Source of the DNA: Convolutriloba macropyga
Taxonomy: Eukaryota
DNA length: 64,000 nucleotides
Reading direction: 5' to 3'
Assembly: GCF_964194025.1 (NCBI RefSeq)
Contig: NC_134472.1
Span: 38,564,001-38,628,000, forward strand
The translations under genes were made by a program, and so were the position numbers. Under the pieces are notes generated by a model, which made no database searches, was not told where the DNA came from, and saw only the letters and a list, made by a program, of their open reading frames with translations. This document shows positions 1 to 64,000 of this stretch, piece after piece; position 1 is the first letter of the stretch; the number at the start of each line of letters is the position of its first letter.

Positions 1-478
1 ATATCGTTAGTGGTGTCAGGTGTCAATTGAGTAAAGACACCGCGGGGCAACTTCAATGGCTTCATACGGCGTCATAAGTATATAAACTTTTAACATCCAG
101 CGGTAGGATTTGCTCATTCCCCTCCATGGTTTTAAGTTTTTGCCTTGCTTTCAGACTCGGAAATTTTGATATTAGCTCCCGGCACCTTTTCAAAAAGTGA
201 AGGCAAAGAATTGATTAAGTTGTGATAAGGACTTGCCCGGAATTGATAAAAAACGGCGCATTGGTCGGTTTTTTGTGAACGTTTGCAAGCTGGTTGTGCG
301 CCTGTTGTTCATAGTTCTTAATAAATTTTATCTGAGATGAGATCTTGTTTTTCATTGTTTTTCATTTCGAGTAAAGTTCCGTTTATATCTTTTTTTCTTT
401 AAGAGTTGAAAAACTAAAGGAATTTGACTAGCCGCCCCTGAGTTTCACCGACTACCCTTTAAGAGCGCGGGCCTTTTT

Positions 479-648
479 GGGATCTATTCTGTTTCCCCCC
501 CCCCCCAGTGTTTTTTACGCCCCCAGTTACAAATTTTATGCTGTTATAAGTTATATAGCACGTTACTATGTAAAAAAATAGCACGTGAGCTTGGGGGCGT
601 AAAAAATATAAGCTTACTAAGCTGTGGGCCAAAATAGAATAGATCCCC
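479..648. mobile_element. Small MITE-like element with nested inverted repeats
   Basis: GGGATCTATTCTGTTT (479-) pairs with AAAATAGAATAGATCCC (631-647). Inner TTTTTACGCCCCCA pairs with TGGGGGCGTAAAAA. No clear TSD. Confidence 0.5.
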
Positions 649-1210
649 TTTTTTTAATTGACGGCTTTTATGGTTTGAAGGGCGATTTTTATTTTTGTTA
701 TATTGGACAAACCAAAACCAGCCCCTTTGCGCGTCATTTGAGAGGCTTTTGCCTGGCGGTAATCCGATCCATAAATTTCAATTTTGCGCAATATCTTATT
801 GTTTTGTAGACTGCTATGCTGTCGGGTACTATCTCCAGACTTATTGTTCTATACCGTAGTACCTGTGCTCATAAGCTGCTGAGAGCCTACCCAGCATCAA
901 TTGTGAACTATCGATGCCATAAGACTGTTGGAAAACTACACCCTCGATGTCCCTTCTGTAAGCTTATTTTCAAAAACGGAATTTGGCAGATTGATTGTAG
1001 TGTACATGGACGACACAAACAGAGGCTCAAGTATCCGAGGCGGTATTATCCCTACAGAATCTGATTTCAACTTTGCACAATGTTGACAAACAATTTATCT
1101 TGCGTATAAATTTGTTTTTGAGCTTTTCGACTTCATAAATGTCATTCGATGATATCGTGTGAATCGTTTCTAACGATGCAAACTGACTTACACATCTTTT
1201 TCAGTTCACG

Positions 1211-2377
1211 ATGATCAGAAAGAAAGCTGATTTGCAGATTCGCTCTGTCATTGATTTACTTCAGTCGTTGCATAGTCAAGTTCTGACCTATCTTTATGGG
1301 CAGCCAGCTGTCTGTATCATACTATTGCGAGAACTATCACTTGAAGAGCAGACTATAATAATGCGGCTGCTGTTCGTCGATCAGCCGTTCTCAGTAGCTG
1401 GAGTAAATGCTTGGTTTTTGGCATCATCTGAACAGGCGAACCATGGGGTGGATTTCAGTCAACTGCTCAGTTTAAAAGTATTTTCCGAATGTAAAACATC
1501 TGTTACACCTACAGTAGTAATGAATGACGATTTTCGAACGAGTCTAAAATCTGCATTGGGTGGGCTGGGAGCCCCATGGGATCTGCCCACTTTGCCCCCA
1601 GATCCGAAAATTCCCCAGAAGACAGTGGCAAACCTCAATGCATATGCAATTGAGAGATGGGAATCTTTGTTACAGTTCATGGTTGGTTCTGAGGGAAGTC
1701 GAGAGAAATTGAGCGACGAGACTATTGGAATCCTGCAAACGTGCGGCCTCATTGAATTGGATCTCACGGAATCTCCAAAGCCATCCCTTACGGCAAGTGG
1801 TTTTCAATTTCTGCTACAGGAAACCTCAGCTCAAGTATGGTACTTCTTGTCTCAATACTTCCTGAAATTAAACGCGAGAGATCCTGATCGTTTGACGGAG
1901 TCGCTTACATTTGTGTTGCAAATGTCTCAAGCTCAGTTAGGTAGGGAGTATTCAAGCGAAAATCTGTCTGATACGGTGATGAACTTCATTCAGTTTTTAA
2001 GAGAACTTGGGCTAATTTATATGCGCAAGAGAAGAGACGGCCGGTTTTATCCAACAAATTTGGCAGTTTCATTTACGAGAGGTTCGCATGCAACCATTAG
2101 CCTTGGTGACCGAAAAGATATTTCCAGGTACTTCGAAGGGGAAAGGAAGTCTCGCAACAGAGACGGGTTCATCGTTGTTGAATCAAACTTCAAAGTGTAT
2201 GCGTACACAGACTCAGATCTGCATGTAGCGTTAATCGCAATGTTCAGCGTAATATGTTACCGTTTTCCTGGTTGCCTTTGCTGTGTGATTACCAGAGAAA
2301 GTATTCGACAGTCACTACAGATGGGAATTTCTGCAGACAAAATTTTGCACTACCTATTATCGCACTTACACCCGCAG
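1211..2377 (+). CDS. GTF2H4: General transcription factor IIH subunit 4 (p52/Tfb2), coding exon 1
   Basis: ORF has p52 motifs (LYGQPAVC..LLREL, YAIERWESLLQFMV, LTASGFQFLL, LRELGLIYMRKRRDGRFYPT, GFIVVESNFKVYAYT, ITRESIRQSLQMGISADKI). Phase-0 donor CAG|GTTAGT after 2377. Confidence 0.95.
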
Positions 2378-3152
2378 GTTAGTTTGTTTCAATAACAAAC
2401 GTTCCCCAGTTTTTAAACATTTGAAAGAACGCTTATAATATGCGAGAGCAAGCAACAATCTTACCACTATGTTACTAATGTGCGTTGTGTCATATTTTTT
2501 CGGGGCGTTCATTCACCTCAAGCGTTTCTTGAAACCAGGAACTGTAAATTAAAGTGACCACATGGTTAGCATTATATGCTGACAATAAGCATCAATATTT
2601 TCGATCGCTACTTCATCATGATTTTCATTGATGCCAAAATATATGATACCATATTGAAATTTCTGTTAAAACAGATTTCGGTTAAAGAATGTTGAAAAAA
2701 TTAACAAAACAGTCTTGCGGCCTTTTTAATGCGATTTTTTGCTTGACCGATTTTTCGTCTGACGCTTTTGACTTCCTCCTCAAAACTGGCTCAACAGGTA
2801 AAGCCCGGAGGCCATTAAGTGGCTAAGCACCTTTCTAAGAGCCTTACGCTTTACTAGTCTCTAAGTATGCGATTCACCAAAACTGTTGAGCAGACATGAA
2901 ATCATTGTGAAGAAGGGTCGTTCTTCCCCATCCCTCAGCACCCCTCCGCCCCTCCTCAGTCCATTCCCACTTACATTTCCCGTCCACTCTCCGCGACCTG
3001 CCAATTTGGACCCCCTCCTCGTCCAGCAGTTCCCATCCCACTCCGTCATCGGCCAGCCCCCCCCCCCCCCCACCCCAACTTTGAGACCCCACTCCTAATC
3101 CCTTATCCTCTAGAATCCTTAAGCTAGCTGGCTACTTTCGTTGCGTTCATTG

Positions 3153-3442
3153 TGTTGCGGTCAAAACTAATATTTTAAATTTTTCATATCAAATTATTAG
3201 ATCGTTTTATGATGAGTATATAGCTATGCCCTCTAACGGCAATTCTCATCTATTAGAGCGAGCATTAGTGTAATTGGAGTCAAGTTGTATGACTTTTGAG
3301 TTACGAAATTCAAGTTATTTTCTTAAAGTTTTGCAGAAAATCCTAAGGAAATTACAGCCAAGAAAGGTTTCTAAAGCTTTAAACGAACCAGAACGTGCGT
3401 AAAGATATTTTTAGTTTTTCACTACTAATATCAGCCGTAACA
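3153..3442 (+). repeat. 5' LTR (290 bp)
   Basis: Starts TGTTGCGGTCAAAAC, ends GCCGTAACA. Followed by TGGTCC at 3447, a PBS-like start. Confidence 0.95.
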
Positions 3443-3483
3443 TTAATGGTCCGTATTTTCCCCGGACATTTAAAAAATAATAT

Positions 3484-6400
3484 TTGTTGTTTATTTTCAA
3501 AATGTTCAAGAAGTCGACAAAATCTCAGAAGAGTGCCAAGAAGTCGATGCCTTCTTCATCAGAACAACAAGCATCTTCCCAACAAAAAATCATCATTCCA
3601 TTCAGACGTGGCCGTCAAGAGCACTCTTTGGACTTGGTTAATTTGAATCAGAAGTATGACCAACTCAGAAGAAAAAGAGAAGAGTTGATACGATTGTTGA
3701 AAGGAAACTATAGTCTTGCTCGAGCTAGATCTGAAGTTGACGCATACTTCGAAGAAGAAGACAAGTTACTCAATCAGAGTAAAGTACAGGCCAAAAACGG
3801 TGGGACTGGTTGCTCTGAGGTAACAGAGAAATGTATTGACTACAGAAGTCGTCTAACGGATCACAAATGCTACATTTTGAATCTTTTCGATCTAAAGCAG
3901 CAGCATCAGAAAACAGAATGGTTTCGTTTGGAGAAGTTTCAGTCTACACATTCACTACATTGGCAGAAGATGCTCCAAATGCAGCAGTTCTAACGGACAG
4001 TACTCCTCAGGACAATGGCGTAAACCTTGTGAGCAGTGGCTCACAGAAAGAGAAAAGCGACAGCCCGACTCAAAACACAAGTCAAGTGGGTAAATCTGGT
4101 AATTACTCATTGGAGAACAAGCTTGCAAGAGAGGAGGAGAAGAGATTGCTAAAGCTCCAGAAAATTGAAGAAAGACAGGAGAAGGCCAAAAAGAAGGCCA
4201 ACATCAAGTCCAAAAAGCTTCAAATGGAGTTTGAAAGAAAGCAAAGAGAGCACGAAGAACAGATGAGACAAGTTGAGGAAAAACTTCAACTTCGCCTGAT
4301 GGAAGCCGAATTAGAAAGTTCTTCTGGAGAGACTTCTGACAAATCTAAACAATCAATTGAAACAGAGTCTGATGACGAATTTTCCCCGGAAGAACTTCAC
4401 GAGGAATGCGATGAGTACGCAGAAAACCTCAAAGTTCAACTGCCAGAAGTGGAGCGTCCATCAAGTTCTTTTTTAAAGACAGATAGTTATTCGAGTCGTT
4501 TATCAAAGTATCGACAGCAGTACAGTTCAGGAGAAGATATCGAAAATCCATTTGAGCAGCAAACAAGAATTCAAAGTACACCTCTGGGAAGCAGAGATAG
4601 ACGATGTTCACCTGATAGATACGCCTATTCAAATTCATTCTTGTCTCCAAGGGACAACGGTAATGGTATCTTTTCAACACCAACCAACAATAGTAACAGA
4701 AGTTTGCCAAAATTAAAACTGCGCGAAATTGATGGTAATCCATTGGATTGGCCTGAATGGAGTGGAATGTTTCTGTCTACAATACACAGCAGCAGTATTA
4801 GCCGAGACGAGAAATTGAGCCATTTGAAGACACTGCTTGTTGGAAAAGCAAAACGAGCTGTCAATGGAATGGGCTACTCTGGAACAATGTACGATCAGGC
4901 TTGGAACACACTGCAAGGAAAGTTTGGCCAGCCTCATCACATTGTTTCTTCACAACTTGCCAAAATTCAGAACTTCCCACAGGTTAGATTTAGCAACGTA
5001 TCATCCTTGATAGAGTTTGCTGATACGGTATCAACGTTTTTGAACATTCTACAGCAATTTGGGTACTCGAACGACTTGTTTTCTTCTAGTAACCTTGATA
5101 TTGCGGTCAGTAAGTTGCCGTTAGATACAAGCGTCGATGGCTTGCCTTTATAGAGGCCCCAACCAAAGCAAGACGAATACCAAATCTGGTCGAGTTTAAT
5201 AATTGGTTGCAAGAAGAAGCGCAAGTACATGAGCGATTGGTTCATTGTGCGCCTACATCGTCAAAATTCGAAAAACAGACGAAAGTTCGGTAAGAAAACT
5301 GATTTCAAGAAAAGTCCAAAGCCCAGCGAGTCAGCCTTCAGTTCAAATGACGATAAAACTCGGACCGAAAACAAATGTCCTATCGAAGGTTCAAATCATA
5401 GGGTCTGGAACTGTAATAAGTTCAAGAACATGAAAATAGATGAACGATACAATGTCGTTAAAGAAAAGAAGCTATGTTTTTGTTGTCTTGCTGATAACCA
5501 TGCAGCAAAAGACTGTCCAAGGAAAAAAAATTGTGGCGATGATGGCTCTGAGAAAACCCATAACAAGTTGCTTCACTACAGGAAAAGGTCGGAAAACTTG
5601 AAACCCATTAACAAGACAAGTGACTAATTTAACCAGCAATGTGGAGTCAATCAGAGGTTTAATGCAAATAGCACGTGTCAGAATCTTCGGAGATGAAGGA
5701 CAATTCGAAGATACTCTTGCTGTTTGTGACACAGGGTCTGCTCAGACGTGGGTGGATGAAGACTTGTTAGAAAAGCTTGAATTACGTGGAGAACCAGTGT
5801 CGTTAAATGTTACTGGAATTCACGGCACACAAATTACAACATGCAGAGCGGTTCAGGCTACAATTGGGGCGGCTAACTGTATGCAGGACAAAGGAAAGCT
5901 ACTCACAATTCACAGACAAAAGAACTTGGAAATTGGAACAAGCGGTTACAATGTCCAGGAGATGAAAGAAAAAAGTATCCCTACTTGAAGTGTGTGGGTT
6001 TCAAGCAGATCGATTTGAAGAAAGTTGCGATCATTCTAGGCCAGAATGCTTATGAACTGATTCGACCCGTCGAATACAAAAATGGCGGTGAAAACAAACG
6101 GTGGGCTATTATGTTACCACTTGGATGGACAGTCAGTGGTCCAGTTCCAATTAATCAGCTAAAACTCAGCGCAGCGTGTCATGTAGCCAACGATGGCGAC
6201 ATGAAACTAGCTGAAGTTATCAAGAAGTGGTGGGATATGGAGTCCTACGGAACACTTAAAGTTGCCGACAAGAGAACAAAAGAAGACAAACTAGCCACCG
6301 AGACTCTAAATTCAACGATCAAATTCAACGGCGAACGATATGAAGTTGGTTTTTTATGGAACGGTGAACAAGCAGCTTTATCCAACAACTTTTCATCAGC

Positions 6401-9400
6401 ATTGGGACAACTTCGAGGGTTGCAGCGTCGATTACAGACAGACGAATTGCTTAAAGTGAAATATACAGAAACAATTAGATCTTAGTAAAGGATATATCTC
6501 AATTCTTTCTAGCAGCGACTTGGCAGCAACAATCAACCAACAAGTCTGGTATGTACCACATCACCCAGTTTTGAATCCTCACAAACCCGACAAAGTGAGA
6601 AGAGTATGTAACGCAGCCAGCAAATTTCGCGGGACAAGTCTCAACGACATGCTTTTAGCAGGTCCGGATTTGCTAGCCAGTCTGATGGGAATCTTGGCAC
6701 GATTCCGAGAGAACCGATATGCTTTGAGTGCCGATATTGAAGAAATGTTCCTTCAAATTGAAGTCAGACCGGAAGATCGAAAGTTTCTACGGTTTCTATG
6801 GTCCGATGAAAATGACCAATTAGTAACGTATCAGTACAATAGACATATATTTGGCGCTAAATCGTCTCCAACTTGTGCAAACTTTGCGCTACAAAGATGT
6901 GCAACGGACAATGCTGAAAATTCAGATCGAGCTAGTGACATAGCATGCCATAACTTCTATATGGATGATCTACTTGTCTCGCTGCAGAGTCGGGAAGAAG
7001 CTGCTGACGACAAAGCAGAATTAATTGCTCTTTTAGCAAAAGGTGGTTTCAAACTAACTAAGTGGGCTACTAATTTTGATGAAGATGAAGTACAGGACAA
7101 GGCCCTGACGATTCTTGGATTAGAATGGAAAAACAAAATCGACACGCTGAAAGTATGCAGAGGTTTACAGTTTAAGCCTGAAAACTATTGGACCCAGCGA
7201 AAAGTGCTATCAATTGTCTCTAGCGTTTTTGATCCTTTGGGATTTCTGGCTCCATTTGTTATCCGTGGAAGAATAATCCTGAAAGGCATATGGCAGACAA
7301 GAGGACAACAATGGGACTCATTTATCGACGAGAACCTCAGTGATCAATTCTCGGATTGGGTCGGAGAATTGAATGCAGGTGAAGTGTTTGAAGTCAGCAG
7401 ATGGTATGAAACGTCGAGCTAAAACATTCGAAATGAGTTGCACGTTTTCGGTGATGCTTCAGAGGACGCATTTTGTGCGGTTGCATATCTTGTAACAGAA
7501 AACGATCAATCAGAGCGTAAAGTATCCTTTATCATAGGAAAAGCCAGAGTTGCACCTGTAAAGCATCATACAATTCCAAAAAATTGAGCTCATGGCAGCA
7601 TTAACCGGGAATCGACTGAAAGACACAATCATGAAGGAACACTCAATTCATTTCCATAAAGTTTTTATGTGGTCTGATTCTACAACAGTTATACAGTGGA
7701 TAAGATCGAGCAACGAGAAATAGCCTACTTTTGTTGCAAACAGAGTAGCATAAATGCTCGACACTTCAACTGTGGACGAATGGCACCACGTGGAAGGTGC
7801 TAAGAATCCAGCCGACCTTGGAACAAGAGGTCTCAGCTTCGATGACATAGCCAACAGTAATTGGATCAAGGGTCCAGATTGGCTGCTACAACCGATCTTG
7901 TTAAACGAAGATAATCAGCTTCCAGCAGAGCAGGATATGAATGTTCAAGTTTACGTGGCAAACGAAGTAATTGGTGTTGTCGATTGGAAACGATACAGCC
8001 AATACAACCGACTGAGGCGAACAATTGCTTGGATTTTATCTCTTGCCAGAATGAACTCTGAAGTGCATTCACTGCTAGAAGAAGCTGCACAACTGATTTG
8101 GAAATTAGTTCAGCTGGAAGTCTATTCTAAAGAAATTGATGACTTGAAATCCAAGAAAACAGTTTCTTCAAACAGCAAAATTGTTTCCTTATCTCCATTC
8201 ATTGATTCTACCGGTGTCCTGAGAGCAAAAGGACGACTGAGGAGAACTAGTTTACCATTCGAGACAAAACACCCAGTTATTTTGCCTCGCAAACATAGAG
8301 CAGTCGAATTGTTTTTGAGCTATCAGCACAAAATTTTTCATCACGAAGGGGTGGAGTATGTTCGGAACGAAGTACAGAAGAAATTTTGGATATTTGGATT
8401 AAGAAGCGCGCTGAGAGCAGTGAAACACAATTGTGTATCATGTCGACTGTTTACTAGCGGTAAAACTCCACAGATGAGTGATTTACCTACAGACCGAGTA
8501 ACGAATAATGTCCGATCATTCACAAATACCGGTGTCGATTATTTCGGACCGTTTGAAGTAAAGATGTTCAGACGTACAATAAAGAAGTGGGTGTGTCTCT
8601 TTACCTGCTTGAGTGTTAGAGCTGTTCATCTGGAACTGGTTGACAGCTTGGACACTGAAGCTTGCATTGGTGCTGTTCATAGGTTTATTGCAAGAAGAGG
8701 TCAACCTCAGTCAATAATCTCTGACAATGGAACAAATTTTGTTGGTCGGCTAGAGAGTTCAAGGAAGCCTTCCAGGAGCTCAGGAAAGACGAAATAGCAA
8801 GTAGACTGGCAGAGGAGAGCATCAAGTGGACCTTCAATCCTCCTGCAGCTCCTCACTTTGGAGGTGTATGGGAACGTCTTGTGAGGCAAACAGAGCTTAT
8901 GTTCTCGGCAAACAGAGCTTAACTGAAGACAGACTTCGCACAGTACTCTGTGTAGTTGAGAAGTTAATGAACAACCGACCACTTACGGTTGTTAGTGGAG
9001 ATGTCACCGATTTACAGCCACTGACACCAAACAACTTTCTGATAGGTCAAATTAGCATTAATTGGCCAAATGCGTTGTTTTGAACTACTGCGAGTTACAG
9101 AAAGCTGTTCAGAGATCAACATAGCATCCTAGTTGCCGTATGGAACCGTTGGATGTCTGAGTATTTGCTAAGCCTACAGCAGAGGACGAAGTGGGCCAAG
9201 GAAGAACTTATCGAGCCAAAAACTGGTGACCTGGTTTGGATAGTCGATAAGAATGTGCATCCATTCAACTTCCCGTTAGGAAGAATTCAAGAAGTTCATA
9301 AGAGTGACGACCAAATAGTCAGATCAGCGCTAGTAAAAACTACAACGGGTAGCTACAAAAGACCTATTGTGAAGTTGATCACTGTAAATAGTGACCTCAA

Positions 9401-9404
9401 GTGA
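3484..9404 (+). pseudogene. BEL/Pao gag-pol polyprotein broken by multiple frameshifts and stops
   Basis: DUF1759-type gag (LPKLKLREIDGNPLDWPEW), Zn knuckles (CFCCLADNHAAKDC, HNKLLH), aspartic protease DTGS, RT (HHPVLNPHKPDKVR, FYMDD), RNase H (LHVFGDASE), integrase ([33 protein letters not shown]) and C-terminal EYL..LQQRTKW, spread over ~10 ORF pieces. Confidence 0.93.
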
Positions 9405-9445
9405 TGTTTTTTTTTTGGATTTGTGACCAAAAACTGGGCCGGCTA

Positions 9446-9734
9446 TGTAGCGGTCAAAACTAATATTTTTAATTTTTCATATCAAATTATTAGATCGTTT
9501 TATGATGAGTATATAGCTATGCCCTCTAACGGCAATTCTCATCTATTAGAGCGAGCATTAGTGTAATTGGAGTCAAGTTGTATGACTTTTGAGTTACGAA
9601 ATTCAAGTTATTTTCTTAAAGTTTTGCAGAAAATCCTAAGGAAATTACAGTCAAGAAAAGTTTCTAAAGCTTTAAACGAACCAGAACGTGCGTAAAGATA
9701 TTTTTAGTTTTCACTACTAATATCAGCCGTAACA
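9446..9734 (+). repeat. 3' LTR (289 bp)
   Basis: Differs from the 5' LTR by 4 substitutions and one 1-nt indel, by eye. Confidence 0.95.
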
Positions 9735-9799
9735 CATTGGTTGTTTGTCAGCAGTTCGGTTGACGTAGGTTGGCGATTTTCGTATTTCGAGTTCTGCTG

Positions 9800-12200
9800 A
9801 ACGATTTTTTGTTTCGGAAGATCTCTTTGAGGTCTTTTTTAAGGGGTTTTCGATTATGAGCAAAATATAATGATCGTTTTGCTGATTCCACTTTATTGGT
9901 AATTTGGTAAATCTGTTTTGTTATGTCGAATCATTCTGAATGATTATACTAAAATGCGTGCACATATTTGGCCCGAGAGTTATTTTTGAAATGAATGGAT
10001 TTTCAAATCTAGAGTAGCATTTAATACAACATTCTAAGATCACTTTTTCATTGGATTTAACTTAATTTGAACCGGAGGTCTGCACACATCAAAGCTTTTC
10101 GGATCATCACCTGATTCAACTCAATTGGAGAGTAAAAGAAAAACACTTGCTCTTTTAAGAGATACTAAGTTTGCAAAGGATCCAGAAAAAGTTAAGCGCT
10201 ATTTTGGTGAACTAGACAAAGAGTTTGCATTAATGAAGAATAAATAACAATGTGTACTACTTATTCAAATGCATTCAATACTTTTAGCAGCGTGTTTTTA
10301 GATGTTAGATTTGCTCCAGTAAGAACGCTGCGTTGTGAGAAACCAAAACAGGCAAAATGATCCAGCTACAAACTGAAGAATCTTAGAAATAAGAAAAGTT
10401 TTGATAGCAGAAAAATGGAAAAATAGTGATAACAATGCTTGGTTAGAAGAATACAAAATATTAAGAAAAAATTTCGACAAACTGTTTTTGCGGCCAAAAG
10501 TTTTCAATGTAAACAGGTTTAGATCTTGCCTCGGTAATTAAAGACTAGTTTTAAAATTGCTAAGTGAAATAAGCGATGAAGTTATGAGCAGGTCCAGGGA
10601 ACTTGTACTGGAAACCGTCATTAACAATTTTGATCAGGGCAATGCAAGACAACGCAATTGCATTTAATAGTTTTTTTTTAATATTGTATTTGAAATCAAC
10701 AAACATTTCCTTGCTGAAAATGAACCAGAAGCTCCAACATAACGAAAGTTAATATTTCTTTTCAAAGATACATGGGAGGAAGTTAAAGTAATAATATCCA
10801 GTGTAGATAATGAGTCATCCTCCGGTGAGGGTTTTAGTAATCTTTTCATAAAATTGTCAGCTTCAGTAACTTTTGATTACGTTACCTTTTTAATCAATCT
10901 TTCCTTCAGCAGTGGCGAATTTCCGCAGGAGCCTAAAAAACCCGAAATCTTTCCTTTGCACAAATAGGGCTCTAAGAATGATAAACATAACTACAGACGT
11001 ATTTCACTACTTATTGTTTGAAGCAAGATTTTTGAAAGTAATTTTAATCGGGCATTCTCTCACCTCGAAAGATTTTCTTTGTTTTGGACTCCGAGACAAT
11101 TCGGATTCCGAAAAAAGCACAATACTGTTGATGCACTTGCTGAATTTACTGAAAGTTTGCGATCTGATGCAAATTGTGGAAACATTGACCTTTTCTTGGA
11201 GCAATCTTTTTGATACATTTGATCACAATATGATGATAAAGTAGTCATTGTTTCGTATCAGAGGAAACGCATTTGAATGGTTTGATGCATACCTCAAGCA
11301 TAGAGTAATGCGTGTTCATTTGAATCGAGTAATATTTTGCTGGGAAGAACTTAAATGTGGTGTGCCACAAGGACCTGTTCTTGACCCTCTTTTTTCACTA
11401 TTTATTTAAACGATTTTCCCTTTGTTTGTGGAAAGCATGTTATTCTGCTTGCAGACAGTACGAATCAAAGTGCTGTAGGAATGCAGGCAATTGCAAGATT
11501 TCAGAATATTAGCAAGTGACTTTATTCAAATAAATCAGTGGTAAACTTAGATAAAACCGTAAAGATTGATTCCAATACGGCAGCAAATGCTTCACACAAT
11601 TTTGACCCGGGGATTAAAAAGGAACCAGTTTGTAAGTGTCTCTGAGTACCTGTTGATTCTAAGGTATCTTTTGTCAGCCATATTGAGGAGATAAAGGGAG
11701 GTTCAGTAAGCAATGTGGTATTATTGCGAAGCTGAGACATTTTGTGCCTCAGGGAGCTGTTAAGGCATTACTATGAATCAAACATTAGGCGTATTATTCA
11801 CTGTGAAGTTTCAGTCTCTGGCTTTTGTAGTTATTCTGCGCTCCTTACAATGAAGTTCATTTACTGCAAAAAATTTGATTCATCTGAGGACATTTTCTGT
11901 AAGCACTCCATATTTACTGTTTGGCATGCACGTTTATGAATTAATAAAATTTGCTTTGAAGGCAATCAGTGGTCTTCATTGTGAAATTTTTCGTAATGAC
12001 ATAATTGTAGTATTGTCCTTAGAAAGAGAGTCGAGAGTTTGTGCGAGTAGATTACTCAAACAAACTTTGTGTAAAAAAGAATAGAGCGCTGTTCAATCAA
12101 ATTTCGAGCATCAATACTGTACAATCAATTGTAAACCCCTAGGAATTGTTCCGGCGGACTTTGAACCGAAGACGCCTATCGAAATTTGTTTTTGGCCACA
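9800..12200 (+). mobile_element. Decayed LINE (APE-type, CR1/L2/Jockey-group) ORF2 reverse-transcriptase remnant
   Basis: Fragments across frames: YRRISLL..SKIFE (~10992), GFRKKHNTVDAL (~11103), FEWFDAYLKHR (~11272), ELKCGVPQGPVLDP (~11348), ILLADST (degenerate FADD). Boundaries are approximate. Confidence 0.8.
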
Positions 12201-12953
12201 AGGTGAAGGGTTCCTTTTCTGTTTACAATGACGAACTTGTTAGATTTGTTTTTAATGCTGAACTTTTGTTTCACAATGTATATCTTTCAAACATTAATAA
12301 GTTGTAAGTTGGAGTTGTAATTTTAATTTAGGTTGTGTATAATATCCAACTCTTGGGTAGACTGAGAAGTTGGTGTATATAACCGCATTGTCTGTCCCCT
12401 CCAATGTAATATGATAATTTGCTGTACTGTGTACATATTTTTCTATTGTAGAAAATTTATTTCTCCCGTTAGCAATGATTTCCCTTCTCTTGTTTTTCAC
12501 TTTCATACAGTTAGAGTTTCGTCTTTGTACTATGAGTTATAAATGATGGTTTTACAAGTTTCATCTTTGTACTTTGAGTTATAAATGATGGTTTTACAGT
12601 CAAGGGGTTGTTTCCCTTTGTAATTTGTGAGATATAGTAATACTTTTTTCTTGTATATTCAGTCATTTTCTTAGTGATACTTTTTTTTCTTGTATTTTCA
12701 GACATATCCAGAAAAAATCTTCGAACAATCTGAACGATTTGTGATTATGGATGCTGGATAAACAATAATCTTCAGACTAATAATTAAACGAATTTATTAT
12801 TTTAAAAAAGTCATGAAAACAGATATTGCAGAATTCTCCCTAAAATTTTGTTTCCTTTTAAAAGTTTTTGGTACCTTATGCAATAAGATGAAGGCGCAGT
12901 TGACAATATTGAAGTCGCAAACAAGAATTTTATGCGTTGTTTAATGTTAAATA

Positions 12954-13707
12954 TTAACAGCCGCGAAGCGATAGCGGCTCTTATTGGGGACATCGTTATT
13001 TTTTTACAATTCTGAGAATTTGAATTGTATTGGGGCGCTGTCTTTTTTAAGATCTGTTTCCACATTTTAATTATTTTGGATAAGTCAAATTGGATAAGCG
13101 ATTTTGCTCACGCCGAAACAGGAAGTGCAGCGAAAAAGCGAGTGTGAAGAAATTCTCTCACAGTCCCTACTAGGTCTAGTCTTTTGTTTAGTCAATGAAA
13201 ATTCTTTGAATTGTACGTCAGGACTTGCCCGCTATGTTTTTTAATTCGTCGTCTCCATCGATGGTTCTTACGGCCTGACGTCTTGGAATTGACTTCATTG
13301 ACTTAAGTGACTTCTACTGCTTTGCAGTTAAAATTTTTTTGCGTGACTTACCTCACTCAAAAATGTCTTCTGAACTCACTTATGGAACATCAAATTTTAC
13401 AAACATTTACTAGTTAGAGATCAATAGTGCGCATCTAAGTAGTGCCAAATCTATATGCCCTAATTCTTGAGTATTAGTCTTGAGTTTTTGATTTCGAATA
13501 TTAATTTTGAAAAAGCTCTTTTAGAGCTTTTTCCTTATAGACCGTACGTGTCATAAAATTGACAGTCCGAATCTAACCCAAAAAGTCTAGTGGTCTATTA
13601 AAGGACTGTTGATCAATCTGTTTGTCTTATTTCTTTAGTTGTTTCAATTCACGGGAGGCCACATGCGTCTATCGCGGCTATTTTCCCGCAATATGCTGGC
13701 TGTTTTT
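12954..13707 (+). mobile_element. Non-autonomous Helentron/DINE-1-like element, family A
   Basis: 5' palindrome TAACAGCCGC-GAAGCGATA-GCGGCTCTTA. 3' sub-terminal IR CTATCGCGGCTATT followed by a short hairpin and T-run. The 5' part matches 37521-37690 and the 3' part matches 40220-40710. Confidence 0.65.
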
Positions 13708-14199
13708 CGTTATTCGTGCGGTGCTCAAAAGTATGGAAAGCTCTGTTTTCGGAAACACCATACGTCAATGGTGACAAATAGGCAAACAAAAAATAATTGG
13801 AATGGTGGACAGTAGTGTCTATCATCAGCTATAGATTGCTCTCTGGTTTAATGAAAATTGGATTAAAATAATCCAGAAAAAAAACGAGAGATTCGATATA
13901 AGTTAACTTGAATATTAACTACAGATTAAGATTGACTCTCCTTGGTCGATGCATTTTGAGTTGCATGATCTGCTACTTGTAATCTCCTGAATCAATGGCA
14001 ACTATAGCATCAAATTTTCCCATAGGTTGAAACGCGCTAAATACTGAAGGAACGACGAAGGGCATAATGAGCTGGTTAAAATACTGAAAACTCAAAACGA
14101 AAATGGCGGATAAGAATTTTTGAAAAGAGCAAGTGATTTGCTAAATCTAATTAGAAAAATTCATACATGGGGTTGCTAAGTAGTTTTTTTACCTTGGGA

Positions 14200-16550
14200 G
14201 TGATTTTTTACAATCCAAAGAATTTGGATTGTATAGGTGCTCTGTCTATTTTTTGTAAGATGTTTTCACACATTTTTCAATGACTTTGAGCTTCTGAACA
14301 GCTCGGCGGGCATTAAGTTGCAATAGAGGACCTCAGCTGGCCTTAGTAACCTTAGCTTAAGGTGCTTAATGTGCTGAAACTGCTGTAAGGTCTAATTTCA
14401 AGGTGAAAAGGTTAGTTTTCGCTGTTTTTGAGCCCTGAATGCAGCAACTTTTTTCTTGTTTGTCAATTTTCTTGAATTTTTGTAAATTTGGTTATTTCAA
14501 AGTTCGGTCATTGTTTATTTGGCTATTATGCTATATCTTTTTGATAATGTTTTTGGTCTGTTTTATTTGTTTATGTCAACTTTAACACCAGAGTCAAAGC
14601 ATTTTTCACTAAATTATTTAAGTTTTCAAGGCTTGAAATGGGTTTTTAAAAGGATAGAATTGTGTTTTATTAAAACAAAACTCACTGATTGTGGTTTTTG
14701 CTTCTGCTTGTTGGTGTCCAGAAAAACATCTAAAGAATTTCATTTTGTGTTTTCATTTTTTTTTTTTACTGTTTTTGTATAACTCAGTTCTCGTTAACTT
14801 CACAACCGGAATATCTACGAGAAATTCCGTTTTCATAATACTCATTTTGGGTCAAAAATTTATTAGTTGGAAGTTTCTGTTCAATTCTTTGGATTTTAAT
14901 TCAGGCTGTTTTTTTAAATTTTGTAAGATGTTTTTACACCTTTTTCCATGACTTAGAGCTGTCAAAACGGGATAAGCAGGTAAAGCTCTGCTGATATTAA
15001 TATGCATTAGAGGCCCTTAGCTTGTAGTGGTGCAATTGCTGGCGCAATGAAGGCCTTAATTCAGGGTTAAAAGGTAATAGTTTTTGAGCCAAAAATGTGC
15101 ATTTTCACGTTTTTTTAAATCATTTTCAAGTTTTTGTTTCATCAGTCCTTAAATGGCGTTTTTCAAAGTTGATAACGGTCTTTTGCACGACAAATACTTT
15201 TTCTGAGCGTTTTGTGAGCTATATGTTTTTTACTGCAAAATAAACACGCAAAAAGAAAGGGTCAGTTAAATTTTCAAATTTCGTCTTAAAAATGGGTTAC
15301 TGGAAAGATTCGAGAGAACGGGGCAATTAATGTTATTTCTTGCAAAGTGTTTACTGGACATATTCAAGAGAAAAAAAATGGCTTTGAATATATTAATCGG
15401 TTCTTAATTGGTTTTTTACAATCCAAAGAATTCTGATTGTATTTGTGCTCTGTCATTAAAAATCTCTCTGGTACCTTTGAAAATGGGTTAAACAGGTAGT
15501 GCCAAGCGGGAATTGAGTTTCATCAGAGGCCCTAAGCTGGTTTTAGTAGTTTTTGAAGTGCCCAGAGTGCTCAACTTGCTGAGAGGGCTTAAATTCAATG
15601 TGACAAGGTCATTTTTGTTGTTTTTGAGTCCAAGATAGTCAATTTTAAATGTTTTTTTTGTCTTTTTAAAGTTTTTTATTGGATAAGTGTCACAATAACG
15701 CTTTCCAAAGTTCATAAAGATCAGTTGCGAGCCATGTCTGTTTTTTTGGGCTTTATAACTTTGTAATGCAAAAACAGTGATAGTAATTTTTGCGATGTTT
15801 GTCGTTATTTTGAGTTTTTCAATCTTTAGGGGTAAGGGAAACCTTTTTAGAGCTTAAAGGTGGTTTACTGGATGGTTTCTGGAGACAATGGGATGTTTCT
15901 GAAACTATCATTATCAAGAAGTTTAGCGGCGTTTCTTTACAGTCTGCAATTTTTGTCAAAATTTTGAAAATTTTTATTTTTGGTTTATGCCCTTTAGGGC
16001 AATTGAATTTTTTGAGAGTTTAAATTTGGTTTACTAGACAGTGGTTAGAGGTGAAGCAATGGTTTTAAAGATTTTAATGTCCAATTTTTGTCGTCTATTC
16101 AATGAAATTTGCAGTTTTCATCAAGTTCTTTTTCGTTTTTACAGTCTTTCAATCTATAGGGAGCAATGGAACTTTTGAGTTTGGCGATGAATTACTTGAT
16201 AATTTTAGTGACAATGAAGTACTTTTTAAGATCATAGCTTCTTGAATTTTAGAGACGTCAATAAAATTTGCAGTTTTTTTCAGTTTATAAAGTTTTTGTT
16301 AACGTTTTTCGATCTGTAGTGTCCATAGAGTTTTGAGGTCGTTGCTGTGTCTATACATTAACTTTAACTTTACAATTTACATGTTGAAAGTTTTTAATGC
16401 CATAAGTTCTATCGGATCTTACTAACTTCTCAGTGATTATTAAAAAGAAGTGACATTTCTTTTCCGGTCTATTTCTGATTCTTTTTGAGACTGCAGATCT
16501 ACGAAGCTATCGCGGCTATCCTCTGGCAATCTTTCAGCTATATTTATCAG
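14200..16550 (+). mobile_element. Composite of decayed Helentron-like repeat modules ending in a family-A 3' terminus
   Basis: Module ACAATCCAAAGAATTTGGATTGT...AGAGGCCCT(C/A)AGCTGG recurs at ~14210, ~14885 and ~15418 (also ~58500, ~60100). Terminus GCTATCGCGGCTATCCTCTGGCAATCTTTCAGCTATATTT at 16506-16545. Confidence 0.5.
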
Positions 16551-17428
16551 GTTGAAAACAAAATTTGTTTAAGCTGCTTGAGATAGAAATTAAGAGATGA
16601 CATCAGTACACAAAAACTTTGAGGCACGTTGCTAGTATGTCATTTTGTTCCCCTCACAATATTTTGCTGTTGATTTATTTACTTCCACATCTGTTGGAAC
16701 CATGTGCGCGCACACATTACCTTGTCAGGTTTTGGCATATGATACCCTTTCTGATTTTTTGATGAAGTGGTGGGAAAGGAGATGATGATTGTTTTTTTTT
16801 GTAGAAGAGCTTGCAGTATTTTTTGAACATTTTTCCAAAATAAATTTTTCCAGGATGATGGAAATGCTTAGGGCCTGAGGACTAATTTTTTATCAGCGCA
16901 TGATGTGATGCACGTCCCGAAATTGAGGACATTTTATGCAAGAATTTTTGAAGAATTACGAATTTTAGAAATTTAAGTTTTTAAGCTTATATGGAATGCC
17001 AAACGGCATACATTGATTAGCTTAAGTTATATCGACGTGCACTTGGTCAAAACTTAGGAGCAAGTGAAAAAATGGGAATTTTTTGTTTTTGGAAATAAAA
17101 AATTCTACACTAAATTAAATAAAAAATTCATTTTTACACTTTGGTAAAATAGAGTAAAATGGAGTAATGGAGTGACTTGAAATGCTAGTTAAGGCTCCTT
17201 ATGATGCCAAAAGTGAAAAATCACCATTTTTGGATAAGATTTAAATAACTATAATTCTTGTTTTTTGAAACTGGCCAAATTATTTGCAACTCCGATAAGT
17301 TGAAAAATGTTACCGCAAAAGCATTCCCAAGGAACGGACTGTGAGGGCCCCGACCACATGGTTCAGTTTTTGCATTGCCAACCTGTCGGCCACCAAACGT
17401 AAGTGAAAAAGTTCTTGTATCTGTTTAG

Positions 17429-17785
17429 GCAGGAAACGAGTTCCCGCCAACAGTTGTAGACCAGTTGTATTTATGGGAAATGGAAACGGGGAAGATGACC
17501 TTCACTCCAGGAGTTCTCTATTCAAATTTCCTATCCCACGCCCAATTTCAATTCCTTCACCAGTACGCAGTCAGTTTACCTTCCCAATCTGGACATTGCA
17601 AATCCCAGAGTGCTGGGAGCAGTAGTGACCAGATACAAGGAGTACCTCAAGATCCCTCAGATTTGGTAGCGGGTGGTGTTTTGTATGCGAACAGCACACG
17701 TCGAATGATGGTGGTCGATGAAGCTAGTCATGAGCCGGTAAAGAAACACTGGAAGGCCAATAAGTCACGCTTCGAAGCTTCGTGA
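17429..17785 (+). CDS. GTF2H4: GTF2H4 coding exon 2 (C-terminal domain); spliced product ~507 aa
   Basis: Acceptor CTGTTTAG| at 17428, phase 0. Reads AGNEFPPTVVDQLYLWEME..FTPGVLYSNFLS...GVLYANSTRRMMVV...HEPVKKHWK, matching the p52 C-terminus (PPTITDQIRLWELE..GVLYNQFLS). Intron 2378-17428. Confidence 0.92.
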   Translation, partial: AGNEFPPTVVDQLYLWEMETGKMTFTPGVLYSNFLSHAQFQFLHQYAVSLPSQSGHCKSQSAGSSSDQIQGVPQDPSDLVAGGVLYANSTRRMMVVDEASHEPVKKHWKANKSRFEAS

Positions 17786-17972
17786 CCTGAAATTTGACAT
17801 GATCTCATTGGCTGTTATCTTGATTTACTCTATTTGTTTTGAATTGATTGTTGCATATTAAGATGAGATATTTATCTGATTAGTGCTCCCTATTTTAATT
17901 ATTAAGGGTTTGGGCGTGATGGAGAAATTAATGATCCTTGTTTATTCTTACAGGTGTCACTTTTCAGATTAA

Positions 17973-18666
17973 ATGAAAATTGCATGTGCTCTAACAAAAT
18001 GGGCCGATTTCATACCCAAATGCAAGCGTCACATGTTTACTGCTCACTTAGCTTCCCTCAAAGACAAACGAGCAATGTTTGCACAACAGCTTCCAGACCC
18101 AATCACTGAAGATCTGATTAATGATTTGAACGGATCGTACAACTGGTCCACTTATTGCGGCGTCGACCCAACAGGACCATCATTACACCTCGGACACCTG
18201 TTTCCCCTCATGGCACTGTTTAACATCAGACGTGTTGGCTATCCTGTTATTGTATTGATCGGTGGAGCAACCGCTAGAATTGGAGATCCTAGTGACAAAA
18301 AGGAGCAGCGCAAAGTTCTTCCTACAGATACTTTAAATCAGAATAAAGAGAAGCTTCGCAAACAGATTGCCAGTTTGGATCGTAATTTTATCAGTTATAT
18401 TGAGAAGCAGAATAGTGACTTGAAAAATGTGGGGGAAATGAAAATAGTTGACAACAGTGAGTGGTATGACAATGAATCGCTGGTTCCTTTTCTAGCCGAA
18501 AGTGGACGATGGATGAGTGTTAGTCACATGTTATCTCTCTCGTTCGTGAAACAGAGACTCCAAAGTGGAAATAAACTGAGCTTGGCCGAACTTTTCTACC
18601 AGATGCTTCAGGCACATGACTTTCTCCAGCTGTTGGAGCGATACAACTGTCGTGCACAAGTAGGAG
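17973..18666 (+). CDS. YARS2: Mitochondrial tyrosyl-tRNA synthetase, exon 1
   Basis: YCGVDPTGPSLHLGH (HIGH motif), LIGGATARIGDPS, VDNSEWY, ELFYQMLQAHDF. A phase-1 donor G|GTCCCT after 18666 is needed to rebuild QVGGSDQWGN. Confidence 0.93.
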
Positions 18667-18999
18667 GTCCCTCATTTTAACATTTGAATTTGTGAAAATA
18701 GCCAAGTTTTTCTATCATAAAAAATTTTCAATTAATACTTGCAAAATTTTTTTAAGCGGTGTATAGATTTTTGGCTAGTCAACTATCTCAAATTCTGCTT
18801 CAAGTGGCGTAGACTGAATTTGGTTTGGTTTCGATTAAGCAGTGGCTTTTTCCGTGATTTGATTGAAATTTTGTCATTCATTCGTTGATTAACAAAGTTG
18901 CGGTATTTGTCAAATTGAGATAAGTGAGCTTGGAAACTGCTCTTTTGGTATGCCAGAAAATGTTTCACGTGAAAGTTCTTTAACATTGTATTTTTTCAG

Positions 19000-19580
19000 G
19001 CTCTGATCAGTGGGGCAATATGCTAGGTGGCTATGAGTACATAAAAGCGAGAAAAGGAGTTCGGACTCTTTGCTTAACAACCCCATTACTTCTATCTGGT
19101 CAGTCTAAGATGGGCAAAAGTAACACCAATCCTTCACCCGATTCATCAGGCAGTGGCAGTCTAGTCGCCAACAGCAACGTTTGGTTAGATGCAGATATGA
19201 CCTCGCCCTATGCGATGTATCAGTATCTACTGCAGCGTAGTGATGCAGAAGCGCCTCAAATGCTGAAATCTTTGTCCCTTACTGATGACGTCACTGTACA
19301 TCAACCGTTATCCTCAATCTCAACAGAATCAAGTGACGACGTTCGGTTTGTCCAAAGAAAATTAGCTGAAACGGTTGTGAAATTTGTCCATGGCGAAGTA
19401 GGATTAAAGGAAGCCCAGTTAGCTACGCATCATCTACATGCGAGAAAACCATGTTTGGATAATGTTGACGAAGAAGCGCTCGAAAGTCTTCTTAAAAGTG
19501 TTCAAGTAATTGATGTGCGTTGTGAAGAAACAATAGCACAAGTACTGTCGAGGTGTCATTTTTTTGCATATGGAATTGAG
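19000..19580 (+). CDS. YARS2: YARS2 exon 2
   Basis: Acceptor TTTTTTCAG|. Encodes SDQWGN, KMGKS (KMSKS motif), VWLDADMTSPYAMYQY and QRKLAETVVKFVHGEVGL. Donor GAG|GTAAGT, phase 0. Confidence 0.93.
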
Positions 19581-20349
19581 GTAAGTCGTATCATTGCAGC
19601 CGTCTAACTTATCGTCCGCCTTGTTACGTAGTTTGTTCTTTGTGTTTATAATAATAATATTAAATTTAACCAAGCTTGGTTTTACCAACTTCGCATACCC
19701 CGATTGTGGTTGGATTAGCTTTGGGTTTTTCTTTTTTCATGTCTCAAATAATATCCATCCAGAGGGGTATAACTTGTATCTGAAGTTTACTTGTGATTCT
19801 TCGTTCAAAAATCTTGTTAGCTCACTCTTGAATTTAGTTGTGTTCGAGAGGGCTAAGTTCAATTAATGGACTATTAATTCAGATTAGAGCACTGTGAGTT
19901 ATTAACCAAGTAATGAAGTAATGTAATTAATGTAATTTGCTTAAAAAAATTATGCACGAGCATGTGAAAAGCACAAAAGCGATGACTACCCAGTTTCTAC
20001 TCGATTTCTCCATATTTTCGGTAATTTTGGTGGCTTGTTTATCAGATGCGCAGTAAATAAGAGGAGGCAGTGATGGTAAACAGACAAAATCTCCTCATTT
20101 CTTAAATAAATTTAAGAAATAAAAATTTTACTAAGGCCGGATTATAAAAATTCATTGACTGTTTGGGGGTCTTTTTAATGCTGCCTTTGGAAGGTTAATG
20201 CTGTTACTCTCGGAGCGCAGAGAAATCGTGGAAACAATTAGGCAGTTCTGTGTAATTCTTATAGCAGTGCTTCAAAAGAGCAGTGCTTTAAAAAACGAGG
20301 TATTTTTTTCCTGGACAAGATTGCAGGACTGAAAATGAATTGCGTTGAT

Positions 20350-22520
20350 AAACATTCTTAGTTTTCCTTACATTTAACATCAGTTTAGCTCATTATTCAA
20401 TCATGCGGACAATGCAGCCAAACCTCAAGCAAAGAAGTTGTAAATCAAGAGCTTAGCGAAGAGGATACTGTGCAATCGTTTGCTAACATGTGGGCTACAA
20501 TGTGTCTTGTAGATAAAGGTTCTTTGTCTTCCAGGTTCAGTTTAAGACCAAAATTCTTCAAGAAAAACACAAAGCCTGCACCTCTTTATCACGGAACGTT
20601 GTTTAAATGACTTACCGCCAATAGAGATCTATACTTTAAATTCAAAACTCAGTTTTTTGCGTGGCGCAAGGTTAACGCTATTTGCTTCTGTCGACTCGTA
20701 ACGCTCTACAAAAATTCAGCGGTATGACCGATAAGTCATGGAGAGACGTTTACTTAGAAAGGCAGTTGCTGATTAAACAGATGTAGTCCAATTTTGAGCT
20801 ACTGAGCATTTAACTCGACGGCTCTCCTGTTGTATCGAAGGGTCTACGCATAGACTTAGACAACTATTTGACAAAATTGGTTTTGGCCTGCTGTTATTTG
20901 ACGGAAAAAATGCTTTCCATTTAATCAAGCACAAGGCTACTCATGTAAACGTCAGAAAACACTGGTCACAGTCCTCCAAAATTTAAGCTAGCGCGTGCGC
21001 AGAAACAGGTAATAGCATGTACCGTGAAGGCCTGATTCAAGGGGATCAACTTTCCATGTTTCTCGGAGTTGCCGTGATGCCACTAATTGAACCTTTACGT
21101 CATCTAGAAAAACATTGAAAGACGCCGCTGCTTGCGCTAATTTTAAATTTTCAACTTGACTCGAAAAAATCATTGAAACTGTTTCGAAATTTGGCTTTTA
21201 CGCAGAGCCAGCAAGTGTTTTCTCATTGCCAACCAAAACCACGGAAGCTCAAGGGTATTTTGACAAATTGGGTTTGAAAGTCTTGTGAAAACGGTTTTAG
21301 GTGGTTTTATCGGCGACCGTAACAGTTTGGGATATTTTCTAAACAAAAAGTTAAGAATTGGAACAATTTTAGGCTTCAGATTTTCTATGACGCCCTTGAC
21401 TAATATCTTCATGAAGCGGCTTAAGTTTTCACATGATCAACCCAAGTAGACCACCAGGAGGAGAATAATTCCTACAACCCTTTGAGCACACAACACAAAG
21501 CATATTTTGTCAGCCGTCAAATGATAGTAATGTACATGACATGATGCGTAAGATAGTCAGCCTATGAGCACAACACGGTAGTTTGTTATAACGAACCCCC
21601 GCTTGCAAAGTCAAAGAACAATTTGACGTTTCCAGAGAATCATCAAGCTTGATAGCAGATTCTGTTGTTGTTACAACCGAGTTGAACGCTGAGGAACACG
21701 GATCACCCGTCCATAGGATTTAACTTCGTAAACAAATGGAATCTGATCAATGTCAGCTTTACCTTGAATTTTCAGAGCAGTTAACGAATACTGAGTAGGG
21801 CGGATAGAGAGGAACTTCAATAATGGTAATTTGTTTTAATTAACAGCAACATTTTCCGAGAGATAATTTTTGACGGCCCAAAAAACGATTGTTCTGACGC
21901 CATGGCTCAACGCTAAGGATTCATTGGTTTCAAATAAAAATTCTCTCAAAATCTAATGTGGCCTAGTTTTCAATGTTCAAAATTGCCTTCATCTGCAAGA
22001 GAGGTGGCCTCTGTAAGCAAGGGCATGAAATGCGATATCTTAAGGGATTAAGCTAGCATGGCGTGTCCCTGCACAGAAAATGAACCATTCATCAGAGAAT
22101 GGTCAGAGTTAGGCAGCTCTAAGAGCCAATCTTTTAGTCGGTGGAGTATGGAAGACCTCAAGAAACTCCCTTGTTTGATATCCGTGTCACTGACACAGGC
22201 AAAATCGTTCTGCAGAAACCCGATAGACGTATTAGAGCTGAGCTGATGAAAAGCGAAACAATTATTGGAGCGTATCAGGAGAAGCATATCTCTTTTACCC
22301 TCTGTGTTCAGCGTTGATGATATGATGGCCCGAGAAAGCACTATTTTTCTGAAAAGACTAGAAGATAGATCGTCGTCCAATTGTTAAAAAGCATTTCGCC
22401 AAAATTATGATCTAGATCAATACAAGACTTAGTTCTGCCATACTTAGATTGTCAAACCTTTGTATGAGAGGTGAGAGATGCAAAAGTCAACCTTGCCAGT
22501 TCGAAGATGGAGTGTTTCTT
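20350..22520 (+). mobile_element. Decayed CRE-like (RLE-type) non-LTR retrotransposon remnant in YARS2 intron 2
   Basis: Fragments LGYFLNKK (~21326), ICKRGG (~21991, CCHC-region remnant), PSVFSVDDMMARESTIFLKRLE (~22298) and INTRLSSAILRLSNLCMRGER (~22416) fit the C-terminal pattern of CRE-like elements. The start boundary is uncertain. Confidence 0.65.
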
Positions 22521-23072
22521 GAAGAATGGGTGCTAATTTCAGTATATGCTACCTTGAATAATTGCCGCCCAACGAGAGGGGTTTAGGGAATTCATAATAG
22601 ATCGCCCAAAAGTGGGGAAATTTATGCAAGTGAAACAAATTGAGCAATAATCTTGAAGATTGATTGCTTAAATATTGCACCTGAAATAATATCACCCAAT
22701 GAGAGGGGAATATATTTTTTTTATTCTTCTTGAATCACCCACAGAGGAATTAAACACAGCGCTTGAGTTGACGGGAAGAGAAAGCAATTGATGAATTTAG
22801 CTTCAATTAGTGTACTTTGGTTTTGAATTAGAAGCATGTCAGTATTGAACCAACTGATGTAATTTGGAATTTTTGTGAACTGCTCTCAAACGAAGATTGT
22901 GGATTTAATAGTCCCGCTGATTTTTTATGCGATTGTTTGTACTACCGACTTTTCGTCCTCAAAAAGGGGATAATCATGTGAAGCTCGAAGGGCTTTAAGT
23001 CACAGGAGTTCTCATTACTGATCAGCTTTCCGCTCTACTAGAGCCTTACACCTTATTGGTCTAAAGTATATG

Positions 23073-23178
23073 TTAGAACAAAATCTTAGTCGCCCGAGTG
23101 ACTTAGTCCTCTGATACGAGGGTGGTTGAGCCCGAGTGATGGGCGCCAGGATTGAGGGTGACTAAGATTTTGTTCTAA
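23073..23178. mobile_element. ~106-bp palindromic MITE-like element
   Basis: 23-bp inverted repeat TTAGAACAAAATCTTAGTCGCCC / GGGTGACTAAGATTTTGTTCTAA with 1 mismatch. Internal direct repeat GCCCGAGTGA. Confidence 0.55.
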
Positions 23179-23836
23179 TGTTTTTAGAGAACCAAAGGGT
23201 GCAAAAGTGTTGATCTCCATTTGAAATTGAAGTTAATAGTACAGTTTTGCAGATCTGTGAAAGATTAGTGTTTTCTTAAGGAGTTGAAATAAACCAAACG
23301 TCTCCGTCTCCGATAGCAAAATAAGTTAATTCAAGTGTCAAAAGTTAGATTTCTATGTCTAAGCGCAATATTTCAAACTAAGCTCGCCTCGAAGTTTTAG
23401 TGACCGATGGCATCGTACCCTGGGTTCTCTAAGTATACGATTCACTGAAAATATTGATGAGACATAAATTCATGGCATGAGGAGTTCTTAGAGTTTGACT
23501 GAGCGATTCTTTGTGTTTTTCAGAGTTTGACTCCCTCCCCCCGCTCCTTTAGTTAAGCTTAGGCTAGCGTGCCTTAGCCGCAGCTAGCTGCTGGCAGCCG
23601 CTCGCCTTTTGTTTGAGAACAATGTCAGTTACCTCATTTCCTTTTTTAAAAGGAACTGGCCTTCTAAATGCCTCTCCCCTTTTGCCTTCTCCGATGAATT
23701 TAGTACTGAAAAAGTTTTCTGCTTAGATATAAATAATGAAATGCTCAATATAGTTTAAATTGCTAATACGAATTCCAATTTATCTTGTTGGGATAGTTTC
23801 TGTTGGATTAATTTAACGTTGTTCTTTCTGTTTTAG

Positions 23837-24004
23837 ACAATTGAGACCAAAGTTAAAAATGGGTCTGTGAAAATCAACGGAACGAAAGTGAGGTCATCAG
23901 ATACAGCCTCTATCGAGTTTTTTGATGACAGTCATTATCCTCGGTATGCAATTCTTGCTATTGGGAAACATTACAGATCTCTATTGCATCTCACATCTCT
24001 CTGA
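23837..24004 (+). CDS. YARS2: YARS2 exon 3 (S4-like C-terminal domain); spliced product ~480 aa
   Basis: Acceptor TTTCTGTTTTAG|, phase 0. Reads TIETKVKNGSVKINGTKV...YAILAIGKHYRSLLHLTSL*. Too short to appear in the ORF track. Confidence 0.85.
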   Translation, partial: TIETKVKNGSVKINGTKVRSSDTASIEFFDDSHYPRYAILAIGKHYRSLLHLTSL

Positions 24005-24063
24005 TGATCTGCATGGTGCTAGTTACCTAACTGGAGCTTAATTCTTCATGCATTTTACATTTG

Positions 24064-24069
24064 AATAAA
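24064..24069 (+). terminator. Polyadenylation signal AATAAA of YARS2
   Basis: AATAAA 60 nt after the stop codon, followed by T/GT-rich sequence. Confidence 0.6.
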
Positions 24070-24531
24070 TCTGATATCTTCAGTTGTTTTCATTCGCCCC
24101 ATTAACCGCTGCGCTAGTTAACTCCGATTCTAGTGGGGTTTTTTAATGTGTGTTTTCAACAAGAATTTTTTCTCAACTTGATGAATGGCTTAAAGTTTTG
24201 ACGAAATAAATTGTAATATAGCTTTGTTGATGGCCCTTACTGTAGTACTTAAGAAATATTAGCTGCAAAATATGGTAAATTTTTATGAAATTTATAAAAT
24301 AGAAGTATCGTTATCTTAGCTATGATTTTGTCGAATCAATACATTGCGAAATAATGAACATATCAACAATGGAGTTATCAACAGTTTTAACATTTGGGTC
24401 AATGACGTTTTACCGTTTCCTCTCCGTTCAGAATTGACTGCAATCTGTGTTTTTGTGTACTTTGCGTTCCTAATTTTGTACTGTTCGTAAACAATATTTG
24501 TTCACGATAAAGAGACCCTTGATTTATATAT

Positions 24532-27500
24532 TTAAATGGCAATCTGTGCAGCTGTGGAGGCTATAGAGAGTTGATTGTGACTAAGATGAGAGGATTCCTC
24601 TTCAGTGCTCATTGATCCTACCCCTGTGTCTGAGTCTGTTTCCGCTCTACGCCTTCGCGGTTTATGATGATCCTGGTTGCTGCTATTGTTGGTTGAACCC
24701 TGTTGACTTCTCTGGTTTTTCTGATATAAATGATGTGGAGTCAATGTCAAGTTAGCTTTTGATAACTCCTCACTTAGCGATTTAACACTGCTGGACGTTG
24801 AGGTGCTGCTTGGATTTTTGGCCGATTTTCTGGGACTTGTTGGTCTGTTGGATTGTTTTGTTTGACTGACAAGGTGTGATGGGATCAAAGGCTGATAATT
24901 GTTGCTTTTGACAGCAGTACGGTTGTCGCCATTTGCTCCCAACGGAACCCGTGGTGGCCGATGTTGGAGATAATGCGAAGAGTTAGTTTTGCCATGGGGT
25001 TCATATTGCGATTGGCTTTGACTGGAGGTGCTTTTGTTGTTGTTGTTGCTTGTTTTTTCGGGTGAGCGATGATCGGCCTGAATAGATTTTTGCCTGTAGC
25101 AGTAGTCGATTTCATACTCCAGCCGCTGTATTCTCATTTTGTACTCAATAATATCCTGCTCAACTTTACTAATATGAGCCTCAGTTTCTTCTGTCTCTTT
25201 AGAGATAGCCTCACTTGTAGCTTTGGATTGTTCCAGTTCTTGCTGGAGAGTACAAAGACACTTGCGCTCATTTTCTTTATCGGATTTTGGGTATCTGAAA
25301 ATTGTCTGGCACTTTGGACATGTTCTTGGTGAAGGTGCACTTGTCTTGTATTGCCTTTCCAACTGCTTTCTGGCTTTTAAGGAGTCAATCACTGTCAGCA
25401 GTTTTGTCTGTGCTAATTTTTGATTCGTTATTTGGTCTGTTGTTTGTTGGATGCGCTCGTAATATGACTTGATCTCGTGTTGTATCGTAAATTGTTCCCG
25501 GTTGTTGTCTTTTTGAGTAGTATTGTCAAGTGCTTTTCCCAATTCTGAGGTTACCAACGGGGCAGGTAGCTTGCTATAGTCATACTCAGTTTGGTCAATA
25601 GAAAATTTGTCTCTGAGGCTGTCTATAGTTGAGGTACCGTTCAGTCTTCTTTGAAGCAGAATTGACTGTTCTGTGCCAAAAGTGTTGATGTCAGTTTTGT
25701 TTCTCCTGTTGCTACCACTGCTGTCGTTGTTTAGTAGCAACAGCTGAACTATCTGCTGTTCGACAGTGTCTATTCTGTCTTGAAGTGTGGATAGCTCAGC
25801 ACACTGCATTCCAATGTTCTCCTGACACCGATCTCTTTCTTGTTCATCAGGTTCGCCGTCCTTCAAGGATAAATCATTCCTTCTTTCAGCTTCTTGTGGG
25901 GTAAATTTTGGATAATTTCGTTCTTCTTTTGTTTCGTTCGTGTCAAAATACTTTTGGTAATGATGCTGGACTATTCTAGCTGGTGGTGATGGAATTTTAT
26001 TGCTAGAACTGTGAGAAACTTGTGATTGTATTTGCTGCTCCTGGTTTTGCTTGGCTTCGAAAGCTTTTTGTTGTTCCTTCTGTTTCTTGGCTTGAAGAAG
26101 TGAATTCTTCCTGCGTCTTGTGGTTTGTAGCTTTGGTGAAGACACTCGATTGCCTCGATAAATATTCTCTGATTGTGTATCTGTAATTCCTTCAACAGAA
26201 CTTGCGTTCTTTGCTGTTTGGTATGGTAGCGTTTGTTTTCTGGTTGTTACTGGTGTTGACTTGTTCCAGTGGTTGCTGCCAAATCCATCTGGCAATGGAT
26301 GCTGAGGCTCATCTAACTGGGATTGATCGTTTGTATGTATGGAAGCTCTGTGTGGATATTGGGGGTGTTGTTGGCCTTGCGTGTAGATACGTTGGTTGTT
26401 GGTGGATTTTTCTGGCAATAAATGGGATGTTGATTTGGCTGTAAATTGAGGAGACGTGTTCTGTTGTGATTGATAATAGTGATGCGTATAATGATGATTA
26501 GGAGTGTAGCTATTATGGATGTTTGATCTTTTATGGCCAGTGGAGGTATTGTTAGCATTAATATTAAAACCGCCGCTTTTATTAATACCACTGCTACTGT
26601 TATTGTCAGTAGTGTAGCATGTGTTATCAGTAATACTAATATCAAATTCATTGGATTCCTTTTCAGTGTTATGTTTTGATTGCCGTGCCACGTGTGGCAG
26701 TTGCTCCTGCGTGTGCTGAGGAGACTGTTTGTGGGGTGATTGTGTTTGTTGTTCACGCCTGTTGCCTCCTTTCATCCACAACCTGTCACTCCCCGCTATT
26801 GTTCCCATTGTCTCATTATTTCCCCATTCCTCAGTAATTGTTTCATTACTGTTGGGGCTACTTTTCCCCACCTTTTTCTCTTGCATCATTAGTTCTTGTG
26901 TATTTTCTTGCTTGTTGTTTGTAATTGTACTCTCATTAGTACGCTTAGTATTGTTTGTGCATTTGTTGTCTTTCAATGTTTCTTTTGATTCTACTTTGCT
27001 GCCGTAATGGCGAGCATTGAATTCTTTCAGTTCTTTGCAAATGTTTATCATAGGATTTAATTGTTGCTTATCTGAAGAAATTGTTGGCGTTTTGCTTCGG
27101 TTTTGACCATTAATAGCAAACTTTCTTTTGCATGATGGACTTCGCGTGTCCTGTTGCGCTTTCTGATACCGTCTCTCTTTCCGATTTTCCAAATCGTTGT
27201 CAAGAGTACACTTTTGCATGTTGTCAATTGTAGTTTTATGACTTTCAGGGTCATTGTTGGAGGATTTAGTGTTCCGCCAGTTAAACTGGTTTTGTAATTC
27301 AGAATCTTGAATGGCTTCGCGTACAAAGCAGTCAAGTAAGTCATCTGCGGAGTGAACTCTGGTCCTCTGCTTCCTAGAATTGTCCCGCCTTACAGAGACT
27401 TTTCTCAATACTGGATTGTATGTTTTGCTCCGTTCAAGTCCCTCTTGTACTGCTTCGGGGTCATTGGAAGAGGTTGTCTGGTTCACATGACGAGATGAAA

Positions 27501-28347
27501 TTTGGGAAATTAAGTCACGAAAAGAGTAATCGTGATCTTCTGAACTTGCTTTTGAAGTTTGTATAGATCGTGCGCTAGTACCTGTGCCTTCTAACGGGTA
27601 ATTGCGTAAGCTGTCTGAGTTATTTGTTCTTGTGTCTGAAGAATTTTGATGATATGTTTGCAACGCGTCGCCATCGTTCATGTGCTGAATTAGAAGTAGA
27701 CTGTTACTGTCCAATGACATACCTCTTCTGCGTTTACTACGTCTGCGCCTTTCTTTCTGTCTTCCCCGGATATTCTGGTCTTCCTGTACTAATGACGTAA
27801 TATTACTCTGAACACCTGCGTTGACCGTAGGCTCGCCTTGACTCAATGTCTCGCTTTTGGATACAGCTCTGGGTGAAGATGCATTTGGGTCGTCAACAGT
27901 GTTGAAGGTATCAAACTGAGAATATCTATTGCTGCTGTTATTTCTGCTTCTACTTCGTTTGCTGTCTTTCTGGTCGCCTGAACTGGATTTTAAGTCTGTC
28001 GAATGATAACTGTGGCGTGCATTTGTATATGAGTTTGAGCTTGTGTTTGCGTTTGACACAGTACCACCGCCACTGCCGCCGTTTCCATTATTACTGCTAG
28101 CAGATGCATTGTAGTTTTGTACTGCAGTTGTCTTCTGCAAGTGAAACGTTACTCCCTTAGCCTGGCACTTTTTGAATTCGTGTAGTATTTTTACACTGCC
28201 TGAAATAAAACGGCTGTACTTAGTACTAAATGTAAGCGGTTTCATCAAAAACGTATATTCTGTAAACGGCAAATGCGCGTTCGTGTTCTCGTCCTGAGGA
28301 GAACTATTTAAATAATTTAGCAATTCATTCAAAGCGCCTAATCTGGT
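24532..28347 (-). CDS. RASSF9/10-like gene, 3.8-kb terminal exon
   Basis: ORF of >1266 codons with an RA-like segment (YSRFISGSVKILHEF..VTFHLQK), S/N/Q-rich disorder, coiled coils and C-terminal DSDTGVGSM resembling the DSDTG(I/L)SS motif of RASSF9/10. In-frame acceptor CCTCAG| before 28347; a stronger upstream acceptor before 28397 is out of frame (see findings). Confidence 0.8.
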   Translation of the reverse strand, partial: TRLGALNELLNYLNSSPQDENTNAHLPFTEYTFLMKPLTFSTKYSRFISGSVKILHEFKKCQAKGVTFHLQKTTAVQNYNASASSNNGNGGSGGGTVSNANTSSNSYTNARHSYHSTDLKSSSGDQKDSKRSRSRNNSSNRYSQFDTFNTVDDPNASSPRAVSKSETLSQGEPTVNAGVQSNITSLVQEDQNIRGRQKERRRRSKRRRGMSLDSNSLLLIQHMNDGDALQTYHQNSSDTRTNNSDSLRNYPLEGTGTSARSIQTSKASSEDHDYSFRDLISQISSRHVNQTTSSNDPEAVQEGLERSKTYNPVLRKVSVRRDNSRKQRTRVHSADDLLDCFVREAIQDSELQNQFNWRNTKSSNNDPESHKTTIDNMQKCTLDNDLENRKERRYQKAQQDTRSPSCKRKFAINGQNRSKTPTISSDKQQLNPMINICKELKEFNARHYGSKVESKETLKDNKCTNNTKRTNESTITNNKQENTQELMMQEKKVGKSSPNSNETITEEWGNNETMGTIAGSDRLWMKGGNRREQQTQSPHKQSPQHTQEQLPHVARQSKHNTEKESNEFDISITDNTCYTTDNNSSSGINKSGGFNINANNTSTGHKRSNIHNSYTPNHHYTHHYYQSQQNTSPQFTAKSTSHLLPEKSTNNQRIYTQGQQHPQYPHRASIHTNDQSQLDEPQHPLPDGFGSNHWNKSTPVTTRKQTLPYQTAKNASSVEGITDTQSENIYRGNRVSSPKLQTTRRRKNSLLQAKKQKEQQKAFEAKQNQEQQIQSQVSHSSSNKIPSPPARIVQHHYQKYFDTNETKEERNYPKFTPQEAERRNDLSLKDGEPDEQERDRCQENIGMQCAELSTLQDRIDTVEQQIVQLLLLNNDSSGSNRRNKTDINTFGTEQSILLQRRLNGTSTIDSLRDKFSIDQTEYDYSKLPAPLVTSELGKALDNTTQKDNNREQFTIQHEIKSYYERIQQTTDQITNQKLAQTKLLTVIDSLKARKQLERQYKTSAPSPRTCPKCQTIFRYPKSDKENERKCLCTLQQELEQSKATSEAISKETEETEAHISKVEQDIIEYKMRIQRLEYEIDYCYRQKSIQADHRSPEKTSNNNNKSTSSQSQSQYEPHGKTNSSHYLQHRPPRVPLGANGDNRTAVKSNNYQPLIPSHLVSQTKQSNRPTSPRKSAKNPSSTSTSSSVKSLSEELSKANLTLTPHHLYQKNQRSQQGSTNNSSNQDHHKPRRRRAETDSDTGVGSMSTEEESSHLSHNQLSIASTAAQIAI

Positions 28348-30153
28348 CTGAGGAAATTTTCTACCAGCTTTGTTTTTTCATTCACAATTTTTCCAGTCTG
28401 TATGAAAAATAAAATAGAGCAAACAAGCACACTCAATCTTTTTTCAGTCGTTTTCACAATGGTTAAAACACTTAGACAAACCTTTACAGCTTCGATTTGT
28501 GGTGTCTTATTTGAAAACCTAAATTTAATCACTTCAGCCGTGTTTGGGCCGCAATAAAGCTAAGATAATGTAGATTATTCGAAAGGTCGGCCTACGAGAT
28601 AATTTTAACATTTTAAGAGGATTTAAGTCTGGTATGAAAACTTGATTAATTGAATTACAAGGTGCTTAGAAAGCGTATTTGAATGTTCATAGAGTATGCA
28701 CGGTTTTTGAAAACAGCGATGAAACATTATTGACAACAATTTTTCAAGCATAATGCTGCAGACATTTTAGCAGATAATTATTTCAGGAAATTGTGTAGAC
28801 AGGAATTTGTAAGAATTAATGAGCGTTTAGACGTGAACGCTGTTATGTATGCAGTTTCGATGGAGTGGCTCGCGATCTTATCGTTTCTGTTCAATAAATT
28901 CATTAAATAAGTTCAATAATGTCCAATGAAGCGACTCAAGTTTTAGCCCCTAATTGGTCTCAAATTTTATTTTCGATTGAGATTTTTCTGCTTAAATGAG
29001 CTGGATGCAATCGTGAGGTTGAAAGTTTTTGATGTAAATAGCTTATTTCAAAACTTCGTATGCTGTGAACGTTGTACACCAGTTTTTGTTGGATTTCTGT
29101 TGATAAATGAAACTAACCTTGAAAAGATTATGGCTTTATACGAACTGGTGTTTGAAACAATTACTTTTGATCAAACTTGACGGAATCCTTATGTTGCAGT
29201 TTTGCCGAGTTATTATGTTGCTGAAATAAAAGCAAATTTTAAATGTCTTGTTTTCGGTATCAGTTTTTTTACTATGGTAACTGTCTATGATCATGCTACT
29301 GGAAGTTTTATTCCTTATGATGAAGTTTAAAGTACGATTATACTTGGGTTTTTGAAATAATGTCTTAGTGTTTAGGTTTGCTAGCATCCGGTATTCTGCT
29401 AAGATGAGAAATTTTCTGAGGATAAGAATTGTACTGAATTTCTAAAATGAATAATAAATCGTGCGATGCATTTCTTATTCATAGTTTTTGTTTTCATTTT
29501 TGTCAAATCAGAATTGAGTTCATTTTATTAATAGACAGGAAAGATTTTCTTATTTTTGTTTTAGTCTCAGTGTTCATGCTTGATATCTACTTTTGAACGA
29601 AGAAATCCAAATTGGTCATCTGGAAAATTCTAATTCCTTAAATAAATTTTCAGCATATAACTTAAATTTTCATTACAATTGTTATGAATTAGTGTTTTTT
29701 TTCTAAAAAAAAAACTCAAATTGTTGTTATTCTTCTAATCCAGGCAAATAAAAATTAAATGAGATTTTTTCTGGTAGCCCACAGGCTCTGCCTAAACGCT
29801 GTTGTAGCCATGATTTCAGGTGTGATTGACACTCCATTATTGGTGGCTCAATCCCGCTGCATCCATAAAGATGTCTTTGTGAGAATGAGCTCTTTTGCAT
29901 ATCTGCAGGTTTGCCTCAGCCTGAGAGGTTTGGCTGCAATAGTTTTACCAACTGTAGTTATAATGAAAAATTGAAGTGGTAATAGTTTTAAAATGAAGCA
30001 ATACTGCTCATGAAAAGGGGTTCTAAAATGGGGATAATAACAAAAAGCAGACTTATTGTTCCCCAATTACGCAGCAGCACCTTACTTGTTCATTTACTGG
30101 AAACAATAACTTCTTGTTGTTCGGTTATTCTTGCAGTTAGTGTTTAATACAAT

Positions 30154-30514
30154 TAGTTGCTCTCGAACGGAGTTTGAGGCAATTATTGTACAGTGGTATC
30201 CTCTTTATGCAAAGTTTTTTGCCTGAACGTTTTCGCGCTATTTTTCTAAAGCATTCTTTTCTCTCAAGTGAGTTTCGCGTGATCTGCGATGCTCAATTGC
30301 TTTCTTTCCGAAAAAAAATTGTTGCTAACATAAAGGCAATTTTAGCGTTGAATTTGCAAAGGCGATTTAGACTGTAATTACGGAGGTTTGGTGTTCGAAA
30401 CCCTCTGGTGTCGTGATTTTTGCAACCATGAAAAACTTCTAAGCAAGACCTCTTCTAAATTGAATTTCCCCGTCTGTCGTTCGAGAGCAATTCGTCCAAC
30501 GTTAGTCGGTTTGT
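30154..30514 (+). mobile_element. Non-autonomous Helentron/DINE-1-like element, family B (~360 bp)
   Basis: 5' palindrome TTGCTCTCGAAC-GGA-GTTTGAGGCAA. 3' sub-terminal IR GTTCGAGAGCAATT plus hairpin CCAAC-GTTA-GTCGG. Confidence 0.65.
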
Positions 30515-31348
30515 CTTCATTCAAAATGCTACGTAAAATGTGCGCAGCATAATTTCACGCGAGCCTTCATGATTAACTTAATCTTTTTGGATATGTTGAA
30601 CTAGGACCAGGTAGCCAAAAATTCGAGCAGTCACTGCAAACCATATGCAAATTAATTGTAATTGAATTCTTGTAATCAATGTAACCGCGTGTTCAACGAG
30701 CTATCGACAAGAACCCAAAGGAAAATCAGGGGAAATGCTGAAACGTAAACTATTCGAATTCGTAGAAAAAATGATTATTTGTCAAAATTTGAATTTTAGT
30801 TTCCGAAAGTACAAAATTCCAAAGAAGTTGATCACTATAAAAAAATCTTTTTCTAATGTTAATTGGCAACCGCTGCCTAAAAATTAGCTCACTGCCACTT
30901 GACGGCCTGTTTTCTCTGGGTCAATGTCAATTGGTTGGAACTGATTCTGTTTAAACCTAATTTGATTTAATAAACTTGATTGTTAGGTCAGGTCAGTTAA
31001 CGAATAAAATTTTTGATGAAAATTCGGCCCTATGTATATGAAGATTATTAATTTTTCTCGATTAAAGTTTGAAGCAATTATTGTATTCGTGTTTCTTTTT
31101 TTGTGCAAATTATTGCCTTAACATTTTTACTTTAGTGAGTTTAATTTTTGATTTTTGCTGAGCCGTAATTGCGCTCATTTTCAAAATTTTAGGCAGCTGA
31201 ACCCGAGTAGTGACAGTTTACTACTTAGTCAAATGAAAAAGGAGTGGAATTGGGTTTAGTTTTTATTGTTTAAATCTTGCTAGTGCTTTATATAAGCTCT
31301 AATAACATCAATTGAAGATCTTTGGTAAACCTATTGCCTCGCCAATAC

Positions 31349-31428
31349 CTTCACCCCTCTGAAGCAGGCTACAATAAAATCGAGCCTGCGGCAGTCGTGC
31401 AAGTGCAATTCGTCCCACATAGGCGGTT
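31349..31428 (-). CDS. RASSF9/10-like gene, predicted 80-nt exon 2
   Basis: Follows a 54-nt intron with branch-like CTAAT and TTGAACAG acceptor. Encodes KPPMWDELHLHDCRRLDFIVACFRGVK, which would complete the RA domain. Donor AAG|GTATTG, phase 0. Confidence 0.6.
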
Positions 31429-31482
31429 CTGTTCAAATAAATTAGTCATTGCAAGGCTTTGAAATCTGAAAAATTTACTTAC

Positions 31483-31696
31483 TGTGTAATTGTCGGCTAT
31501 ATTCTGGCCATTTTTGGAAGATAGAGTGTTGTTGTAGTGTCTTGACATTTGCGATCTTTTCATGCTTTAGCAAAGAATGTATCACATCTAGACAGGTTGT
31601 GTCTGGAGTCAGGCCTTTGACTGACTTCTCTTTCTCCCCCACCCAGACTCGAACCTCGTCTTCTGTCGCATCAGTGCCAGTGTAATTTGGATCCAT
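31483..31696 (-). CDS. N-terminal RASSF (RASSF9/10-like) protein, coding exon 1, RA domain
   Basis: VRVWVGEKEKSVKGLTPDTTCLDVIHSLL...IFQKW...R matches the N-RASSF RA pattern (VWV..EEK.V.GLT..TT..DVI.ALL..EKW...ER). Donor CACA|GTAAGT, phase 1. Confidence 0.85.
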
Positions 31697-34039
31697 TTTG
31701 AAATTCTGTCTTCATTTTTTCAGTAATTCATAGTAAGAGAGGGGCAGCTCAAGTTTTGGTCAATATGCTGTATAAGGTACTGGTCAATAGCCGATCGAAT
31801 AATAATTGAATCGTCTTTGATTGAGTTTTATGATTATTAGATTTCCACTCAAACATTTGCTGCTGTTGTAACAAATTTCTGACATCTTAAACTCTGAAGA
31901 ACTTGCTCGCTGCTGGTATTCTTTCACGTAAAATATAGCGTAGACGTGAAATATTTACATCCAGTTGGTAAAATGGGTTAGGATAGATTCAAACTAAATG
32001 TAAGCGGTTACCATTTTTCTCGCTCTTTCGAATCAGTTAGTGAATTGTGAATAAATCTATTTGTGAGTGCTTGTAAATAGTTAAGAATTCTTGAGACAGT
32101 GAGCGTGGCCCTGGGATATTTGGGACTGTTTATATGTAAATCGGGAAGTGGGGTGAACTAGTTTCCGAAAAATAGAGCAACATAAATTATGCGCTTGTGA
32201 GGAGGGGGCAAGTCGACTGACACCAGTTGTTTATACATACACTGATCAAATTATTCTCAGCAGTAACATTGAGCACGTCAAAGGTAATGTGTGAATGAAT
32301 GCTTGGGGCGATGCTGAAAGTTTATTGGCGAAGTTGCAAAATGTAAAGAAAATTGTGTGAACGAATTTGGAAGCTTAGTCTTGCACCCACAAATGTTGTA
32401 GCCAGTTAATTCCTCTTTGGCGTTGAGAGTCCATGAATTAAAAGTTTGCGATCATAAGTCGGTCGCATGCAAGCAAAATTCTGTCAAATGAAACGTTTGG
32501 TGCCTCGCAAAGGCGAGGTCTGAAGTCAACGGTTAACTTGGACAACGTTAATCGAATTCTGTGCTGCTGTTATGATAAATTCTGTGTAAAAAAAATAACT
32601 GTGTATTCTGGTGAACTTCATGTCGTCGAAGGACTTACTGGAGGTTGATTTGAACGTGACGAAATTCATAGCAATTAGCTTCAAAATTTCTCGTGAATCG
32701 GGACCAATTATGTATAATTCACACCAATTTGTTCCTCTTCGTTTTGAGCAAACTTCACATTAATTTGACAATGTGTGAAGTTTGTCAATTGGTGAATTGA
32801 TACGGGCCAGCTGGCACGATTCAGAGTTATTGTCGGCTCAATTACAGCAATCGTAAGTCTGTTTCTAGATCTTTATTGTGGCGCGCATAGTGTGAGGGGT
32901 ACGTATGTGTTCAGTGGTTGTGACGGTAAAACTGCAACTTCAGAAGCTGATAATGATGGCGATTATTGTTTGTGGCGTCGAGTATTGTACAACTGACTTT
33001 TTTCTTTGTGTGAGTTAATTTGCTCTTTGGCACCGACTTATCTTTTGTTCGTGTACGTGGTTCGCGCACCTCTCAAACTTGCATGTTTATATGTATATAA
33101 GTGTGTGCCTGTGTGCGCTAGTACATTTTGTCTGCATGTATGCGTATTAGTTTCTTCAACAAACTGCTGTCAAATTGACTTTTTGTATGCACAAGTTTGT
33201 TGTGGCTATTTTGTTTGACGTTATTTATTATTTTTACAGTCTCTATTCGTAATTCACTGATAACAAGTAGCGAATTGGTCAAATTGCAGAACAGCTATTA
33301 CCTTTTTTGACTGATGATTAGAAAAAGGGTCGTACAGCTCAAGAGTGCTCTTTGGTGGAGCTTTTAAGCGTATTGACAGCTGAGTTTTGCTGTGGTTTTT
33401 AATTTGATCCGATTTAAGCGCCGTTGCTGGTCCAAACTGAAGTGCATGATAGCACGTAGACGTTTATAATTATACAATCGAGTAAGTTAATGGTAATGTT
33501 TTTTGCAAGTGTCCAATGGCAAGATTAGTATGTTATGTTTTGAATAATTATGTTCGCATTAGACGTGGTAAATAGATTATTGTGGCCATCACACCTGGAC
33601 CGCTGTTGGGATTATTATTTGGCTTATTTGTTTTGATTCTTTTCAATGTTGCAAAGAGCTCAGCTGGCCTCATTGTTTGATACGAAAGTGTCAAAAGGCA
33701 GCGTATCAAATGGAAACGAAGGAAAAGGTTGAACTTTTTGGAAAACGGCGCGTGTCTTTTTAGGTCTATGTACTATTTGTTCTAAGCAAACATGATATTT
33801 GCTTTGAGTAACTTTTTGAATGTTCGTATATAAGTTCTGAATGGAATTATGACAAGACGAGCAACTCGCATCAATGTGTGCCGTTGTTCGATTTAATTGT
33901 TTTATTCGTTAGGTGTGTGTATCGGCCGCGGCATTCAAAAAGAGGTGTTTAAAGGCATAAAACTGGTCTAAGGTTTGCTATTATTTTTTTTGGGTATCTC
34001 TTCAAATTTAAACCAACTGTCTTTATTTCCAGATTTGCA

Positions 34040-34337
34040 ATGGCAGATGAATCTTACGGAGATGGACAGCAATCACTGGTCTCTAAAAAGACACTGGTTC
34101 TTTTTGATGTTGACGGCACGCTGACTCTGCCTAGAAAAAGCATCCTGCCTAATATGACAGAAGCCCTAGAGAAACTCTCTGCGAGTGGGTATGCTGTGGG
34201 TATTGTTGGTGGGAGTGACCTAGTCAAAATTGCTGAGCAGTTGTGCCAACCAACCGAGCAGCTCAAGTCGGCCTACGATTTTGTGTTCTCAGAGAACGGA
34301 TTGGTTGCTTTTCAAAAAGACAAAAGTCAAACTGCAG
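34040..34337 (+). CDS. PMM2: Phosphomannomutase (HAD family), exon 1
   Basis: LFDVDGTLT catalytic motif, VGGSD, FSENGLVAF. Donor CAG|GTGAAC, phase 1. An invertebrate-type PMM cannot be strictly assigned to PMM1 or PMM2. Confidence 0.93.
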
Positions 34338-34383
34338 GTGAACTATTTGTTAAGGAAACACTCTAACTACGACTATTTATCAA

Positions 34384-34455
34384 GAGAGGCGTGGCTATTA
34401 CTCGCGAGGTATGACCTCATTTGGCCATACCCCGCGAGCGTTGGCCATGCCTCTC
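34384..34455. repeat. 33-bp imperfect inverted repeat (hairpin) in the PMM intron
   Basis: GAGAGGCGTGGCTATTACTCGCGAGGTATGACC-TCATTT-GGCCATACCCCGCGAGCGTTGGCCATGCCTCTC. Confidence 0.8.
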
Positions 34456-35032
34456 GATGAAAAAACTATAAAAAAGAGAAAAATGGGTGATAATAATTTG
34501 CGCCACTTTCATCATTTGTTAAGGTATGTAATTTAGCCTATCCGATAAACTTCATTTTTTTCGGCTATCTGATATGCCGCCGTTAATAATTTTCCTATTA
34601 AGCTTGCAAACAGCACTGAAATGATGCAGCCAAAAATATATAGTTTTTGTTCTCTTCGAATTTTACAGTTTTCGGTCTACTGTCTTATTTTAATTGCTGT
34701 ATCTGCTATTACTTCATAGAGTTTGCAGTTGAGTCCTCTGTTAATTGTTCTTTACTCGTAATTTTTAACTTACGCATTTTATTTGCCAATTTTCAGTCTG
34801 ACTGAGTATACTTTCCGTTTAACGGATTGGAATATATCCCAAAAAGCCAAGGCAAGAAATCTTGCTAGTTTTTTGTAGCTTACTAGTCTCATAAGAGCAT
34901 CGAGCATTGAAATTGCTATGAAGGCATGAATAAAAACAGAGAGGGGAAATTTATTCAGATACTCAAATTAACTTTTCTAATCTTGCCTCTGTTGTTTGCC
35001 CCTTTGTAAAGAGAGCAAGTTGCTCTCTAATA

Positions 35033-35510
35033 TAATTGCTACAAACGAAGTTTGTAGCAATTGTAATAGTCCTGTGGTCTTTTTATGCAATTTTTTGCTT
35101 GGCCAATTTTTCGTCTGACCTATTTGACGTTTTGTCCTCAATAACGGAATAAGCAGGTAACGGCCGGAGGGCATTAAGAGCTCTTAGAGCCTTACACCTT
35201 ACCAGTCTCTAAGAATGATTCACCAAAACTGTTTTCAAGAGACACTTTGGTGTGATGGGCGGTTCTTAAGCTTGATAGTTTGAACCCCTTGGTCACCCCC
35301 CAACACCACCACCCCAACACTCCCCCAGTCCACCCTCCTATACCTTGAGGTTTGTATCCCTTCTTGGCCATCTCTCGCAACCCCCAACGCCACTACGCTT
35401 ACCGCCCCCCCCCCCTCAATGCCAGCATCGCTAAGCCCAAGCTGGGTACTATCGAAACCAACTGCTCGCCGGTCGTTTGTGAGCAATTGGCCCCAACGTT
35501 AGTTGGTTAT
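35033..35510 (+). mobile_element. Non-autonomous Helentron/DINE-1-like element, family B (~480 bp)
   Basis: Perfect 5' palindrome AATTGCTACAAAC-GAA-GTTTGTAGCAATT. 3' sub-terminal IR GTTTGTGAGCAATT plus hairpin CCAAC-GTTA-GTTGG plus TTAT. Homologous copies at ~2710-3152/9740-9780, ~23040-23630 and ~62590-62925. Confidence 0.7.
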
Positions 35511-35729
35511 GAAAGACAAGCTGAATTTGTTAGCAATGTTAGCATTTCAATTTGCTATGGAACGAAGTTTACAGCAATTTATCTAATTAGGTTCGTCCTT
35601 TTAACTGGGAACTGCTAGTGATATTCAAGGTCGAAAGGTCAGTTTAAGGAGTTTTCTTGTAAGACTCTCACCTCCCTATCATACTAGAAACAACAACTTC
35701 TGTGCCTCCCATCTACCCCCCCCCCCTCT

Positions 35730-36008
35730 CTCACACACACACACACACGCACGCACACACACGCTCGCACACGCACGCGCACACACGCTCACGCACACAA
35801 ACGCATGCACGCACACACGCGCACGCACACACGCATGCACGCGCACGCACGCTCACGCACGCACGCGCACACACGCACGCACACACACGCACTCGCACAC
35901 ACACACACGCGCACGCACGCTCGCACACGCACTCACGCACACACACACGAGCACACACGCACGCACACACACACACGCGCGCACGCACGCACGCTCACGC
36001 ACACACGC
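35730..36008. repeat. Compound (CA)/(CG)/(CT) microsatellite
   Basis: About 280 bp of CACACG/CACG-type units preceded by a poly-C run. Confidence 0.95.
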
Positions 36009-36484
36009 CCCGCCTACCCAAACACGCCGAAATTTGTTATTTTCCGTCTTTAATAACCTCTAATGACGTCCTTTGAAGCATCCTAGTGATCTTCTGTCCC
36101 CTTCCCTCCTCCAGGCTACCTCCACTCCCATCCCCCGCGATTTAAGCAGGTTGAAATGGTTCCGACGTTTGTTGGTTGTTTCGCCATTCTTATTTTATGC
36201 CATCGCTGAGTGTACAGAATTTAGGCATCAACGCGAGCTAATTACCAAAATTACTACAACCACTCAAATTTTATTTTTGCTTAATGTTGATTACTTTTTT
36301 AATTGACTCGCTCAAGTGGACAGTGTGTTAGGATTAACAATAAATGTTGGCTTGCCTGTTGCAATTTATCTGACCACAAAAAGCTTTCAACTCGTTCCTT
36401 TTTCCGCAAAAAAAACAACTTAATTGTTCTGAAAATGTCAATAAAACTTAGTTATCGTCTTAAAGTCCAATGTTTTGTTTTTAG

Positions 36485-37011
36485 GTTATAAAGAACTTTC
36501 ACAAAACTCAATGGTACAAGAAATTGGAGAAGAGCAATTACAAGAGCTCATCAACTTCTGTCTCAATTACATGTCCAAAATTACCCTCCCTTGCAAAAGA
36601 GGCACTTTCATTGAGTATCGAAGAGGCATGCTAAATGTCAGTCCTATTGGGCGGGCATGTTCGCAAGGAGAACGCGATGAATTCTTCGCTTATGACAAAG
36701 AGCATAATATTAGAAAGGATATGGTAGCAGCACTTGAGGCCAAGTTTGAAGGGTGCAATCTTAAATTTAGCATTGGAGGACAAATTAGCATTGACGTATT
36801 CCCAGTGGGCTGGGATAAAACTTATTGTCTTCAGTTTGTCCTAGGGGAGAACTATGGCTTTACTGAGATTCATTTTGCTGGTGACAAAACATCACCTGGA
36901 GGAAACGATTATGAAATATTCACTGACAGCCGTACAATTGGACATACTGTTACGTGCCCGGAAGACACGATTAAATTGATCGACCAAATTGTTGAAGCTC
37001 AGAAGAGCTGA
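36485..37011 (+). CDS. PMM2: Phosphomannomutase exon 2; spliced product 274 aa
   Basis: Acceptor TTTTTAG|, in frame with exon 1. Motifs [42 protein letters not shown] and [14 protein letters not shown]. Confidence 0.95.
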
Positions 37012-37520
37012 AATTGGTTGTCATAAAAAATTTGCATCCGGGGATTGCACTTTGGGCTGCATTGTAATTGTGTAAAGGTCAAATCGGGAAATAATTCAAG
37101 AGCATTATCTTGAATTCTGATCATTTATGGTACGTTGGCACAAATTGTATAAATGTAAAAATGTGTTGTAAAATTGTTTTAGTAACTGTTCACGTCGATT
37201 TTACCACAAAGCAGTTTTTGGTTACTGGAAATTAAACACTGGTCAAACATTTTTTTTTCGATATAAACCAATTATTTTGAGAGCCCTAGTTGTATAGCTA
37301 CAATTACATATCTAACATCTCTACATTAGATGGTGCTGATATCAATCTAATCGATGCGAGTTATTAATAGCCGAGCTGGGCTGTATTAATAGCTGCGAAA
37401 GCGATAGCTGATCGGAGCTATCATTGGCCCTCTTTTGTTTTTTTACAATTCAAACAATCTATTGTATTTGAGCGCTGGCGGAATTTTTTGTTCACGTGCG
37501 GTTTTTTCAAAGCAGTTTTT

Positions 37521-40500
37521 TTAATAGCCGCGAAGCGATAGCGGCTATTATTGGGGACATCGTGTTTTTTACAATTCAAAGAATTTTTTTAAGCTGTCTT
37601 TTTTTAAGATCTGTTCACACATTTTCATGATTTTTGAAGTCGAATTGGATAGTGATTCTGGTCACGCCGAATCAGGAAGTGGAGCGAAAAGGCGAGCCGT
37701 TTTGCGGCGGGAAATTTTTTCGCTCTAATTTTAAAATAGTGAGAAAACGGTGTTTGAACAAAAATTCGTTTTCTCGCTAGTGGTTTTTTGTTCTGAGCGA
37801 AAGAAGTTTTTTGATCATGCGCTGCGTTTAGTGAATGACTTTTTGACTTTGAAAAGTAGTTTCTGACCGATTGGCACATATAGATAACCATTTTTAGCCG
37901 TTTTTTCGTCTTAGTGGCCCATTTTTTTTTTGCTTTTAATTTGGTTTCTTGTAGACATAATTTTTATTCGATGCTATATTGAAATTTTTCAACCTCGGAA
38001 ATTGATGCCAGTGTTTTGCAGAGCCTGAAAGTGCGTTTGAATTTCAAAATTATCACATATTTCGGGATTTTTTTAGTTAATTTTGGCTTTTTTTTTAATT
38101 TCTTCATTTTTGGATCTTTTAACCGTCTTTTTGTCAAAAATCAGTTAATATGGCAATTTCCCTTTGATAATTCATATACTCAACGCCTCTTTCTACCTCG
38201 ATGTAATTTTGCTTTATAAAATTGTACATATGCTAATCCGATTTTGGAATTGTTTGTATCCAGTTTTTTTGTTTGTATTTTGTTTGTAATTACTAGAAAT
38301 AGTCATTTTGTGCAACACGAGGGACTTTCATTTCGTTTCAATAAAAATTCAATCATTTTTGGGCGTTAAGTTTTTGAAAAACAGATCTCTTCAGAAAAAC
38401 TTCTTCATAAATGCTGTCTTAAAAGTTTTTTTGGCCATTTTTTTGCAAAATGTATCATTGTCAGGATTTCGTATGTTTGAATCCTTTTTTCCCTGTTTTT
38501 GTGTTCAGGAGGATAGATCTTTGTATCCGATAACTAGTAATCTTTTCTATGTCTCGAATGCTGAACAATGAAATTTGTTCGTTTTTCTTGATTTTTTAAA
38601 TTTGATATTTAACTTTCAAAAATCAAGAATGTCTTTATTACGGTGTTTCTTAGATTGTGCCCATTTTCTTCATATTCTAGTTAGTATCCTTCTAGCTTTT
38701 TCCTGGCACCTACATTTATTTTCGTTATATTAATTTTTTCAGTTCTTAAAAATTTGAATTTCAGCTTTTTCTTAGATTTTCGTCAAATCTTTAGTTTTAA
38801 TTGATTATATTCAACGTAAGGCAGTACTGAGAGTTTGCTAGAAAAAATTCCACTGCTTACTTTTTGTTGCAATTTCCTTCCGCCCGTGAATTGTTTTTAA
38901 ACGATTTTTTGCCTTTGAATAATATTCTGTTGCTTATGTCTTTTTTATTATTTCAATTTTTGATTTAGTATGAAATCATGTTTTCTAGCATATATACAAC
39001 AAGGAAGAATTATGTGTTGTTTTTGGCTCAGTTGCAGTGATTAGAAATTTAGTTATAGTGGTTTTCTGATTCTCAAATTTGAGCATTCTTTTTTGAAGAA
39101 TTTATCTTAGTTTCTTAAATTATCTTCCGTTTGCTTTCGTGATCTTTTTGAGAATAGAATGATGAATTATTTGAGGGCAATTGATAGCCCTGTAATATTT
39201 TGATCATTCTAATTACTTCGGACTTTTTTAACGTTACCAAACGTTTTCGGTAATATAAAATGTTGCTGCATTTTGTTTCTCTTCGTGACAATGGTTTAAA
39301 TTTCACCAATCTTTAGATTAGTCCTTGGGCCTATCAGTATATTGACCATCCTAATTATTTCAAATTTTTTTACGATACCAAACGTTTTCAATGATATAAC
39401 ATTTTGCTGTATTTTGTTTCTCTTGACGACAGTGGTTCAAATTTCACCAATCTTTAGATAAGTCCTGGGGAGTTAATGATTTAATACAAAAGGTAATGCT
39501 TTCAGCTTCAATTACGGTTTTTTATAAGGTTTTGACGCTTCGAATTGCTTCCGGAATTCTTCCGGCTATGTTTTCTTTTCGTCGCGATTTTTGTTTCGAC
39601 CATATGACGTCACAACCACTTCAAATCTGCTTTTTGTTCATTCGTTCATGCAATGTCAACTGGAGTGCCTGCGTGACGTCATTTTTTGCTCTTAGTGGAG
39701 TGAGTTTTTTGTTCACTTGCGTGATTAAATGTTTGGTCAGACTTGACTTACCTCACTCTCAAAATTGACTTCCTCACTTTAAAATTGATTTTTTTTACTT
39801 TAGTTCAAAGAGATAAGGTCAAATGGGTGTGTGTTACTCTAAATAAAGGTTATTAGAGAGCAGCTAATAGAGGCAGTAGAAACTTATACAGATTTTTATC
39901 AAAATATAACATATCAGCCTTCAATGAAAAGACGAATTTTTTGGTCTCTTACTGTTTTTTTGAGACTGCGGATTGCGAAGCTGTTGCGGCTATTTTCTGG
40001 CAATCTGCCAGCTATATTTTCGATTTTTTCGGATCGAATTTTTTTCTAAATGGTTTTCACAATCCTTTCATAGTTCATTCTAGGCCTAATTTCTTGTTTG
40101 AACCAAATTTCCAATTCTCGCTATTGTTTTTTTGTTCACATGCGGCATTTTGACATTGATTTTCTGTTCTTTTTATCTGTTTTTTTTGGAAATTGTTTTC
40201 CCAATTCACTCATAGTCGATTCTAGGTCTCTTTGTTTGTTTAGTCAATGAAAATTCTTTGAATTGTACGCGAGGACTTCTCCTGCTATGTTTTTTGAATT
40301 CATTGTCTCCATCGATGATTCTTATGACCTGACTTTTTGGAATCGAATTTTTCAATGACTTCAGTGACTTGTACTGCTTTGCAGTTAAAATTTGTGTACG
40401 TGACGTCATTTTGCTTTTAGGTCAAATGCGTGACTTACCTCGCTAAAAAAATTACTTCCGAACTCACTTATTGAACGTTAAATTTTGTGGGCATTTACTA

Positions 40501-40710
40501 GTTGAAGATCAATAGTGTGCATATAAGTAGTGTCAATCCTATGTGACCTAATTCTTGAGAATTAGTCTTCAGTTTTTGATTTCGAATAGCAATTTTGAAA
40601 AATCTTTTTTAGGGTTTTCTTTGGTCGATCTGTCGATATTATTTTTTAGTGGTTTCAATTCATGGTAGGCCACAAGCGGCTATTTTCCGGCAATCTGCTG
40701 GCTATGTTTT
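37521..40710 (+). mobile_element. Composite Helentron-like element(s), family A, with stacked 3' termini
   Basis: 5' palindrome TAATAGCCGC-GAAGCGATA-GCGGCTATTA (37522-37550) after a T-run. 3' terminus at 39980-40020 (GCTGTTGCGGCTATT + CTGGCA-ATC-TGCCAG + CTATATTTT) and a second at ~40676-40710. Internal ~145-bp tandem duplication at 39196-39470. Confidence 0.65.
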
Positions 40711-41002
40711 TTAATTTTCAACTTTTTTAAATTGCTCTCGAATTATAAGAAATTGTGTCTTTTTTAATGCCGATTTTTCGCCTGGGCGTTTTTGCGCTTT
40801 TCTTCTATAGCCTGGCGAATAGTCGTTGAGTTATCAAGTAATTCTTCACGCACTTTTTGACCTTTGAGTGATTCGATGACAAGACCCTGATAAACGAGTG
40901 GTTAATGCCTCTAGAGGTGGAGGAATCAGAATCAGCCCTACATTTGCCTGATGCTTTTTTATTCAAAATGAAAATTTTACTTTCTGCATGTCATTCGGGA
41001 GC

Positions 41003-44000
41003 AATTTTATTGAAGGAGATTAAAATCAGTCTATGACATTCTAAATGAAGGTCTTTAAATCAATTATTGTCTGAATGAAATTGACGGAGGAATAGAAACG
41101 CGTGAAAATCGTGTTTTTTGCTGATCAAATATTGAAAGTGGCGTGAAAATGCTTTTTTGTTCGTACCGACACCTTAGAGAGTAAAGAGCGAATAGTTGAG
41201 GTGTAAAAATGTCCTCTAAGCTAGCAGACTTTTTTGTTCGCCGATTTCGTGTAAATTAATTTGAAGAGTTTAAGCGAGTTTGGAGTGTCATAGTCTAATA
41301 TTATATTACAAAATTGTTAGTACATTTTTATATTTAATTGGAAATTGTTTTTGTCGGTTTTTTCCTCAAGTGTTTTCCTCATATCTTTGGCTTAATATCC
41401 TTTGACTTCAGATTGTTCTTAGTTGTCTTCAGTTTTTCTAGGAAAATTTGTTTATTCCCGAAGCTGGTTTTTTGAAGAAGTCGACTGTTAGTCTTTTCGA
41501 GAACTTTAAAATTAAATGCGTAAAAGAATTTGTAGTGGTTTTTTGATGAACAAAATTGAAGAGGGGAAAAGATTTTTTGATCATACGCCGTTTAATTTTC
41601 GAGAAATTGAATTGTGAAAAATCTAAAAGGCAAAATTTTTATTCAGGTTAAGTATTTTCAAGCAATTTTTTTTAAAAAAATTCTTTACGGAAAAATCTTT
41701 TAGAGGCGCGATCAGTATTTTTGCGGATGTGTCGAACGTGTTTTGACAATTATAACTAGTTTTAAGCTAATTTAGAGATTTTTTGTGAGTGCTTTTTCAG
41801 TCTGTTATAACCATTTTTGGTTCACTTTTTTATAGAATTCAGTGGGAAGTGATTAAATTAATTTGCAGGCATTTTTAATAACTAATTCATTGCATCTTTT
41901 TGTTAAAAGTTGTCTTTTGTTGGAGTATATTAGCCCCCCATAATGCCGGCTTCTTTAAGCGCTGAACGGCTACTACCGAAGCCAACAGCTCGCCGGTAAT
42001 TTAAGAGCAATTCGACCAACGTTTGTCGGTCAGGTTTTGTTGTTTATATTTAATTGGAAATTGTTTTTTGTCGGTTTTTTCCACAAGTGTTCTTATTCCT
42101 TTGGCTTATTTTCCTTTGACTTCAGATTGTTCTTAATTGCTTCAGTTCTTTTAGGATAATTTTTTCCAAAAAGCTGATTTTTTGAAGAAGGCGACTCTTA
42201 GAGTATTTTTGAGTCAATTGTATTGGAGTAAGTTTGAACTTTAAAATTAAATGCGTAAAAGAATTTGTAGTGGTTTTTTGATGAACAAAATTGGATAGAG
42301 GGGAAAAGATTTTTTTGTTCATACGCCGTAAAATAATTTTCGAGAAAATGAAGTGTGAAAAATCTAAAAGGCAAAATTTTTATTCAGGTAAACCTTTTTC
42401 TTTGACATTTTTACGGAAAATTTGTTTAGATGCCTGATCATTATTGTTTGCGGATGTGTCAAAAGTGTTTTGAAAATTAAAAACAGTTTTAAGCTAATTT
42501 AGAGATTTTTTGTGAGTGCTTTTTCAGTCTGTTATAACCATTTTTGGTTCACTTTTTTATAGAATTCAGTGGGAAGTGATTAAATTAATTTGCAGGCATT
42601 TTTAATAACTAATTCATTGCATCTTTTTGTTAAAAGTTGTCTTTTGTTGGAGTATATTAGCCCCCCATAATGCCGGCTTCTTTAAGCGCTGAACGGCTAC
42701 TACCGATGCCAACAGCTCGCCGGTAATTTAAGAGCAATTCGACCAACGTTTGTCGGTCAGGTTTTGTTGTTTATATTTAATTGGAAATTGTTTTTTGTCG
42801 GTTTTTTCCACAAGTGTTCTTATTCCTTTGGCTTATTTTCCTTTGACTTCAGATTGTTCTTAATTGCTTCAGTTCTTTTAGGATAATTTTTTCCAAAAAG
42901 CTGATTTTTTGAAGAAGGCGACTCTTAGAGTATTTTTGAGTCAATTGTATTGGAGTAAGTTTGAACTTTAAAATTAAATGCGTAAAAGAATTTGTAGTGG
43001 TTTTTTGATGAACAAAATTGGATAGAGGGGAAAAGATTTTTTTGTTCATACGCCGTAAAATAATTTTCGAGAAAATGAAGTGTGAAAAATCTAAAAGGCA
43101 AAATTTTTATTCAGGTAAACCTTTTTCTTTGACATTTTTACGGAAAATTTGTTTAGATGCCTGATCATTATTGTTTGCGGATGTGTCAAAAGTGTTTTGA
43201 AAATTAAAAACAGTTTTAAGCTAATTTAGAGATTTTTTGTGAGTGCTTTTTCAGTCTGTTATAACCATTTTTGGTTCACTTTTTTATAGAATTCAGTGGG
43301 AAGTGATTAAATTAATTTGCAGGCATTTTTAATAACTAATTCATTGCATCTTTTTGTTAAAAGTTGTCTTTTGTTGGAGTATATTAGCCCCCCATAATGC
43401 CGGCTTCTTTAAGCGCTGAACGGCTACTACCGATGCCAACAGCTCGCCGGTAATTTAAGAGCAATTCGACCAACGTTTGTCGGTCAGGTTTTGTTGTTTA
43501 TATTTAATTGGAAATTGTTTTTTGTCGGTTTTTTCCACAAGTGTTCTTATTCCTTTGGCTTATTTTCCTTTGACTTCAGATTGTTCTTAATTGCTTCAGT
43601 TCTTTTAGGATAATTTTTTCCAAAAAGCTGATTTTTTGAAGAAGGCGACTCTTAGAGTATTTTTGAGTCAATTGTATTGGAGTAAGTTTGAACTTTAAAA
43701 TTAAATGCGTAAAAGAATTTGTAGTGGTTTTTTGATGAACAAAATTGGATAGAGGGGAAAAGATTTTTTGATCATACGCCGTTTAATTTTCGAGAAATTG
43801 AATTGTGAAAAATCTAAAAGGCAAAATTTTTATTCAGGTTAAGTATTTTCAAGCAATTTTTTTTAAAAAAATTTCTTTACGGAAAAATCTTTGAGGCGCG
43901 ATCAGTATTTTTGCGGATGTGTCGAACGTGTTTTGACAATTATAACTAGTTTTAAGCTAATTTAGCGATTTTTTGTGAGTGCTTTTTCAGTCTGTTATAA

Positions 44001-47000
44001 CCATTTTTGGTTCACTTTTTTATAGAATTCAGTGGGAAGTGATTAAATTAATTTGCAGGCATTTTTAATAACTAATTCATTGCATCTTTTTGTTAAAAGT
44101 TGTCTTTTGTTGGAGTATATTAGCCCCCCATAATGCCGGTTTCTTTAAGCGCTGAACGGCTACTACCGAAGTCAACAGCTCGCCGGTAATTTAAGAGCAA
44201 TTCGACCAACGTTTGTCGGTCAGGTTTTGTTGTTTATATTTAATTGGAAATTGTTTTTTGTCGGTTTTTTCCACAAGTGTTCTTATTCCTTTGGCTTATT
44301 TTCCTTTGACTTCAGATTGTTCTTAATTGCTTCAGTTCTTTTAGGATAATTTTTTCCAAAAAGCTGATTTTTTGAAGAAGGCGACTCTTAGAGTATTTTT
44401 GAGTCAATTGTATTGGAGTAAGTTTGAACTTTAAAATTAAATGCGTAAAAGAATTTGTAGTGGTTTTTTGATGAACAAAATTGGATAGAGGGGAAAAGAT
44501 TTTTTTTGTTCATACGCCGTAAAATAATTTTCGAGAAATTGAAGTGTGAAAAATCTAAAAGGCAAAATTTTTATTCAGGTAAACCTTTTTCAAACAATTT
44601 TCTTTTTGACATTTTTACGGAAAATTTGTTTAGATGCCTGATCATTATTGTTTGCGGATGTGTCAAAAGTGTTTTGAAAATTAAAAACAGTTTTAAGCTA
44701 ATTTAGAGATATTTTGTGAGTGCTTTTTCAGTCTGTTATAACCATTTTTGGTTCACTTTTTTATTGAATTCAGTGGGAAGTGATTAAATTAATTTGCAGG
44801 CATTTTTAATAACTAATTCATTGCATCTTTTTGTTAAAAGTTGTCTTTTGTTGGAGTATATTAGCCCCCCATAACGCCGGCTTCTTTAAGCGCTGAACGG
44901 CTACTACCGAGGCCAACAGCTCGCCGGTAATTTAAGAGCAATTCGACCAACGTTTGTCGTTCAGGTTTTGTTGTTTATATTTAATTGGAAATTGTTTTTT
45001 GTCGGTTTTTTCCACAAGTGTTCTTATTCCTTTGGCTTATTTTCCTTTGACTTCAGATTGTTCTTAATTGCTTCAGTTTTTTTGGGATAATTTTTTCCAA
45101 AAGCTGATTTTTTGAAGAAGGCGACTCTTAGAGTATTTTTGAGTCAATTGTATTGGAGTAAGTTTGAACTTTAAAATTTAATGCGTAAAAGAATTTGTAG
45201 TGGTTTTTTGATGAACAAAATTGGATAGAGGGGAAAAGATTTTTTTTGTTCATACGCCGTAAAATAATTTCCGAGAAATTGAAGTGTGAAAAATCTAAAA
45301 GGCAAAATTTTTATTCAGGTAAACCTTTTTCAAACAATTTTCTTTTTGACATTTTTACGGAAAATTTGTTTAGATGCCTGATCATTATTGTTTTCGGATG
45401 TGTCAAAAGTGTTTTGAAAATTAAAAACAGTTTTAAGCTAATTTAGAGATTTTTTGTGAGTGTTTTTTCAGTCTGTTATAACCATTTTTGGTTCACTTTT
45501 TTATTGAATTCAGTGGGAATTGATTAAATTAATTTGCAGGCATTTTTAATAACTAATTCATTGCATCTTTTTGTTAAAAGTTGTCTTTTGTTGGAGTATA
45601 TTAGCCCCCCATAATGCCGGCTTCTTTAAGCGCTGAACGGCTACTACCGAAGCCAACAGCTCGCCGGTAATTTAAGAGCAATTGGACCAACGTTTGTCGG
45701 TCGGGCTTTGTTGTTTATATTTAATTGGAAATTGTTTTTTGTCGGTTTTTTCCACAAGTGTTCTTATTCCTGTGGCTTATTTTCCTTTGACTTCAGATTG
45801 TTCTTAATTGCTTCAGTTTTTTAGGATAATTTTTTCCAAAAGCTGATTTTTTGAAGAAGGCGACTCTTAGAGTATTTTTGAGTCAATTGTATTGGAGTAA
45901 GTTTGAACTTTAAAATTAAATGCGTAAAAGAATTTGTAGTGGTTTTTTGATGAACAAAATTGGATAGAGGGGAAAAGATTTTTTTGTTCATACGCCGTAA
46001 AATAATTTTTGAGAAATTGAAGTGTGAAAAATCTAAAAGGCAAAATTTTTATTCAGGTAAACCTTTTTCAAACAATTTTCTTTTTGACAACATTTTTACG
46101 GAAAATTTGTTTAGATGCCTGATCATTATTGTTTGCGGATGTGTCAAAAGTGTTTTGAAAATGAAAAACAGTTTTAAGCAAATTTAGAGATTTTTTGTGA
46201 GTGCTTTTTCAGTCTGTTATAACCATTTTTGGTTCACTTTTTTATAGAATTCAGTGGGAAGTGATTACATTAATTTGCAGGCGTTTTTAATAACTAATTC
46301 ATTGCATCTTTTTGTTAAAAGTTGTCTTTTGTTGGAGTATATTAGCCCCCCATAATGCCGGCTTCTTTAAGCGCTGAACGGCTACTACCGAAGCCAACAG
46401 CTCGCCGGTAATTTAAGAGCAATTCGACCAACGTTTGTCGGTCGGGTTTTGTTGTTTATATTTAATTGGAAATTGTTTTTTGTCGGTTTTTTCCACAAGT
46501 GTTCTTATTCCTGTGGCTTATTTTCCTTTGACTTCAGATTGTTCTTAATTGCTTCAGTTTTTTTAGGATAATTTTTTCCAAAAAGCTGACTTTTTGAAGA
46601 AGGCGATTCTTAGAGTATTTTTGAGTCAATTGTATTGGAGTAAGTTTGAACTTTAAAATTAAATGCGTAAAAGAATTTGTAGTGGTTTTTTGATGAACAA
46701 AATTGGATAGAGGGGAAAAGATTTTTTTGTTCATACGCCGTAAAATAATTTTCGAGAAAATGAAGTGTGAAAAATCTAAAAGGCAAAATTTTTATTCAGG
46801 TAAACCTTTTTCTTTGACATTTTTACGGAAAATTTGTTTAGATGCCTGATCATTATTGTTTGCGGATGTGTCAAAAGTGTTTTGAAAATTAAAAACAGTT
46901 TTAAGCTAATTTAGAGATTTTTTGTGAGTGCTTTTTCAGTCTGTTATAACCATTTTTGGTTCACTTTTTTATTGAATTCAGTGGGAAGTGAAAAAATAAT

Positions 47001-50000
47001 TTGCAGGCATTTTTAATAACTAATTCATTGCATCTTTTTTGAAAGTTGTCTTTTGTTGGAGTATATTAGCCCCCCATAATGCCGGCTTCCTTAAGCGCTG
47101 AACGGCTACTACCGAAGCCAACAGCTTGCCGGTAATTTAAGAGGAATTTGACCAAAGTTTGTCGGTTAGTTTTTTTGTTTACCGCGATTAAGCTTTTTGT
47201 GACTGAACTCACTCTCAATAATGACTTCCTCACTCAAACAGCTCTTTGATAACTTTTATTGAAGGAGATTAAATAAAATCAGTCTATGATATTCTAATTG
47301 AAGGTCTTTAAATCAATTATTGTCTGAGTTAAATTGACGGAGGAATGGAAACGCGTGAAAATTGTTTTTTGCTGATCAAATATAGAAAGTTGAGTGAAAG
47401 TGCTTTTCGTTCGTACCGACAGCTTAGATAGTAATGAGCAAATAATTGAGGTGTAAAAATGTCCTCTAAGTTAGCTGATTTTTTTGTTAGCTGTTTTCGT
47501 CTAAAGTAATTGAAAGAGTTTAAGCAAACTTGGAGTTTCATTGTCTATTATCATATTACTTCAAGAATTTTGGTACATATTTTATTGGAAGCTCCTTTGT
47601 CGGTTTTATAAAGTTTTTTCCTATTTTTTGGGCTAATTTTTCTTCGACTTCAGATTGTTCTTAATTGTGTTCAGTTTTTTTAGGATAATTTATTCCAAAA
47701 GTTGGTTTTTTTGAAGGCGACTCTTAGTCTTTTTGAGTCAATTGTATTTGAGTAAATTTTGAACTTTAAAGTTAAATGCGTAAAAGAATTTGTAGTGGTT
47801 TTTTGGGGAACAAAATTGTATAGAGGGGAAAAGATTTTTTGATCATACGCCGTATTATTTTCGAGAAACTGAATTGTGAAAAATCTGAAAGGCAAAGTTT
47901 TTATTCAGGTAAAGTATTTTCAAGCAATTTTTTTAAAAAAATTTCTTTACGGAAAAATCTTTTAGAGGCGCGATCATTATTTTTGCGGATGTGTCGAACG
48001 TGTTTTGACAATTATTGCGTGCTTTTGCAGTCTGTTAAAACCATTTTTGGTTCACTTTTTTTATTGAAATCAGTGGGAAGTGAATAAATTAATATGCAGG
48101 CATTTTTAATAACTAATTCATTGCATCTTTTTGTTAAAAGTTGTCTTTTGTTGGAGTATATTAGCCCCCCATAATGCCGGCTTCTTTAAGCGCTGAACGG
48201 CTACTACCGAAGCCAACAGTTCGCCGGTAATTTAAGAGCGATTCGACCAACGTTTGTCGGTCAGGTTTTGTTGTTTATATTTAATTGGAATTTGTTTTTT
48301 GTCGGTTTTTTTCCACAAGTGTTCTTATTCCTTTGGCTTTTTTTCCGTTGACTTCAGATTGTTCTTAATTGCTTCAGTTCTTTTAGGATAATTTTTTCCA
48401 AAAAGCTGACTTTTTGAAGAAGGCGACTCTTAGAGTATTTTTGAGTCAATTGTATTGGAGTAAGTTTGAACTTTAAAATTAAATGCGTAAAAGAGTTTGT
48501 AGTGGTTTTTTGATGAACAAAATTGGATAGAGGGGAAAAGATTTTTTGTTCATACGCCGTAAAATAATTTTCGAGAAATTGAAGTGTGAAAAATCTAAAA
48601 GGCAATATTTTTATTCAGGTAAACCTTTTTCAAACAATTTTCTTTTTGACATTTTTACGGAAAATTTGTTTAGAAGCCTGATCATTATTGTTTGCGGATG
48701 TGTCAAAAGTGTTTTGAAAATTAAAAACAGTTTTAAGCTAATTTAGAGATTTTTTGTGAGTGCTTTTTCAGTCTGTTATAACCATTTTTGGTTCACTTTT
48801 TTATTGAATTCAGTGGGAAGTGATTAAATTAATTTGCAGGCATTTTTAATAACTAATTCATTGCATCTTTTTGTTAAAAGTTGTCTTTTGTTGGAGTATA
48901 TTAGCCCCCCATAATGCCGGCTTGTTTAAGCGCTGAACGGCTACTACCGAAGCCAACAGCTTGCCGGTAATTTAAGAGCAATTCGACCAACGTTTGTCGG
49001 TCAGGTTTTGTTGTTTATATTTAATTGGAAATTGTTTTTTGTCGGTTTTTTCCACAAGTGTTCTTATTCCTTTGGCTTATTTTCCTTTGACTTCAGATTG
49101 TTCTTAATTGCTTCAGTTTTTTTGGGATAATTTTTTCCAAAAGCTGATTTTTTGAAGAAGGCAACTCTTAGAGTATTTTTGAGTCAATTGTATTGGAGTA
49201 AGTTTGAACTTTAAAATTTAATGCGTAAAAGAATTTGTAGTGGTTTTTTGATGAACAAAATTGGATAGAGGGGAAAAGATTTTTTTGTTCATACGCCGTA
49301 AAATAATTTTCGAGAAATTGAAGTGTGAAAAATCTAAAAGGCAAAATTTTTATTCAGGTAAACCTTTTTCAAACAATTTTCTTTTTGACAACATTTTTAC
49401 GGAAAATTTGTTTAGATGCCTGATTATTATTGTTTGCGGATGTGTCAAAAGTGTTTTGAAAATTAAAAACAGTTTTAAGCTAATTTAGAGATTTTTGTGA
49501 GTGCTTTTTCAGTCTGTTATAATCATTTTTGGTTCACTTTTTTATTGAATTCAGTGGGAAGTGAATAAATTAATTTGCAGGCATTTTTAATAACTAATTC
49601 ATTGCATCTTTTTTGAAAGTTGTCTTTTGTTGGAGTATATTAGCCCCCCATAATGCCGGCTTCCTTAAGCGCTGAACGGCTACTAACGAAGCCAACAGGG
49701 TGCCGGTAATTTAAGAGGAATTTGACCAAAGTTTGTTGGTTAGGTTTTTTGTTTACCGCGATTAAGCTTTTTGTGACTGAACTCACTCTCAATAATGACT
49801 TCCTCACTCAAACAGCTCTTTGATAACTTTTATTGAAGGAGATTAAATAAAATCAGTCTATGATATTCTAATTGAAGGTCTTTAAATCAATTATTGTCTG
49901 AGTTAAATTGACGGAGGAATGGAAACGCGTGAAAATTGTTTTTTGCTGATCAAATATAGAAAGTTGAGTGAAAGTGCTTTTTGTTCGTACCGACAGCTTA

Positions 50001-53000
50001 GATAGTAATGAGCAAATAATTGAGGTGTAAAAATGTCCTCTAAGCTAGCTGATTTTTTTGTTAGCTGTTTTCGTCTAAAGTAATTGAAAGAGTTTAAGCA
50101 AACTTGGAGTTTCATTGTCTATTATCATATTACTTCAAGAATTTTGGTACATTATATTTTATTGGAAGCTCCTTTGTCGGTTTTTTAATGTTTTTTTCCT
50201 ATTTTTTGGGCTAATTTTTCTTCGACTTCAGATTGTTCTTAATTGTCTTCAGTTTTTTTAGGATAATTTATTCCAAAAGCTGGTTTTTTTGAAGACTATT
50301 AGTCTTTTTGAGTCAATTGTATTGGAGTAAATTTTGAACTTTAAAATTAAATGCGTAAAAGAATTTGTGGTTTTTTGGCGAACAAAATTGGATAGAGGGG
50401 AAAAGATTTTTTGATCATACGCCGTATTATTTACGAGAAATTGAATTGTGAAAAATCTAAAAGGCAAAGTTTTTATTTAGGTAAAGTATTTTCAAGCAAT
50501 TTTTTTTAAATTTCTTTACGGAAAAATCTTTTAGAGGCGCGATCATTATTTTTGCGGATGAGTCGAACGTGTTTTGACAATTTTTGCGTGCTTTTTCAGT
50601 CTGTTAAAACCATTTTTGGTTCACTTTTTATTGAAATCAGTGGGAAGTGAATAAATTAATATGCAGGCATTTTTAATAACTAATTCATTGCATCTTTTTG
50701 CTAAAAGTTGTCTTTTGTTGGAGTATATTAGCCCCACCCCCATAATGCCGGCTTCCTAAAGCGCTGAACGTCTACTACCGAAGCCAACGCCTTGCCGGTA
50801 ATTTAAGAGGAATTTGACCAAAGTTTGTCGGTTAGGTTTTTTGTTTACCGCGATTAAGCTTTTTGTGACTGAACTCACTCTCAATAATGACTTCCTCACT
50901 CAAACAGCTCTTTGATAACTTTTATTGAAGGAGATTAAATAAAATCAGTCTATGATATTCTAATTGAAGGTCTTTAAATCAATTATTGTCTGAGTTAAAT
51001 TGACGGAGGAATGGAAACGCGTGAAAATTGTTTTTTGCTGATCAAATATAGAAAGTTGAGTGAAAGTGCTTTTTGTTCGTACCGACAGCTTAGATAGTAA
51101 TGAGCAAATAATTGAGGTGTAAAAATGTCCTCTAAGCTAGCTGATTTTTTTGTTAGCTGTTTTCGTCTAAAGTAATTGAAAGAGTTTAAGCAAACTTGGA
51201 GTTTCATTGTCTATTATCATATTACTTCAAGAATTTTGGTACATTATATTTTATTGGAAGCTCCTTTGTCGGTTTTTTAAAGTTTTTTTCCTATTTTTTG
51301 GGCTAATTTTTCTTCGACTTCAGATTGTTCTTAATTGTCTTCAGTTTTTTTAGGATAATTTATTCCAAAAGCTGGTTTTTTTGAAGACTATTAGTCTTTT
51401 TGAGTCAATTGTATTGGAGTAAATTTTGAACTTTAAAATTAAATGCGTAAAAGAATTTGTGGTTTTTTGGCGAACAAAATTGGATAGAGGGGAAAAGATT
51501 TTTTGATCATACGCCGTATTATTTTCGAGAAATTGAATTGTGAAAAATCTAAAAGGCAAAGTTTTTATTTAGGTAAAGTATTTTCAAGCAATTTTTTTTA
51601 AATTTCTTTACGGAAAAATCTTTTAGAGGCGCGATCATTATTTTTGCGGATGAGTCGAACGTGTTTTGACAATTATTGCGTGCTTTTTCAGTCTGTTAAA
51701 ACCATTTTTGGTTCACTTTTTATTGAAATCAGTGGGAAGTGAATAAATTAATATGCAGGCATTTTTAATAACTAATTCATTGCATCTTTTTGCTAAAAGT
51801 TGTCTTTTGTTGGAGTATATTAGCCCCACCCCCATAATGCCGGCTTCCTAAAGCGCTGAACGTCTACTACCGAAGCCAACGCCTTGCCGGTAATTTAAGA
51901 GGAATTTGACCAAAGTTTGTCGGTTAGGTTTTTTGTTTACCGCGATTAAGCTTTTTGTGACTGAACTCACTCTCAATAATGACTTCCTCACTCAAACAGC
52001 TCTTTGATAACTTGTATTGAAGGAGATTAAATAAACTCAGTCTATGATATTCTAATTGAAGGTCTTTAAATCAATTATTGTCTGAGTTAAATTGACGGAG
52101 GAATGGAAACGCGTGAAAATTGTTTTTTGCTGATCAAATATAGAAAGTTGAGTGAAAGTGCTTTTTGTTCGTACCGACAGCTTAGATAGTAATGAGCAAA
52201 TAATTGAGGTGTAAAAATGTCCTCTAAGCTAGCTGATTTTTTTGTTAGCTGTTTTCGTCTAAAGTAATTGAAAGAGTTTAAGCAAACTTGGAGTTTCATT
52301 GTCTATTATCATATTACTTCAAGAATTTTGGTACATTATATTTTATTGGAAGCTCCTTTGTCGGTTTTTTAAAGTTTTTTCCTATTTTTTGGGCTAATTT
52401 TTCTTCGACTTCAGATTGTTCTTAATTGTCTTCAATTTTTTTAGGATAATTTATTCCAAAAGCTGGTTTTTTGAAGGCGACTCTTAGTCTTTTTGAGTCA
52501 ATTGTATTGGAGTAAGTTTTGAACTTTAAAATAAATGCGTAAAAGAATTCGTAGTGGTTTTTTGGCGAACAAAATTGGATAGAGGGGAAAAGATTTTTTG
52601 ATCATACGCCGTATTATTTTCGAGAAATTGAATTGTGAAAAATCTAAAAGGCAAAGTTTTTATTCAGGTAAAGTATTTTCAAGCAATTTTTTTTAAAAAT
52701 TTCTTTACGGAAAAATCTTTTAGAGGCGCGATCATTATTTTTGCGGATGTGTCGTACGTGTTTTGACAATTATTGCGTGCTTTTTCAGTCTGTTAAAACC
52801 ATTTTTGGTTCACTTTTTTATTGAAATCAGTGGGAAGTGAATAAATTAATATGCAGGCATTTTTAATAACTAATTCATTGCATCTTTTTGTTAAAAGTTG
52901 TCTTTTGTTGGAGTATATTAGCCCCCCCCCCATAATGCCGGCCTCCTAAAGCGCTGAACGGCTACTACCGAAGCCTACAGCTTGCCGGTAATTTAAGAGG

Positions 53001-56000
53001 AATTTGACCAAAGTTTGTCGGTTAGGTTTTTTGTTTACCGCGATTAAGCTTTTTGTGACTGAACTCGCTCTCAATAATGACTTCCTCACTCAAACAGCTC
53101 TTTGATAACTTTTGTTGAAGGAGATTAAATAAAATCAGTCTATGATATTCTAATTGAAGGTCTTTAAATCAATTATTGTCTGAGTTAAATTGACGGAGGA
53201 ATGGAAAGGCGTGAAAATTGTTTTTTGCTGATCAAATATAGAAAGTTGAGTGAAAGTGCTTTTTGTTCGTACCGACAGCTTAGATAGTAATGAGCAAATA
53301 ATTGAGGTGTAAAAATGTCCTCTAAGCTAGCTGATTTTTTTGTTAGCTGTTTTCGTCTAAAGTAATTGAAAGAGTTTAAGCAAACTTGGAGTTTCATTGT
53401 CTATTATCATATTTCTTCAAGAATTTTGGTATATTATATTTTATTGGAAGCTCCTTTGTCGGTTTTTTAAAGTTTTTCCTATTTTTTGGGCTAATTTTTC
53501 TTCGACTTCAGATTGTTCTTAATTGTCTTCAGTTTTTTTAGGATAATTTTTTCCAAAAGCTGGTTTTTTTTGAAGGCGACTCTTAGTCTTTTTGAGTCAA
53601 TTGTATTGGAGTAAATTTTGAACTTTAAAATTAAATGCGTAAAAGAATTTGTAGTGGTTTTTTGGCGAACAAAATTGGATAGAGGGGAAAAGATTTTTTG
53701 ATCATACGCCGTATTATTTTCGAGAAATTGAATTGTGAAAAATCTAAAAGGCAAAGTTTTTATTCAGGTAAAGTATTTTCAAGCATTTTTTTAAAAAAAT
53801 TTCTTTACGGAAAAATCTTTTAGAGGCGCGATCATTATTTTTGCGGATGTGTCGAACGTGTTTTGACAATTATTGCGTGCTTTTTCAGTCTGTTAAAACC
53901 TTTTTTGGTTCACTTTTTTATTGAAATCAGTGGGAAGTGAATAAATTAATATGCAGGCATTTTTAATAACTAATTCATTGCATCTTTTTGTTAAAAGTTG
54001 TCTTTTGTTGGAGTATATTAGCCCCCCCCCATAATGCCGGCTTCCTAAAGCGCTGAACGGCTACTACCGAAGCCAACAGCTTGCCGGTAATTTAAGAGGA
54101 ATTTGACCAAAGTTTGTCGGTTAGGTTTTTTGTTTACCGCGATTAAGCTTTTTGTGACTGAACTCACTCTCAGTAATGACTTCCTCACTCAAACAGCTCT
54201 TTGATAACTTTTATTGAAGGAGATTAAATAAAATCAGTCTATGATATTCTAATTGAAGGTCTTTAAATCATTTATTGTCTGAGTTAAATTGACGGAGGAA
54301 TGGAAACGCGTGAAAATTGTTTTTTGCTGATCAAATATAGAAAGTTGATTGAAAGTGCTTTTTGTTCGTACCGACAGCTTAGATAGTAATGAGCAAATAA
54401 TTGAGGTGTAAAAATGTCCTCTAAGCTAGCTGATTTTTTTGTTAGCTGTTTTCGTCTAAAGTAATTGAAAGAGTTTAAGCAAACTTGGAGTTTCATTGTC
54501 TATTATCATATTACTTCAAGAATTTTGGTATATTATATTTTATTGGAAGCTCCTTTGTCGGTTTTTAAAGTTTTTCCTATTTTTTGGGCTAATTTTTCTT
54601 CGACTTCAGATTGTTCTTAATTGTCTTCAGTTTTTTTAGGATAATTTTTTCCAAAAGCTGGTTTTTTTGAAGGCGACTCTTAGTCTTTTTGAGTCAATTG
54701 TATTGGAGTAAATTTTGAACTTTAAAATTAAATGCGTAAAAGAATTTGTAGTGGTTTTTTGGCGAACAAAATTGGATAGAGGGGAAAAGTTTTTTTGATC
54801 ATACGCCGTATTATTTTCGAGAAATTGAATTGTGAAAAATCTAAAAGGCAAAGTTTTTATTCAGGTAAAGTATTTTCAAGCATTTTTTAAAAAAATTTCT
54901 TTAAGGAAAAATCTTTTAGAGGCGCGATCATTATTTTTGCGGATGTGTCGAACGTGTTTTGACAATTATTGCGTGCTTTTTCAGTCTGTTAAAACCTTTT
55001 TTGGTTCACTTTTTTATTGAAATCAGTGGGAAGTGAATAAATTAATATGCAGGCATTTTTAATAACTAATTCATTGCATCTTTTTGTTAAAAGTTGTCTT
55101 TTGTTGGAGTATATTAGCCCCCCCCCCCATAATGCCGGCTTCCTAAAGCGCTGAACGGCTACTACCGAAGCCAACAGCTTGCCGGTAATTTAAGAGGAAT
55201 TTGACCAAAGTTTGTCGGTTAGGTTTTTTGTTTACCGCGATTAAGCTTTTTGTGACTGAACTCACTCTCAATAATGACTTCCTCACTCAAACAGCTCTTT
55301 GATAACTTTTATTGAAGGAGATTAAATAAAATCAGTCTATGATATTCTAATTGAAGGTCTTTAAATCAATTATTGTCTGAGTTGAATTGACGGAGGAATG
55401 GAAACGCGTGAAAATTGTTTTTTGCTGATCAAATATAGAAAGTTGAGTGAAAGTGCTTTTTGTTCGTACCGACAGCTTAGATAGTAATGAGCAAATAATT
55501 GAGGTGTAAAAATGTCCTCTAAGCTAGCTGATTTTTTTGTTAGCTGTTTTCGTCTAAAGTAATTGAAAGAGTTTAAGCAAACTTGGAGTTTCATTGTCTA
55601 TTATCATATTACTTCAAGAATTTTGGTACATTATATTTTATTGGAAGCTCCTTTGTCGGTTTTTTAAAGTTTTTCCTATTTTTTGGGCTAATTTTTCTTC
55701 GACTTCAGATTGTTCTTAATTGTCTTCAGTTTTTTAGGATAATTTATTCCAAAAACTGGTTTTTTTGAAGGCGACTCTTAGTCTTTTTGAGTCAATTGTA
55801 TTGGAGTAAATTTTGAACTTTAAAATTAAATGCGTAAAAGAATTTGTAGCGGTTTTTTGGCGAACAAAATTGGATAGATGTGAAAAGATTTTTTGATCAT
55901 ACGCCGTATTATTTTCGAGAAATTGAATTGTGAAAAATCTAAAAGGCAAAGTTTTTATTCAGGTAAAGTATTTTCAAGCAATTTTTTTTTAAATTTCTTT

Positions 56001-56410
56001 ACGGAAAAATCTTTTAGAGGCGCGATCATTATTTTTGCGGATGTGTCGAACGTGTTTTGACAATTATTTCGTGCTTTTTCAGTCTGTTAAAACCATTTTG
56101 GTCCACTTTTTTATTGAAATCAGTGGGAAGTGAATAAATTAATATGCAGGCATTTTTAATAACTAATTCATTGCATCTTTTTGTTAAAAGTTGTCTTTTG
56201 TTGGAGTATATTAGCCCCCCCATAATGCCGGCTTCCTAAAGCGCTGAACGGCTACTACCGAAGCCAACAGCTCGCCGGTAATTTAAGAGCAATTCGACCA
56301 ACGTTTGTCGTTTAGGTTTTGTTGTTTAGCGCGAATAAGCTTCTTGTGCCTAAACTCACTCTCAATGATGACTTCCTCACTCGAACTTGTCTCTGCTAAC
56401 TTTTATTCAA
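41003..56410 (+). repeat. ~15.4-kb tandem array with two unit lengths (~724-741 bp and ~1088-1100 bp)
   Basis: Marker TAGCCCC.. at 41931, 42658, 43385, 44121, 44862, 45602, 46343, 47067, 48162, 48902, 49641, 50729, 51821, 52919, 54019, 55115 and 56212. Spacing pattern: 7 short, 1 long, 2 short, 6 long. Confidence 0.97.
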
Positions 56411-57913
56411 AGAAATGAAGTAAAGCATCTCGTGGATTATACTATTTGTTCTTAAAAGCATGAAATCTTTCGATTGAAGGACTGAATTTTCTCTTTTGGT
56501 CTAGATTTTCGCATTGTCTTTTTGAGACTTCAGATCTACAAATCTATCGCAGCTATCTCTTACAATGCGAAGATTTTTGACTGTACTCTCGTTTAATCAA
56601 GAGACGGAGAGGAGTTCTGGAGGAGTGTTATTTTTTACTTGAAGAGGAGTATTGGAGAGTTTTAATCAACTTATTGGAGTTAATTTGAAGCAGGAAATGA
56701 AATGCTTGAAAAGAATGCGGGGGTTGAGTGTTAAAATTTGGTGGACTGTAAAGAGTGGTATTTTTTTCATACCGCTGTTTTCGAGAGAGCGAGAAATTGA
56801 TGTGTGAAAAATTTTCTGTAAGCTAGCAAAATTTGTTCACGTGCGGCTTGTTTTTGTTGATTTTTTTTTGGTTTTACTATTTTTTGGTTTCGGGTTTTGA
56901 ATAAGCTATATTAATAATTTTTAAATTTTTGTTGATAGGGTTTTTTGGTCATGAATCTGATTTCTATGATAGTCATTTTGCGGTTTTTATGTAGGCCTCG
57001 TAAGCAATTTTTTGCCCTCTGTTCATTGCATTCGTTGGGGATTGAAGGAAAGCTTATTGCTTGCATTTTTGATAGCTAGAAACTGTAATTTTGTTGAGAA
57101 ATTTGACAAAAAAGAAATCGAGAACTTTGAACATTTTTTTTGTCAATTTCTTTCGATTTCTTTCGAATTAGGCAGGTTTTTGAGCCGTTTCCAGTGATGA
57201 GTGAGAATAATTATCTCAATTTGATTAATGAAAGGGTTGCGTTTTTGTGTGCACTTGTATTATTTAAGGAAATAATCGAGTTTTTCTCTTGGTTTTTTCT
57301 CTTGGTTTAGTATTTCTTAATTTCTAAAATTTTTTATTTCTAAATTAACTTTCAATTGCCTTCTTTAGTTTTTCATGAGTAGTTTCATTATTTAGTAATT
57401 TTTGAAACGGTTACTTCCTGGCACAGACGACTCTTCGTGTCTTTTCCGGAATTCTTCCGGCTATGTTGCAATCAATAATTTTATTGCAGTGGATTTAAAA
57501 CAGGAAATGACGCACGCGCTAATGTTTGTATGGTTAGGCTGCTGAACAAATATGAAGAGAGTGATTAATTCGTCGATGATTTTTGCATGGCTTTAGGTAA
57601 AATGAGAAAGTTGAATATGAGCCTGAATTTGGCCACACTTGGCTGAAAGTCGACCAAAAAGTTTGAAGAGAGGAAACTTGAATTTGATACAATTAGAATA
57701 TTCCATGATTGGCGGGCTTTTTGATACCACGCATATCTTGGTACTTGAGATGTATACCGATCTATAAAAGCATTTTTAAAGCTTTTTAAAAAAGGAACAT
57801 TGGAACACTCACCCCTTGTTACTCTGTTTAGCCCCTTGTGTCACGTACTGGCGTATTTATAGCAAAGGAGGATCCGAAAAATTGAGATTTTATTTCAGAA
57901 TGATGAGCTAAAG

Positions 57914-58279
57914 ATGCTTGTAAAAGTGAACAATGTTGCGCATGGTGCAACTTCAATGCACCCTCGGCTCATATCTCCATCATTGTGCAGTTCCTCCGTG
58001 TTAGAAAGGGGAGCCTTTAGTGACGAATTTGACTTCTTAGCCAATCACTGTCATTCTAACCGTGGAACGAGACAGCAATCGCCAACTTCACACAATGGTG
58101 TCATTTACGATATCTCGTTTGATTGGCAGAAGCGAAGATTGGCAACTTGTTCTGCAGATCAGACTGTTTTCATATGGACGTTAGAAGAAGTTCCGAGTAG
58201 TGCAGGATCAGCATCTACCAGTAGTTACAAGTGGGTGCGTGACAGCACTATCAAGGAACACGGTGGAACTGCATGGAAG
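57914..58279 (+). CDS. SEH1L: Nucleoporin/GATOR2 subunit SEH1 (WD40), coding exon 1
   Basis: HNGVIYDISFDWQKRRLATCSADQTVFIW...HGGTAWK matches SEH1 [31 protein letters not shown]. Donor AAG|GTAACA, phase 0. Confidence 0.9.
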
Positions 58280-58374
58280 GTAACAAACAGGCAAGGATGT
58301 CTACGAGTAGCAAATATTGTCATGGCAGTCCAAAATTAAACGAAAGCAAAATGAGCTATTATTCCGCATGCTAT

Positions 58375-61300
58375 TAATTGCTCTCAAACAAATTTGAATT
58401 ATATTAGTCCTGTTGGTCTTTTTGCGGCTCAAAAAGGAATATTGTTATTCACAGGTTTTTTTTTACGGCTCGAAGAGGAGTTTTTGGTATTCGACAGGTT
58501 TTTTACAATCCAAGAATTGCAGTTTATTGGTGCTCTGTCTTTTTACAATCCAAAGATTTGGATTGTATTTGGAGCTGTCTTTATTTAAGATTTCACGCAT
58601 TTTTCTGCTGACTTTTGGCTTTCGAAACGGGATAAACAGGTTAAGTTCACCGGGCATTAAGTTTCAATAGAGGCCCTCAGCTGGTTTCGGTAGTCTTTAG
58701 GATGCTTAATGTACACAATGTAATGGGAGGTCTAATAAAAGGTGAAAAGATCAATTTTTGAAGTTTTGACCACAAATTTTTTGCTGTTTTTCATGCCCTT
58801 TTTTCTTCAACGGGATATTTCAATTGACATTGGTTTAAGCTCCCAGTAGTATTTTGAGAGTTAGAAAGGGTCTTCATAGCCGTTTTTAATTCCTTTTGAA
58901 CAACGTTCATAGCAATTATTGTAAACGTGTTGGTCTTTTTCATGCAAATTTTTTGCTTGACCGTTTTGCGCTTTTCTTCTGGAACGTGTTGGTCTTTTTT
59001 ATGCAAATTTTTCGCTTGACTGTTTTTGCGCTTTTCTTCTAGAACATTCTTCGACTTCTCAAGTGACTTTTTCACGCTTTCGTTCTTCATTTGTTTTTCC
59101 ACCCGCCTGTCGCTTAAGAGCAATTCTTCCGATTTAATCGGTTTGTTTTTGAGGTATGTCTTTTGGTAATGCAAACTGAATTACAAAAAATGGTAGTAAT
59201 TTTTGTTTCGTCGTTTGTTTCGAAAAGGTTTTGTGTTTTTTGATTTATTTGATCTTTAGGAGCCAATTAATCGTTTTTAGGGCATGAAGATGAGTTAATG
59301 GATGGTTTTAAGTGATAATGAAATATTTTTTAAGATGATGTTCTGAAGATTTTCAACGATATTCTCAATCAAAATTTGCATTTTTTTGTCCTTTTCTTTT
59401 CTGATTTCTTTGTCCTTTTCAGCTTTTCAATCTTTAGGAGCCAATGGAGCTTTTTCCATTCTTGTCGATATGTTAGTGGGTAGATTTTGTTTACATAAAT
59501 TGAGTTTTGTGGACATTGGCGTAAAAACTTTAGCTTTTTGGCTAATTTATACAATTTTTTCAATTTTTGTTGTTTGTTTTTGTATCTGTTTTAACTGATA
59601 TGTCCAAACCTGTTTCTGCAGGCCTCTAAGTTAGTGTTTCTGTATATTTTAGCAAGGATTTTGACGGATTATTATTTTATTAGTATGAATAATTTTGGCA
59701 AATTGGCAATGGTTCGCTAAAACTTTCCTAAACTCAAGTTGTCATTTTTTTTGTTTTTTGTTGCCCTGGCGTGCAAAATAATGGGTTTACACTTTTAGTT
59801 CTGAAAACAATGACAGCAGGTAGTTAAAGTGATTTCTCAGTTTTTTACGAAATTATTTGTTTTTGTCTGATTTTGTCTGAATCTGCGTGCCTTTATATCC
59901 AGCATCTATTGTTTTTGATTCATAGTTTTTCTGCCTAGTGAGAGTTTTGATTGAAAATAAAGGCATTCAAAACGATTATCCTGAGAGTGTACACGTTTTA
60001 AATACCGTTACTGTTTTTCCGTCAAGTTATGAAACTGTCTATTTGATTTGTAATGGTCACTCTGTCTGCTGGTCATATAGTAATTTTCGTTTTTCATCCA
60101 ATTCTTTGGATTGTAATCCAGGATTTGTCCTGTTTTGTTAGTTACTCTCCTATGACTTTGAATAAACGGAATAAACAGGTAGCTTCCAGTTGGAATTCAT
60201 TAGAGGCCCTAAGCTGACATTAGTAGCCACTAGCGGGCAATAAGTTCCATTAGAGGCCCAAAGTTGGGATAAGTAGTCTTACACGTGCTTAGAGCGCTTA
60301 AGAAGCTAGCAAGGACTAAACTAAGTTCAAAATGTCTTTTTTAGGCGTTTTTAAGCCTAAAAATTTAATCTTTTCTTTCCGTCCTTTTTTGAGTTTTTGT
60401 TGGTCCGTCTTCAATTGACGTTTGTCAGTGTTGATAAAGATTTTTTGCAAGAAATACTTTCTTTTTATCTCGTTTTTTTAGATATATGATTTGGTAATTT
60501 AGACCTGTAATTAAGCTTTCCCATGGGTTACTGGTTGGTTTTTAACGTTACAGAAATTGTTTTTAGGTTAACAAAATCAAGATTTTGAGCATATTTTAAA
60601 CTTAATTTGTAACTTTTTATTCAATTTCTTAAAATGTTTGTCTGTTTTTGAGTTCTTGATCTGCATGAGCCGACGAAGCGTTGTCGAAAATCTCGAACGG
60701 GTTAATGGTTAAATTGTAGTGGTATAAATTTTGTTTTTATTTCTCCAACAAGTTCTTAATTGCAGTGATTTTTGATTTCTGTTCTCAAACATTTTACATT
60801 ATATATAGCTTAGTTTTTAATGTATAGTAATTAGGAACTGCTGGTAATATTCTGGGTGAAGAGGTCATTTTTGATCCCATGTAAATCCCTGCTTCTTATC
60901 TAAACTACAGACGCACCTACCTACTAAACCCTCCTATCCACTTTCCACATCCACCCTGCCTACCTACTCCCTCCCTCGGGGCACCTACCTACCTCTGCCG
61001 TCCCCCACTTATCAAGCCGCAAGTTGCACCTACCTGCATTGCTACCTACCTCAACAAAACTACATCCCCTCCCCCCACCTACGTATCGCCGCAGTACCCA
61101 CCCACATTATTAACTTAAAATTTAAATTACTGAGTTTCTTATTATTTTCCTCATTTTTCTGCATTAGTTAAGGTAAATTTGGTTGTTTTTTTAAACGGCT
61201 CATCCGAGTCGGTTCCGGTATTCTACAGGCTATTTTTAAGCTAAGGAAAGTTTTTTCATGACTTTAACTTTTGACTTTTGCTTTCGAACACTAACTTCTG

Positions 61301-62960
61301 TTTAAGATCGATGACTTCTTTGCAAACATTGGACTTGAAGAGTTGCTTATTTTTTGGTATATTGCAATTAGGAACTGCTTGTAGTATTCATGGTCGGTTT
61401 GGGAGTGTTCTCGCCATAATAGTCCCTTAATCCATTCTCCCTATTCAATCTACAGACATCCCCCACTCGTACCTACCCAGACCCCTAAACTAAAACTTGT
61501 GTGTGCATCCTTTTGAAATGATGTCTAGTTTCATAATGTCTAGTTTGAAATAATGTCTAGCTTGATAATTTCCTTGTTTTCTTTTCTTTGATATTTTATA
61601 ATTTAGGAAGATTAGTTACCTTTACCGAACCTCTACCCTCCTTACACCCTCCTACGAACCACGCCACCACCTACCCCTTATCTATTACTTATCTAATCTG
61701 ACTACAGACCCCCCACGGATCCCCTGCCTACCTACACCACTCCCCCTACCTACCTACCCCCACCCGCACCTAACTACTTACCTGCACTTGGGCACCTACC
61801 TGTCATCTGTCTCCTCCCCCGATTACCTACGCCCTCCTCCCCAACTGGATACCCCCCACCTAGGTTCCCCCTCCCACACCTACCTCTGGGCAATCAAATG
61901 ACAACGAGCCACCCCCCCCCCACCTACGTTCCCCTCCCATAAATACATCCCCTCAACTACCTACCAACACCCCCTCCCTCGCCTACCAGCAACAACTACA
62001 AAATGCGTCTGAGTCTCCTTTGATTTTTTTTATTTCTGAGTTAGGTAAGGTTACTGAAAAATTTTCTTTGCACAACTCTTCTAGTCGTTTCCGGTATTCT
62101 AGTGGCTATGTTTACTTCTATTTGTTCCAACGTCGTTTTTACGTTGACCCAAAAGGGTCTAAAGGCGACCTGTGAACTAGTTTGTTTTCTTGGCGAGAGA
62201 AGTTTTTTGATCATGCGCTGCATTCCGCGAATGATATTTGATTTTGGGCAAAAGTGTTTTGGAGAATGGTGCGTACCGATGAACCTTTTTAAGCTGTTTT
62301 TCATGCATTTGGCTCAACTTGTTGCTCTTGATTTGATCTTTCGCGAAAATAGTTTTGATCGATGCTACAATAATATGTAACTGTCTGGAATTGAGTGTTT
62401 TTGAGAACCTTCTAATGCGTTTCAAGTCCAAAATTGGTACATCGTTTTTGGGTTAATTTTTTGCGGTTTAAATTTATTTTCTTTGTTTTTGGATCCTTTA
62501 GCGGACTTTTTGAACAAAAAACCAGTATATGGCAACCTCCCTTTAATTCAAGCATTGAAGGCCTCTTTTTAACGTGAGGTAGTTTTGTTTCTTCAAGTTG
62601 TCCTTTTGATTTTGGTCCCCAAAAACTGGATAAACAGGTAGCGCGCAGAGGGAAATAGATTTTCTTAGAGCCTTAAGGCTCACTGGTCTCCAAGTATGTG
62701 GTTCACCGAAACTTTTAAGATACATAAATTGTATGAAGGGTGGTCCTTAGAGTTTGACCCCCCCCCTCCTCTCTCGCTCTCTCGTCTTAACCCCATGCTC
62801 AACCCACCCTAACCCCTCTAATTAAGCTAAAGCTAGTCTCCCTAAACTGCAGCTAGCTACTGGCGAAGCAAACCGCTCGCCATTTGTTTGAAATCAATTG
62901 GTCCGACGTTAGTCGGTTATGTTTCTCATTGCAACTATGTTGCCTGGGCTATCTTATTAA
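58375..62960 (+). mobile_element. SEH1 intron filled with decayed Helentron-like modules and C-rich (CCTAC) tracts
   Basis: Family-B-like 5' end TTAATTGCTCTCAAAC at 58374. Shared modules at ~58500, ~60100 and ~62170-62540 (the last homologous to ~37790-38160). 3' hairpin CCGAC-GTTA-GTCGG-TTATGTTT at ~62903. 60-bp tandem duplication at 58924-59040. Confidence 0.5.
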
Positions 62961-63126
62961 TTAGTGTTTGAACTTTGTTGTTCCTGTAGTTCAAACTACA
63001 GGCTGGCGCACAAACCGGGTGGGTTGGATCAGTTCTGTTCGCATTGGTGTTTTACTCCCGTTGCTATGGGTACCCAACTGGGTATCTAGAAAGTGTTTCA
63101 TTCAAGGCTCGAATAATTTTCTGCAG

Positions 63127-64000
63127 GTGACATGGGCACATCCGCAATTTGGACAAATTCTGGCAACGTGCTCTTTCGACAACAAACGTGCGCGCCTATT
63201 CGAAGCTGTACCGGGTGACAATAATGACCTGGGTCGAAAGAGATGGGTTTTAGTAAACTCTTTCGAAGACAAATTGAACAATCTTGTCACGGACATTAAA
63301 TTTACACCACCGCAGCTCGGCCTAGCACTTGGAATGTGTTCTGTTGACGGATATGTGAGAATTATGGGACCCGAGGGAGGTGATCTGAAATCATGGCGTG
63401 AAATGGTTCATATCAATATCAAACACTCATCATTGAGTTGTTTAGCCTTCAGCGAATCAACGAGAGATAATGTGTTAGTTGCAGTGGGAGCTGAAATTGT
63501 ATCAACCGAAGAATCAGTTGTTGCCTTGGGTGCCCAAGACTTATCTGAAACTCCCAAGAATGCTGCGCCTTCTCAGTCATCATACTTCAACCTGTTTTAC
63601 ATCGACATCAAACACGCCGACCGGGGCAGGTCCCGCAACATGGCATTAGTCTCATTAGATGATCCTAAGTTGTATGTTGATAGCCCAGTACGCGCTTGCT
63701 GCTTTGCACCAGTTTTGGGCAGATCTTTCCAATACCTTGCGATCGGAGCGTCCTCTATGATTGTGTATCAAATTAAGTCTTCCAAAATTATGGCGCGATC
63801 GACTCTAAGTTATCCTCCTAATTTCAACAACCCTTACTGTGCTATATGGAGGTTAGCTTGGAATATCACAGGTACACAGCTAGTGGGGTCAACTACTCAT
63901 GGCAATGTTTTTGTGTGGCATCTAAATTCGTTAATGAACTGGCAGCTTGTGCGTGCAGCTGTGGCAAATAGAAACAGCGACGTATCTATTGAAAGGCCCA
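63127..64000 (+). CDS. SEH1L: SEH1 coding exon 2 (open to the window end)
   Basis: Acceptor TTTTCTGCAG|. Encodes VTWAHPQFGQILATCSFD, VTDIKFTP..LGL.L..CSVDGYVRI, FAPVLGRSFQYLA and IWRLAWNITGTQL. No stop before 64000. Confidence 0.93.
   Translation, partial: MTWAHPQFGQILATCSFDNKRARLFEAVPGDNNDLGRKRWVLVNSFEDKLNNLVTDIKFTPPQLGLALGMCSVDGYVRIMGPEGGDLKSWREMVHINIKHSSLSCLAFSESTRDNVLVAVGAEIVSTEESVVALGAQDLSETPKNAAPSQSSYFNLFYIDIKHADRGRSRNMALVSLDDPKLYVDSPVRACCFAPVLGRSFQYLAIGASSMIVYQIKSSKIMARSTLSYPPNFNNPYCAIWRLAWNITGTQLVGSTTHGNVFVWHLNSLMNWQLVRAAVANRNSDVSIERP

Follow-up and report, generated by a model that had tools for sequence, protein, structure and literature searches.

Probable spliced-leader trans-splicing and a possible GTF2H4-YARS2 operon in the acoel Convolutriloba macropyga

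Operons resolved by spliced-leader (SL) trans-splicing show a patchy distribution among animals, with examples in nematodes, flatworms, tunicates, chaetognaths and rotifers, and they are thought to have had several origins. The operons of Ciona typically lack intercistronic DNA almost entirely, as opposed to the 140-180 nt found at the locus of the acoel Convolutriloba macropyga described here. This locus resembles the operons of C. elegans in its co-oriented housekeeping genes, in its short intercistronic regions (~100 nt in the nematode) and in an unpaired splice acceptor near the downstream ATG, as well as in the mix of mitochondrial and basal gene-expression functions that is frequent in the nematode operons (PMC8629364). 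On the other hand, C. elegans uses a specialised leader, SL2, for downstream genes, whereas a single leader type, the only one sought, was found in C. macropyga. Upstream genes of C. elegans operons also normally keep an AAUAAA, whereas the C. macropyga spacers carry no canonical poly(A) signal. An SL2-type downstream leader is known from nematodes only and is not required in the operons of flatworms, tunicates and chaetognaths (PMC12460157), and Macrostomum lignano, chaetognaths and tunicates employ one leader for both monocistronic and operonic genes. As for distances, chaetognath (Paraspadella) operons follow a rule of same-strand spacing below 250 bp (PMC12460157), and the intergenic regions of Macrostomum and C. 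elegans operons have a mode of ~100 bp, repeat-adjusted in the case of Macrostomum (PMC8629364). Operons in Macrostomum and chaetognaths have been called from genome-wide SL-read and 3′-end data, whereas the C. macropyga unit is a candidate proposed from DNA sequence.

The closest described system is another acoel, Symsagittifera roscoffensis, which has the same leader and the same GTF2H4-YARS2 layout, with a gap of 157 nt between both genes. In this species, 30.2% of the genes are trans-spliced (Martinez et al. 2022, PMC9911081). That work reports trans-splicing and does not describe operons, a word that occurs 0 times in its text and supplement, and no report of operons in acoels or in Xenacoelomorpha as a whole was found in the literature searched. 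SL trans-splicing in acoels is already published.

Gene models and intercistronic spacers

The window analysed here, a stretch of 64,000 nt of C. macropyga contig NC_134472.1 (38,564,001-38,628,000), contains three host genes in a row on the same strand (Table 1). The preliminary description of this DNA had recognized GTF2H4 and YARS2, and both identities agree with the Pfam matches to Tfb2 (326.7 bits), Tfb2_C (58.8 bits) and tRNA-synt_1b (117.5 and 35.9 bits). The conceptual GTF2H4 protein of 507 aa, encoded in 2 exons, can be aligned over its full length to the 498-aa protein of S. roscoffensis (XP_063715745.1). The whole YARS2 protein, a mitochondrial tyrosyl-tRNA synthetase, amounts to 480 aa from 3 exons, and its class-I motif QVGGSDQWGN is restored across the first intron only when the unusual GTCCCT donor is used. 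The small gene MRPL36 lies 146 nt before GTF2H4 in the same orientation, which makes the candidate unit one of three genes, MRPL36-GTF2H4-YARS2. Upstream of MRPL36, 8 kb of sequence contain transposon debris alone and no host gene, which fits MRPL36 as the first gene of the unit, although a single promoter is not thereby demonstrated. The next gene beyond YARS2 lies on the opposite strand, in convergent orientation.

Table 1. Features of the MRPL36-GTF2H4-YARS2 region in window coordinates
Feature	Position	Strand	Remarks
MRPL36 acceptor, TTGTTTTGTAG	799..809	+	6 nt ahead of MRPL36 ATG
MRPL36 (bL36m) CDS	816..1064	+	82 aa, single exon; Pfam PF00444, 29.8 bits (cutoff 26.1)
Spacer 1 (MRPL36-GTF2H4)	1065..1210	+	146 nt, T-rich; TATAAA at 1105; acceptor CTTTTTCAG ending 1204, 6 nt ahead of GTF2H4 ATG
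GTF2H4 (TFIIH p52/Tfb2) exon 1	1211..2377	+	Pfam Tfb2, E 2e-97; donor GTTAGT at 2378
GTF2H4 intron	2378..17428	+	15 kb; holds decayed BEL/Pao LTR retroelement
GTF2H4 last exon (Tfb2_C)	17429..17785	+	stop TGA 17783-17785
Spacer 2 (GTF2H4-YARS2)	17786..17972	+	187 nt, 44% T (window sequence)
Acceptor A, TTCTTACAG	17945..17953	+	19 nt ahead of YARS2 ATG
Acceptor B, CTTTTCAG	17960..17967	+	5 nt ahead of YARS2 ATG
YARS2 exon 1	17973..18666	+	donor GTCCCT at 18667, non-consensus
YARS2 exon 2	19000..19580	+	donor GTAAGT at 19581
YARS2 exon 3 (S4-like C-terminus)	23837..24004	+	tblastn with S. roscoffensis C-terminus; stop 24002-24004
AATAAA	24064..24069	+	60 nt past YARS2 stop

The retroelement in the GTF2H4 intron extends over ~3400-9400 on the sense strand and shows Pfam matches to DUF1759 (gag-like), Peptidase_A17, RVT_1 and rve. 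In this decayed copy, the domains (gag-like, Pao peptidase, reverse transcriptase and integrase) lie in shifted frames. Another segment of this intron, of ~40 nt (16480-16518), reaches a summed contig depth of ~1.2-1.9 x 10^5 in all 4 DNA runs and shows many differing loose contig ends on both sides; it belongs to a very high-copy repeat. YARS2 and its preceding spacer are present as a single copy in the genome.

The preliminary description had placed the GTF2H4 stop and the YARS2 ATG (17973-17975) 187 nt apart, which is exact to the base. It had also presented this spacer as T-rich, devoid of AATAAA and with an ATTAAA overlapping the start codon, in agreement with the base counts (T 82, A 47, G 35, C 23) and with a motif scan of all 187 nt, in which AATAAA occurs 0 times and the sole ATTAAA maps at 17968, over the YARS2 ATG. 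Neither in C. macropyga nor in S. roscoffensis does the spacer contain a canonical poly(A) signal (AATAAA or ATTAAA) of its own. In C. macropyga, the same applies to the spacer between MRPL36 and GTF2H4. Among the three genes, YARS2 alone, the terminal one, was found to be followed by a canonical poly(A) signal (AATAAA). Both acceptors and the in-frame TAA of the earlier account are present in the window sequence, the latter at 17970-17972, directly before the ATG. A scan for splice donors (GT[AG]AGT or GTAAG) across 17700-17990 gave none. On the other hand, a TATA-like TATTTTAA occurs in the spacer at 17891, 62-76 nt ahead of the acceptors, and it is absent from the counterpart spacer of S. 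roscoffensis. In 4 DNA runs of one study, contigs covering 16000-21900 continue unbroken through introns and spacer at an even depth of ~37-70, with no intron joints and only allelic SNPs, such as those at 17803, 17804 and 17826.

Spliced leader and acceptors at the gene starts

The published leader of S. roscoffensis, the only query used in the leader search, has exact occurrences in the C. macropyga genome and 2,612 matches at up to 3 mismatches, versus 0 in reversed controls. At the SL RNA genes, the leader exon has 31 nt (GCCTAATTGTTGTGATAAACTTATTAAATAG), which are the first 31 nt of the published 32-nt leader, and it ends in ...AAATAG followed by a GTAAGT donor. There are at least 1,245 such leader-GTAAGT copies genome-wide, with tandem arrays on C9, and the predicted fold of the SL RNA shows a stem-loop 1, a single-stranded U-rich Sm-like motif (AGUUUUAUUUGA) and a stem-loop 2. 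The arrays at C9 23.1-23.8 Mb are very large, with a period of 1.06-2 kb and blocks in both orientations.

Moreover, 406 exact 31-nt leader copies are followed by sequences other than the SL RNA intron, and an ATG lies 2-23 nt past the junction in 19 of the 30 copies sampled. These copies look like retroposed leader-bearing RNAs, or like retroelement families with the leader at their 5′ end, and they share with the structure proposed for YARS2 the same order of leader, few bases and AUG. Many of them group in families such as SL-(TTTCAG)AG-ATGAGCCAGCGAGGCATG, with ORFs that start with MSQRGM and reach up to 338 aa, and some retain a TTTCAG acceptor right behind the leader. A retroposed copy of YARS2 with the leader, which would be a sort of fossil cDNA, was sought in the genome and none was found.

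All three consecutive genes of the window start just behind a splice acceptor, at 6 nt for MRPL36, 6 nt for GTF2H4 and 5 nt for YARS2. Acceptor-like strings could be expected by chance in T-rich spacers, as pyrimidine runs followed by YAG are not uncommon there (this strand has 4.9 acceptor-like sites per kb); transcription of YARS2 would then begin within the spacer and its 5′ UTR would be unspliced. However, only 4.2% of the ATGs in the window, under a lenient definition, are preceded by an acceptor-like AG at 2-8 nt, so that a coincidence at all three genes would have a frequency of about 0.042 cubed. In addition, a TTTCAG-type acceptor 2-7 nt before the YARS2 ATG is kept in three acoel lineages, the flanks of which are otherwise unalignable. 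In S. roscoffensis, the acceptor CTCTTTCAG is followed by ATGAA-ATG, a 5-nt spacing, whereas the acceptors in two assemblies of a third lineage are TGTTTTTCAG with 7 nt to the ATG (ERZ26859043) and CTGTTTTCAG with 2 nt (ERZ25074608). The GTF2H4 acceptor is likewise kept in S. roscoffensis and ERZ26859043. Given that nothing else around them can be aligned in other acoels, these acceptors are under selection, and a chance origin is very improbable.

A different possibility is that YARS2 is spliced in cis, with a non-coding 5′ UTR exon and a promoter of its own, located within the GTF2H4 intron or farther upstream, that exon being joined at 17953 or 17967 with no leader involved. An intron in the 5′ UTR would give the same picture of an acceptor behind an in-frame stop, and the fast evolution of 5′ UTR exons makes their missing conservation a weak counter-evidence. 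Nevertheless, the spacer offers no consensus donor, and the recurrence of a 2-7-nt spacing between acceptor and ATG, in three adjacent genes as well as in three lineages, is characteristic of leader addition where the genome is rich in SL RNA genes. The preliminary description had considered such an exon as hidden in the 15-kb GTF2H4 intron, an idea that finds no support in the comparison with S. roscoffensis, where the GTF2H4 introns offer just ~190 and ~885 nt. A BLASTN search of window positions 1-21000 with the S. roscoffensis loci aligns the coding exons only, with no conserved non-coding block in the introns of both species. Splicing in cis, from this intron or from elsewhere upstream, is therefore unlikely.

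The presence of SL RNA genes, the conserved geometry between acceptor and ATG, the donor-free spacer and the in-frame TAA together argue for trans-splicing, and the 5′ end of the YARS2 mRNA is very probably made by SL addition, as judged from these genomic features. The 31-nt leader would be spliced to acceptor B, ending at 17967, and perhaps to acceptor A, ending at 17953, as well, so that the leader end ...CTTATTAAATAG would abut 17968 and/or 17954 and few bases would be left before the YARS2 AUG. The 14 nt that separate the two acceptors have the appearance of a local insertion. The flank upstream of acceptor A resembles that of the S. roscoffensis acceptor, and the downstream context of acceptor B (CAG/ATTAAATG) matches that of S. 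roscoffensis (CAG/ATGAAATG). This downstream similarity, together with a spacing of 5-6 nt like that of the other gene starts, makes acceptor B the likelier SL site, although A, B or both may be in use.

Synteny in other acoels and the origin of the YARS2 precursor

The genes GTF2H4 (498 aa) and YARS2 (455 aa) are also annotated side by side in S. roscoffensis (GCA_963678635.1), on the same strand and 157 nt apart, as compared to 187 nt in C. macropyga. The S. roscoffensis loci examined (L001, L010 and L049) fall in one 90% cluster together with XP_063715745.1. L049 belongs to GCA_963678635.1, where the gene pair spans about 37,486,954-37,493,932 of OY783237.1 (10001-16979 of L049). The synteny evidence amounts to one independent species comparison. 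The gap between both genes has thus stayed below 190 nt in the two species, while other intervals have gained kilobases of repeats. The large GTF2H4 intron of C. macropyga, for instance, measures 15 kb versus ~0.19 kb in S. roscoffensis, an 80-fold difference. The MRPL36 ortholog of S. roscoffensis, which has an extra intron, maps at 55-222 of locus L010, 9.8 kb upstream of GTF2H4, versus 146 nt in C. macropyga. Tight spacing is thus unnecessary for this first pair of genes. Repeats are able to swell operon spacers, which may explain the 9.8-kb gap.

The GTF2H4 gene of S. roscoffensis also has an extra intron of ~0.9 kb (8731-9616 in L001 and 11501-12371 in L010), which interrupts a variable linker before the Tfb2_C helix and has no counterpart in C. 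macropyga or the third lineage. A tblastn split in S. roscoffensis had raised the candidate of an intron within the last GTF2H4 exon, which was rejected: the 498-aa RefSeq protein contains the linker, and S. roscoffensis has its additional intron, of 885 nt, at this place.

The third lineage (ERZ26859043 and ERZ25074608) shows a different arrangement. On one contig and one strand, the gene order is GTF2H4, a WD40 gene, a leucine-rich repeat (LRR) gene and YARS2, with gaps of 348-738 nt between GTF2H4 and WD40, 468 nt between WD40 and LRR and 8-15 kb between LRR and YARS2. GTF2H4 and YARS2 are still co-oriented there but 20-34 kb apart. The WD40 and LRR orthologues of C. macropyga map elsewhere, away from GTF2H4-YARS2. 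Each of the two assemblies contains two versions of the region, either haplotigs or duplicates (L009, L050, L051, L018 and L002), and the LRR protein has 96% identity between both assemblies and 82% to that of C. macropyga.

The YARS2 acceptor persists in this lineage even though the 8-15 kb ahead of YARS2 contain no gene, which indicates that the acceptor alone is no proof of an operon and that YARS2 presumably can rely on its own promoter. The preliminary description had taken the unpaired acceptor behind a short spacer as the mark of an operon resolved by trans-splicing. As an SL site, this acceptor gains from the evidence presented above, whereas as an operon mark by itself it does not hold.

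A common transcript is made plausible by the short GTF2H4-YARS2 gap of both C. macropyga and S. roscoffensis, by a spacer devoid of canonical poly(A) signals in either species and by the lack of conserved promoter-like blocks. Stop-to-acceptor distances of 140 nt for MRPL36-GTF2H4 and of 168 or 182 nt for GTF2H4-YARS2 are inside the chaetognath rule and compatible with the mode of ~100 bp. The precursor bearing the YARS2 acceptor would most likely be a read-through transcript from GTF2H4, possibly initiated at a promoter upstream of MRPL36. The upstream message would be cleaved at its 3′ side inside each spacer of ~150-190 nt, and the SL would be added to the downstream message. On the available sequence, a common transcript for GTF2H4-YARS2, or for all three genes, seems as apt to be true as false. 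That MRPL36-GTF2H4-YARS2 is a genuine polycistronic unit, with a GTF2H4-YARS2 core conserved since the split of Convolutriloba and Symsagittifera, can be proposed tentatively, at a little under even probability.

Trans-splicing could also act on YARS2 transcripts from a separate promoter, in the spacer or in the 3′ part of GTF2H4, with a short outron. Both genes would then be just tight neighbours, or belong to a hybrid unit that has an internal promoter. Besides the situation of the third lineage, where YARS2 retains this acceptor far from any upstream gene, this possibility is favoured by S. roscoffensis, with 30% of trans-spliced genes and operons undescribed (PMC9911081), and by other SL taxa, where most trans-spliced genes lie outside operons (PMC8629364). 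The TATAAA at 1105 and the TATA-like motif at 17891, the latter 62-76 nt from the YARS2 acceptors, might act as core promoters followed by short outrons. However, that TATA-like motif is missing in S. roscoffensis, and the 3′ UTR and cleavage site of GTF2H4 would leave at most ~100 nt for promoter and outron. When the 260 nt preceding YARS2 were compared by k-mers at 4 loci, only the acceptor was found at a conserved position and no promoter-like block emerged, so that the acceptor is the sole feature common to the spacers of C. macropyga and S. roscoffensis and to the other YARS2 upstream regions. A MAFFT alignment of the spacers was uninformative past the first few bases after the stop. The persistence of a gap below 190 nt in two genomes whose other intervals have swelled by kilobases of repeats also speaks against independent neighbours, and a separate YARS2 promoter is a plausible but rather doubtful explanation.

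Protein collections were also searched for products of acoel transcripts. They contain no transcript-derived acoel GTF2H4, YARS2 or MRPL36, the acoel matches to YARS2 exon 1 being genomic ORFs only. The search with the GTF2H4 protein gave no full-length acoel transcript product, even though the length range would have admitted one, and neither did an exhaustive search of representatives, while MRPL36 had no exact entry and no word-sharing candidates.

Implications for acoel gene expression

Operons are common in taxa with SL trans-splicing, and finding one here would be unsurprising to specialists. The GTF2H4-YARS2 junction is short and conserved, and it lends itself to tests by RT-PCR or long reads at a compact, clearly delimited place. 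Genes of C. macropyga start a few bases behind an acceptor, so that annotating their 5′ UTRs and promoters by proximity would be wrong. If the polycistronic reading is true, Xenacoelomorpha would join the operon-bearing animal lineages with a conserved dicistron or tricistron of housekeeping genes, two of which serve mitochondrial translation and one TFIIH.
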